Source of the DNA: Lepidodermella squamata | Lineage: Eukaryota; Animalia; Gastrotricha | Direction of reading: 5' to 3' | Assembly: GCA_047495785.1 (NCBI GenBank) | Contig: JBLDXI010000032.1 | Location: forward strand, 2,976,001 to 3,040,000 | DNA length: 64,000 nucleotides | Shown: positions 1 through 64,000 of the stretch, in pieces | Position numbering within the stretch: the first letter of the stretch is position 1 | How the letters are laid out: the number at the start of each line of letters is the position of its first letter | Translations under genes and position numbers: made by a program | Notes under the pieces: generated by a model | Told to the model about the DNA's origin: nothing | The model's input: the letters and a program-made list of their open reading frames with translations, nothing else | The model's database searches: none

Positions 1-41
1 TTTATCTTCGTCTTATTTTTCGATTAAAAATTAAAAATTAC

Positions 42-1074
42 CTTGAGCTAGTGAACAGAACTCCGTTGACAGTTCCGAAGCAAGAAAGGGAGACAAAAAC
101 CGGCATAATCCACCACATAACGCCGTAAAGCTGTTCGCCGAACATCAGGCCAACAGCTCGCGAAAATTTAATATCCTCAGGCGAGACAGTTGTCAAATAG
201 GCGACATTGGTGAGGACATAGATGATGATGCAGCCAACCAAACTGATGCTGATCGCCTTGGTGAGGTTCTTCTGCGGCTCTTTCAGCTCTTCAATGACGA
301 AATTGAGGAAATTCCAGCCGTTGTAGGCGAAAAGGCCTTCGTAAATCGCGAGGGAAATTTTAGTCGGGCTTGTTTTCTCGATGCCATCCCACGGGTTAAG
401 GAAGTACTGGTAGTGGCCGAAGCAAAGTTGAACAATGCCGGTAATAATAATCAGAATAAGCGCTAGAACTTTGGCATAGGTGAAAATGTCCTGAATTCTA
501 GCCGTCAATCGAATGCTCCAGCAATTGACAAAGGTAATGACCAAAATACAAGCTGCGGCTAGTAGCGTGATATGGATCTGAAGGTCTGCCGTCGTAATAT
601 CTTTCTCGCAGGAGAAAAGCGGCCGAATAACGTATTGGGCGAATGTCAGCGAGACAATAGCGATTAGGCAAGGTCGGATGACAATGACTTCGACCCACAT
701 TCGAAGAAAGGCGAGGAAAGGACCGAAAGCCTCCATAATATAGGCATAATCGGCCCCGGATCGGGTAATTGTCATGCCAAGCTCGGCGTAGCAGTAAGCG
801 CCCAGCATTGAAATAAATCCGCAAAATGCCCATATTATCAAGCTTAGGCCAACACTTTCCGCATTCGTCAGAACACCGCCAGGGGTGATGAAAATTCCGG
901 ATCCTATAATTTTTTATTTAAAAAAACCAGGTCAATTTTTTACAGCTTACCGATAATGCAGCCAACGATGACAGTGCAGCCGTTGATGAGGCCCAATTTA
1001 GGCTTTAAGGTGGCTGACTCTTCATTGCTCGACTTCTCGGCGGCCGCCTTTTCAGCGTCTTTATCCGCTGTCAT
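42..1074 (-). CDS. SLC7-family (LAT/y+LAT-like) amino-acid transporter light chain, 5' exons; gene continues off the left edge
   Basis: Exon 1074-951 (MTADKDAEK...LGLINGCTVIVGCIIG), 47-nt GT-AG intron, exon 903-42 (GSGIFITPGGV..., AYCYAELG, SGADYAYI, GLFAYNGWNFLNFVIEELKEP, CFGTVNG...TSSR): hallmark SLC7 motifs. Confidence 0.92.
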
Positions 1075-2786
1075 TCAAATTGCGGTTTGTAAATAAAATC
1101 TGTTCACGTGATATACTGCATACAACAAATCCGGTTTTATATATATTGAAAGTGAGTGAAATTCCTCTTGATATATTACTTATCAATGTTCCAGCTTATA
1201 AAGAGATAAGAAATTCAGATTAATAATACTTTCTACTGTTATCTTTCGCCGGCGTCGCCTGAGTGAGAGTGGGTTTGAAGTCTCTAGGGAAATCTTTTTG
1301 CATTAAATTAAAACAATGCATTTCGCATAAGGACGTAAATAAATCTATAAGGGTATCAATCAACTCCAAGATTTTCTTGTCATAAAGCTCAACGTGAAGG
1401 TAATAAAACGTGAACTATCGACTATAATAGTGGTTGTGTAATTGATAGGCAACCTCATTTTTCATTATACTTATTTATGTGACCTAAATGATGCAATATT
1501 ATTTTGATATAAAACGTGATAGATGGAGTAGTTCGCACTTGAATTTGGCATGCAATTAAGCTATACACGCTCTACAAGGCGTTTGCCATTGATAAAATTT
1601 TTTTACAAACTTTTAAGGTCGTTGGGGTCATGCTTTTTCCTCTCATTTCGTTATTTTGTTTTATTTCGAACATAGCTCAACAAGTGATGGGAATTACACA
1701 CGAAGAAAGCATGAAGATGGATTAAAGTAAAAAACAGAATTTTCAATATAAACAATAGGTATTCTTGTGAAAATGTGAGTAAGTAATTAGGAATATTGAC
1801 TGTCAAATTTCTCGCCTGCGAAAGACAGCTATGTTTTAGTGCCCCAGCCAGACTGAGCGGTGTAAAACAATATTTATACAGCGGCGAAGTATTTTCGCTC
1901 CAAAATTACTCGCATTACTTGAAACCACGTGGCTTGGTTCTTTCTTGGAGAAGAGCTTGATGATATTGGACGGTTTTTCATTCAACTTTCCCAATGCAAG
2001 TTTACCAATGTGTAGCGTGCTCCCGTCTTCGAGAAAACAACACTCGACAAACAGGGCGCGCCGGAGGTCGTAAAGCTAATTAACCACCTGTTAATATCAT
2101 CGTCAAATAAAGCTTGAAAACAGTTAAGACCATGATTCGTATAGCATCCCGCGGATTAGATAGCGGATTTTGGTGTTGCTGTTTGGATGAAAGACATCTA
2201 CTGATGGAAGAGCTAAGTGCTAAAAATGGCCACTCCAGCGTGTTCCACGGGTTTGAATTACCCTGTTTACCAAAGGAGACCGAAATCAAGGATTAATTGA
2301 GGGAGTATGCAGTTTAGGTTGGCAGTTTACTAAGTTATGCAAATTTAAGGACCCTGCCTTAATTTTGCATAATCTTATTTCGCGTGATTGCAATAGGGAT
2401 ATCTCGCTAATGGTACATGCTGGTCACATGCGTTTTTTTCAGGTGGATGTTTATTCTTCTGTCTATTCGCTGGTACCTTTAGGTTCGACCCGGACCCAGG
2501 TCGGTGAAGCTGCAGGGCCTCAAAAAAAGTCGAAATTTTTTTATGCAGAATTAGGTTACCTTACCCTCTTCAACCAATAGCCGGATAACGGTGCCTGTTT
2601 TCAAAAGATCCGAATTTTTTATTTGACCTCGGAAAACTCGCATAGGCAGACGAATTCTCTTCAAGTTGCCATGGCCAGCCTCAATGCCCGCTTGATTTCC
2701 CAACTCTGATCCTAATCGAAGAACTACAATCGCCGCACTCCCGATGGAAATACTTACCGATATTTGAGCGTGTTTACTGTTTACTA

Positions 2787-2965
2787 CATAGAGAATAGAG
2801 TTACCAGAGATGAAACTCCCATTGGAAACTTGAAGTTTTAATTCGTTTGCTGATTTTCGTAAATTTTCGTTATGGCGGGTCTTTTTGAAACTCGCGCATA
2901 CATGTAAAAAGGCTGTTTTTCCTCGCGCTAAACCCACTATCCCCCATCATGGAATTTTGATTTTG
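2787..2965. mobile_element. Partial copy of the CATAGAGAATAGAG-ended MITE family
   Basis: Reverse-complement match to 11490-11674; a further short fragment lies at ~42233-42273. No second TIR found nearby. Confidence 0.7.
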
Positions 2966-4023
2966 ATTTGGAATTTGAATCGATGGGGATTGGTTTTAAC
3001 TACAACCAGTTCGAAGGAATCCGTACGAAAATGAACGGTTTTGACGCCATAGCGGTTTTCCCGAAGGTCACTTTTTGGGGGTTTAAAAATTTTCGGCTTG
3101 ACCCCACGGCCACATCCTTGATCGGACTATCGTTTTCTTTGGGGGAAATGAAAGATCTCAGTCCATATTATCACCATGTGAAATGGTTTGTTTACAAAAG
3201 CCACCGTTCAAAAACTATTCATGGGTTTCGGAAGCATTTTTTCCGGTATCTGTTATTGAATATGGCAAATTGCAAAGGCTGAAAATATTTTTTTTTAATA
3301 TTTCAAAGGAGACTACGAAATTTCCCCATTTTTTCCATACGAAGCGCGAACACGTTTTCTCATCCGAATGACGGCTGGAATGACGGCTGGGTGGTTCAGG
3401 TATAAAGCATCTAAACAAAAAAATGCATTCGAACAAATTTATCGAATCTGTCGTTGAACAAATTTATCGAATGGGACAAGTGATCAATAGAATGACCGCT
3501 TTGAACCGGCCTCAAAATCTGAACAGCTTCCCGTCAGTTAAAAGTAGGACATGCGCTGCCCTTTCGTATCATTTTATGGAAATCTCCTACTTTATATTCG
3601 TTCACGGAAAAAACTGGGTGATCCCCTGTGCTGGAACGCGAAGCAACGTCCGTTTTCTATATATAACTTTCCAAGTAATCACCATTATTACCGCTATTAA
3701 TAGCTGCGCCAAAAATTCCAGTTCGACACTGCTTAAGACCCGAGTCGGGGACATAGCTAAAATGACTGACCTCGATTCCGAGGTACAAACTTCAGACCAC
3801 AAAAATTATAAAGAAACATAATATCATAACCCCAAGAGATATTGTACGGTAAAATATTTAAGCGGTGAAGATTAACACAGATTTCTGGAGCGTTTTATTC
3901 GAAGATCTGTCAACAAAGCGACGCCTAGATACTTGGGGCATGCGACATAATTATACAACAAATTTAAGCATGCTTTGCACAACGAATATCATCCGAGTTG
4001 GAATGAGATGATAAGCGAAATAA

Positions 4024-5486
4024 TTAGCATAACCAATGTTCGCCGAGAGGCAAGTTTAATTCATATTTCTGCACATCGCACATCAATATGTTGTGCAATT
4101 TTTCGAAAGTTAAATGATGAGATGAATTTGAATCATCGCTTTGGGCTTCTGGAAAGTTAACTCGTAAGGACGCCATTATCGCGTCGATTATTACCAGCGC
4201 CATCCTTAGGAAAGACGAGCAGCCGGTTCCATCTGCAACAGCCTTCTGCTTGGCGTCAACTAGCTCAAGAGCCGATTCGCATAATTTCCGAATATGTGCC
4301 ATCTTTGAATTCATAGAAACAACACTTTCTGTTCGATTAGAAATTATTGATATTTTTTAATAATTTCAGATTGAAAAATGCCAACTATTGAAAGCAAGGA
4401 AGATGACCAAAAGAGAGGTTTCCAAAAATGTTGGGCTCCATTCCTCGAACAGATCCGCTAATGCAATTACAAGTCGATTGGTTTCCTATATTAATAAAGT
4501 AAATTTTATCAGGACGTCTATGGAAAAGCATTCAAAGCTCACCTTGAGACCGGGTCGAAGTATCTCGAAGAACGACAATAAATCCTGGCTGATTTGATTC
4601 TTGTTATCATTCGAGGATAGGGCGCTGAGCATGCAAGTAATGGCCACCATACTGCTGTCAAGAATCGATTGCTTCTCTTCCTCGTTTAAGCCGAAATAAT
4701 CTGCAACGAAATTATTCGAATTATCATACTTTAACCTCTAAAATTATTGAATTTTTGCCTTGCAAATTATCGACATAATCTGAGCCAGCCGAGTTTATAC
4801 GACGCAAATAATCTGTCAACACCGCGTTGAGACTTTCCGAGGTGATAGGTCCATGATAATCTTTCAATGGCAGCTATATAGCGAGAAATAGTTCGAAAAT
4901 TCAAGGTATAATGCGATGAGAAACTCACAAATTCAAGGTCGATCAATAATGGGAACGATTGAAGCGCGGTTTTAAGGAGGCCCTCTACCTCAATTGTTAC
5001 TCCATTTGCTGATTGCTGATCAGACACCGGGCTCATAACTGTCGCCTCGCCGATCGTTGAATCGCTACAATTCGATGAAGTGGACTCGCAGCTCCCAGTG
5101 GATGAACGAACTTTACCTGAGAAAATGACGACACAATTTTGGACAAAAAATCTGAATATAAAATTTACTGCGAAGGCCAGCTTTTATACATTTTTCCAAA
5201 CGACAGCGGCGGCAATTGACTCGGTCCTTTGAAGTGACTGGGCAGTCGAAATTTCCGCCGTTGCAAGTCAAAGCCGATCGTAGATGATAATTTCGGCTGA
5301 AATATTTCTGGCAAGCCGGACATGTATGCGGATGGTACTTGGCCTTACGCCTTACAGGTACATCGCAGACCTATATTAATATTAATAACACCATCGATAC
5401 CTAAAACATGGGTTATAGGGTTGTCTTACGCGGCACAGCTGGACGCGTTTCTGCTTTACTTCCTCAGGAATGGGTTTACGAGGCAT
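4024..5486 (-). CDS. Divergent nuclear hormone receptor (C4 zinc-finger DBD + LBD), about 7 exons
   Basis: Spliced: MPRKPIPEEVKQKRVQLCR|VCDVPVRRKAKYHPHTCPACQKYFSRNYHLRSALTCNGGNFDCPVTSKDRVNCRRCRLEKCIKAGLR, then a Ser-rich hinge, LBD-signature-like DYFGLNEEEKQSIL, FLETSLLVIFLAFN, and last exon 4024-4330. Confidence 0.85.
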
Positions 5487-7516
5487 TTAATAAAGCTACG
5501 AGAAAAAATTGCTTTTGAAGTTTTCAGACGCGTGGAGGAGAGGCCAATTTTTGGTTGAAGATACGTACATTTTTTATGACGGGCGTTCTCGCGATTTGTA
5601 CCCAGTATTTAAAAATTAGGTCGGCGGACGTTGCAAAAAATGGCCTCGAAACCTGACCTTATGCGAATAATGGTACATCAGCGTAACAAAAATCAGGCGT
5701 CCGAGTTTTTATTGTCGCCACCCAATTACTTACTCGAAGTAATGGACAATCAAGCTTGTACTTGGAATAAGGAAGGCCTGCCCTGTTCAAATATTAGGTC
5801 AACTGTCCCAATAACCATGTGAAAAATGCCGCAATAAAATAAATAGCATCCAAGTATTGTTCGATATCAACTTTTAAAGAGGCTTCATTTCTTTGATACT
5901 CATATAAATTTATTCGCAGCGTTTCCTAATACAAAATACGTGTTAGCCGGAAGATGAGCCGTCATGTCATGACGTCATTCGATTCCGATTTACGCTCCTA
6001 TTCGCGTATCGCGTAAATTGGTAACTTCTGGAGACCTGGTGAGCTGCGAATTTTTTTTTTTTTGATGGTGAAAAAATAATGTTAACAAATTACAAAAAGA
6101 AGCTATTGACCCCTCGATACTGAATTACGCTCTAAACCCAGCAGATCAAAGCCATCGAGTTTGTGAAATTCGTTACCGTAGTTGGCCCAAAATTTGGACA
6201 CTTCGAGCTTTGACCCTGAATATCAATCTGTAGATAACTGATAAAAGTTGAAAAATGTCACTGAAAAATAGCCCACTTCATGGGCTTTCCAGCGGTATCG
6301 AATTTGCCAATACACTCTCATGTGCTATCGATCTGTGAAAATCATCGAAGCCCGATGACTGAGAAAGGTATTTTGGGATCCCCTTGCCAAACGCTCACCT
6401 GTGAACGGTTGGGGCTGATTTTTTTGCACGGCAGGTGGACCAGTCAATACAAGTGAATTCAAATTTAGCCTCTAAATTTGGAGATTTAGATTTTTGATGA
6501 GATAATGAGATTTTTATCGGTATGTATATGCAAATGAAATGTATGATTTTTGTCAGGTTTTGAACACAATGGCAACGCACTGATGGAAGCTTGGAATTAG
6601 GTTCATGACTCCTGGCCTAGGCTCTGCTTTCATAATTCTGGCTGGAGAGCATAGTGATTGATAATGAATCCGAATCCGACGGCGCCGAATTTTTAATGAG
6701 AAAGATGAACAGCAGGTCATGTCAAATGACTATACACTTCCGGTAAAGATCAATAGTTCAGGGATAAAGAAACGTTATGACTTATTCAAACCTCAACCCT
6801 TGGTTTACCCTCAGATTGACATCCCTCCGTCTACTTTCCAAGCGAGGCTAAGTCCTTCAGAGACATTATTTTCACCTGGTTTATCATATTTTCGAGAATT
6901 GTCATGGTACTTCATTGAAATCAACCCGGGTAGTTACGGTGATAAATTAAAGGGCGGCTTTTTTACATGTAAAGTCACCTTTCACCTAAATACTAGATGT
7001 AAACATGCTTTAATCCGAGTTATCCAACGATATGTACCACTATTTGAAAGAAATTTCTATTCAGAGTCGAACATGTCCGAAATAAGGTTACACAGAGCCT
7101 CAGTGCATTATGGGTCCACCGTTCATCTCGCTAAACAGTTTAAACAGTAAAAGAAATTCTTCTAGCCGTCTAGCATAAACACGTGACAATAATTACATGT
7201 GTTCCAAACTAGAAAAAACAGACATCGGGCGAGACAAAAAACGATGAACGTTTCCGCCCGGACAATTGAATGTTCTTTAAGAGTAATGATGACATGCCAA
7301 ACATATTCTGAGGCATCTTTATAATTTATAAATAATCTGATTTCCATCCAAAAAGGCGGCGGACTATAAGCTGCTAACCTTCAGCAATCCTATTCCCAAG
7401 ACCTATATCGCATCAGCGTATTTGTTTAAATAGATTACAGGAACCAACAAAGCATTGGCTGCGCTTTTCATCAGCTTTGCATTATTATTATTATTTGAAA
7501 TTCAGACGCCTCAAAA

Positions 7517-9098
7517 ATGGACATGGCATGGCAGATTTTGTTAGAATTCTTGATTATCACGGGCGTAGAACCGACAGAAAATGACCCTCGCGATTGTTCA
7601 AAATATGGTTAGATTGCTCGTGATATTTTCAATTTTCTGCGAAGCTAATTTTTTTTAAACATCTATCAAGCCGTTCGGGAAATGGACATTATTCGATACC
7701 TGTTAAATTTGCATCCAAATTATTCCAGCGATGCAATGCCAAAGTCAAATGCCTCCGAAGTCATGAACGTCACAGTTCGATACCTTCTCTACAGCCTTGA
7801 AGAATTCGTGAGCAGACGCTTAGAATAACCTTTCAAAACAAAATTAAAAATTTTAATTTTAGGATGAAATTCAAGGGCAGTTGAATATCGATGGTTTTTT
7901 CACTGTGGTAAGATTTTAGACGTTGAAAAAATCAGCTCGACTGTTTATGACATTGAACCAGGGTTGGAAAGATGATTTTCTGCGTTGGGATGACATTTTC
8001 CCATTCAGCTGCGTACCCTGGATGTTGATTACCTACACCCCGATTTGGCGCCCAGTTTTTCGCGTTATTACGAACAGAAATGCCGAGTTTGAAGCGGCGT
8101 TGACCAACAGCCGGGTTTTACTCGGCGCCAATGGCGACGCTATGATGTTCCCAGTCGGAATAACCTCAACAGGCTGCGACATCGTGATGACCTATTTCCC
8201 GTTCGACACTCAAAAATGCCGCATAATTATCGATCAATTCTACTACACGACAAAGGAGCAAGTTCTCAAATTGCCCAAAGATGAAGAGGGCTTCGCTTTC
8301 GCAGGCCGAAATTTGCTGAAGGAGAATCGAATGTGGCAAATTATTGGCAATTCATCGCATGAAAATTTGCTGCAATACGGCGATGATCTGTTTACATCTC
8401 AGATCATTTTTTCGCTGACTCTCAAGCGAAAGCCTTTGTTTTACATTATCAACATCATATTCCCTAGTATTATCATCGCCTTGGTCGAAATTGTCGTATT
8501 TGCTCTGTCGAAGGCCGACGTGACTCGTCTCTATCTGTCTCTGACATGTCTGCTGGCGTATTCTGTTTTTCAAGTTGGGAATTTTCGCGATTTTTTTCGG
8601 CGGATGACGTTTTTTTGTCTGTTTTTAGTCGATGATTCTAGCCGATCTGCCTCGAAACGGAAATTCCATCCCGCTGATATCGATCTACATCGCGCTTCAA
8701 ATGGCTTACATCGGCGTTGTAGTGATACTAGGCGAGGCTTTTGTGTTCATTGTAGCCAATCGAGCTAACCAACCTGAGTATGAAATGGTAAAAAAAATTG
8801 AAAAAATCACAAAAAAATTACATTTCAATTTTAGAGCAAGCCCAACTCATTTCTGCTGAAATTCTCTGCAATATCAGGCCGGTTGTTCGCGCTGAAACTG
8901 AAAAAGAGTCGAAATTCTCCGCGTAATTTGCCCATCGCCGCTGACTTTGAAACTGCGACAAATAGTGAATTATGGATGTTTATCATAACAGTCATAGACC
9001 GATACGTTCTCTTCCTGTACTTGTTGTTAATCATTGCTACGCCAGCTCTTCTATTTCTAATGGTACCACCGTTGTTTGCAGAAAATGGCCATGATTGA
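7517..9098 (+). CDS. Cys-loop ligand-gated ion channel subunit 1 (nAChR-like, non-alpha, orphan)
   Basis: Signal peptide, IWRP, Cys-loop CDIVMTYFPFDTQKC, LKRKPLFYIINIIFP (M1), M2 RLYLSLTCLLAYSVFQ, M4 VIDRYVLFLY; about 6 exons. Confidence 0.9.
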
Positions 9099-9285
9099 AT
9101 GGAGATGAACTTTTATTCGAATAAAATCATATTCCTTATTGTACTGATTTTTTCGAACCCATTAAATTGATGAATCATATGATCGCTCGATCCCTAGAGG
9201 CCAAGGGTGAGGGGGATGATAGTGCACGAAATGGCAAATTTCGCATGTAATAATAGATCTTTCAGTACGTTCGTCATACAAAAAA

Positions 9286-10679
9286 ATGATTTCATCCCTT
9301 ACTGGCTGCTTCTTGTTGGCTGCAGTAATTGGCACCTGTTGCGCTCAACCAGACTTCTACAGCAGATTAGTGAAAAAATGCAGCCTGAAGGGTAGCTCTC
9401 CGCCTACTAATTACAAAACTTCACTGCCGATAAAATTCGCCTTTACTGGCCAGCGATTTCTTGGGATCGATGAAGTGAAAGCGACAATGTCTCTACTTGC
9501 GACCATTGAAATTTCTTGGCGCAATTATTGCGTACGAGAAAATTGGAATCTCTCGGTTACTAACCAGTCAATTGTTCAACCGGCTGGTAGCTTGTGGCGG
9601 CCAGAAGTAATTCTTCAATCAATAGCTTTAGCCCGGGAGTAAGTTTGGATTTATTCAATTAATGCGATTTCGGCCTTTCGGGTCACCCCACGCCCCATTT
9701 TTTATATTAATTTATTTTTATCTTCGCTGTCTCGTGCCATCAGTTAGGTAAAAACATTTCCAACTTCGGCTTCCAAAACCGCTAATAATATTGGAAAAAT
9801 CACTGAACTTTGAAATCGATACTTGCAATCGATATCGGCGCTTTTAGGGCGTAGTATAAGGATTCGGATATTCCCAATTTTCACTTCAAATTTTTTCAGA
9901 TGGCCCTCAAGTCAGAACCATATGAAGCTACATCCAGACGGATTGATGCATTTGACAATATCGCAGCAACTCGATGTTAATTGCAACATGGACTTCGCAA
10001 CCTTTCCTTTCGATTCTCATACCTGCAGAATAATTTTCGAAATGGCGGATAACACCCGAGCAGTTTACATGACGAAATTCACCTCTGCTTTCGATGCCCA
10101 ATTTATGCCTCAATCTAGCGGTTGGATTGCGGGAAATTCAGCAAATCAATTTAACAGCCGGCCCTTGGCAGATGGCTTGCACAACCGGCCTTCGGTCGCG
10201 CTTAAATTCACCCGAGTTTCAAGTTCCTATTTTGCGAAATTCATCCTACCGATTCTGAGCATAATGTTTCTTCAATTGGCATTTATTAGTAATTTTTTCA
10301 AATTTTTCTCGAATTTTTATTCATTTTTTTGTGAAAAGCCGTCGCTCGGAGATACCGGCCGTTTTTCAGCATTTTGATGCTCATAGCCAATCTGCTGTTA
10401 AACGTGACGATTCAAGATGTCATTTCAAAGTTCGGCCGACTTCCTTACATAGCTGCTCTACACAGCATTTCGATAACAATGTCAGTTCTCATCGCGTTGT
10501 ACACTCTGATTTCGATACCAGTCACGCGGTATGGCTACGGCGCTCGGCGAATCTATTGGCTTAGCGAAAAGGTGGCGCCAACGCTGGTCACTTTTACCGA
10601 TGGTTTCGTTTTCGCTCTCATGACAGCTTGGTCGCTGTTAGCTTGCTTTTCGGTTTTGATTGCAATTTTATCGAGTTGA
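9286..10679 (+). CDS. Cys-loop LGIC subunit 2 (highly divergent, minimal intracellular loop)
   Basis: Signal peptide, LWRPEV, Cys-loop CNMDFATFPFDSHTC, four TM segments; 3 exons. Confidence 0.85.
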
Positions 10680-10828
10680 ATAACAACGCCTAACGCCTAC
10701 CCTCGAAAATTAATCAAGAACCAAGTCAAATAAAGTTCTCGAACAACCGAAGTTTCAATCAATACGTAGTAGCAACGACTTTTTTGACGCTTGAATAGAT
10801 TTAACCCACCTGTGTGATACCTCTTGAG

Positions 10829-12913
10829 ATGATTTTCCATCTAATGTCATGGTTACCCGTATTTTTAATGGGCGTTGCTGCCTCAGATGAACAAAACCTC
10901 AACTGCGAATCAGCAAGTAAACTCAATTCAAGGGCAAGCCGGAGATAATCTTTATTTTTTCTGGTTTTAGATGTCACGGAAAGCGACGTATTTCGACTGT
11001 TGAATGATCTACATCCTTTTTACAACAAGGATGCGAGGCCCGTACTTAACCCGTTGAAACCGATCCTGATCAAGCTGGATCTAACGCTTTTCAGCATTAA
11101 AGATTTTGTGAATAATTGTTCACACGTATTTTCCAAGTTATTTTCATCGGTTTTTCTAAAAATAGGATGAACTCCGAGGAGATGTGCTTTTCCTTGGATT
11201 CTTTTCAATGGTGAGCTCTGATTTCATACAATTTTATGACCCAAATGCAAAATGCAATGTCGCTTAATCTGAAGCCACTTTTTGAGGTGTTGGGAGGCTT
11301 GCCCGTGTGAAAATAGCATAAACAATTCAAGTAAAAATTCTATCTTAAAAAATTTCATAGAGCAACCAGAGCTAAAGGCTTATGCAATATACTTTTACAG
11401 CCATAGAGAATAGAGAATAGAGTTAATAGAGTTACGGATTCCTTTCAACTGTTTGTAGATGAAACCGATCCCCTTAGATTAAAATAAAAAAATAAAAATT
11501 CCATGATGGGGGATAGTGGGTATAGCGCGTGGAAAAACACCATTTTTTACATGTAAACATGCATGCGCGACTTTCAAAAAGATCCGCCATAATGAAATTT
11601 TACGAAATCGGCAAAAGAATTAAAACTTCTAGTTTCCAATAGGAGTTTCATCTCTGGTAACTCTATTCTCTATGTTTACAGCATTGGTCAGACCAGTTTC
11701 TCGTTTGGGATCATCATTACCCGCATTCCTGTGTAAAATGGTTGATCGTATCTGATAGCCGACCAGTCTGGCGACCGAAAATTTCTGTTATTAGCAACCA
11801 ACAGGCGGAAATTCGGCAGGAAATCGAGGCGAGCGCAGTATCGCTAGAACGCGATGGCAGCGCTGCGTTCTACCCTGGTGGCCTATTCTCCTCCAACTGC
11901 GAGGTTGACGTGACCTACTTTCCATACGACACACAAACGTGTTATATCTACATCGAGGATGTGATGTACGGCGTTGAATTGGTCCAATTCGTACTTGCTG
12001 ATCCGCCATTCATTCAAGACATCAACTATTGGCAGGATAACAGAATGTGGCATATAGTTAGCAACAAATCGCAACTCTTGAATGCACGCTACCACCCTTA
12101 TGAATACAGTCGAGCTGAATTTAGGGTAGAATTGCGGCGGAAACCACTATTTTTCGCCGTCAACATCGTATTGCCTGGCTTGGTCATCTCAGCGGTTGAA
12201 TTTGTTGTATTCACCCTGCCTAAAGTTGACGTGACAAGGCTTTATCTATCCCTGAGTTGTTTATTGTCCTATTCAATTTACCAGGTAACGATTTTACAGA
12301 AATTACGCATCATTTTGAGCTGATTTTCCTTCAAATTTAGGCAATGATTTTCGGCGACTTGCCTCGAAATGGCAACACAGTACCACTTATTTCAATTTAC
12401 ATCGGTCTTCAGATGGCTTACATAGGTGTGATTGTAATTTTGGGCGAAGGTATCATTTTTCTGATATCAAACATGGCGTCATCGACAACACAGGCCATGG
12501 TAATTATATTTGTCCGGGATTTCGCTGAAATTTTAATACTTTTTGTACTCGAAAAGGTTAAACCGCCGGCTTGTTTGTTCAAAGTACTGATACTACTCGG
12601 CAGGCTGGTGTTTGTTCGGTGCGAAAGCGATTTGATAACTGCGTATCGCATGAGTGAAATCGATGGCAAGGCCCTTGTTTACGGTAAAATGTCTGAAGCT
12701 GTGTTTGCCTTCAGCTACACCACGACGAAGGGTGCGTTTTATCGGAGGAAGAAACCAGCAGGATCCAACGGTGAACTGTCCGATAACGAACTGGTGGGAA
12801 ACCGAATTTGGATGTTCATGACAACTGTCATCGATCGTTACATATTGCTGTGGTACTTATTAACGACGTTACTAACACCAATCGGACTTTTTATCTTATC
12901 GCCTAAATATTAA
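10829..12913 (+). CDS. Cys-loop LGIC subunit 3
   Basis: MIFHLMSWLPVFLMGVAA signal; NKDARP; VWRP; CEVDVTYFPYDTQTC; M1-M4 intact after splicing. Confidence 0.9.
11402..11674. mobile_element. hAT-like MITE in intron 3 of LGIC3
   Basis: TIRs CATAGAGAATAGAG...CTCTATTCTCTATG; 8-bp TSD TTTACAGC at 11394-11401 and 11675-11682. Confidence 0.85.
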
Positions 12914-13546
12914 AAAAAATCTATAATTTTTTCTTTTAGTTCAAGAAAGTGATTTGTGTTTGCGGTTCGTCTGATTTGAGGAAAAAACACGTTTCCCAAT
13001 TATTAGTACCAATGTGATTAGTATCACTCATCTTTTCATTGTCTTCTGCCGGCGATTTCACGATGTTTCCCGAACCCATCTATGAAAATACACTGGTCTG
13101 AAAATAGTAAAGAATGCGCATTTCTTCAAATAATTGCGTTTTCAGCTAATGATCACGAGGTTAATCAATTCTTCAATCCATTCAATTCAGCTTCAATTCA
13201 ATGGCGCACCTGGTTGATTGGCCAATTTCGAGGGAAAAAAGAAAACCAGTCCTTCTAATTTAAAAATCATTAAAACAAAATTGTAATTTGAATTACGGAT
13301 TAAGATAGGAGATGCTATATGTTAAAGAGAAGGTTTCTGGTTGCACCTGCATGCTCAATGAAAGATGACCCAAAATAGCAAAGACCTTCCCTATATGTAT
13401 ATAGTTGGCTCCAAGCACAGCCTTGTAAGTGTGAAAGCCATATTTAGACTAACACTTACAGAGTCACTGGGCCAGTAGATGTTCGTTAAGCGTGAGTCCC
13501 TACCGTCAAAAACGTCGAATTCACTCATATTTCAATGATAAAAAAG

Positions 13547-13600
13547 CAGAGCAAGTGACTCTTAATTCCAGGGTTGTGAGTTCGAGCCCCACATCGGGCG
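13547..13600 (+). pseudogene. 5'-truncated tRNA-Lys(CTT)-like fragment (pseudo-tRNA or SINE head)
   Basis: AGAGCAAGTGACTCTTAATTCCAGGGTTGTGAGTTCGAGCCCCACATCGGGCG resembles the 3' two-thirds of eukaryotic tRNA-Lys(CTT); the 5' acceptor strand and most of the D-arm are missing. Confidence 0.7.
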
Positions 13601-13932
13601 GCTGTACATTTTTGGCAACATCGCAGGATTCAGCTTCAACATTTTCGAAAAAACTAGCTTCCTGGCAGGGTATCGAATGTTGGAAACAGCGTTGGAAACA
13701 GGTCGACCGGCGCCGTTCCCGGTCCGTTCCAGGTCCGGTATGGGTCTCAAAAAACGCCACCGGTAGGCCGGGAAAAGTGGAATTTTCAACTTAGCAGGCT
13801 GGGCGTGGGAAAAATGAAAAAAAAACGCATTGCCTGTGAAATAATTAGGTACGTTTTATTCGCTAAATTTTCCAGAATTTCTCCAATTCTCTATATTTTT
13901 CCGAAATTGTTTCGATATTTCACAATATTTAC

Positions 13933-14380
13933 CTGTGTGATGTTGTGTATGGCCTTTGTTGAAACCATTTTGGCAGTTTGACGCCTTCACACGTGGGCGA
14001 TCGCCGTTGCTGGAGCATTGGCTTTCAACAGCAGCTTGACCTGCTGTTTCTCTTTATCGTTGAGTCGGCGGACAAATGCGAAACGTGCGAATTTAATCGG
14101 GTCGTCGTCGTGCTTGTGGCGGCAAATCAGTTTATTTCACTTCAACGGTGCCGTCACCTCGAATCGCGGTGTTGATAGCCAGCAGGGCAATTTCCGTAAG
14201 GCACCAGGTCCTTACCCTTTCGACTACCCGGTTTCAGCGAAGCGCAACGCATTTTAATAACGTGTGCGCATCGGCGAGCGAATACGGCGGTGGGCTTCAG
14301 TTGACTTGAATCGCATAGGTTGCCGAGTTTCAATGATATGTTCTAGGTGCTCGGCTTGGAAAAATGTCGCAAACTTTCAT
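13933..14380 (-). mobile_element. Decayed Mutator/MULE (FAR1/ZSWIM3-type) transposase N-terminal relic
   Basis: Minus frame ...HKHDDDPIKFARFAFVRRLNDKEKQQVKLLLKANAPATAIAHV*RRQTAKMVSTKAIHNITQ fits the HxH...RRL...K.V..KDIHN pattern of MULE transposases; internal stops. Confidence 0.5.
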
Positions 14381-14571
14381 CTTTATAACTTAAAAATCAT
14401 TATAGCAATTGATATAGCCGTTATGATTTCATCTCATCTTTTGCATTCTCTCACCTTCCTGCTCTTTTCAGATAGGGCGCACCTAATCCAGCTTAACAAT
14501 ATTGCTTGAATGATGACATTATTCAAAACGCGGTCATTTTATGTAAAATTAAATAGATTTGGACAGAGATT

Positions 14572-14715
14572 TACGGCGCCCGGCGAATTTACTGGCTTAG
14601 CGAAAAGGTGGCGCCAACGCTGGTCACTTTTACCGATGGTTTCGTTTTCGCTCTCATGACAGCTTCGTCGCTTTTAGCTTGCTTTTCGGTTATGATTGCA
14701 ATTTTATCGAGTTGA
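14572..14715 (+). pseudogene. Duplicated 3' end (M4) of LGIC2
   Basis: Near-identical to 10536-10679; left edge of a tandem duplication. Confidence 0.85.
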
Positions 14716-14866
14716 ATAACAACGCCTATACCCTTGAAAATTAATCAAAAGAACCAAGTCAAATAAAGTTCTCGAATGTTAGCATCCGAAGTTTCAATCA
14801 ATACGTAGTAGCAACAACTTGTTTGACGCTTGAATATATTTAACCTCAAGATTTATACCTATTGAG

Positions 14867-16868
14867 ATGATTTTTCCCTTGATATCATGCTTATCTATAT
14901 TTTTAATAAGCGTTGCTGCCTCAGATGAAAAAAACTTAAACTGCGAATCAGCAAGTAAAAAAATTCAATGGCAGTCCGGAGAAAATGATTAATGAGATTA
15001 TTTTTCTGGTCTCAGATGTCACGGAGAACGATGTATTCCAGCTGCTGGAAGATATAAATCCTCGTTACAGAAAGGATGCGAGGCCCATTCGTAACCCACT
15101 GAAACCGATCTTGGTCACGTTGGAACTAATACTTTACAGCATCGAAGATTTTGTGAATTTTTCAAACTGCTTATTATGCCTGTTATTTTCATTGGTTTTT
15201 GTAAAAAATAGGATGAACTCCGGGGCGATGTGATTTTCCGAGGATTCTTTATATTGGTAAACTCTTATTTCATGAAATTTCATGACGCTGTTCTTCCAAA
15301 TAATTAGGGTAAGGTTGCCTAAATCTGCATAAACACTTTTATCAAACGCTTTTCATTCCATAAGAACAGAGTTCTTCGGGCTCATGTTTTGGCAATAAAC
15401 AGTAAAAACCCATTCCAGTAATCCCACTAAATTCAACGGCGCTTAGTTTTTTGATATTCCCGATCGACTTCGATTATCGATTCCGATTTTTTCTATCAAT
15501 TTTTACAGCGAAATTATGATATTGGGGATTTAATAGGAATTTAGGAAATTTTGAGTTTCTGCGCAGGAAGCTCTGCATGTTTTGCAGTCCTGCATAATTA
15601 TCAGGCAAATTTTTTGATAGAATAATTTTACAGCGTTGGACGGACGAGTTTCTCGTTTGGAACAATCACTTTCCGCATTCCTGTGTAACATGGTTAACGA
15701 TAACTGATAGCCGACCAATCTGGCGACCGACGGTCTCTATTGTTAGCAACAAGGAGCTGGAAGTAAGGCAACAAATCGAGGCTGGCCAAGTAGTACTAAA
15801 TAGCGATGGCGTGGCCGCAATTTTCCCTAATGGCCTTTTTTCTACGAGCTGCGAGGTTGACGTGACCTACTTTCCGTTTGACACGCAAACGTGTTCTATC
15901 TACGTCGAGGACGTGTTGTTCTCCGTTGACACTTTTATAATCGTACTTGCTGATCCGCCATTCTCTCCAGACCCTCACTATTGGGAAGAAAACAGAATGT
16001 GGCGGATAGTAAGCAACAAATCGCAAATATCTAATGTATATTATGACCCTTTTGACTATACTCGAGCCATCTTTACCTTGGAATTGCGGCGGAAACCACT
16101 ATTTTTCGCCGTCAACATCGTATTGCCTGGCTTGGTCATCTCAGCGGTTGAATTGGTTGTATTCACCCTGCCTAAAGTTGACGTGACCAGGCTTTATCTG
16201 TCACTGAGTTGTTTATTGTCCTATTCAATTTACCAGGTAATGTTTCGCCGGAATCTCCGCAAGACAATTTTATTCGATTTTCCTTGAATTTCAGGCAATG
16301 ATCTTCGGTGATTTGCCGCGAAATGGCAACACTGTTCCACTTATTTCAATTTACATCGCCCTACAGATGGCTTACATAGGTGTGATTGTAATTTTAGGCG
16401 AGGGTATCATTTTTCTGATATCCAACATGGCGTCATCGACAACACAGGCCATGGTAATAATATTTTCTCCGAGATTCCGCTGTAATTTTATTACTTGTAC
16501 TTTAAAAGGTTAAACCGCCGGCTTGTTTGTTCAAAGTACTGATACTACTCGGCAGGCTGGTGTTTGTTCGGTGCGAAAGCGATTTGATAACTGCGTATCG
16601 CATGAGTGAAATCGATGGCAAGGCCCTTGTTTACGGAAAAATGTCTGAAGCCGTGTTTGCCTTCAGCTACACGACTACAAAGGGTGCGTTTTACCGGAGA
16701 AAGAAACCAGCAGGATCCAACGGGGAACTGTCCGATAACGAACTGGTCGGAAACCGCATTTGGATGTTCATGACAACTGTCATCGATCGCTACATATTGC
16801 TGTGGTACTTATTGACGACGTTACTGACGCCAATCGGACTTTTTATCTTATTACCTACTAAACACTGA
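14867..16868 (+). CDS. Cys-loop LGIC subunit 4 (recent duplicate of subunit 3)
   Basis: Same exon structure as LGIC3; CEVDVTYFPFDTQTC; TM region almost identical to LGIC3. Confidence 0.9.
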
Positions 16869-17101
16869 AAAAGGCGGCTTATTTTATGTAGCTTTGATTT
16901 CAGCTTGAGTTTGCGGTTCTCTTTTTAAGAAAAACCAATTATTAGTAAATATTGAGTCGTTTTTTTAATATTGCGATGACTCATTACTTCATTTTCTTTC
17001 ACGAATGTTTACCGAACCCATCTATGAAAATATTGTCACACTATTAGCTCGCTATTCTTCGGAATAAAACGCCGCATTTCTTACTTCTTTGCGCCTAAAA
17101 A

Positions 17102-19052
17102 ATGAATTTCAAGAGCTTTTCATGTAGCTTTGTCATCCTATGTTTGAGTACATTGACCTCTCAGCAAGATGCCGCTAACGATGACTGTCGCAATTCAAGT
17201 TTAATAACGAATAAAAGGAGGGAATTTTTAGTAATTGCCATGTTTTTTCCGCAGAAATTTCGGAGGCAGACGTGTACGCGTATCTCGCAGCGAAAAATCC
17301 GCACTACAACAGAAATGCGCGACCGAAGCGAAATTGGACCGAGCCTATCGATGTTACCATCTCGTTATTTCTCTACAGCATCGATGAATTCGTAATTTCG
17401 AGCAATTTAACTTCATCTCATGTCATGAATTGCCATAACCAACTAGGATGAACCTACTGCAACGTTAATATTGGATGGTTTTATACATACGGTAATTAAA
17501 ATTTAAAATCCACCTTAAAAATGATATTAGGTTTTATTATTCGTACTTGAACGGCTTTACGCTTACGTAATATTCGAAATTTCTTTACGATAATATTCAG
17601 CATTTAAAACTGAGTAAGGATCCTATCTCATCTAGAAGACTGATATAACTTGGCCTTGCCAAATTTGCAAGAAAAATCAGGAGGCTTTCCCTATTTTCAT
17701 TACGTTTGATCTAAGGTTCGGGACCTTTTAGGTTTCCTGAGCTTTTCAACCCTAATTTCATGTTTTTGCCTGCAAATTTGATTACGACTTTTACGAAAAG
17801 TATGAATATTACGGCTCATTATTATTTGTATTTCAGAAGTGGTATGATGAATTTTACGTTTGGAACGACACGTTTCCCGAGAAATGTGTCGGATGGTTGG
17901 CGATCGATGATTTTCCGATATGGCGACCCGATTTTCGAGTAGCTACAAATCACAGACCGGAATTTAATGCGGAACTCGCGCATTCCAAGGTCATTTTACA
18001 TAGTTCAGGAAAGGCCAAGTACTACCCAAGTGGCTTGATAACCACTAATTGTGAACTCGATATGGCACTATTCCCTTTCGACAGTCAAATGTGCTCCATA
18101 ACAGTCGATTCTTTCCTTATGGATGAAACAATGCAAAAGCTAAAATTGAAAAATAACCCATTCGCTCGTGATAAGTTTCACTGGAAAGAAAACCGACTGT
18201 GGGAACTTGTCGAAAACATCTCCATAATCTCTCCAGTTTGCTACGACGATGAATATACATACAGTCGAGTGCTTTTCAATCTGGTTCTCGCGCGAAAACC
18301 GCTGTTCTACGTAGTGAATGTCATTTTGCCAAGCATTGTTATCGCTCTTGTTGAAATCGTTGTTTTCGCCCTGCCGAAAACTGACGTCACAAGGCTGTAT
18401 CTTTCGATGAATTGCTTGCTGGCCTACTCGGTTTTTCAATCGATGATTCTTGGCGATATGCCGAGAAGTGGCCACAAAACGCCTTTGATAACGATTTACA
18501 TCAACCTCCAAATGGCTTACATTGGAATCAACATCATCCTAGGAGAAGGTTTGGTCTTTATGATTGCAAATAAGGCTGTAACCAAGGAAAAGATGGTAAA
18601 TTTCATGAAGCAAAATGAATTTATTTTTTCATTTAATTGAAAATTAGACTCGACCTCCTGCATGGCTTTACAGAATAGCAAGGAGAATGGGTCCAATAGT
18701 TCTCCATTCATGGCTGCAACAAGAGCGGAAAAGAAGCTTAGGATTCCTCTATCAATCGACCCCGACTTCAGTTTCAACATTCGCGAGTGTTCTATGGACA
18801 ATCCCCATCAACGCCACAGCCCTCCCGATACCAGATCGAAAGAAAAGCATTGTTGTACTCGAGCAGAACGACGTGTTGAATGACGAGATGAAAGGCGCTA
18901 ATAATCGCGCGTGGCTTTTTATTGCCGAGGTCATCGACCGGTGCATTTTCACATTTTATGTCGCATCTCTTGTAATTATCCCTATCATGCTTTTTCTTGT
19001 GGCCCCGCCTCTAGCTAAGGCCATCAATCCACCATATCTCAGGAGCGAGTGA
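17102..19052 (+). CDS. Cys-loop LGIC subunit 5
   Basis: Signal peptide, YNRNARP, IWRPDF, CELDMALFPFDSQMC, M1-M4. Confidence 0.9.
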
Positions 19053-19250
19053 CGATGGCATTTATATCGATCTTTTAGTTATTTAGTTTAATCAATACAA
19101 AATTGAGGTGGAATTTTCCAGTAATTTTTTAACGTTGTCAAACAAAAAAACTGAAAAAACAGCGGAAGCTTCTGAATATTTGCTTATCCATTGATCGTTA
19201 TAAAATAAAAATCTGCAGGCAGTAATTTTGTCTCTCGACCTCAAAGCTAC

Positions 19251-20902
19251 ATGGTACCTCCGCTGTTGTCCATTAGAAGCGCGATTTCTTTGTGTTTTTT
19301 GCGAGAAATCTTCGCACTTACTAAGTCGCAGTCAATTTCCACAACGTTAAAACCAGCAGTTAATTTAACAGAACTTTGCCAGCCGATAAGTGAGTTTAAG
19401 CGATAAAAAATCTAGAAAAAGTTATTGAAAATTCAATTGCATAGATCACATTTCTGAAAGCGATATTTTCGCCTATTTGGAACAGCAAAACCCAACTTAT
19501 AGAGCGGAGGCAAGGCCGAAGAAAAATGCCCGCGAGCCTGTTGTAGTAACAATATCTATGTATTTGATGGCGATTAAAGATTTCGTATGAGTTTTCATTT
19601 TTTCCGTTTAATTCATTCAAAAGTAGTTTTAATAGGTTGAACATGACGGGACGCTTATTTTGGATGGCTACATGTCCCTATCGTGGTATGACGACTACCT
19701 GGTTTGGAATCACAGTTACCCTCATAATTGCGTGGGTTGGGTCGTTTACCGCGAACGAGTATGGCACCCTGATGTATTATTCACTACTAATACGTAGGCT
19801 ATTTCTGACCTTAACAGCCTCCAATTTTTCGTAAATATATTTTACAAAGAGTCGGAGAGATTCGTGATGAATTGATGAACGGCAAGGTGATGGTTTTTAG
19901 CGATGGTCGATCTGAATCTTACCCAGCTGGGCAAATAACTAGCAATTGCGAGCTGGATCTCGTGCTATTTCCTTTTGATGTTCAGGTCTGAAAACTCATG
20001 ATAGTCGAAGATTTTAATTCCTCCATTGCTCAGAGGTGTGATATAACGCTTGATAGTTGGAATTACGACGCGAGCCAAATGTCGCTTGTCGCCGGTTCCG
20101 AGCGCATTTACCGCGTCGATAATTTTTGGGTTGAAAACCGGCAATGGGAGATAATCGACAACTTTTCGACTGTGCTATCCGTTGATTACTCGAGCGCTGT
20201 GCCTTACCACAGGGGCTTTTTCAGCCTCCTCCTTAAACGGAAACCTCTCTTCTTCTACGTCAACGTCATAATACCCGGCATTCTTATAGCCGTTGTAGAA
20301 CTGGTCATTTTCGTACTGCCGAATACTGAAGTTGCGAAAATAGCGATTTCAGTCACGTGCCTACTGGCGTATTCCGTTTTTCAAAGTATGGTACTTAGCG
20401 ACCACCATCTCGTGAGAGTACGTAGATGGGCTACATTTGGAATAATTGCCATTCTTGAGAGGGCATTATTGATAATGATCGGAGGGGTAGTACACATTCG
20501 TGAGAGTACGTAGATGGGCTACATTGGAAATGCATTCTGGGGGGCGTTTTCTATCTCTGCCACAGAACTGCTTCGATTAAGGTGGGTTTGTGATTTATTC
20601 GATTTGTTTCTTACTGTTTTCCTATTATCTCATCATAGCATGGTCCTTCGGTTCGTACTCTCAATTTTTTCGTTCGACTGGGTCGAATATTCGCGATTGA
20701 AGTTCCGGAAGACAGCGTTGTCGAAAAAGCAGCGGATGATCAGCTGAACATGATGCAATGGCAATACATTGCCGACGTGCTTGATAGACTGATGTTCTGG
20801 GCGTATTTGCTCGCCATTATCATTACGCCATTAGTTTTATTCATGATTTTACCCGGGTTGATGACTCAACTAGACTCACTTCCGAGACCAAATACAGATT
20901 GA
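19251..20902 (+). pseudogene. Cys-loop LGIC subunit 6, disrupted at M2-M3 (pseudogene or assembly error)
   Basis: Intact ECD (CELDLVLFPFDVQ|RC, DSWNYD) and M1/M2; after SMVLSD the M2-M3 loop is replaced by sequence carrying a 27-bp direct repeat (20411/20499) and an in-frame stop; the M4 exon (IADVLDRLMFWAY) is present. Confidence 0.75.
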
Positions 20903-20964
20903 AAATATAAAATAAACATTCGATAATGGTGGAATGTCAAAAACAGCTGGAATTTTCGAAAATT

Positions 20965-22555
20965 ATGGTCGCAAATCTTTTTTTGATAATTTTCTTACCT
21001 ATCGTTTTATTAAACGCTGAAGACGACCCGAGAGCAGCAGAATGCAGTTCCGAACGTAAATGTTGAATATGTCGATATTCTGTGTTTAATTTTAGCAAAC
21101 AGTAGTTACGGAATTCGAACTGCTCAAGTATCTTGAGAGGAAAGCTCCCGACTATACAAGCCGCGACGCAAGGCCAAAGAAAAACGCTTCGCAGCCAGTT
21201 GAAGTTCTTGTAGCTTTACAGCTTTACAGCATTAAAGATTTCGTAAGTTGAAGCCCAATTTATAAGAAATTTGTTGAATTTTGAGTTCAAAAGAATGAAC
21301 CAGATGGAACTTTGATTCTAGACGCGTTCCTTTCTCTGGTAAATATCGATATTAAAATTCAGCAAGTTAGTTTGATTACGTTTCAGAGGTGGTATGATGA
21401 ATATTTAACATGGAACGAATCTTATCCTCACTTGTGCATCGCTTGGCTGCTGATCAAAGATCGACCGATTTGGCGGCCCGATGTAAGAATTACGACGAGC
21501 CATGACGCCGAATTTGATGACAAACTTCAACGCGGGCCTCTTCAAATATCAAGTGATGGATTCGTTGATTTTTACCCCGATGGCCTCCTCACGCCTAGTT
21601 GCGAGCTGGATTTGACCCTTTTCCCGTTTGATACACAAATATGCCAGATTGAAATCGACTCTTTTCTATATGATGTTACGTCCCAGACTTTAGCCATAGA
21701 CTATTCGCCCTTCACCAAAGTCAACAATGGCTGGAAGGAGAATCGAATGTGGGAAATTCTAGACAATTCGACCCTGCACGAAGTCATCAAATTCACGGGC
21801 GAGACTGAGTACCACCGAATCAGCTTTCATCTACTCCTCAAACGAAAGCCATTATTCTTCTACATAAACGTCATCATCCCGAGCTTAGTCATCGCTGTTG
21901 TCGAACTTGTCATATTTTTCCTGCCAAACAACGAAATTGGCAAATTATCGATATCAGTCACGTGCCTGCTTGCCTACTCGGTGTTTCAGGTAAGGAATTT
22001 CGCGAGAAATTACTATTTTTAAGGAGGATTTTTTATAGTCGATGATTTTGAGCGATATGCCTCGAAGTGGCAACAGCGCACCTTTATTATCTATCTACAT
22101 TGACTTACAAATGATAAATATCGGTGTTGTTACTATTCTCGGCGAAGGTCTTGTATTTCTAATCACGACAAAAGCTCTCAACTCTAGAATGGTAACTTTT
22201 TTCCCGAATCTAACACTGAAATATGACAGTTGAAATACAATTTCAGAACAGCCCGCCGCATTGGCTTCTCGTGTGGGCCAAAGCCGCTGGTATGTTTACG
22301 CTTCATCCGTGGCAGAAGATTCAGGAGAATCTGAAAACGGGCTTGCATCGACTCGCTTCGATTGAGCCGCAGCCGCTAGCGAAGGAGACGCGGCGCAATT
22401 ACGTGCAAAATCAAACTTGGATCTACGTTGCTGAGGTCTTGGATCGGTGCATTTTACTCATCTATTCAGCGCTAATATTGTTCACACCGCTAGCTATGTT
22501 CGCAATTTACCCTCTAGTTATGAAACCAGAACAAAAATTACCGGTGGGAAAATAG
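20965..22555 (+). CDS. Cys-loop LGIC subunit 7
   Basis: Signal peptide, SRDARP, IWRPDV, CELDLTLFPFDTQIC, M1-M4. Confidence 0.9.
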
Positions 22556-22586
22556 AATAGAAGTAAAAAGACAGTGTGTTGTAGTT

Positions 22587-23035
22587 TCAGTGCTTTTCAT
22601 TGAAAAATGATCTGTAGAAAGAGCTCATGTGGTTTCTAGCAGCGACTCGCGCCCACAGGTAGAAAGGCTCGGGGCTTGAGTTTGAACAAATTTCAGCCGA
22701 CAACATTTGGCTACATTCGCGGAATCGGCGCAGCTTTTCATAGCGCAGAACGTGCCGTAGCAGCTCCTTAGCCTTGGCCCAGCCAAGCTTTGAAAGTAAG
22801 CGCCAGAAAATTTCTAATAAAATAAATTATTAAGCTAGAATTAAGTCAACGAAGAATTAAACAAACTTTTTCGTAAAACTGCCTCCAGCTTATGAATCTT
22901 ATCAGCAAAATTCGGAGCTTGGAGCTTCTGGAACACGGGTTGGGCAAGCTTATTTGCCTTGATTTCAACAAAACTTGCAAAGATAGCTATCAAAGCTATG
23001 ACTAATATTTGCTTCATATTTCTTGAAAATGTCAT
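22587..23035 (-). CDS. Small secreted protein A (PFYxWARxAA family), 2 exons
   Basis: Signal MKQILVIALIAIFASFVEIKA; exon 2 IFWRLLSKLGWAKAKELLRHVLRYEKLRRFRECSQMLSAEICSNSSPEPFYLWARVAARNHMSSFYRSFFNEKH*. Confidence 0.8.
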
Positions 23036-24883
23036 CTCGGTCTTGAGTTTCGAACTCTTTTTATACGCTATCAGGTGAGATGTCCGCGATCGTAAACAAG
23101 ACGACGATGATGTTTATCCTGATAAAACGTCGTCCACATATTGAATATTGAATAGCTGCCAGTTTATCCGAACCCCCGCGTTTTCCCGCGAATGCGTCAG
23201 CTAAACATTTAGAAAACTGCAGTAAATTTGATTTATGACTGGCTGCGATACTCATCGTGTGATTAATTAAGCGCATTAGTAAGAACTAATCTGACAGCAG
23301 ACACACGAGAAGTCACGTGTTTTCGCGCGCCGCATCTCCGCAGATTTCTTTAACGGGAAGGCTATAAGCCTGTTTTCATTTCCGTAAAAGCATTTGTTGT
23401 GATATTATCGGATAGAAATCAAATTAAACATGTGTTTTTTGCTACCCATGGCGACGCTTCAATGATTATATCGCTCGTGCGGAACACTTCACTCAGACGA
23501 TTAAATTAGTAAATAAAAAAATAATTGCCGCTTGTTGTTGTTGCGGTGTCCGGTGTTGTTTCAATCGCATCAGAGGTATTTACATTTTAAGCGGGAAATG
23601 TCTCAATTGATTATCCTGTATTCAAGTTTAAATGCTTCGACCTCGATTTTTTCTCGCAACTCCAGGCACGGATATTACGTTTCTTCTCAATGTTGTAACA
23701 GCGCGTGATTTTTGTGGGTCATGTGCGATTTGAAGCTGCATCGAAAGATGGCGTTTTCTTTAGAAAATTGATAATTTCAAGGTAGCAGCCGTAATATTAT
23801 TGTCGACCGCGAAATAGGGCGAAAGGTCTTTATTTCGCTCAACTTGTACTTCTGACGAAGCCTGAAGCACGTTCTTCATCGCACCGAGTTGAGCAATTTG
23901 AGGGTAAAGTTGGGTAAAAACATCGATTTGTTCGCCTCGTGACTGGAAATCAACGCAGGAATAAGTACGGCTGCGACGGATAACCTGAAAATTTACAGTT
24001 AGAATTGTCGCCGAAATTGCCGAAAATTCAATGACCTATTTGCGGCTGATCCTGTGCCCAATGGGTGCATTGGGCCTTAGGCCCCATATCTATATCCTTA
24101 TCAGATAGCCCGCCTCGAGTTTCAACTCGCCATTTTCGGCGATCGTTTTTATAATGTTCACCGAGAAGAGGCGCGGAAAGCTGCAGAAATTCGCATTTTT
24201 CAATGCAAAATTTTTCAAAAAATGGGTGACCTTCGCGCATCACCCTGGTCGTATAATAGGTGACCTGATTACCTCTTCTACCAAGGACACAAAAAATGTG
24301 TAGTTCTGCAGCCATCGTTTTAGGGGATAGGTAAGGCAGTTCCATCAAAACATTCGGAGGTCTGCGGTTCAACTCGACCTGCTGCATGGAAATTTCATGA
24401 CTTTATTCGGATGATTCCTGTAAGAAATCGCAAGCTGCGAATGATTCGTCAGCAACTAAAAGTGGGGAATCTGCGATTCGCGATGTCTTTAGCTTTAGCA
24501 ACGATGAATTGAAACCGCCGGCGAATTGAAGTAATAAAATCATTACGAATATAAAGAAAACCGTCTCATCAGGCTGATTTGCGCGCATTTGCGCGCACTT
24601 ATACCTTTGTGCGGAAACTGTTTTCATTTACATTTTTCTCGCAAGAAATCCACATCCATTAGCTAAGAATGAATCGAAGACGAATCCCATGTTGATAACT
24701 GTGAGAAAGATCGTTTCACATTTAGGCGCCACGAGTCATTCGATGAATGGCTGGTACTTTCCGACCAGCAGCAGACGGTTTAGCCAATATGATTTGATGG
24801 CTGTGCTGGTTGGAGGAGGCTCTGATGGTTCGGCCTTGTCGCGTTTGAAGACGCACGCTTCAACTTGTAACGAGTTTATACTA

Positions 24884-25084
24884 TCCCAGTCCGGCACGAG
24901 CACTTTTGGCTGATTCGAACAACTCCGAACAATTCGATTTGACCCCTTTGTTCGCCTGTTTTTCAGCATTTTCCAGCCGAACAACTCCGAACAAATCCTT
25001 AAGTGCTCAAAAAGAGGCGAACGGGTCAATTCGAATTGTTCGGAGTTGTTCGAATCAGCCAAAAGTGCTCGTGCCGGACTGGGA
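24884..25084. mobile_element. MITE with ~60-bp TIRs, TA TSD
   Basis: TA|TCCCAGTCCGGCACGAGCACTTTTGGCTGATTCGAACAACTCCG ... CGGAGTTGTTCGAATCAGCCAAAAGTGCTCGTGCCGGACTGGGA|TA. Confidence 0.85.
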
Positions 25085-25514
25085 TACGATGATTTAGAAT
25101 TGTGTTCGCCCTTTTCGGGCATGTTCGCCCACTTCCGTAGCTCACCTTGAAATGCAAAGATATGTAGAATGCTATGTAGAAGACTTCAATGCCCGAAGAC
25201 CTAGGACACGGGAAAATCCATCACCAGCTACTTGAGCCTACGAGCTATACCCGAAATTCTGGGAAGAATGAAAGAACGCGCCCTCTGGGTTGAAGTAGAT
25301 TATTCTAAATAAGACGCATAGTCCTAAGTAAGATGAATTCTTGCGAGCCATTCTGAGCATCCTTCATCATTCGCATACGATTTTGAAAATTTATTATTTT
25401 ACAGCAAAACATGATAGAAATATCAACAAACAAAAAAAATAATAATTTTCTCAAATGTAACCGAGGTAGGGGAGAGATGAATAACAGTACAATTGCTAAA
25501 AAACCACCGGGTAT

Positions 25515-25953
25515 TCATTCAGTGAACAAATCTTCGTTGATGAATTGATGAGCAGCAATTCGCGCCCAGAGGTAGAACGGCAAAGGACTACGATCCGTGC
25601 AAATGTCCCGCGGCAAGTACTGCGAGCAGACCTTCAATCGTCGCTTTTTCTCCATTTTGTACAGATGCCGGAATATTACATAGGTCTTACTCGGTCCGAG
25701 GGCTTTGATTAGATGCAAAATATTCTCTGAAACAAAATATAAATAATAAAGCCTAGCCCTAATTATTTCGCAACGTGATATACTTACTTTTCTTAAAAAG
25801 CATCTCCAACACGTTAATTTTGCGCTCGAAGACCGGGTTGAATTTTCGCGCCTTGTTGAATAGCGACGGCGAAGCCTTGCGAGCATCGTTAAGCCAAGCG
25901 AGACTCGATGTCACGAGTGCGATCATCATGTAATACATGTAACATCTAAGCAT
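25515..25953 (-). CDS. Small secreted protein B (same family), 2 exons
   Basis: Signal MMIALVTSSLA; C-terminus KKRRLKVCSQYLPRDICTDRSPLPFYLWARIAAHQF. Confidence 0.8.
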
Positions 25954-26578
25954 GCTTCTCGGCTCAGAAACTGAATGAGTATAGCAACGCGGCTCGTGAT
26001 CAGGCCTTTTAAGCCCTTGAAAATGCGGCTAAAAACTCATATTAAAATTAACCGCATTTAAATTTACGATTATTTATTTTTATAACTTGTTTTTAACCTG
26101 TGTGGGTGCTATGAGAAAAGCGTTAATATTAACAAAAAAATTGGGCAATAATTGGGCGATTAAGGCATCAAGTGCCAGACAAGTAATTTATTTGTCAAAT
26201 AGTTTCGGATTTTTTTGATACGCATGAGGCCTTGAGTATTCTGCCCAATTTACCTAAAATTGAAAACAAAAACACTTTATTTATGCTGTTCGCGTTTCCC
26301 GCTCAGGTGACGTAGTTTTTTTTACCCTAACGATGGACTTCAAGTGCAAACGTTTTTATAGCTAGAACATGGGTTGTTTTTTTCATCGGCACGTGGAAAC
26401 ATTTTGTTCCGGTCGATTGCCGGCAGACATCACGCAGACATTTAAAACCGTGTCAAAGCTTTCAAAAGATTTTCTCACCTTTCAAACAAAATAGTTCATC
26501 AACATGCCGCGATCATATTTATTTCAATATAGAACTAAAATAATCCTACAATTTCTTGATGTCCTGATGAGTCACCGA

Positions 26579-26986
26579 TTAGCTTTGGTTTGGATAAATG
26601 AACTGCTGAGCGGCAACTCTAGCCCAGATGTAGAAAGGTTCCGGGTTCAGATTGGTGCAGAATTGTGACGGCAGGACCTTGGTGCAATCCAAGATTTTTC
26701 GTCTAGTATCGTACCTAATGGCTTGTTTTATAACTTTGTAAGTCTTCTCATGGCCGAGCTGCTGAAGTAACAAAGCCAACCTTCCTGTAATAAAGAGAAG
26801 AATAATTTAAAGATAAGTTGACCTTGAAATAACTGAACCTTTTTTGACGAGAACTTTAACTAAAGATGAGTTCGGCGGAGAAATTACGGCAATAGGCGCG
26901 GCTACAGCATTGTCGAGCGAGTTCACTGAAGAAGCAGCGATGATGAGCAGGCAGATTATTCCGAAAAATCGGTAGGTTGACATCAT
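26579..26986 (-). CDS. Small secreted protein C (same family), 2 exons
   Basis: Signal MMSTYRFFGIICLLIIAASSVNS; C-terminus TRRKILDCTKVLPSQFCTNLNPEPFYIWARVAAQQF. Confidence 0.8.
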
Positions 26987-27503
26987 GTCTTCAATGAAAG
27001 TGAACCGGTTTTCAAGGAGGTAAAATGTCAGATTATATAGTATGATGCCCTGTCCTCGCGCACGAGACGAAACGAGCGAAAAATCGCCCTTCTGGATCGC
27101 TGATTTCTCGTGCGGCTATTATTGCTTTATGATAGTCAGCGACCAGTTAAGTTGTACACTTCGAAATCGAATTAATCAATTTTGTACAATTTAGGTAAAT
27201 TCACGTCGGGGTTAAAGCTCTGCAAAAGCTAGAAATAGTCGTTCATTTATGTCTTTTGTTCCACTAGCCGCTAATCTGTCTGGTCACACGTATATAAATC
27301 CGGGCGAAATTTGTCGATTTATTCAAGGGCGGGATTTGTTTTCAGGTTTATTTCACCCACTCATCCTGGTGAAGATGCGTTGAACCCGTTTATGGAACCT
27401 CACTCGCACCGAGCGTATCTCTAGCTGAGTACAAAAGCTGTATATAATATCAAGGGGGAGGGATGGCTTTATGGTCATTACCTCATGACTTAGCTCACAC
27501 CTC

Positions 27504-28677
27504 ATGTTAAAAGGCTATTTTTACTTGAGTTTAGTTGTGCTATCTATCCATTCGAAAGCTCAGGTAACCATTGCGAATAATTTCATGAAATTAACGTAAT
27601 TTCGATTTGATGACCGAAGAACAACTCAACTTTCGTATGTTCAAATGGGCGAAAAGTCGATATGACTAGCCGGTGTGATGCTGTGGATGATTGCTTCGAT
27701 TTCAGTGACGAACTAAACTGCACCTGTAATAACGACGATCATTTTACGTGTGAAAATTCGCAGTGCATACTAAAAAAGTGATATTTTAATAAATCCTCCT
27801 TAAAATTATTTATTTTGATCAATTTTAGATATCGCTGTGATCACGAGCGGGACTGTTTTGACGGCTCGGACGAGTGGAATTGTAACCGATTTTACTGCTC
27901 ACGTCCGCAATTTTTCGCCTGTTCGAGTGGGCGATGTCTATGGGCCGAAAGCCGGTGCAACGGACTCGTGGATTGTCCAGATGCCAGCGACGAACTAGGC
28001 TGCGGCAGTTAATGCCCGATCACTCTAAAAATCAGCGCTTATTTTACAATATTTTTTGTTTAATTTTCCAGGTTGCACGGATGGCGCGTTTTTATGCAAT
28101 AACAGGCGGTGTGTGGCAGCCGACTCGAGATGCAATTTTGAGGATAATTGCGGCGACAAGTCCGATGAGGCTAACTGTGATAATGGGCAATACGTTTGCC
28201 CGCCTTACCGATTTCGCTGCGGTGATGGTCATTGTCTAACGAGTTCATCTAGGTGTAATGGAATCTTGGAGTGCAGAAACGGAGAGGACGAGGCCGATTG
28301 TCTCGACCCTACAGATCCGATTTTCCCGAATGCGAAATGCCCAACAGATCGGCCGTTTCATTGCCAAAATTCAACGAAATGCATAGAGATATCGTAAATA
28401 TTCCCAAGTCGGAAAAAATTTTTTTTTTAATTAAATAATTTTAAAAAGGCAATTTTGTGATGGACTGAAAGATTGTGATGGGGGATTTGATGAAGAAGGC
28501 TGCGGAACTTGTCAAGGTTCGGAATTTCAGTGCCGAAAATCTCTGAAATGTCTGCCAAGAATGTATCGCTGCGACGGGGATAATGTAATATTTTCTTTAT
28601 ACATCCAAATTATTTTCATTTTTTATTCATTTTAGGATTGCGGGCCTGAAGATTTTTCCGACGAGCTTCAATGCTGA
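27504..28677 (+). CDS. Secreted protein of 7 LDL-receptor class A repeats, no TM segment
   Basis: Signal MLKGYFYLSLVVLSIHSKA; repeats ending DCFDFSDE, DCFDGSDE, DCPDASDE, NCGDKSDE, ECRNGEDE, DCDGGFDE, DCGPEDFSDE; stop right after the last Cys. Confidence 0.85.
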
Positions 28678-29057
28678 GAATTTGTTTTGCTTGAGCGAAG
28701 ATAATTCCAAAAAGATTTCCCACGATATAATTTTAATTTTTGCTGCAATTTACAAACATCGTGTTGCTTATTTCTCAATAAAACTGAGTTTTTCAAATAC
28801 AAAAATAATGAGTTAGCGTGATGTTGGCATGATAAATAACGCGATGAAAATATGAGCTCAACCTGAATAATGTTTCTACGCGGTACACATTCCAATGTTG
28901 TAGTAAAGCCTCGTGTTTGCTAGCACGTGTGTTTGTGAGCAAAAAGGTAACATATGCATCGTGGTCGTGAATTTTAATTGCAATCTCAGTCTGGGAGAAT
29001 AACATTTTAAAGAATACCAAGTTATAAATTACTATTAATTAAACCATTATTTATAAA

Positions 29058-30377
29058 ATGAGGAATCGAATTCCACTCTATCAAATTTTACTTTTTTGGT
29101 GAGTCCGCTATTTTTTATGCTGATCAATTAATTAAAAAAATCAAATTAATTCCGCCAGTATTGCTCTTAGTTCGAAAGCTGAGGTAAGATCAAATTTACT
29201 CTAGATGCATTTTTTTTTTAATTTTTAATTTAATTTTTTGAGGACACCTGCAGTGCCGATCGGGGTTCGGAAAGTTCGGCTCAATTGAAGCCGAAACAGT
29301 TTCGTGATTACTTTTTCAAACCTAAGGAGGTTCCAAGGCTTTCGGCCAAAGACAAGCTGACCGATCAGCTCATCTCTTCACAGGTGAGAAAAGACCGCCA
29401 AGTGGCAAAATTTATTCCAATTCTTAAATTTTTTAGAAACCAGTTGTCATCACTGACACTAAAATAGTGGCAAGCGCCCATAATTGGACCTTGGAATATT
29501 TGCTCCAGAACCTCGGAGCTGGAAAATTCATGCTATGCACATCTGACGATGGCCGTTTCATGTACTACGACGATAAAAAGCTTGACGTAGTCGAGGGCTT
29601 CCAACCTCCTCATCGGCGTGAATTTATCACCTTCAAAGATTTCTACGACCGATTCAAAAATCGAAATTCAAGCAAGCAATACATGTATCTACAGGAAGCG
29701 TTGAACGACGGGGTATCGAAGCAACTGCTAGCCGATGTCCTCAAATTTAACTGGGACTGGGCGAATGGGCAGCAGAAACGCAATAAATGGCATGAATTGA
29801 CCTCGAACTTGCTGTTAATTGGCCAAGAAGGCAGCATCACCCCGGCTCATTACGACGAACAGGAAAATTTTCTGGCCCAAATTAGCGGGACGAAACGAGT
29901 GCTGTTTTTCGCCCCTTCTGAATTTGTCAACCTTTACCCGTACCCTGTCTACCACCCTTGCGATCGCCAGTCTCAAGTTAACCTGGAAAAACCTGATTTT
30001 AAGCGATTTCCACGAGCTTCGAAAGTCGAAGCTGTTGAGGCTATTCTAAACCCTGGTGACGTGGTTTACATCCCGCCGTATTGGTGGCATCATGTCGAAT
30101 CTGGCTTCGATGAGCCGACCATAAGTCTGACATTCTGGTACAAAAGTCCGCCATTTGAAAGTATCAACTACCCGTTGCAGTTCGATCAGAAAATCACGAT
30201 AATGCGAAACATTGAAAAAATGATCAACGAAGCGCTGAGAAATGACGCGAAAGAGGTCAATTTCAATTATATTTACGAATAAGACAATTTTTATTATTCA
30301 ATTTTTTGTTGAAGGTAACGAGTTTGTTCCGCGACTTGACTCTTGGCCGTTACGCACAATTTCCGATCGAAAATTGA
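29058..30377 (+). CDS. HIF1AN: FIH-1 (HIF asparaginyl hydroxylase, JmjC) paralog 1 with signal-peptide-like leader
   Basis: LLLIGQEGSITPAHYDEQENF, LYPYPVYHPCDRQSQV, YIPPYWWHHVES, MRNIEKM match FIH; exons 29058-29098, 29159-29183, 29243-29383, 29437-30255, ~30315-30377. Confidence 0.9.
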
Positions 30378-30413
30378 ATTTATTACGACAGGTGCTGAAA
30401 AGTAGACAGCTAA

Positions 30414-31287
30414 TAGTGCGTTCACAAACTACTTCGGAGACCGACCGCTTCGGAGAGCGAAGTAGAAACTTCGGAGAGAAATAGCAAAACTTCGGCGGCC
30501 TTATCAGTGACATTTTCTACGCGCGCGCGCAGCGTGACGACCGAAGTTTCTATTGTTCGCGGCCGAAGTTTGGCCGCTCGCTCACACACCACGCCCGGGT
30601 ATGGCTCTTACTCAGGGTCAATGCAATTTTTTTCCATTTTACCTTAATTCTCCGAATTGTTTGCATAATGAGACGCGCCTTCTGATGAGGATAAAAAGAA
30701 GCTAAATTTCAGCGCTCAGTTCACCTGATTCGCTATAAAAAATATTTGCTAAAATATTCTCGCGCATTCTCATCAAAGCCACTTTTTCCATACGAGCCGC
30801 GCAATTTCTAGATTTAAAAATTCGCCATTCGAAACCGGAAATTTTTGCAATATTAATTTCTCAGTATCTAATGCTTATCACTATTGCTATGTAATTTTTT
30901 AATGGCTAATGAAACGGATCGCATTTTCAATGAAAATATCACCGGAAAGACAAATTTGAGGCGCCTGGTACAGTGTGGTCAAGTGGCTGTGTGCGCGCGC
31001 GCGTGTTTGCGTGCGTGCGTAATAACTTCGGACGCGCTCAAACTTCGGTTCGGAGGCACTTCGGAGAGCAGTTTTGGGGCTCTCCGAACCGAAGTTTGTG
31101 CGCGTCCTTTGTTCGGTGCGCGCGCACCGCCTATTGTTCAAACTTCGGCGGCGCTGGCCGAAGTGCGCGCGTTTGTGAACGAAAATCTAAACTTCGGGCA
31201 GCGATTACGCAACTTCGGAGGCCTGTTACGAAACTTCGGTGGCCGAAAACTTCGGACGCCTCTCCGAAGTAGTTTGTGAACGCACTA
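30414..31287. mobile_element. Non-autonomous TIR DNA transposon downstream of FIH paralog 1
   Basis: 27-bp perfect TIR TAGTGCGTTCACAAACTACTTCGGAGA; many subterminal (A)ACTTCGG repeats; no ORF. Confidence 0.85.
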
Positions 31288-31900
31288 TGATTTGTAAACT
31301 GATGAATCTTTTGTCTTTCTGACTGTTAGTCATGGGTTTGAAGCACTTAAAAACTAAAAAAAAAAACAATAAAAAAATGAATAGATTGGAAAATCAAAAT
31401 AGAGACTTTTGATTAACCGTGTTAAAATCTTGATTCACTGCCAGGTATAAAAGGTATTCAAAATATTTAAACTTTCTTTATTGAAACGATTAAAGATATT
31501 GGCGAACGGCTGGCAACGAGCTGTGGCTTTCAAACAATGAGCGCAAGTGAAACGCTCAACAATAGTGACGAGACAAAAGTCCTTACAACGCGAAACCTGA
31601 AACATGTTCGTCTTCCGTTATCTTTCTCAGTAGTATCCAAGATAAAATTTCGAAATATTTACACATTTTTGATTACACCAACAACTTCAAATGGGCTGAG
31701 CTCCTCGCCAAAAAGGAACAGGAAGGAACTGCAGGCAACGGCATTGATCGCCGAAGAAGATGGATTGAACCCTTTTACTCAATAGGCCCATCTCATCTGA
31801 AGCTTCTAATTGATTTTCTTGGGCAAAAAAAAAATCCATTTCGAGTAGCTTGATGTGGAATATCTGTTTATTGGAACTACAGTTTATTTCGTAATTTTAC

Positions 31901-32058
31901 GGGTGTGGCGCGAACGCCGGTACCCAAGTGAAATATTTCGCACCCGACTCCACCGATGAGGCAGAGCGCAGGGGTCAGCGGACCGCAGTGCAATGGCCCG
32001 CCTCGCCCTGGGGCGACCGACTTGCTGAGCTCGGTTCATCCCAGTGCCAGGTAAGTTT
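31901..32058 (-). ncRNA. U1 snRNA (variant)
   Basis: AAACTTACCTGG 5' end, four-stem fold, SL2 loop ATTGCAC, SL4 GCG-TTCG-CGC; altered SL1 loop and Sm site. Confidence 0.9.
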
Positions 32059-32172
32059 AGTGGCCAAAGGTCTAAGCGATCGGCCCCACTCAGCAATTAA
32101 ACGATAAGCTGACATTAAAGTAATTTGGTTATGCCTTTTTTCTTCATAAAATCTGAAAAAAATTGACATTTC

Positions 32173-32244
32173 TAGCAGAGCGTAGTTTCGATCTACAGAC
32201 CTCTGGGTTATGGGCCCAGCGCGCTTCCACTGCGCCACTCTGCT
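32173..32244 (-). tRNA. tRNA-iMet (CAT), initiator
   Basis: AGCAGAGTGGCGCAGTGGAAGCGCGCTGGGCCCATAACCCAGAGGTCTGTAGATCGAAACTACGCTCTGCTA: A1-U72, GGG/CCC anticodon stem, ATCGAAA T-loop. Confidence 0.97.
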
Positions 32245-32315
32245 TGTCTGATGAGTTTTCAATCCCTTTGATCATTGAATTTGAAACGTCCAATAATTTA
32301 TATGACAAAAAATGC

Positions 32316-32397
32316 TGGCAGCGGTGGGGTTCGAACCCACGCCTCCGAAGAGACTAGAGCCTAAATCTAGCGCCTTAGACCACTCGGCCACGCTACC
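32316..32397 (-). tRNA. tRNA-Leu (TAG)
   Basis: GGTAGCGTGGCCGAGTGGTCTAAGGCGCTAGATTTAGGCTCTAGTCTCTTCGGAGGCGTGGGTTCGAACCCCACCGCTGCCA, long variable arm. Confidence 0.97.
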
Positions 32398-32920
32398 TTG
32401 ATAATCCAAACTTGTAGCATCCGCCTTATAGTCTCAACTTATTCCAGTTTCGATAGTTCGTAGCTAAATGAAGTAAAGCAGCTCATACGAAGGTAGCCTT
32501 TTTCGGCTCAACAGCTGAATGTCATAACCCCTAACCTTTTTTACCGGCTAGTCCCAAGTCAACGTCGATAAAGCTGATTTCACTAAATTCAAATAAAATT
32601 TGTCAAAGCAAACCTTAAAAGCACATAGTTAAGGAATAAATTAATTATTTTATTCACTAAATTTTGGGAGAATCAACTGATACGCCAACCTCTTCAGCAA
32701 ACAATGATACTGTGGTTGACAATACGAGCTGCCAAACAACGTGGCAAAACAACAGTGGTTGAGGTTATTCAAGCTACTAAACAAAAGACCTGGAAACTCA
32801 TTGATAAACTCGCTCTCTCGGAACACGGTCATCTTTTAACATTCTCTTTTATTTATTTAGAACAATTAAGCTTCTAATATATAAAATAATTCGTAAAATT
32901 TACGTTTTTTTTCTAATGAA

Positions 32921-34227
32921 ATGGCGCTGAGGAAACAAGGTGCCATCTATTCTATCATCTTCACTTTGGCGTAGGTTTGGTCTAAAAAAATTTGTGCGGA
33001 TTTAATCAATTATTTATAAAAATTTCTCAGGTTTGCAGCAGGAAGCCAATCAGAGGTAAACCATCGAACTATTTTCAAGTTCTTAGAATAAAAACCTTTT
33101 AAGGAGGATTCGTGTCGCGCTGATGGGAAAGACGATTGCTCGCAGAAGAAGCCGTTTCGAGACTACTATTTCAAGCCCAAACAATTACCGAGGCTGTCGA
33201 TCAAGGACAAACTAACCGACCAACTTATCTCAAAAGAGGTATTCTCCTAGTCGCTTCCTTAAAGACATTATTCAGCATTAAAATTAAGGAGCCTTTAGTA
33301 ATTACGGATACTGGAATTGTTGCTAGTGCTCTTAATTGGACGCTGGAATATTTACTGGAGAATTCAGCAGATGAAAAATTCACGCTACGAATCTCCGATA
33401 ATCATCGATTTTTGTACTTCAACGAGAAAAAGGTGAAGAACGTCAAGGGGTTCAAACGACCCCATCGCGTAACATCGGTCACATTTCGCGAATTTTACGA
33501 CATGTTCAGCGAACGGCAATCAAACCCGAAGTGGTTGTACCTGCAGGAAGAACAGGCGTACAAGAAAGCGTCAAAGCTGAAAGATGACATCAAAAACTTC
33601 AACTGGGATTGGGCGAATGGTCAGAAGAAACGAAATAAGTGGAAGGAACTGGCAACGAATTTGCTGCTAATCGGCGAGGAGGGCGGTATGACGCCTGCTC
33701 ATTACGACGAACACAACAACTTTTTGGCTCAGATCGCTGGGACAAAGCGAGTGCTGCTTTTCCCGCCATCTGATTTTCCGAAGTTATACCCATACCCGTT
33801 GTACCATCCATGCGATCGCCAGTCTCAGGTCGATTTCGAAAATCCGGATTTCACGAGATTCCCGCAAGCCCCTGACGTCGAAGCTTTCGAGGCTATAATC
33901 AATCCAGGTGATGTTATCTACATCCCGCCCCGATGGTGGCACCACATCGAGTCCGGGTTGGATGCCCCGACTATCAGCTTGACGTTTTGGTACGAAAGCA
34001 TTTTCCAGGATCAACAGCCGACCTTCCCGCCGTCGGCTGTCGAGCGGATCATAATGATGCGAAATGTCGAGAAAATGATTGGCGAAGCGATGGATTGGGA
34101 TGAAAAAGAGGTAATTTCTTTTGAATTTGAAACGTATTTCCGCTAAATGCAGATTTCCTTGTAGATATCTGACTTTTTCCGGTTTATAACGCTTGGTCGG
34201 TTCGCGAAGTTCCCGATAACTAAGTGA
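32921..34227 (+). CDS. HIF1AN: FIH-1 paralog 2 with signal-peptide-like leader
   Basis: TPAHYDEHNNF, HPCDRQSQVDF, WWHHIES; exons 32921-32970, 33031-33055, 33104-33238, 33289-34110, ~34165-34227. Confidence 0.9.
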
Positions 34228-35143
34228 CGACGGATACGCTACATATTATTTTATATTGGTTCCATGTTCGATCTGGTTAATAGCGCTCTTTCTCTCAACG
34301 CTTTTCGAAGATCGTCGTGTCACCAAAAGGCTCGTAAAGATGAATAAAAAACTATCATACAGAAATAGAATGTAGGCTGATATAATTCCGGCGATATCAG
34401 CAAGGGTAATTGCTCTTACAATTTCACTTTCAGAGAGCGATTCAGAATCTGAAAAAACCAATGCATTTATAATGAGATGCTTTAGCAATGCGGCTGAATT
34501 CAGCTGGGTGGGTGGGGCGATTTCGACCAAGTTTGGCACTGCGATAGGTGGATATGATTCAAAATTCAGATCAGTGTCCCCGCGAAAACCCTTGTTCACT
34601 CCAATATGAACAATTCGGCTGTGGAAGAATTGGTAACAATAGCAGAAAACTAAGGTTTACGCGTTGTTCTGATTACATGAGTAGTTATGAGGCAATAAAA
34701 TGTAACTTTTTACTTATTAGCTATCAACCTCAAAGAACCATAGAAGTGAGCTGAATAATTCTGACACAATGAGCTGACATAGGTATTGTTTATTGTTCAA
34801 ATCTGCGGCTATGGGTATCCTAATAAGCTAAATGTGGACTACTGTCGCTTTACGCATAATTAGCCCGTAATTGCATTCCTTAGCAAGCGCAGCGCGGCGA
34901 TTGTGTCTTGTCATTCGGATGAATGATTCGAATGGGCCGATTGGGTCGCTTTCGTGATTAGTGCTGACCTGGGATAGCGAATTAAATGGCATGAGCTATT
35001 AATTTATCCGCCTTCAATATCTAAATTTGTATTCAATATTTGCTTTGAACTGGATTTACCGCAATCTAATGCCCTCGGGATAGGAAATTTCTTTAACCTT
35101 TAATTCGTAACCTTTCATTGTTTCCGGGTAGAGTGTCCTGAAT

Positions 35144-35150
35144 TGCGTCA
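35144..35150 (+). promoter_or_regulatory. TGCGTCA (CRE/AP-1-like) motif at conserved distance upstream of GPCR paralogs
   Basis: Same heptamer at 35144, 37599 and 43164, i.e. 120-123 nt before the three ATGs. Confidence 0.4.
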
Positions 35151-35263
35151 GCTCCAATTAGTTCTGTTGAAAAGCCTGGGCCCGACATGCCTACAACCGG
35201 CGGCCCTCCAGAATTTATACATTTGAATTGCTCTGCATTTTGCTATTAACTCAACAATTGATC

Positions 35264-35905
35264 ATGGTTTACAAAGCAGTTGCAGAAATAGTAACTTTGA
35301 TCATTGCGATCATCGCTAATTCCTTCGCGATGGAAGGCGTGATAAAAAGAGAAATTCGTCAGCGAAACTAAAGGCGCTTTCTCGCCAGTCTTCTCGCCGC
35401 GGGAATCTACATTTGCGGCATGAGAGCTTTATCACTGCTGAGAGCTAGTTCCTTCTCGTTCTTCGAGGTCGATTCGCAACTGAACAAATGCGCACATAGG
35501 CTGGAGCACAGCTTAGAAATGGCTGGATATCTGTCTTTTCGGCTCAACCTTTGCGGCATGTTTTTCGACCACTTTCTAGGCATTGTAAGCTTTACATTCA
35601 CTTGATTTCAAATGGGTTGGTTAATCTCTTTGTTAACAGGTGCATCCCCATCAATATAAGCTATTTATGGATTCGTTTCTCATGAAAAGCGCTTTCGTAT
35701 TGATTGCTATTGGAACAATGTTTATTGGTAAAATATCTCCTTGCTCTGGTGCTCTAGGATTAGCTTGTATTCCTCATTTATAGCCGTGCTTGATTATTCA
35801 ATATTTGCCGTGGTAATTCCCCGATTAAAACTGGATTTACAACAGCCTGGTAAACATAAATCTATTGCGATTGAATTCACAAACTGTGGAGAGTCGATTT
35901 TGGAA
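35264..35905 (+). pseudogene. Orphan GPCR pseudogene (5' half only)
   Basis: Paralog of 37722/43286 with TAC>TAA at 35369-35371; similarity ends early in ECL2. Confidence 0.85.
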
Positions 35906-37721
35906 TTTGGAATGTTTGGAATGTTGGGACTTAGGCGATGATTTGGCCCTCACGTCATCTTCAATCGCAAACCAGCAACTATTGCCAACTAAGTGAAGCT
36001 GCTTCATGGCAATAATGATTGGCGATAGCCAGGTTGAAGCGTGTCATCAAGTCCTGAAAGTTACTTTTTTATGATAATTGCCGCTGAATTGAGTAATGAG
36101 TGCACATTTTCTTTGCATGGCTGTTGCCGCCCTTGACACAGAAAAACTGTAAGCTCGTGGAGCTAGTCTCAGGATAGAGGGATCTCTCCTGACTAAACCT
36201 TTAACCTGTTGTGCACCAGATTTCGTGATCTGCATCGAGTAGCTATAAAAGTTTACAATTATGGAGATAATTATTTATCGAAAGCGGATTTCTATAGGAG
36301 CTAGACCTATAGCCGAAACACTGAACAGTGGACAGGTTGAACAATATATTGGGCAACGGTAGCTGACACTGGCTTTGTGAGCATATTTGAACATTTGGAA
36401 TCTTTAATGTTTGGAAGTCAAGTCGGCCGGACTCATTTTTTATGAAAAATGAGGCGCTAGCGTCGGGAGAGCTATCACGAGGGACGTTTCGATCGCCTCG
36501 CCGCCGTGTATGTATTGCAGTGTCGTAGTATTTGAAGGTGGGCGAATACGGGAACGTTGGCTGTCGCTTAGAGCAGACATGTGCGCGATTTAACCCGCTC
36601 TTCTCATTGTGTCGGATAGCGGAGAGACCCCACGCGCCTTAGGCAGGCGTTGTCGAAGTTACTTATTCAGCATCAGCCGTTTCAAAAAGTGTGCGAGGAA
36701 GTTCTAGAAATAGAAACAACGATCCTTCTCATTTTGTCTCTGAGCTCACAGTATAGGGCAAAATGCTTTATCGTTAATGAAATTACGCTATGTGGCGAGC
36801 GAGTGCCCTTAATTACGCTTGATTAGTTTGATAGGATTTGAAAAACATTAATAAGTTTGTTTGCGCAATTGCGAAAATCAAGCCTTTAATCCTGTGCCAT
36901 TTCCATGTGGTTTCATCATTTACTTATACCTATTTATTCGGGAAGAGAATGAGGAATGAGGAAGCGCCTATTTTGCGCTCCCCAATCAGGACAAAAAGGT
37001 TAGAATTCCGCGATTTTTTCATTTAAATTCGGAATTTCGCGCTATATCAGATACCGTATAGTTTCCAATATGGTACGAGAAACTCATCGTGTTATTTCAC
37101 GAAGGGAGCGAGTGCACGCCAAAAAATCTTTATTCATGTTTATTATACATAGGGCAGGTTTGCTTCAACCAACATTATTTCGTAAGCTTCGACGCATTGC
37201 AGTCGAATATTTTGAAATTGAATGCGGACGTCGAAATGTCCTGTCTCGGATGCCACGGTTTGAACAAGTTCATATTTATAAGCCACTACAATTCTATCCA
37301 CTTGACTCTGGTACTAAATTCTAAAAATGTGACGCAGTCAGTTAATTAAGAAATTTCGATCACTAACTATTAGACTAGGTGGGTCGAATTGGTTAAAACT
37401 TCAACCAGGATTAACCACTTTATTAGAAAATCATGACCAAAAGAGCAAATAGGCTATCGATGAAATTGCTTAACGAACTTATGACAAAACTATTTTAATA
37501 ATTGATGTTTACCAGGGCATGTTAACCTAGCACAAGAAATTAGACATAAGGATAACGAACGCGAGTTCATAATCTTGTCACTCCCTGGCGCGACGCCATG
37601 CGTCATTTTCAATCAATCTTGTCCAAAAAATAGCCCGCCTACAGTAGCAAGCTAGCATCTAAAGAATAACGCTTGCTTTGAACTTTACTACTGGTTTCTT
37701 GAAATTTTATAGCGAGCAATC

Positions 37722-39148
37722 ATGATTTACAAAGCACTTGCAGAAGTTTTAACCCTGATTATAGCTATCATCGCCAACTCCTTCGCGATGGAGGGCGTAG
37801 TCAATGGCGAAATTCGTCAGCGAAACTACAGGCGCTTCCTCGCCAGTCTTCTCGCCGCGGGAATCTACATTTGCGGCATGAGGGCTTTATCTCTGCTGAG
37901 AGCTACTTCATTCTCGTTCTTCGAGGTCGATTCACAACTCAACAAATGCGCACATAGGCTGGAACACAGCTTGGAAATGGCTGGCTATCTGTCTTTTCTG
38001 CTCAATCTTTGCGGCATGTTTTTCGACCACTTTCTAGGCATTGTAAGCTTTAAATTCCTTTAATTTCAAGTGGATTGATTAATCTCTTTGTAACCAGGTG
38101 CATCCCCATCAATATAAGCTACTTATGGACACCTTCCTTATACGAAAGGCTCCCGTTTTGATAGCCATTTTGGTAATTTTACTTGGTAAGTTTATTGTGG
38201 TTTTGAATAAAAAAAAGCTAATCATATCTTTTCCCAGCTGTGCTTGATTTCGCGGTATTTGCCGTGGTAATCCCTCAATCTACACTAGGATTGCGTAAGC
38301 CTGGCACCGCCAAATCGATAGCGATTGAATTTACGAACTGTGACGAGTCAGCATTGGAAATGGGCGGAGCTCAACTTCAACAGCCCAGTTCTTTTTCGAA
38401 AAGTTTCAACCACGGAGTTTTCCTTGTTGATCTAAACAACGCCTCATCTTTCCACGGAATTATGAACACCCTAGTGAGAGACATGCCCGAGTCTTGCCAG
38501 CTGAACACTTCAACAGATGCTCTTCTCGACGTTTACCTGTCTGTTTTAATGGACGCCGAGGATCACAATATTTTACTGGCAAGCACTTGGAAATGGTGCT
38601 CCAGTTATTCCCATAGTCTGTACGAATACTCGTTCGAATTTTTGGTCATGATTTTCACGTTACTAGTCATGACGTTTATCATCATGTGCCACTGCAGCTT
38701 TCGCCGAGTCATCAACCGGTCAAATGGGCGGACCAAACAAAAAGTAGCTAAATTGAACACAACAACAGCAATTTTGTTATCGGCTTTCACTGTTTGCTGG
38801 GTCCCATTCGTTGTCCACGAAATTACTATGGCCTTACTAGTTCAGCAGAACGCCGACTCGAGTCAATTCAGTTCTCACGCTATGACGCTTCAAAATATGC
38901 TTTACACCTTGTTCTTGTCGATTCCGATCGTCATTCCGGTGATTTATGTGGCGAGAATCGGAGCAGTATCGCGGTATCTGTCGGGAAAATATTCATTTCT
39001 GTGTTGTCGGGACATAAGTGGCGAATCATCAACGCCGCCTGTGTCATCTTCAATTGCAATCCCCCTCTCGGCATCCACACATAGATTAAGCGTCGCTCTC
39101 AATCAGCATCTTGGGCGTATAGAAGGCCGACTGGTTCAAGATTTTTAG
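37722..39148 (+). CDS. Rhodopsin-class orphan GPCR (DHF family) 1
   Basis: 7 TM; TM3 KC...DHFLGI|VHP, TM6 CWVPF, TM7 PIVIPVIY; 3 exons. Confidence 0.85.
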
Positions 39149-39199
39149 CTGATTATGTGATAATTTCATAATGAAATAGACGCATGGCCTGTGTCAACA

Positions 39200-39752
39200 A
39201 CCCAATTCGTTTTCGAAGACATTCAATCACAGCGTTATCCTTGTCGATCACAACGCTTAATACTTCCACGTAATTCTTAACACCCTAATGACAGACATGC
39301 CTTCCTATTACCAGCTGAATATTTAAACCGATGCTTTGCTCGATGGACGCCGAGAATCACAATATTTTACTAGCAATCACCTGGAATTGGCGCTCGAGTT
39401 ATTCGAACAACCTGTATGAATTCTCAATCGAGTTTCTGGTCATGCTAGTCACGGCGCTGTTAGGATTGACCAATATAGCACCCATGCTTTGACGCTTTAG
39501 GACATGCTTTACACATTTTTCTTGTTGATTCCGATTGTTATTCCATGGAGTTACGTCGCTAGAATCGGAGCAGTTTTCCGCTATTTGTCGGCTAAATATT
39601 CGTTTCTCCGATGTTGGAACATCAAACATCAGTAACGAATTCTCCCCATCGGTGTCATCTTCAATCGCAATCGCCTTGTCAGCGTCCACGCATAGATTGA
39701 GCGTCGCTCTCAATCATCATCTTGGGCGTATTGTCTGGTTCAAGATTTCTAG
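39200..39752 (+). pseudogene. Decayed 3'-half duplicate of the GPCR
   Basis: Fragmented homology to 38390-39150 and 43960-44716 (SSSIAIALSASTHRLSVALNHHLGR) with deletions and frameshifts. Confidence 0.8.
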
Positions 39753-40249
39753 CAGTTATGTGATAATTATATAATAAAATAGACGTGTACAAAATGGTAT
39801 GTCGTCCCGCATTATCAGCCCGATGTCCGCAGAAAAGTTCTGGCGATGGATTTCGCATGTCTGCACTGAATTCTATTCCGTGGTTCCTGTTGATTGTTGA
39901 TAATAGCTAATAGCGATGTTAATTGACATGTAAGGCCTAATGATCAGCTCTCACTAAGTTCAATCCACCCTTACAGTGACTTGAGATACGGAAACAGATG
40001 GTTTGAGTCTTCTCCTTCTGACGTTGAATATCAAACGTGTGCATTATTGTCATCCTATGGGAACCTATGGGAACTATGGGAAACCACTGAACGTTGGGAG
40101 ATATTGTGCTATGGCCATTATTCCTTGGGGAAAGCGGAAGGCGGAAGGATAAGCCTTATCACTGGCAATTTATACTCGTGTATGAGACATTGTAAACGAT
40201 AATCGATACAAGATCGAACAGTCAGGGTTATAATGAAAGCTCAGAATCA

Positions 40250-40500
40250 AGCCGTGGGGATGGCTGGCCGATGCACCCAAATCGTAGCGTATAATATACC
40301 TGTCAACTCTGTTCAGACGGTGCACGAACGGCGAGGCTCCCGAGTATCTATGCGAAATGTTCGTACATAAAACTGTTGACCCGGACCAACTCGAAGCGTG
40401 TTCAACAACACCCTCGTCGTTCCATGTCTACGATTTCAGCATGGACAGAAAACACTGGCATGCCGAGGTGCATTGCTTTTCAACAATCCGTCTTGGTATT
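40250..40500 (+). mobile_element. Relic 3' end of non-LTR (CR1/L2-like) ORF2
   Basis: Frameshifted LFRRCTNGEAPEYLCEMF.../PTRSVFNNTLVVP...GQKTLACRGALLFNN, the typical C-terminal pattern of CR1/L2 RT proteins. Confidence 0.55.
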
Positions 40501-41034
40501 TGGGATACAGTTGCAAACAGTTGCCGACAGCTGTCATATCTCGAACTGTTAAGTATAATTTAAGTAGCCATAAAGCCCAGAAGAGACCGTGACACACCAG
40601 TTTTAACGTTTCCAATGACTTAGGCTGTAAACCCCCATTTACATCTGTTGGTCAGCCACTGAGGCAAACAAGGTGTAACAAATTTAATTGATCGCGCTCC
40701 CAAATTGCCGTGCCGTAGCCATAATGACTGTCGATTGACCAATGAGCGTGCGCTATAGAAAAATAATTTCAAGTGGTTCCGTAATGGCGCTTTGATTGGC
40801 CTCCATTGATTGGCATCAGTTTCAGACCTAGTCAGAGACGTCTGACTAGTCGTGACCTGTTCTGGTTTTAAAGGAATTTTCAACTCATATTGCGACAAGT
40901 TGAGCAGTTCACGCTCGAACGAATATCAGCAAGCCCATCATTGGGCTCTGAGTATTGTACCATGCCCGTGTCATTCATCGCTCTGCCATTAAGTTATAAT
41001 CTGTCAAATAAGTGTCTGAAAAGATCTGGAAATA

Positions 41035-41207
41035 CAGTAGTTTTGCGTTAAGCCGGACACAACCCGCGCCAGACAATTTTGTCCGGCTAATTGCAAGTCC
41101 GGCTTAACGCAACTTTTTGTGCATGAAGTCCTCGGTACGAGCCAACTAAGTTGTCCGTATTAACGCAAGTCCGGCTTACTATCGTCCGGCTTAACGCAAA
41201 ACTACTG
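41035..41207. mobile_element. Tc1/pogo-type MITE
   Basis: TA|CAGTAGTTTTGCGTTAAGCCGGAC ... GTCCGGCTTAACGCAAAACTACTG|TA. Confidence 0.88.
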
Positions 41208-42478
41208 TACTAATGGATCTGCTAAGTAGTACAGGGTGGGATATGACGCTGATTACAGACTTCAGACTTCTGAATTTCTTTATAGCGTAGCAATGCATAC
41301 CAGACTATAATATAGGTTAAGTCAATCTTGAAAATAAAATCACCCACTCAAGCTATGTCTGTGAGCTCACTACGAACGCAATGCTCTTTCGTTGATAAAA
41401 TTACGCTACATGGGATCCTAATTAAGCTTGATTAGCTTCGTCGGGTTTGCAACATTCACGCTTAGTCGACAGAGTATAGATAAAATCAACCTTTCAATAT
41501 TACGGTAAAGGAATTATTCAAATGTAATATATGTATAATTTACGACTTACAGCGATAACCTATTTGTGCTATTAGCAAGTGGCTTGATCTAAATATAATA
41601 TTGATTTTAACTGATTCCGTGTCGGGCCATTATCAACAATGAGCAACTGACTTTTTTGCTCTCAATTCAGAATGGCAAAAGACATCAACAGTAGAATTCT
41701 GTGATATAAATCTCAGAAATTTGTACATCTAAAATGCTATCAGATTTGCTGTAAAATCCACATTTGATGGCTGCTGAAGCTAAAACTATAAAGAGCTTTA
41801 GTTAAACGGTTCAACTTCTGTTTCTTGTTTTATTTCTTCAGCATATTTAGCACTTCGTACCCCGAGGAATAGCTTCAGATTATGTTGTTAACTGAATCAG
41901 TCACCAACAAAAGGTCCATCTTAATTGATTTGACACATAGCACATGGCCTCGGATTAGACTATTCGGATTTCTAGATAATCTTTTAAATAATTCGGAGAA
42001 ATGGCCTATACTTACACCGATCCAGTAAAACTTTGAACAGGTACAAGTTTGAACATTTCACGCAAATCAGCTTTTCTCTGAAACCATGGGGATCTATACC
42101 ACTTGGGTATTTTACTGAATACAGATATATTTGTGATCTAACATTTAGCCAAGTTTCATCAACACAGCCCCCCACGGTCTTTCCCTTAAAAATTCTCGAA
42201 AAAAACGACGAATCTATGAAATTCCTCTCCAAAGAGTTGAAACTCCTATTGGAAACTTGAAGTTTTAATTCTTCGAGTGTGCTATTTGCACCCGCGTGTG
42301 CAAATCGGATGCACCCGCGTGTGGGTGCAAATAGCAAGTTGCTAGCTACACACTAAGGGTGCAACCATTTTGCTCGCTACACCCTATACAAACAATAAGG
42401 AATTAGGAAAAAGCCGGCTGTCGGTGCGACGAGGTGTACAGCACGCTAAGGTCAAATGCAAGCTCGCGAGATTACGCA

Positions 42479-42786
42479 CCGTCAACTGGGGTCACTTTGA
42501 CATGCTAAAATGGGGGGATTTGGCATACCAAAAATCGCATTAACACAACCTATTCTGGGACATATAATGGGTAAAGTTGCGGCATTTTTTGTTAATTTCT
42601 ATATTAATTAGAAACTATATTAATTGAAACTTCGGTGATGGCTCAACCGAAGCCGCCATCAAAATAGAGATCATACGCAAAATTTCGGGTATTTACCTTG
42701 CCACCTTCGATTTTTGGCATGCTTAGTCACCTTATTTTGGCATGTCCAAGTGACCCCTCTGCCCAAAGTCACCCCAGTTGCGACGG
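42479..42786. mobile_element. Mariner-like MITE (imperfect TIRs)
   Basis: CCGTCAACTGGGGTCACTTTG ... CAAAGTCACCCCAGTTGCGACGG. Confidence 0.65.
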
Positions 42787-43285
42787 TAGGTCACCCTAGT
42801 TGGGAACATCGGCCTGAGTAGGACGCCCGGAAGTGGTATAGCCGGCCTTGAAGTTGATGACTTACGCGTAGCGAGCAAATTCTATGCACCCAGCGCGCGC
42901 TGGTGTAGCTATAGCGATGACCTTAATTCTTTTGCCGATGTTCGTCAAATTTCATTATGGGACAAGAAATTGATGAAATTTCAAGGTGAAACGATTAGTT
43001 TAAGTTGATTCATTAGTTTTATCTAATTAGTTACCGTAAATAATTTCTGCTCAAAATTTGTTTGTAAATAGATTTATCTCAATCTAATAAAGTGCCCTCG
43101 AGGATACGGATGGGTGCCTGACCGTGTCCATCTAATTTTGTCACAGCGTTACATTTCGCACTATGCGTCATTGTAGTCAATAGTTGTCTTCAGAAATAAA
43201 GCCGACAATTCGCCCCCTTACGCTTTTAAAGTTAATATTTTCCTAGATTTCAGGATCTTAAAATCTTACCCTCGGACCGCTCTAC

Positions 43286-44716
43286 ATGGTGTACAAAGCA
43301 GTTGCAGAAATTGTAACCTTGATCGTAGCGATTCTCGCTAATTCCTTCGCCATGGAAGGCGTACTCAAAGGCGAAATTCGTCAGCGAAACTACAGGTGCT
43401 TCCTCGCTGGCGCACTAGCCTCAGGGATCTACATTTGCGGCATGAGGGCTTTATCTCTGCTGAGAGCTACTTCATTCTCGTTCTTCGAGGTCGATTCGCA
43501 ACTGAACAAATGCGCACATAGGTTAGAACACAGCTTGGAAATGGCTGGCTATCTGTCTTTTCTGCTCAACCTTTGCGGCATGTTTTTCGACCACTTTCTA
43601 GGCATTGTAAGCTTTACATTCCTGTGATTTTTGATATTTTATCATATGCATGTTGCTCCAGGTGCATCCTCACCAATATAAGATAACCATGGATAACTTT
43701 CTCGTCAAAAAGGCTCCACTTTTGATAGCGGTGGGAGCGATTGCAATTGGTGAGCAACTTCCAACTTTCATCAAGGCCTAGAAATAAGATGACTTTACTA
43801 ATTATTAGCGTTGCTGGATTACACGATAATCGCCGTGTTACTACCTCAAGCTAAACTGGTAATTCCGCAGCCTGGTGTCCTGAAATCGATGGCGATTGAA
43901 TTCACTAACTGTGACGAGTCAGCATTGGAAATGGGCGGAGCTCAACTTCAACAGCCCAATTCTTTTTCGAAGACATTCAATCTCGGCGTTTTCCTTGTCG
44001 ATCTAAACAACGCCTCATCTTTCCACGGAATTTTGAACACCCTAATGACAGACATGCCTGAATCCTGCCAGCTGAATACTTCAGCAGATGCTTTGCTCGA
44101 CATTTACTTGTCTGCTTTGATGGATAACGAGGACCATAACATTTCAATCTCAAGCGGCTGGAATTGGTGCTCCAGTTATTCCAACAATCTTTACGAATAC
44201 TCGTTCGAACTCCTGGTAATGGTTGTCACGATACTAGTCTTGGCATTCATCGTAGTGTGCCACTGCACCTTTCGCCGAGTCATCAACCGGTCGAACGGGC
44301 GGACTAAAGAAAAGGTGGCTAAATTGAACACAACAGCAGCAATTCTGTTGTCTGCTTTCACCGTATGCTGGGTCCCATTTGTTGTCCACGAATTTACCAT
44401 GGCCTTCCTAGTACAGCAGATCACCGATTCGAGTCACTTCAGTTCTCACGCCATGACACTTCAAAATGTGCTTTACACTTTTTTCCTGTCAATTCCTATC
44501 GTCATTCCGGTGATTTATGTCGCGAGAATCGGAGCAATTTTCCGTTATTTATCGGGAAAATATTCGTTTCTCCGATGTCGGGACATAAGTGGCGAATTAG
44601 CCACGCCGGTGTCATCATCAATTGCAATCCCCTTGTCGGCGTCCACGCATAGATTAAGCGTCGCTCTCAATCTACATCTTGGGCGTATAGACGGTCGACT
44701 GGTCCAAGTTTTCTAG
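43286..44716 (+). CDS. Orphan GPCR (DHF family) 2
   Basis: Close paralog of 37722-39148 with the same 3-exon structure. Confidence 0.85.
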
Positions 44717-45549
44717 TAAATTTTGTGATAATTTCATAATAAAAAATATCCGCCTACTGTCCGTGCGTCTGCCTATTCAATGGCATTTTCCTCCAATTTA
44801 CCTGCCCGATGTCCCGCAGCAAGTTTCTGCCGAGTAATTTCGCCCGTCTGTACTAAATAATTTCGTAGTTCATGTCAGACAGAAGACTGAAGTGTCAGGA
44901 CATTTTGTCGTGATATGATGCAAGTTATATCTCTCCTCTGTCTCACTTTGCAACTGCCGCTTTTTCATTATGATCTTTGGCTTTTTGGTCCGGAATCCTA
45001 CACTTTCCTCCTAGAAATGCCAGCAAAATCACGGTTCAAAGAGTAAAGTTATAACAAATCTGCAGGCGGGAAAAGTAGCATAATTAGCCACGAGCTTTCG
45101 TCCAGTTTGAAGTTCAAAAAACTTTCCAACCTTATTCGGCCTGAATAGGATTGCACACGATAAGCGACAGCTGAGTCGCAAGAAAAGAAAACGAATTCAA
45201 AATTGCGAGTAATTTTATGGAAAATCGAAACCAGGGGGCAAATAAGACAGAAGCCATAAGAGCGGGTGCATTTCACGCTTGGCTGCTCGCTGTGCTTTAT
45301 TTGTATAAGAATCTGATAATTTAGATGACGCTGTTTATATATATATGAGGAAATGCCGCCCGAGTGAACCGCGACTTCATATATTGAACTACAGTCTATC
45401 AACATTTTTTATAATATTTTAAAGAAAGCCATATAAATCTTTTAAAACTAAACAACATCAGGATAGCTGCTTTTCTAGGTTGTATTTCAAGAGTAATAGG
45501 ATGGCCGCTTTCCAAGAACTTTCAAACAGTGTCAAACTAAGCCTGAAAG

Positions 45550-47918
45550 ATGAGCTTTATGACGGCTGTTGAGGTTTTGACTCTCGTGGCAGCCGTCCTA
45601 TGCAATGGTTTCGCCATGTATGGAGTCGTGAAAGGCAACATAACGCTGAAAAATTACAGGCGATTCCTCATCAGCCTTCTTGCGTCGGGAATTTACGTTT
45701 GCACCATCCGAGCCGCCTTTCTTACCCGAACAGCCGTAGTCTACGTTTTGGACGTAGATTCAGGTGTCAATAAATGCATTCACAAGTTTGAACACAGTCT
45801 GGAAATGACAGGCTTCATCTCGTACCTGCTCAACCTCTGCGGAATGTTTCTGGACCATCTGCTAGGAATAGTTAGTACAAACGAGCTCAATAACTTCGCT
45901 TTAATGATAATTTCCCTAATTTCAGGTCTACCCGCATAGATACAGAAAAGTCATGGACAAATTTGTTGTGAAAAGAGCGGTTGTCTTCATTTGGATTGGC
46001 ATGTTGATTCTAGGTAAGCATTGTTTTTAGAAACCAGAGAAGTCACTTTTTCAAGTCGTTGGGTCATTATTTTTCAAACCGCCAAATGAATCATCGAGGG
46101 GATCACCAAAATTCGACCCTATTTGCTTGACGGAATCTTGTTCAGCACCTTCGCAGTTCGCAGAGCCCAAAATTTCCAAACCAACTCGGAGGTTACATTT
46201 TCAATTTTAATTTTACGGGGATATCGAAAAATCGAAAATCATGTATACGGAAAACGGGCAAAATATATATAATAACCAGTAAGTGCCCAGGGGAATGTTG
46301 ATCCGGCCCTGAACCAGATTCCGTCATGCAAATGAGGTCAAATTGTTTGGTAATCATTCTTCATCTGATGATTCATATGACGGTCTGAAAACTTATAACC
46401 CTGTTGAATCAATAAATTTTTCGAAGCATTGTTTACTTTTTGAAATTTGATATGCAAATTCTCATTTTTTCGGGTAAGCCATTATTATATACTAGAAATT
46501 TTGAACTATTATTTGGGCCTTGTGCAAAAAATAGCGCCAAGTTTTCTCGGGCCCTAACATACATAAAGTACGAATGACAATTTGTTTGCCTCGCATGAGG
46601 AATTTTTTGGGGCGGGTTTCGCCAGCCGATAGATCTAGTCCTGTTGTAAAATTTCCTAAAATCCGCGTTAAATTGGGATAAAATTTCTGAAATTGGTGAC
46701 TAAAATGCTTCTTGTGGTTTTTGGTGAGAAAGTTCATTTTTGAAAAACCCGCCCCAAAAAATTCCTCATGGTTACGGAGTTATAAAAAAATGCGAAGCAA
46801 AAAATTATCATTCGCACTTCAGCTTTTGACTTCTGACAATTTATAGAAAAATCCCATAAAATTTCAAATTTTGAAATGAATTATCCACAATTTTATTCAT
46901 CCATTAAAATAACGCCCCTCGATTTCAGTTCTCAAAAATGGAAGCTCAAATGTGATAGCTCTCCAAAGACGAGGGGAACAGTGGGCGTATTTGGAAGTGG
47001 GTTAAACGAGCCTTTCCAATTTACCAATTTTCCCAATTTCTTTCAGCAACTTTGGATTTCGCGTTGTTTTCAATACTCCTTCCTCGGCTAATGGAAGTAG
47101 CCCCAGTCCTTAAATCGAACGAAAATCCCAAAACTATCGCTGTAACATACTCCAACTGCGCAGTTGAAACGCTGGTAAGTACTAACCTTGGGACCTCGAA
47201 TCGCGATCAGCCATTGTTTGTGAACGACTTCGCAACCGGCGTAATCCACCTCAACCCTAACGATGCCCAGGCGATACATAACCTCCTCAGTACAGTGACA
47301 AAGACATTGGATTGCCGTCTCAATGTTTCAACAGACGTTCTACTAGACCTTTACATCAACAGTTTGATGGCTACATCAGAAGTTTCGGTTAAAAGCTCAT
47401 CTTCATGGTCGTGGTGTTCCTACTTCGAAGGGTCCTTAGACAAATCAACCGACTATCTCGTGCTGTTCCTAACTATAGCTTCCATGATTTTTATCGCAAC
47501 GTGCTACTTGACCTTTCTTCGAGCCGCTAATCAATCAACTGGAAGAGCTAAACGGCAAATCAATAGGCTGCTAGTTACTACAGCAACACTAATGCTGACC
47601 TTCAGCATATGCTGGGTGCCTTTTGTTGGCCTAGAATTGTCGATGGCCTACTTTGTCAAGACACATATCGACGAATCAAATTTCATCGCATTTCACCCGG
47701 CTTTTTTGATACTACACAACATTTTGTACACGCTGTTCTTGTGCTCACCTATCGTAGTACCACTGGTATATGTCACGCGAATCACGGCTGTTCGCGACTG
47801 TCTGGCGAAGAGATACTCATTTTTCGTAACTTTAAATCGAATCAAACGGCCGAATAATCAGCAGCTAATACATTCTGCTGTGGGGGTCGTCTCATCATCG
47901 TCGCATGTGAAAAACTAA
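45550..47918 (+). CDS. Orphan GPCR (DHF family) 3
   Basis: FLDHLLGI|VYPHRY, CWVPF, SPIVVPLVY; 1-kb repeat-filled intron 2. Confidence 0.85.
46070..46392. repeat. Degenerate long inverted repeat (old MITE) in GPCR3 intron; a second IR at ~46594-46770
   Basis: TTGCTTGACGGAATCTTGTTCAG vs CTGAACCAGATTCCGTCATGCAA; CATGAGGAATTTTTTGGGGCGGG vs CCCGCCCCAAAAAATTCCTCATG. Confidence 0.6.
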
Positions 47919-48189
47919 TGAAATAATAATATCACTTTATTAACTACAACATGCACTTGACGCCTCAAATAAAAATTGTCATTTTTTTATCAGTACGGCG
48001 TGTTTTTTCGAAATATTAGCTCCTACTAAATAAATGTTTTTTTTCTGCCCGCGACGGGGATTTCCCAGCGGATTAGTACGGTAATTCATCTTCGCAATTA
48101 TCGGGGATAAATTTCCTAAAAAAAGAGGTACTCAGGCAGTTGTGCAACTTTTAAGCCGCATCAACATCAGCGAAAAATCTACAAATTTA

Positions 48190-49846
48190 ATGCTTCACAT
48201 CAGCATAGTTGATTTAGTCATACTAGCCGCGGCGCTGGCTGCTAACTGCCTAGCTCTCGACGGAGCTATTCGCGCTAACATTCGGCTGCCAAACTACCGG
48301 CGATTTCTAAAAAGCCTCCTGGTCAGTGGCATATTCCTATGTTCACTAAAATTTGTTTTCCTAACGCTGGAGGCGATACTTGAAAACGGCAATTTCGAGT
48401 TTTATTCAATCAAATGCGCGTTTCAAGTTCAACGAAGCTTGGAAATGATCGGCCTCATGACGCTGTTGCTTAGCAACGCGGGCATTTTCTTCGATCATTT
48501 CATCGCCCTTGTAAGTTTTTCTGTTAATTTTTTAAATTTAATTGAAAAATTTGTAAAATTTCAAGGTTTATCCGCATCGTTATAAATTCATAGCTAATAA
48601 TCCTGTACTAAAATTGGCAGTTTTCTTTCAATGGGCTATCGCAATAGGAATAGGTAAGGCGCTGCCTATCTTTTCAAATTCAAATTGAGCTTTTTTTCTC
48701 TTTAGTCTTGGCTGATCACAGTCTATCGACTGTTTTAGCTTTTCTTAACGCTTCCGAGTCAGAATCGAACGATGCTATAACTTCTGAAGTCGAGCGGCTT
48801 CTACAACCGACGGAGAATAAAACCGACCTTATCATTGAATCGCCTCGAAATCGCGACAATGTAATGAACCCTGACTTGGCTTTCGCGATTCAAAGCGCGT
48901 ATTCAAACTCATTCGACCGAAACGGAGCATCTGAGTATAATTAATTTCGGTGTTCAAGTATCAATTTAATTTGATTATTTTCAGCAGCAGTGATTCAGAT
49001 TTGAGCGTTTCGTTAGACGCACTCATGGACATTTCCATGGGGCTTATGGACGATATTCAGGCGAATAATAGCGGCCCGTCGATTGAAAATCGTATATCTA
49101 GGGTCGAGTCGGCTGTTTGCACGTATTTCAACCGAAAATTTCATTTATCGCTGGAACTTCTCCTGATAATTCTCATGATTTTATCGGTTATTTTCATGTC
49201 AATATGCCAAATCACTTTCGCGAAGGTTGGTTTTTTCAATATATTATTTTTGGAATCTTCGCCTATTTATTTTTTTGCTCAGGTGATGAAGACTAAAATG
49301 GGCACAACACGGCAGAAGTTGCAGAAAATCAATATCACCAGCTTTTTCTTGTTGGGAACGTTCGGTGTTTGGTAAGACACAGGATTATATCGTCTCGCCT
49401 TATTTTCGTACCCCAAAATGGGATAATTTTAATATAGCTGGCTTCCTTTCATGACGAACGAGATTATCATGGCGTTTGTCGTACCCTTCATCCAGCGTCG
49501 GACTAACAACGAGGAGAGCATAGTGCCAAAAAGCGAACTCTTCGCCTTTCATAACGTCCTATATGGGCTATTTAAGACAACACCGCTCATCGTGCCGCTT
49601 GTACTCATCGGACGTATCGGGTCAATTAAAAAGTGATAATTTTGACGAATTTAATTAACCAAATGTCTTAAAGTTTTCCATCACAGACATGTCATGTCTA
49701 GGTTCAGGTGCAGGAAGCCTGCCGAAACTGTAGACGCGCCGCAGCCGAAAAAAGAAGCCAAACCTTTTATTCGGCCTTTTGAATTGCCTAGCAAGGTTAA
49801 TGGAGAAACGAGTAACATCAATACTCATGCTTCCTCTGAAAAATAA
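48190..49846 (+). CDS. Orphan GPCR (DHF family) 4
   Basis: FFDHFIAL|VYPHRY, C|WLPF, TPLIVPLV; about 7 exons. Confidence 0.8.
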
Positions 49847-51991
49847 CAGTATAATAATGTATTTTCAGCCCGAGTTATTGCGTGTAATAAAAATGAGCAT
49901 TTTTTTATATTACCTAATAATCAATGTCCAAGGCGAGGGTAACAATAAAACCTTTGATGCCCGGCGACTATGATTTATAGCGAAAAGCAACATTAATTAT
50001 CTCATCGATATCTCTGTTGGCGATCACATCGATTTGCAAGCTGCTTAATTCAGATGAATTATAGATGGCGACCGCGGCGGCACCATACCTTTCCTGTTTT
50101 ATGTCGATATTTAGCCGCTTTTTTTATACTCCAAGCTTTTATGCTTATGAATCAAATTTTATTAGCTACGTGGTAATTATTTAGTTGCGGCATTTAATTC
50201 ACCGGCTGTTTCATTCCTTTTAACTATGCGATCAAAATTATGCCTTATAATCCGATTTATAGATGGATCCAACGCTGTGCAGAGGTGTCCTGGGCGCGAC
50301 AAGGGTCCTTTTACATGCGATTAAATGAAGGCTCTTGAATTACGATCAGCTGATGATCGCGATGATTATTTCTTTCCAGTAAATTGCAATTATGCAGCCA
50401 TTTTAATCCGATGTGGCCTTATTCGGGTGTACAGGAAAAGCACAGACAAGACGATAACTCTAAACCGTAGCGAAATTCAAGCTTTCTTCATCTTAAAATC
50501 CTCTTATTTTCGCTAGAATTCGAAACTTTTACGGACATGTTTTTCATTTGTTTTCAAGGTTCTCCGGTCGCTATATTATATTTACTAGCATAAGCCCTTG
50601 TTGTCGAACCTGGGGGTTAATTTTCTAATGGTGTTTTAATCAACGTTTTATCTCAAAAGCGTTAGTATCCGCGCTTCTCACGTGAGTTTCTCCCACTTTC
50701 GAGCAGCACTAATCGACGCCTCTTCGAGTGACTAGTGATCGGATTCAAAAATACATCACAGAAATTAGTGTTTGTCATCGATAGCAACGGCTTCTGCTAG
50801 ATTTTCTTGCCAAAAGACACCGCACTTTTTGATATAAACACCCCCGCCTTTCGTTGAACGTATTACAAGGCGGCGGCAAGGTGTCACACCTCGAATGCTC
50901 GTCTATTTTGTTATTTTTTCATTAGTTCAATAGCAAGAAATCAGCTATTTAGTCATTAAACCGAGAAAAAAGGTTGACAAAATGACTTTGCGGTTGACAT
51001 TATCGCGACCATCAAAAGGCCTATACATACAAGTTGTCTATATTGTCTGAAAAAAACCTATTTACAAACCCCCGTTGCCCAGCCAGCGCTTTACCCTACC
51101 CCAGATAGCAAATTTATAGCATAAAGCCAATCAGAATATTGGAATGATCAATGTTCCCTCCACAAGTATTCTCTAGCGGCCAAAAGTATTGTTGTAAAAT
51201 ACCACATTCAATGATGGTGACAAAATATGACGATGAATTTTCATACGTCACTTTCGTTTTGAATGACTACGGAAAAGAATTATTTATAACTGGAGTAAAA
51301 AACTCAATAACTCCATTAGCTCGAGTTCTTTCTCACTGTTAATATTATTGATATATATTATCGGTATTTCGGTGCGCTACATACACTGAGTTTGTTTGCT
51401 TAACTCACGGCTTTTTTGCAGAATAAATGCGCATCCAACTTAATAACTTGCTTCTATGATGTTATTTTTCACCTTGATTCCGCAGATGATGTGGATATTA
51501 TATAGGTATAGAGTATAGAGATCTCATCTCATTTATTATAATAAACAGATGTGTGCACGGTGATTTTATTCGTCCGAATTTCGGCGCGCGCGCGCTAATT
51601 TAGTTAGATTTGTTATATTACTCTGCTCACGAAAACTGAGACATTTTGTTTAATTTTTCGGTTTTCCCTCGCGGGTTGAGTGGGCTGTATGGACTCCTTG
51701 TTCAAAATGCTAAGCAAAATTTGGCGGATGTTGAATAATATCGCGAATTCCCACCGTGTTCAGTTTCCGCTTCCTGATCTTTGTTATTTTTATACCTAAA
51801 AACATTTGACTGCGAATTACACGGTGACATAGGACAGCATTCTTAAGATTATAAATTTTTTATATAATATTTCTAACGCTGAAAATACGAGTAATATGTC
51901 CTTATATTATATTCGCATTCACGGACTCCTTATAGGAATTTAATAAGCTAAATGTGGCTGCCTAAAAAGTAGCGTGTGGGCCAATAATTTG

Positions 51992-54368
51992 ATGATTTAC
52001 CTCGTCATTTTCGATACAATCGCCCTTGTGCTCGCCTTCATCGGCAACAGCCTAGCTTTGGAAGGCGTCGTCAAAGGCAGCATCAAGCTACAAGGCTATC
52101 GGCGATTTCTCATCAGTTTACTAGCCGCTTGTTTGTACACATGTTGCCTGAGAACGATTTCCCTAACCCGGCAGATAATTCTACTGATAACGGGCGAGGA
52201 GGATGAGAGCGTAGATTCGCCATCAGCAGCTGGCGGCGATGATCAAGCGGGCTCTCAATCGGACGAGTACGACTTCTCCTCGCTAAGATGCGTCTTTCAA
52301 ATTCAACGAAGTCTAGAAATGGCTGGTTTTATCGCGTTTTTACTCAACCTCGCCGGCATGTTTCTCGACCACTTTTTAGGAATTGTAAGAAATTTAAGGA
52401 GGATTTTTTTATTTTTTTATTACGATTTTTTCTGCAGATGTACCCTCACCGTTATAAAGAGCTGATGAACAAAACCGTGATAAAAAGTGCTGTTTACCTA
52501 ATTTGGCTGCTGGCCGTGATGATAGTTCTAGGCGATCATGCGTTATCATCTGCAATCATGCAAGGGACGAACAGCGAAAGTGGGACAGGCGAGAAGCTAG
52601 ACTCGAAGCTATTGCCTATACAATACGAAAATTGCACCCTGCACCTGAGGCGCAGTCAAGCCGACCTGCCTGCCCTACTCGGCCTCGGCGATCGAATGAA
52701 CAGCGTCGCGCCTATGACAGAGCAGCAAATTCATTCAATAATAAACAGGTAAGCAAATATTTTGACCGTTAACAAGTAAAAGGGGGTTTGCGAAATTTTT
52801 CGAATCGTGAGGTTTTGATACCGCTTTCAAGATCAACTAAAGAGGAATCAAACGATATCAAAAAGAGGTTGATAGTCACCAGGGTTGCTGAGGAAATGGG
52901 CTTCAAAGTTTACGGGGGAAAATTGTCAATTTCGAAAAATGCGCGCTTAAAAAATTAGTTTTTTATTGCATCAATTACGTAATAATTCGTCGCGCAATAA
53001 ATTCTAATGTCATTTTCTTATGCGCAGTCGAGATTTTTGGGGGTAATTTGAGGTGAGGAAAATAGCTAGATATGCAAAATTTTTGATTGAATCAACCTGA
53101 ATTTTCCACGTCATCCTAAATCGATGAGCTGGTACGGCGACAAAACAGCAACTTCGCAGAACATCGAATGCGACAAAACAGAATTTTTTTATTTCGCGAC
53201 AAAACAGCAAAAACTTACAATAAAAGATGCATCGTGTTTTTGCTGTTATGTCGCGTTTGCTTTTTTGGGTATTTGCTGTTATGACGGTCTGCCGATGAGC
53301 TTGGGGTCTCCCGACTTGTGAGTGGATGGGAGCCTCTTAGAGGTCTGAGGTCTGAATTTTGAAAATTCGAAATTCTCGTCAAAAACTGAGTAAGATCATC
53401 TTGGATTCCAGGAATAGTCCCTCTTCAATTCAATATGTTTTTGTCATTTGCTGGAAAATACAGAAAATACGCCAAACCCCACTTTACACTTGATGGCCAT
53501 TTAATTGACCTAAATAATCGACGAAATTTCTTTTTTTTTCCAGTTCACATTTTGTCGGAGCAAATGGGTCAGCATGCGCGTTGAATCTAACTATGGACAT
53601 GGTGTTGGACATATCTCTCAATTTAATGGATAGACTAGATACGGCCGAGTCCGTGCCTCAATCAAGGCCAGCCGCGTGGTGCTCCTATTTCGATCGGAGC
53701 GTTTACCTCTCACTAGAAATCATCGTCCTTCTGCTAATTGTCTTCGACATAATTTTCATGTTCACGTGTCACTTCGCGTTCAGTAAGGTCGTGCAACAAA
53801 AAACTGGGCGAGTTAGGGAGAAATTGCGCAAACTCAACATCAACACGTTCCTACTACTCGCTGGCTTCTTGATCTGTTGGATGCCGTTTATTTCCCACGA
53901 AATTTCAATGGTTTTAATGATCAAATTCATAGCGTTGAATTATTCCGGGGAGGGTGACCAAGGCATTTTCACACTCGGCAATTTCTTCATTCTACACAAA
54001 GTCCTTCACTCAATTTTCATGTTGTCATTACTTCTCGTCCCACTTGTATTTGTCTCAAGAATTGGAGCTGTCAAAAAGTACGTTTTACCGTCTAGACAAT
54101 GCTAATGGCTAATTAACCCGTCTCGTTATAATTAATTAGGTATTTAACGCTGAAATACGGCGGTGTTTTGGGCGAGCTTGTCAAACATTGTCGAAAAGAT
54201 CTCAACGAGACGAGCAATAAGAAGCGACAAACGATGAGCACACAGGACGACGTCAACGTCACCGGCGCTGTCGCACCCCTTATTCATCATGCAACCCAGG
54301 CTGCTGGACTAAATTTCATTATCAGCTTAGAGAACAGTGACGAAGTCATTCAGGCCACGCGAGTTTGA
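51992..54368 (+). CDS. Orphan GPCR (DHF family) 5
   Basis: FLDHFLGI|MYPHRY, CWMPF; acidic insertion in ECL1; 4 exons. Confidence 0.85.
53131..53293. mobile_element. Merlin-like MITE in GPCR5 intron
   Basis: GG-terminated imperfect TIRs (GGTACGGCGACAAAACAGCAA / TTGCTGTTATGACGGTCTGCC) with 8-bp TSD GATGAGCT (53123-53130, 53294-53301). Confidence 0.7.
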
Positions 54369-55293
54369 AGCCTATGTATATCAATGCGGCTGGGAGTTTG
54401 ATCAAATTCTAATAGTGTACATATTATAGCACACGGTTCTTTCACGCATGTCCCTGGCGGGCTGTTAGCAGGCAGGAACCGGTTATTTGCATTTTTTATA
54501 AAAATAATTTTGAGAAATTGCGGCTTTAGTATTAGCATAAAATGTGTATTATGAGATGCTGAAAAGGATAATAAAGAAAATGTTCTACTGCTTTAATGAA
54601 AGAATCTTATATACCTTTGGGTTGAAGTTTTTTAATTCTTCATTCTTCGTCACCTGCTTTTATTAGCTACTGAAATGCGAAATTGAGCCGTGTTTTACCG
54701 CCATGATGCTGAAAGAGTACAGGTAATATTTTAATTACTGTTTTTTTATTGTTCCCATTTTTTATCATGAAAATCGTAATAATTAATTGGCGAGGAATAT
54801 TTTTATTTTATTTTTATTTTTAAATTTTATTTCTACCAAGCTACCAGGGTTGCTGAAAGTGAGCAGAATTGAAAATAAAAAATGTCCCTTGGAAACAAAG
54901 TGAAAAATTGCTCCCGTGTACGCATTTTTGTTATGCGGATTCAGGGACATTTTTGAGAGTTACTCTGCGAAAAATTACTTTGCCTTGTTATAAAATCATA
55001 ATTATAATTATAAATAATAAATGAGATGGTTTAAGGGTTCTTATGAGGTCCGCCGGAAATATCAGTCACTCTTAATTTGTAATATCGAAGGTGATCGCCA
55101 TTCAACTTTATGGCCTGATTCTCTTCTGACGGAAGGGAAAATGCTCCTGAAAAATAATCCCATTCTTATAATGCATTTCCGTTTACGAGGTTGAACGTAC
55201 AAATTATGAAGCCTTGATTATAAGAAATCACAAACCCAGCATTTTATGGAGCACTAGAATGTCCCATAAGTTTGACTCCACTAATTTTATATA

Positions 55294-55399
55294 CAAGGTG
55301 TTCAAAAAATAATAGGTAGTTATAAATAGCTTTGCTACTTTTGGCACGCGATTCAGCGTTTTCGAGCTAAAAGCTGGATATTATTTAACGAACACCTTG
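55294..55399. mobile_element. Short Tc1/mariner MITE
   Basis: TA|CAAGGTGTTC ... GAACACCTTG|TA. Confidence 0.65.
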
Positions 55400-57092
55400 T
55401 ACTTGGTCAAAAATTAGGCCACATGACTGCGGTGGGTCTGAGGTTGGCCAGAATCGTGTCAAAAGTGATCTAATCACTGATCACTGAAGTAGAAATTACA
55501 GACTCTATGTCGGCTCTGTCTGTAATTTTGATCCTTCGGCGTCGACTCTATAGCGGAAGGACTAGTAGAAACTTCAAGAATTTGTCGGAACTGCTCATTC
55601 CCAATCAATTATATTATTGTATCGCAGACTTAATATTTTTGGTTTTCATTAGGCACCCCGCAGAAACCTTTTCACACCGTACTTCGTTATTTTGGAAGTT
55701 TGGCCAACTCCTAACAAAAAACCCTATGAGCGGGAAATATTTTAGGCGTTCTCCAAACTTTTATTTATTGCACACTCACACGCGCCTATTATGTAGTGCT
55801 CATTTTTTCTGCGTCTGGAAACAATTTATAAATGCCAGAGTCGGAATTTTCGGGGCAAAATCAATTCCTTGAAACAATACTCGCGGCTCACGCCAAGAAA
55901 AGCCACCACCTACTATATGACTGATTTCCCATAGCAATTTCTCGCGATTCATATCGATTTTGGTGCAGCTTGCATCTCATTTGTATAGAAGCAAAGGGAC
56001 CTTCGCGTAAATAACAATTGAATAACGATATAATATCGTAAGGCAGATGAATTTTATTATAGACAAAACTAGAATGTGCGCTCAGTGGTAATTTGTCGTA
56101 GCGCTCGCTCCATTAACCATATGAACATGTGCGTGAGTATGCAAAGCTAAAAATGCGAGAAGTGCGACCTATTGTTTTCGATGATATGAAAAATGACCCC
56201 GTCCTAAGCTGATTACTATCGCTGATTACCAAATACGACAAATAATACGCCCGTGCCAAAAAAAATACTTGATAGAACTATTCGGAAGTCTGCAAGATCC
56301 GAGCACTCGAATTCTAGTCTGAAATCAGTGCGACCGTTCCGCTTTGTATCTCTGTTAACCCCCGTATACAAGATCGGCGTTAATGCAATTGATTATTATT
56401 TCTCCCATGAGGCTGCTTTTCGCTAACCGGGCGTGAGAAACGCATGTCTCTCCCCCCGATATCATAGCAAGGCATTTTCTTCTGTGCTGATTTTTTTTGT
56501 CAAGTATTCAAAACACTCGAAAAGTGGGAAACTAGTCTATAGTGACGCGTGCTTCGTGCTCATCTTCCATCATTCATCATAATAGCGGGGTAGGTGGACC
56601 GCGGCAGGAAATAGAAGCAATACGAGTCGCAGTTCTTATGCTTACGTAAAGCGAGCTGATTCACGCGATCGATAGCTCGCCAATACTTCCTTTTTGCTAT
56701 ATGAGACTTTTAGTATAGGACGTTTTTCCTAAAAATCGCTTTAATATTACAGAGCCGGTGCGGTGCATCTAATATTTAGACTCACTTTCGTCTCACTGCC
56801 GTACATTTTACGGCACAAAGCGCTATATAACAAATACACTGCTCCTATCTACTATATACATGAAAAAATTCGGATTATCTGGCTAAATTAGCAGGCAGGC
56901 CGTGTGTTTTAGGATTGATCAAGCTTTTACGGAAATTACTCCCCTCGTATTTAATGTCTGATTCGCCTAGGGCGAGACAACTTTACAATCAAGTTTTTCG
57001 CATTTCCTGTAAATGAGATTTGTTTATATATCTTCCGGGGACTTAGCTTAGATACCTGAAATGTAGACACTTTTATCAGTTTCCATTTTAAA

Positions 57093-59322
57093 ATGTACCC
57101 TTTTATCTCTGATGGGCAACAAACTAGGATGGCGTTTTACTTTGTCTTCGACTCAATCGCGCTGATACTAGCGATTGTGTTGAACTGCATCGCCATGGAC
57201 GGAGTAATTAACAGCAATATCACACTGGTTGGATATCGGCGTTTCCTAATCAGCCTGCTCGTTTCCGATATTTACATATGCCTCGTCAAGGCCATGTTCT
57301 TCATACGGCAGGCTGCTTCTTACCTAACAGACATCGATCCTCAGCTGAATAAATGCTTCTATAAAATGGAGCGAAGTTTAGAGATGACCGGTTTTATCGC
57401 TTTCATGCTCAATTTATCCGGAATGTTTTTCGACCACTTCATCGGCCTAGTTTACCCGATAAGATACCGGCAAGTTATGAACACCCATCTCGCGAGGAGT
57501 TTCGTTTTCATCATCTGGGCTGTTGCGTTGATGATAGGCCTAGCTGATCACCCTATATCGACTAGTATTGAATACTTGCTTGAGCCTCCGGTGGAAAAGG
57601 TGAAAACGATACCGACTTTTCCTACTTCTTCACTTATCAACTGCTCTTCCTACATCCAACCTCCTCCAGTTGGCCCTGTTTCCGATGAAGAAGAATCCGA
57701 GGAACTTGATGATTCACCTCAGCTTACGTCGGAAAAAGCGTAATTTAAACTAAATTAATTAATTTAAATTAATTTAATTTAAAAATTAAACGTTCGCCAA
57801 AAAAAAAACGAAAAATGTTGCCTTTAGTTGGCAAGTTAATTTCTCATCTCCCTGAAAATGTTTACCATTTTCCTGTTGATAAAAGATTTTTTAATTTAGA
57901 ACACTTTTGCTCTTATTTTGGACAAAAGCATGTATTTTTGTCGATCACGGGACCCCGCGATCTTTCGGGGACATTAGATTTTTTATATAAACTATAAGCT
58001 ATAGGCTTAAATATAAGCTATAAGCTGAGATATAAGCCTATTTAAATTAAAAACAAAATCCTTGATCAACCGTGATTTATCCTTGTTCTTGGAAATCCTT
58101 ACTGTATCATCAAACATAATGCGGAAATTTGAAATTTTTGAATTAAAATTTAATTTGCCACTAATTTATTATCCTCATCTTTTTTCAGATTGATTACTGT
58201 AACAGAGAACTCAGTTCGATTTTCTTCGGAAGCGTCTTATGCACGAATGCAATCAAACAACAGCGCAACTCTTCCTACGATGAAAAACACCTCAGTTGGT
58301 GTCATGACCCCGGGCGGGTGTAACGGCGCGGCGATGAAGAGCGTCCTCGACGCCTTCATGTCGTTCATCGACGACGATTCGCAAGCGACAAAGCCAATTC
58401 ACCCTAGCAGCTTGCTCAACTGGTGTTCGTACTACGACGGTGACGCTACTCAAGTGATGCTGAACTGGGTCGTCATCGCCCTAGCCCTGGGCACTGTCAT
58501 TTTCATGACTATTTGCAACGCAGTTTTCAGCCATAAAATTCGCAAAAATCCCAGTGTGGGCAAATCCGAATCGAGGACGAGGCATAAAATGCGGAAATTA
58601 GTTGTGACCACCTTGCTTCTGCTTGGATTATTTTCCATTTGGTAGGTTATTTTCAAATGAAAATTAAAAATATTCACTTTTCTGAAAATTTTTGGAATTC
58701 ACTAGAAATCCCAAAAATTCCAAAAAATCAAAATAAATTACAGTTAAATTCTCCGCTATTTTCTGCAAGAGACTTACTTTTTTAGATCATTTGTTTAGAA
58801 TTTTTCGAAAATATAAAAGTCGAAAATGGCACTTATCATAATTGTGCCATTTTTTTGGTTTCGCAACAGGCAAATTTGGTTCCGCTGATTTTAAATTAAT
58901 TTAAAAATTCTCTGAAATTTCGTTTTAAATTTTAGCTGGCTACCATTTGTGGGCTATGAGATAGCCATGTACGTGTTTTACCAATCGAAACAAGCTTCGG
59001 GAAATGCTGGTCAGAATCTATCACTCGATGCCCACATGCTTGTCCACGATATCCTATACGCTATGTTTATGTGCTCACCTCTCGTCGCGCCATTTGTCTT
59101 TGTCTTCAGAATTTCTGCTGTTAAAAAGTGAGATAAAAAATTATTAAGGTGGAATTTTTTTAATATTTTTTTGATTATTTTAGGAGCCTAATCAAACGCC
59201 ACATGAAGCTGAAGTGGTTGAATAACTTCGGTTCTGAAGTGGCTGATCCCGAGCTCGCCGATCAAATGTTAATGCCAACAACGAATAATATTCGGGATGG
59301 AGGTTCAGCGCTGCCACCTTGA
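57093..59322 (+). CDS. Orphan GPCR (DHF family) 6
   Basis: LLVSD (TM2), FFDHFIGLVYPIRY, C|WLPF, SPLVAPFVF; 4 exons; start may be 57129. Confidence 0.85.
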
Positions 59323-60841
59323 TGCATTGTTTACCGTTATGTCTATTGCGCGTATAACTCAAAACAATCCGGTTGAGAATCTGCAAAAGTTCTCGCTTCC
59401 GCCTGTTCTATATGATTTGTTTACGAACGTCTCTCAAAGTTTCATATCAGGCGTCTACTTTTATACACTTTTTCGCCATGATCTCGCCATAAATGCATCG
59501 AGCGTTCTGTTATTTTCTGCTTTCTATAATACGAATAAGAAATGGAAAATAAAGCTGGCTTTTGAACGCAACAAAAGCATGCACTATAATAATGTTATTT
59601 ACTATTTTTTGTGCCGAGGTAATGAGGCTTCTTTCATGGCCTTAATGCAATCAAGCGAAGGCGAGACGAAGCCAGCCACCTGGAATAACATACATTTCCC
59701 AGTACCGAACGATCGTAGAAAAAAACTACAGAGTGATAATTTAATTCTCATTAGTTGCGGAAATGTCTCGCTCTGGCCGGAAATTTGCGCCGAAACTAAC
59801 TCGACCGGAAACTTTGGCTTGTTTTTTGTCGATTGTAGGCGCACAATTCGATTGACCTAGAAAAAATGCGCTAACTGAATTATCGCAATTTTGTTTATCA
59901 ATTTTCTCGTCCTATGTTGATTCGAAATCAATATTCGTTTAAGGTCAGGTTCGCCGTATGTGGCTACCACTCACGTCCCAGTATTCCCAGCTGTTGCTTT
60001 TCGTTCTCATTTTCTCGCGGTGTCGATGGATATTGAATTTTGAGCTATCATGCTGTGTATTGAATTCTCGGTAATTGCCGTTTTTCATTAATATTTACTT
60101 CAACATTTAAATCGACTGATAAGCGCAAAGTCACTGTATGACCCTAGGCATTCGGCAATTTCCATGCGCATTGAACCGTAATATCACATAAAAAGGCGCG
60201 TTATAGCATAAAAAATAACCCCAATTATTGCTTCATTCTTGAAACTGACGCCCTAATTTTCCGCATAGACGTTTCGCTTCATTTTCGGGTGTGTGATCGA
60301 GCACCGTTTTTCACTGTATATTGGTTACGTTTTATTATTTAACGCTCAAAAATCAATCTCGCCGGAAATCAAGTGCAAGGGCTAAAAATGAAGCAGCATG
60401 TTATGTACATCTGTAATCTCTTATCACCATGATTTAGGATCATGTCTATGGTTATCACGTAACAGTGAAACTAGAAACTTTCTCTGTTGAACACGTTCCG
60501 AGGCACGCGCTTACATTTCTCTCTCCAAGAAACTTCTGTGCCTCGAATGTTTGGGAAATGCATAGTCGTTCAAGACAAGGTAATTATAAGTTAAAAGCAT
60601 GGGCCAGTGCAAAAAAGTTGAAATTCCGCACCTGTTGATGGCATATTGTACCATTGTGGACATGATTGTAACTCAAAACCCTCGCTGCCTGTTTACCTGA
60701 GAATAAGCTTTATTAATTTACCTTGCCACTTGGGAGATTCCTTATGAGCTTAGCCTGTCTTTCCCATTTCGCTACCACTTGGGAACTTCGTTTTTTGTCT
60801 GTTGCTGTTTTGTCGCGTTTGCTGTTTTGGGTATTTGCTGT

Positions 60842-62789
60842 CAGAGATTTATCCAGCCATCCCCTACCCATCCCCTGGACATCCCCTCAAATCGAGCGGT
60901 CATCCCCTAAATATTAGACAGTAATAGTATTGTGCGCTTCATGACTGATCCCGTAGGGGCGGCAGCCCCCCCCCCCCCCTAACTTACTGGGGAATTTGGC
61001 TCAGAGCCGCGCCGATCGGGCTATCAAATTTGCCCCTACAGCGTCACTTGTGATGGAAGATCACAGACGGACCTGGCAGCGGATTCATCATGTAGCCAAA
61101 GTGGGACCAACTTAACCACCCGCCGTCACCACTTAGACCCAGAACCCGCCCCTTGGGACCAAAACTATCCCGTCCTTAAAAATTTTCCCAAATTTAGAGT
61201 GGATGAGCAACTAGGATTTCGTTAGAAATCCCAGTTACCCCCCGACCCGTCTTGAAATTGCATAGCAATTTCCCATGAAACTTTCGTTTCAGCCATCCGA
61301 GGGCCGGCGCGAAGGACAATCCTTCGAGTTCGCGGTGTGCTCGCCACCACAATTGCAGCAACGAACACCCCGCATGCAAGTCTTCACGTCGTGTTTGCGA
61401 CCACATCGTAAGCATCGCGTCTCATCAGAGCAGTTTCGAGCCAGGTGGCCATATCGCTGGCAGTTGAAACATTGAACAACATCAGATTGCTTGACAATAA
61501 ACCATCGGAATCGTAACATGAACGGCTTGCAAATCAGGCCGTTTTTCACGCAATTTTCAGCAAGATCGTAGTCGTTGAGCTCGAACATAGCTTGTTTGCC
61601 GCGTAGTTCGACCATCTTATTCATCTTGTCGCCAAAGGCAGCCTTAATCGCAGTCGTTGATACAGCATCGGTGTCGAAGTTGGTCAACACAATTCGGTAT
61701 TTCGGCTTAGCAGTTTGAATGATTTTCGCACCAGGAATCTTTTCCAGACATCGGATCTGAGCCGCCTGTTCGCTCGAATCGAGACGAATAGACAGCCCAT
61801 CTGCTGTTGGTTTACAGCTCTTGAAGCTGGCGTTCGGTGCCGAAGCCACGATTTTAGACCAGAGTTGTTTTCGGTCGCAGTTCGGATTCGTTTGGAGTAG
61901 AACAGTAGTTTCGCTTGATTTCTTAGGCGGTAGGATTGGCTTAACACGTTTTTCAACGATCGGTTCGGTTTCGGTTGACTTATTCATTTTCACAGGTTGT
62001 TGTCGGGTCTGTGTACCCATCTCTTCAGTCGTTGGCTTATCTTCGTCGTATACCGGCTCGTTCAAAGTCAATTGGTTGCCCCGTATGTCCATTTCGTGGA
62101 GCAATCTAATCAGAAGATCATTTCTTTCGGGTTTGTATTCATTTGAAGCAGCGATCTCGTCGATGATTCGAAGCACCCCATTGATGCCAGCGATGCCGAT
62201 ATCTTGGAGGACGCCTTCATGAATTTCTTCATTAAAGATCGAATTGTACAATCTTGAGCCAAAACCACCAAAACCACCCGGAGAAATCGGAAAATTCATC
62301 TTCTTTTTGTCAGAGCTTGTCGAAGGCCGTGGTGTAGCCATGCCACGTGGTTAGATTGATGAATTAGATAAGGGGCGGCAGCCTTAATAGAACTTACCGC
62401 AGCCTATGAATTTAGGTATTTTCTTTAGTCGACCTTCTCGAAACAGTTTAAACAGCACTGTTATGTTAATTTGCATATTCGAATTTAGCGTGTGACTACG
62501 ATAATGAGCGCGCGCACTAATGCTGGTTGCGTAACCGGTATTGCGTGCCGATTTTGAGCGACAAATTTGAGCGCGCACACCGCATACTCGAATAAAAAGC
62601 CGCACAACATGAAGAAAAGTGAAATAGCGCACAATTTCTCTCAAAAAATAATGTAATATAATAGGAATATAGGGGCAAAAAGTGAATATCCGCGAGCGAG
62701 CGTAGCGAGCGAGCGCCATATTTTATAACCTCCAAAACCCCTCAATTTTGTAACCCATCCCCTCAGACAAAAAGCTGGATAAACCCCTG
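60842..62789. mobile_element. hAT-like non-autonomous element carrying a gag/ORF1-like gene
   Basis: TIRs CAGAGATTTATCCAGC / GCTGGATAAACCCCTG, 8-bp TSD TTTGCTGT (60834-60841, 62790-62797), subterminal CATCCCCT repeats; the empty target is seen in a paralogous repeat at 53267-53293. Confidence 0.85.
61289..62341 (-). CDS. Gag/ORF1-like nucleic-acid-binding protein with three CCHC knuckles (I/Jockey-type non-LTR ORF1)
   Basis: Intronless 350-aa ORF ending CFNCQRYGHLARNC-CLRCGRKHDVKTC-CCNCGGEHTANSKDC; no RT/endonuclease ORF follows. Confidence 0.85.
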   Translation of the reverse strand: MATPRPSTSSDKKKMNFPISPGGFGGFGSRLYNSIFNEEIHEGVLQDIGIAGINGVLRIIDEIAASNEYKPERNDLLIRLLHEMDIRGNQLTLNEPVYDEDKPTTEEMGTQTRQQPVKMNKSTETEPIVEKRVKPILPPKKSSETTVLLQTNPNCDRKQLWSKIVASAPNASFKSCKPTADGLSIRLDSSEQAAQIRCLEKIPGAKIIQTAKPKYRIVLTNFDTDAVSTTAIKAAFGDKMNKMVELRGKQAMFELNDYDLAENCVKNGLICKPFMLRFRWFIVKQSDVVQCFNCQRYGHLARNCSDETRCLRCGRKHDVKTCMRGVRCCNCGGEHTANSKDCPSRRPSDG

Positions 62790-64000
62790 TTTGCTGTTAT
62801 GACGGTTTGCCCCCTTTACCTCAGGAGCAGGGTTCGAAAGAAAAGTGCAATTTTCGTTTCGCAACAATGAACGACCCGATGAGAGACAAATTTGTACCTG
62901 GATTTAGAAACATTGGCGCGCAAGAATCACCCATTCAAATGTTTTCAAGGTTCTAAATTTGCAATTTTCTTACGGTCACAATCCTAGAAGTCGGTGATTT
63001 TCTGGACATTTTACCCGCATTTTATTGGGTACAGCTTTCCAAAAACAATGTACATCCAATGCTAACATCCAAGGAGTAGTTGGAATGACTTTTTGGAATC
63101 TTTTCATAATGCTTTTTAGACTAAGTTGTTGACTTCTTATCACGTTCAATTATCGTCAGCATAATAATTTGAAATCTCAATGGGATAAAAAGTGACAAGT
63201 CAGTTCCTGAATGCAATAAAAATAGTCACATTTCCTGCACTTTGTCTATGTCCTATCATCTAGCCTTTAGCATGCCCAAGTTCTTATATTGGGCAGGAAC
63301 ATTTTTTATTCCTTAGAGACACGTGACGACACCTTTGAAAATGTGAAAATGGCAGCGTTTCGCGAGTGTCATTTCATACTATTCCATCTCCCATCATAAC
63401 AACAACCTGCAAAGCTCTTAGTCACGGTTCAGTAAACAGCAATCGATCTTCCAGACATGTTTATAGCATAAAGCTGAACCCATCATTTTGTAGCTTGCCT
63501 CGAAATGTCGTGTTTTTTGCTAAAATTGTTTTTCCAACAGGAAATGCCTGCTTGCTTTCCTAAAAGCAGGTTACTGCTAAATCACATCTACGGTGACATT
63601 TTCGTCATTCTTGCTTTTCTTAATTACTTTTTTGTAATTTATATCTATTTCAAGTTAGCATTTAATATATAAAAAATCGCTAATCTCGACCGCGTTTACA
63701 ATCAGCGAGGAAAACACGGGTATTATATCGTATTCCCAGCCTGGAATAGATTGTCTTTTAGTTAAAAATCGCTAGGATTTGCCGATATTTTGCACTGAAA
63801 CGGATTACCGACATCGCGCGAGGGACAGTGAAACGAACATAAAAACGCACTTTATCTAGCTAATCAAAGCTTAAATTCCCCTTTCTTTGAAAATCGAAGG
63901 TTTTGACTCGTACTGTGCCCGAGTTCTCGGTAGCCATCACTTTCCATTATAAGAAGTCGCTTTGACCCTATTGTTTGATCGGTTTTTATTTGCTTCTACC

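What the first reader, a model, noticed from the sequence alone, without database searches (positions are those of the whole stretch)
29058..34227. Two FIH/HIF1AN oxygen-sensor paralogs that both appear rerouted to the secretory pathway
Seen: upstream of the conserved FIH start (FRDY.FKPK..PRLS.KD) each copy has two small exons with identical architecture (exon 1 ending phase 2, then a 25-nt micro-exon). They encode MRNRIPLYQILLFCIALSSKA|EDTC and MALRKQGAIYSIIFTLAFAAGSQS|EEDSC: basic n-region, hydrophobic core, small-residue cleavage site, and a shared extra Cys. The Fe ligands (HxD...H) and DRQ are kept, the Asn of human VNFWY is Thr in both, and there is no KDEL. Known: FIH is a cytosolic Asn hydroxylase of HIF-alpha and ankyrin repeats; luminal Asn/Asp hydroxylation is normally done by AspH. 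Inference: neofunctionalised secreted or luminal 2OG-oxygenases acting on extracellular proteins (neighbouring secreted genes are candidates).
Basis: partly seen in the sequence, partly recalled or inferred. Interest (0 to 1): 0.82.

Follow-up and report, generated by a model that had tools for sequence, protein, structure and literature searches.

The report
FIH oxygenase pair with secretion signals
Two neighbouring, intact copies of the normally cytosolic oxygen-dependent asparagine hydroxylase FIH each carry two tiny upstream exons that very probably encode a secretion signal, so this small animal seems to send FIH into the secretory pathway, although no RNA or localisation data could be obtained here.

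Summary
Both genes are five-exon, GT-AG, intact members of the canonical FIH (HIF1AN) group, with every iron, 2-oxoglutarate and substrate-positioning residue kept.

Exon 3 has no start codon. With introns of the size seen in these genes (40-70 nt), only one ATG-started exon chain joins it in frame in each gene. Shuffled upstream DNA gives such a chain 1-2 times in 1000.

The copies are old (synonymous sites saturated), so the shared leader layout has been kept by selection.

Independent support comes from two N-glycosylation sequons conserved in cytosolic FIH, one beside the active site. Both are lost in both copies, and in none of 119 other FIH proteins.

New context: a separate, undescribed FIH-like subfamily with signal peptides exists in corals and tubeworms. 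The gain here is independent of it (AU test p = 0.005).

This scan flagged similar genes on other DNA of this genome (s1-394007, s1-394103), plus many secreted ankyrin-repeat genes, which are FIH's classic substrates. Those notes are untested here.

The Asn-to-Thr change is common in FIH, and nothing links the neighbouring genes to FIH.

The parts
29058..29098 (+). Gene 1 exon 1: ATG, basic n-region (MRNR) and most of the hydrophobic core; ends in phase 2
   Evidence: The donor TG|GTGAGT scores like the homology-supported donors. It is part of the only in-frame chain.
29159..29183 (+). Gene 1 exon 2: 25-nt micro-exon holding the end of the core and the small-residue cleavage region (..SSKA|E)
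   Evidence: Flanked by introns of 60 and 59 nt.
29243..29383 (+). Gene 1 exon 3: acidic linker with Cys25, then the conserved FIH N-terminal motif (FRDY..PRLS); no ATG
   Evidence: The phase-0 intron in front of it is shared with the relative in L002.
29437..30255 (+). Gene 1 exon 4: JmjC/cupin catalytic core (273 aa)
   Evidence: Cupin_8 E = 1e-43. Human FIH E = 1e-93. Active-site residues kept.
30315..30377 (+). Gene 1 exon 5: end of the C-terminal dimerisation helix and the stop codon; no KDEL-type signal
   Evidence: Its ..LGRY.. matches ..IKGRY at the C-terminus of canonical FIH (P0028).
32921..32970 (+). Gene 2 exon 1: ATG, basic n-region (MALRKQ) and hydrophobic core; ends in phase 2
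33031..33055 (+). Gene 2 exon 2: 25-nt micro-exon holding the end of the core and the cleavage region (..GSQS|E)
   Evidence: Flanked by introns of 60 and 48 nt.
33104..33238 (+). Gene 2 exon 3: acidic linker with Cys29 and Cys37, then the FIH N-terminal motif; no ATG
33289..34110 (+). Gene 2 exon 4: JmjC/cupin catalytic core (274 aa)
   Evidence: Cupin_8 E = 6e-45. Active-site residues kept.
34165..34227 (+). Gene 2 exon 5: C-terminal helix and stop codon; no KDEL-type signal

Best explanation
These are two old tandem duplicates of the animal's canonical FIH (HIF1AN) gene.

In each, two mini-exons (41 or 50 nt, then 25 nt) add a cleavable N-terminal signal peptide of about 21-24 residues. It is followed by a short acidic, cysteine-bearing linker in front of an otherwise complete and catalytically intact FIH.

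The enzymes are therefore most likely translocated into the endoplasmic reticulum. There they would use Fe(II), 2-oxoglutarate, O2 and ascorbate to hydroxylate asparagine (possibly also His or Asp) side chains of proteins passing through the secretory pathway. With no retention signal, they may then be secreted themselves or be held back by a partner.

The most plausible clients are ankyrin-repeat domains, FIH's general substrate class. Other notes of this scan report many ankyrin-repeat genes with signal peptides in this same genome.

Shown here: gene structure, FIH identity, intact active site, statistical support and long-term conservation of the leader, and loss of conserved sequons.

Inferred: use of exons 1-2 in mRNA, cleavage of the leader, luminal location, enzyme activity and substrates.
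For: 1. FIH identity. PDB FIH E = 1e-93. Cupin_8. The genes sit inside the canonical FIH group, next to leaderless sisters P0078 and P0103.

2. Active site. All 12 Fe, 2OG and substrate-positioning residues checked are kept; only Asn294 is changed, to Thr.

3. An upstream start is obligatory, because exon 3 has no ATG and has stops in front of it.

4. Only one in-frame ATG chain exists with 40-70 nt introns, in both genes, and both chains are signal-peptide-like. Shuffles give 0.1-0.2% and natural AG sites give 0.6%.

5. The layout is identical in the two copies (phase-2 exon 1, 25-nt exon 2), although pS = 0.76 (saturated) and pN = 0.22. Unselected sequence would have decayed over that time.

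6. The hydrophobic cores are 13-15 residues long. They are preceded by 2 basic residues and followed by small residues at -3 and -1 and then acidic residues. This fits a cleavable signal peptide, not a membrane span or a mitochondrial presequence.

7. Sequons N151-D-T (97/119) and N194-V-T (105/119; two residues before the 2OG ligand T196) are both lost in both copies, and 0 of 119 other FIH proteins lack both. Both copies share a new N-W-T sequon that none of the 119 others has. The conserved free Cys216 and Cys226 are gone.

8. Across FIH-like proteins, apart from the likely mis-annotated P0013, 0 of 16 with a signal-like N-terminus keep the N194 sequon, against 115 of 176 without one.

9. 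The fold can exist in this setting. An independent FIH-like subfamily with signal peptides and intact active sites occurs in a coral and a tubeworm. In corals, contigs of 1.7-2.6 kb carry the whole reading frame of a 7-kb gene, so they must be spliced transcripts.

10. The closest relative (L002, 63% identity) shares the phase-0 intron and has at least 12 further coding codons upstream.
Against: - The only possibly-RNA run holds 31% of the words of the stretch, which proves nothing about junctions.
- No SignalP or DeepLoc run. The signal-peptide test used here is a home-made heuristic.
- With introns up to 150 nt, many other GT/AG chains are possible, and the splice-site matrix cannot rank them.
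- The animal reportedly trans-splices a leader onto its mRNAs (scan notes, untested here). A leader ending in AUG joined to the phase-0 exon 3 would give a cytosolic FIH.
- Each mature protein has 3 Cys, an odd number.
- The relative P0001 keeps the N194 sequon.
- There is no ER retention signal, and 2OG oxygenases are not expected to work outside cells.
- Substrates are unknown, and no ankyrin gene lies in this window.
Confidence: 0.6

Rival explanations
1. Ordinary cytosolic FIH. The mature mRNAs do not use exons 1-2. Exon 3 (or exon 2) is a trans-splice acceptor, or is joined to a different first exon, and the start codon comes from a spliced leader ending in AUG or from another exon.
For: - Scan notes report a 30-nt spliced leader in this genome (s1-421969, s1-407453).
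- Exon 3 starts in phase 0 in both genes and in the relative, so a terminal AUG on the leader would be in frame.
- From my own knowledge: flatworm spliced leaders end in AUG.
- Many alternative GT/AG chains exist if longer introns are allowed.
Against: - It leaves unexplained why both old copies keep an ATG, an open frame, four splice sites, a 25-nt exon and a hydrophobic core.
- It leaves unexplained why both lost the two sequons conserved in cytosolic FIH.
- I do not know the sequence of the leader.
- No single-exon alternative exists within 600 nt.
Confidence: 0.15
2. The leader is an uncleaved signal anchor. The enzymes would then be type II membrane proteins with a luminal catalytic domain, like aspartyl/asparaginyl beta-hydroxylase (AspH).
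For: - The basic residues precede the hydrophobic stretch, which gives an N-in orientation.
- There is no ER retention signal, so a membrane tether would explain retention.
Against: - The hydrophobic stretches are only 13-15 residues, short for a membrane span.
- They are followed by classic small residues at -3 and -1 (S-K-A, S-Q-S) and then by acidic residues.
Confidence: 0.1
3. Dual targeting. Alternative splicing or trans-splicing yields both a secretory and a leaderless cytosolic form, so that regulation of HIF or cytosolic ankyrin proteins is retained.
For: - In gene 2, an in-frame alternative (donor at 32940, acceptor at 33038) removes the hydrophobic core. It had the best score in my weak splice matrix.
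- Both canonical-group copies carry the leader, so a cytosolic FIH would otherwise be missing.
Against: - That intron would be 99 nt, outside the 48-60 nt of all eight introns here.
- Gene 1 has no equivalent that removes the core.
- The loss of the sequons suggests the luminal form is the main one.
- The matrix has little discriminating power.
Confidence: 0.08
4. The leader targets mitochondria or another organelle, not the secretory pathway.
For: The N-termini are basic.
Against: - The uncharged hydrophobic cores are contiguous, not an amphipathic Arg-rich helix.
- Acidic residues follow directly.
- The sequon changes fit a glycosylating compartment.
Confidence: 0.03

Closest known systems
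Human FIH / HIF1AN (PDB 1H2K and others)
   Same: - About 50% identical over the catalytic core and C-terminal helices (E = 1e-93).
- Same Fe triad (H199, D201, H279), same 2OG ligands (Y145, T196, N205, K214) and same substrate-positioning residues (Y102, Q147, R238, Q239, W296).
- Inside the canonical FIH group.
   Different: - An N-terminal signal-peptide-like leader plus a Cys-bearing acidic linker, encoded by two extra mini-exons.
- Both conserved sequons (N151, N194) and Cys216/Cys226 are lost.
- A new shared NWT sequon.
- F207L, which is otherwise almost unique to this lineage.
- None of the 120 best FIH homologues has a credible leader.
FIH-like subfamily with signal peptides. Members: the Orbicella faveolata HIF1AN-like cluster (XP_020631143.1 with 482-aa transcript forms, P0134), Lamellibrachia satsuma KAI0236975.1 and KAI0228368.1 (P0213, P0284), and the unnamed P0158, P0176 and P0220.
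   Same: - A signal peptide, then a short Cys-containing segment, then the FIH N-terminal motif and an intact active site.
- Residue 194 is never Asn.
- No KDEL.
- In the coral, the start of the signal peptide lies on a separate upstream exon that the RefSeq model lacks.
   Different: - It is a separate, more divergent group (96% support).
- An AU test rejects joining it with the window genes (p = 0.005). The leader here is therefore an independent gain within canonical FIH, or an exon transfer.
- I found no paper describing this subfamily.
JMJD8
   Same: A JmjC-only protein with a signal peptide, located in the ER lumen and forming dimers or oligomers. Its authors call it the first JmjC protein found in the ER lumen (PMC5684140).
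   Different: It is a different JmjC family. The window proteins are FIH by sequence and by tree. JMJD8 has no demonstrated Asn-hydroxylase activity (my own knowledge).
Aspartyl/asparaginyl beta-hydroxylase (AspH)
   Same: A 2OG oxygenase that makes beta-hydroxy-Asn or -Asp on secretory proteins in the ER lumen. This is the same chemistry and compartment as proposed here (established knowledge).
   Different: - An unrelated sequence family with a type II membrane anchor and TPR domain.
- Its substrates are EGF-like domains, not ankyrin repeats.

Membership tests
FIH / HIF1AN (canonical) | JmjC double-stranded beta-helix core of the Cupin_8 type, with best similarity to FIH rather than to other JmjC hydroxylases | tested here: met
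   Cupin_8 E = 1e-43 and 6e-45. PDB FIH E = 1e-93, against 1e-23 for JMJD5 and 1e-14 for JMJD7.
FIH / HIF1AN (canonical) | Fe(II) triad His199-x-Asp201...His279 and 2OG ligands Tyr145, Thr196, Asn205, Lys214 (Asn294) | tested here: met
   All are kept in both genes. Asn294 is Thr, as in 30 of 120 orthologues.
FIH / HIF1AN (canonical) | Residues that position the substrate Asn: Tyr102, Gln147, Arg238, Gln239, Trp296 | tested here: met
   All are kept in both genes.
FIH / HIF1AN (canonical) | C-terminal helices for the homodimer | tested here: inconclusive
   The region is present and aligns. Position 340 is Phe, as in 10 of 120 orthologues. Dimer formation was not modelled.
FIH / HIF1AN (canonical) | Placement inside the FIH group in a tree | tested here: met
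   Grouped with P0001 (97-99% support) and leaderless P0078/P0103, within canonical FIH.
FIH / HIF1AN (canonical) | Cytosolic or nuclear protein without a targeting signal | tested here: not met
   Both genes have a predicted signal peptide. None of the 120 best homologues has one. This is a heuristic result only, with no SignalP run and no experiment.
FIH / HIF1AN (canonical) | Asn hydroxylation of the HIF-alpha C-terminal activation domain and of ankyrin repeats | not testable with these tools
   This needs an enzyme assay.
Secretory-pathway 2OG oxygenases (functional class: AspH, P4H, PLOD, JMJD8) | N-terminal signal peptide or signal anchor | tested here: met
   Basic n-region, 13-15 residue uncharged core, small residues at -3 and -1. 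Prediction only.
Secretory-pathway 2OG oxygenases (functional class: AspH, P4H, PLOD, JMJD8) | ER retention by KDEL/HDEL, a membrane anchor or a retained partner | tested here: not met
   The C-termini are ..FPIEN and ..FPITK. A partner cannot be tested here. Note s1-394103 mentions a KTEL-ended neighbour of another FIH paralogue (untested).
Secretory-pathway 2OG oxygenases (functional class: AspH, P4H, PLOD, JMJD8) | A sequence adapted to a glycosylating, oxidising compartment | tested here: met
   Both conserved sequons are lost (0 of 119 others lack both), a new shared NWT sequon is present, and two conserved free Cys are lost. This evidence is indirect.
FIH-like subfamily with signal peptides (coral and tubeworm type) | Placement in that group | tested here: not met
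   The subfamily forms one group with 96% support. An AU test rejects its union with the window genes (p = 0.005).

The most novel reading that the evidence does not exclude
FIH works here inside the secretory pathway as the maturation enzyme of an extracellular ankyrin-repeat repertoire.

It would hydroxylate the conserved Asn of ankyrin repeats while they are still unfolded in the ER and so stabilise them for life outside the cell.

The same solution would have arisen at least twice in animals: in canonical FIH in gastrotrichs, and in a separate signal-peptide FIH-like subfamily in corals and tubeworms.

As a corollary, this animal would have given up FIH control of HIF.
Probability: 0.22. 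Interest if true: 0.88.

Novelty: new variant of a known kind. Interest (0 to 1): 0.68.

Why it matters
FIH is the textbook cytosolic oxygen-dependent asparagine hydroxylase, acting on HIF-alpha and on ankyrin-repeat domains. The physiological purpose of ankyrin hydroxylation is still debated (PMC6488082).

A canonical FIH sent into the secretory pathway would be a new compartment for this chemistry. The only established luminal Asn/Asp hydroxylase is the unrelated AspH, and the only JmjC protein reported in the ER lumen is JMJD8 (PMC5684140).

It would give a natural system in which the HIF-independent, ankyrin-directed role of FIH can be studied on its own. It would also offer a mechanistic partner for the secreted ankyrin-repeat proteins noted elsewhere in this genome.

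The by-product found here widens the question beyond one animal: an undescribed, transcribed FIH-like subfamily with signal peptides in corals and tubeworms, partly mis-annotated in RefSeq.

Tried and rejected
- **The look-up of sequencing runs.** It gave only two holders, neither on record as RNA. X1's 31% share of words could be transcripts of both genes or thin DNA coverage, so I did not use it as evidence.
- **Splice-site matrix.** I trained it on ORF-bounded short introns of the window. The consensus is weak. The homology-supported introns 3 and 4 score no better than introns 1 and 2, and alternative chains score similarly, so it cannot decide.
- **Metagenome scan.** It returned only a distant, long-intron FIH (L003) and a fragment (L004). 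Neither helps with the leader.
- **The closest relative (L001, L002).** The contig ends inside the exon upstream of exon 3, so its N-terminus cannot be seen.
- **Ankyrin motifs in the window.** None were found, so the substrate idea could not be tested here.
- **Neighbours of the coral and tubeworm genes.** No ankyrin genes lie next to them.
- **Asn294 to Thr as a sign of new function.** Rejected, because 25% of orthologues have Thr.
- **JMJD8 orthology.** Rejected on similarity to FIH and on the tree.
- **Descent from the coral-type signal-peptide subfamily.** Rejected by the AU test.
- **Cluster look-ups.** They gave no taxon for the sister sequences P0078 and P0103.

Full report
**What is there**

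The stretch 29058-34227 holds two tandem genes on the + strand.
- Gene 1 exons: 29058-29098, 29159-29183, 29243-29383, 29437-30255, 30315-30377 (362 aa).
- Gene 2 exons: 32921-32970, 33031-33055, 33104-33238, 33289-34110, 34165-34227 (364 aa).

All eight introns are GT-AG and 48-60 nt long. Between the genes lie an element of about 0.9 kb with terminal inverted repeats and two tRNA genes.

The large exon of each gene matches Pfam Cupin_8 (E = 1e-43 and 6e-45). It matches solved human FIH at E = 1e-93, against 1e-23 for the next family, JMJD5. The two proteins are 61% identical to each other. Synonymous differences are saturated (pS 0.76) while pN is 0.22. This is an old duplication with both copies under purifying selection.

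**Which animal**

The window has 40-43% G+C and very short introns. Notes of this scan suggest the gastrotrich Lepidodermella squamata and report a 30-nt spliced leader. The published assembly (122 Mb, 157 contigs, 43% G+C; PMC11660948) fits the scan's figures of 1993 windows on 147 pieces. I did not test the identity directly.

The nearest database relative is an unnamed metagenome protein (P0001, 63% identity). All named FIH proteins are 55% identical or less.

**Checking the observation**

- exon 1 ending in phase 2;
- a 25-nt exon 2;
- the leader peptides;
- the extra Cys after the predicted cleavage site;
- HxD...H and DRQ;
- Thr for human Asn294;
- C-termini without KDEL.

Exon 3 has no ATG and is preceded by in-frame stops, yet it encodes the conserved FIH N-terminal motif. 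An upstream coding exon is therefore obligatory.

I allowed at most two upstream exons and introns of 40-70 nt (these genes' introns are 48-60 nt). Under those limits exactly one ATG-started in-frame chain exists per gene.
- Dinucleotide shuffles of the same 400 nt pass in 2/1000 and 1/1000 cases.
- Natural AG sites of the window pass in 42 of 6645 cases. Several of those look like real signal peptides of other genes, judging by their position.

Caveats: with introns up to 150 nt, 118 and 30 formal GT/AG chains exist. A splice-site matrix trained on this window is too weak to rank them.

**Is the leader selected?**

The two copies diverged long enough ago for synonymous sites to be randomised. 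Both still keep an ATG, an open frame, four splice sites, the same phases, a 25-nt micro-exon and a hydrophobic core. That is hard to explain without function.

The nearest relative (locus L002) has an intron in the same place and phase: phase 0, 19 codons before the FR.Y motif, against 19 and 17 here. It also has at least 12 further open codons upstream, where the contig ends. The N-terminal extension is therefore older than this species.

**What kind of leader**

The hydrophobic stretches are 13 residues (gene 1) and about 15 residues (gene 2). Each is preceded by two basic residues and followed by S-K-A or S-Q-S and then acidic residues. This is the pattern of a cleavable signal peptide. 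It is short for a membrane anchor and unlike a mitochondrial presequence. SignalP was not available.

**Independent evidence from the mature protein**

In an alignment with 120 FIH homologues, all Fe, 2OG and substrate-positioning residues are kept.

Two N-glycosylation sequons are conserved in cytosolic FIH: N151-D-T (97/119) and N194-V-T (105/119). N194 is two residues before the 2OG ligand T196. Both sequons are destroyed in both genes by different replacements, and none of the 119 other proteins lacks both. Both genes share a new N-W-T sequon that none of the others has. The commonly conserved Cys216 and Cys226 are also absent.

A sequon next to the active site is harmless in the cytosol but would be glycosylated in the ER. 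Its loss is what relocation predicts (inference).

F207L is nearly unique to these genes and P0001.

**Relatives with signal peptides**

None of the 120 best FIH homologues has a credible leader.

A profile search of 1.84 billion representatives then uncovered more distant FIH-like proteins with clear signal peptides:
- a coral cluster (Orbicella faveolata HIF1AN-like XP_020631143.1, with 482-aa forms);
- Lamellibrachia satsuma KAI0236975.1 and KAI0228368.1;
- several unnamed ones.

They keep the active site and never have Asn at position 194.

The coral contigs of 1.7-2.6 kb carry the whole 482-aa frame of a gene that spans about 7 kb in the genome, so they are spliced transcripts. The first residues of the coral signal peptide map to a separate exon about 7 kb upstream, which the RefSeq model lacks.

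Over all FIH-like proteins with complete N-termini, 0 of 16 with a signal-like N-terminus keep the N194 sequon, against 115 of 176 without one. The 16 exclude one likely mis-annotated salamander model. These counts are not phylogenetically independent, but several lineages are involved.

In trees this subfamily is one group (96% support), and the window genes lie inside canonical FIH beside leaderless sisters. An AU test rejects uniting the two (p = 0.005; the group was named after a first tree had been seen). A secretion signal has therefore been added to an FIH-type enzyme at least twice.

**Mechanism proposed**

The nascent proteins enter the ER, the leader is cut off, and the active homodimer-type enzyme hydroxylates Asn in secretory cargo. 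It would use Fe(II), 2-oxoglutarate, O2 and ascorbate, as the luminal enzymes P4H, PLOD and AspH do (established knowledge). Without KDEL, the enzymes may follow their clients out of the cell or be held by a partner.

The substrate class best supported by what is known of FIH is the ankyrin repeat (PMC6488082, PMC2649815).

Notes of this scan report many clusters of signal-peptide ankyrin proteins in this genome. One was followed up and supported (s1-365902). The notes also report three further FIH-like genes with signal peptides (s1-394007) and a dead paralogue beside a KTEL-ended protein (s1-394103). I could not read those windows, so they are leads and not evidence. This window has no ankyrin gene.

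The upstream neighbour is an LDL-receptor class A repeat protein.

**Rivals**

- Main rival: the leader exons are not used. Exon 3 would be trans-spliced to a leader that supplies AUG, as some flatworm leaders could (my own knowledge), giving ordinary cytosolic FIH. This does not explain the conserved leader or the sequon loss, but it cannot be excluded without RNA.
- Signal anchor: an uncleaved anchor with a luminal catalytic domain.
- Dual targeting: gene 2 has an in-frame alternative that skips the hydrophobic core.
- Mitochondrial targeting. The last three are less likely than the main rival.

**Literature**

Full-text searches found no paper on a secreted or luminal FIH. The broad survey of non-vertebrate FIH does not mention signal peptides or paralogues. 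JMJD8 is described as the first JmjC protein in the ER lumen.

**Limits**

I sent nothing from those places to any search tool afterwards. No RNA, localisation or activity evidence exists in this report.

**Verdict**

- It is a new variant of a known enzyme family.
- Confidence that the products enter the secretory pathway is about 0.6.

Noticed in passing
P0134 cluster, P0213/P0284, P0158, P0176/P0283, P0220; loci L005 and L006: A distinct FIH-like subfamily with signal peptides and intact active sites exists in corals (Orbicella faveolata) and tubeworms (Lamellibrachia satsuma). The RefSeq coral model XP_020631143.1 starts downstream of the signal peptide. The first 14 residues of the signal peptide map about 7 kb upstream in L006 (2758-2799). 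I found no paper describing this subfamily.
   Followed up: partly
window 30401-31300: An element of about 0.9 kb with 40-nt terminal inverted repeats (88% complementary) and many CTTCGG-type short repeats lies between the two FIH genes. It looks like a non-autonomous DNA transposon.
   Followed up: partly
window 32173-32244 (-) and 32316-32397 (-): tRNA-Met (CAT) and tRNA-Leu (TAG) genes lie between the two FIH genes. The tRNA-Leu place is what made read laying refuse the stretch, and it was not sent to any search afterwards.
   Followed up: no
window about 27560-28400 (+): The upstream neighbour is a gene for a protein with several LDL-receptor class A modules. A signal-peptide-like first exon was picked up by the chain scan near 27560-27620.
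   Followed up: partly
window 24400-26990 (-): Several small ORFs on the minus strand start with signal-peptide-like leaders and have no Pfam match. They may be lineage-specific secreted proteins.
   Followed up: no
window 35741-39148 and about 43900 (+): Repeated genes with similar N-termini (MD.FL..KAP...) include one with a rhodopsin-type 7TM match (38240-39148). This is probably a tandem GPCR family.
   Followed up: no
L001 1587-5203 and L002 1873-3135: In the closest relative's metagenome contigs, the FIH gene is followed by a TRPM-like channel gene (LSDAT and TRPM2 domains). That neighbour is not present next to the FIH genes in this window.
   Followed up: no
PMC6918071 (Riftia pachyptila proteome): FIH proteins were detected almost only in the symbiont-bearing trophosome of Riftia, and its symbiont has ankyrin proteins with signal peptides. 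The related tubeworm Lamellibrachia has FIH-like paralogues with signal peptides. Whether the Riftia proteins are of that type was not checked.
   Followed up: no
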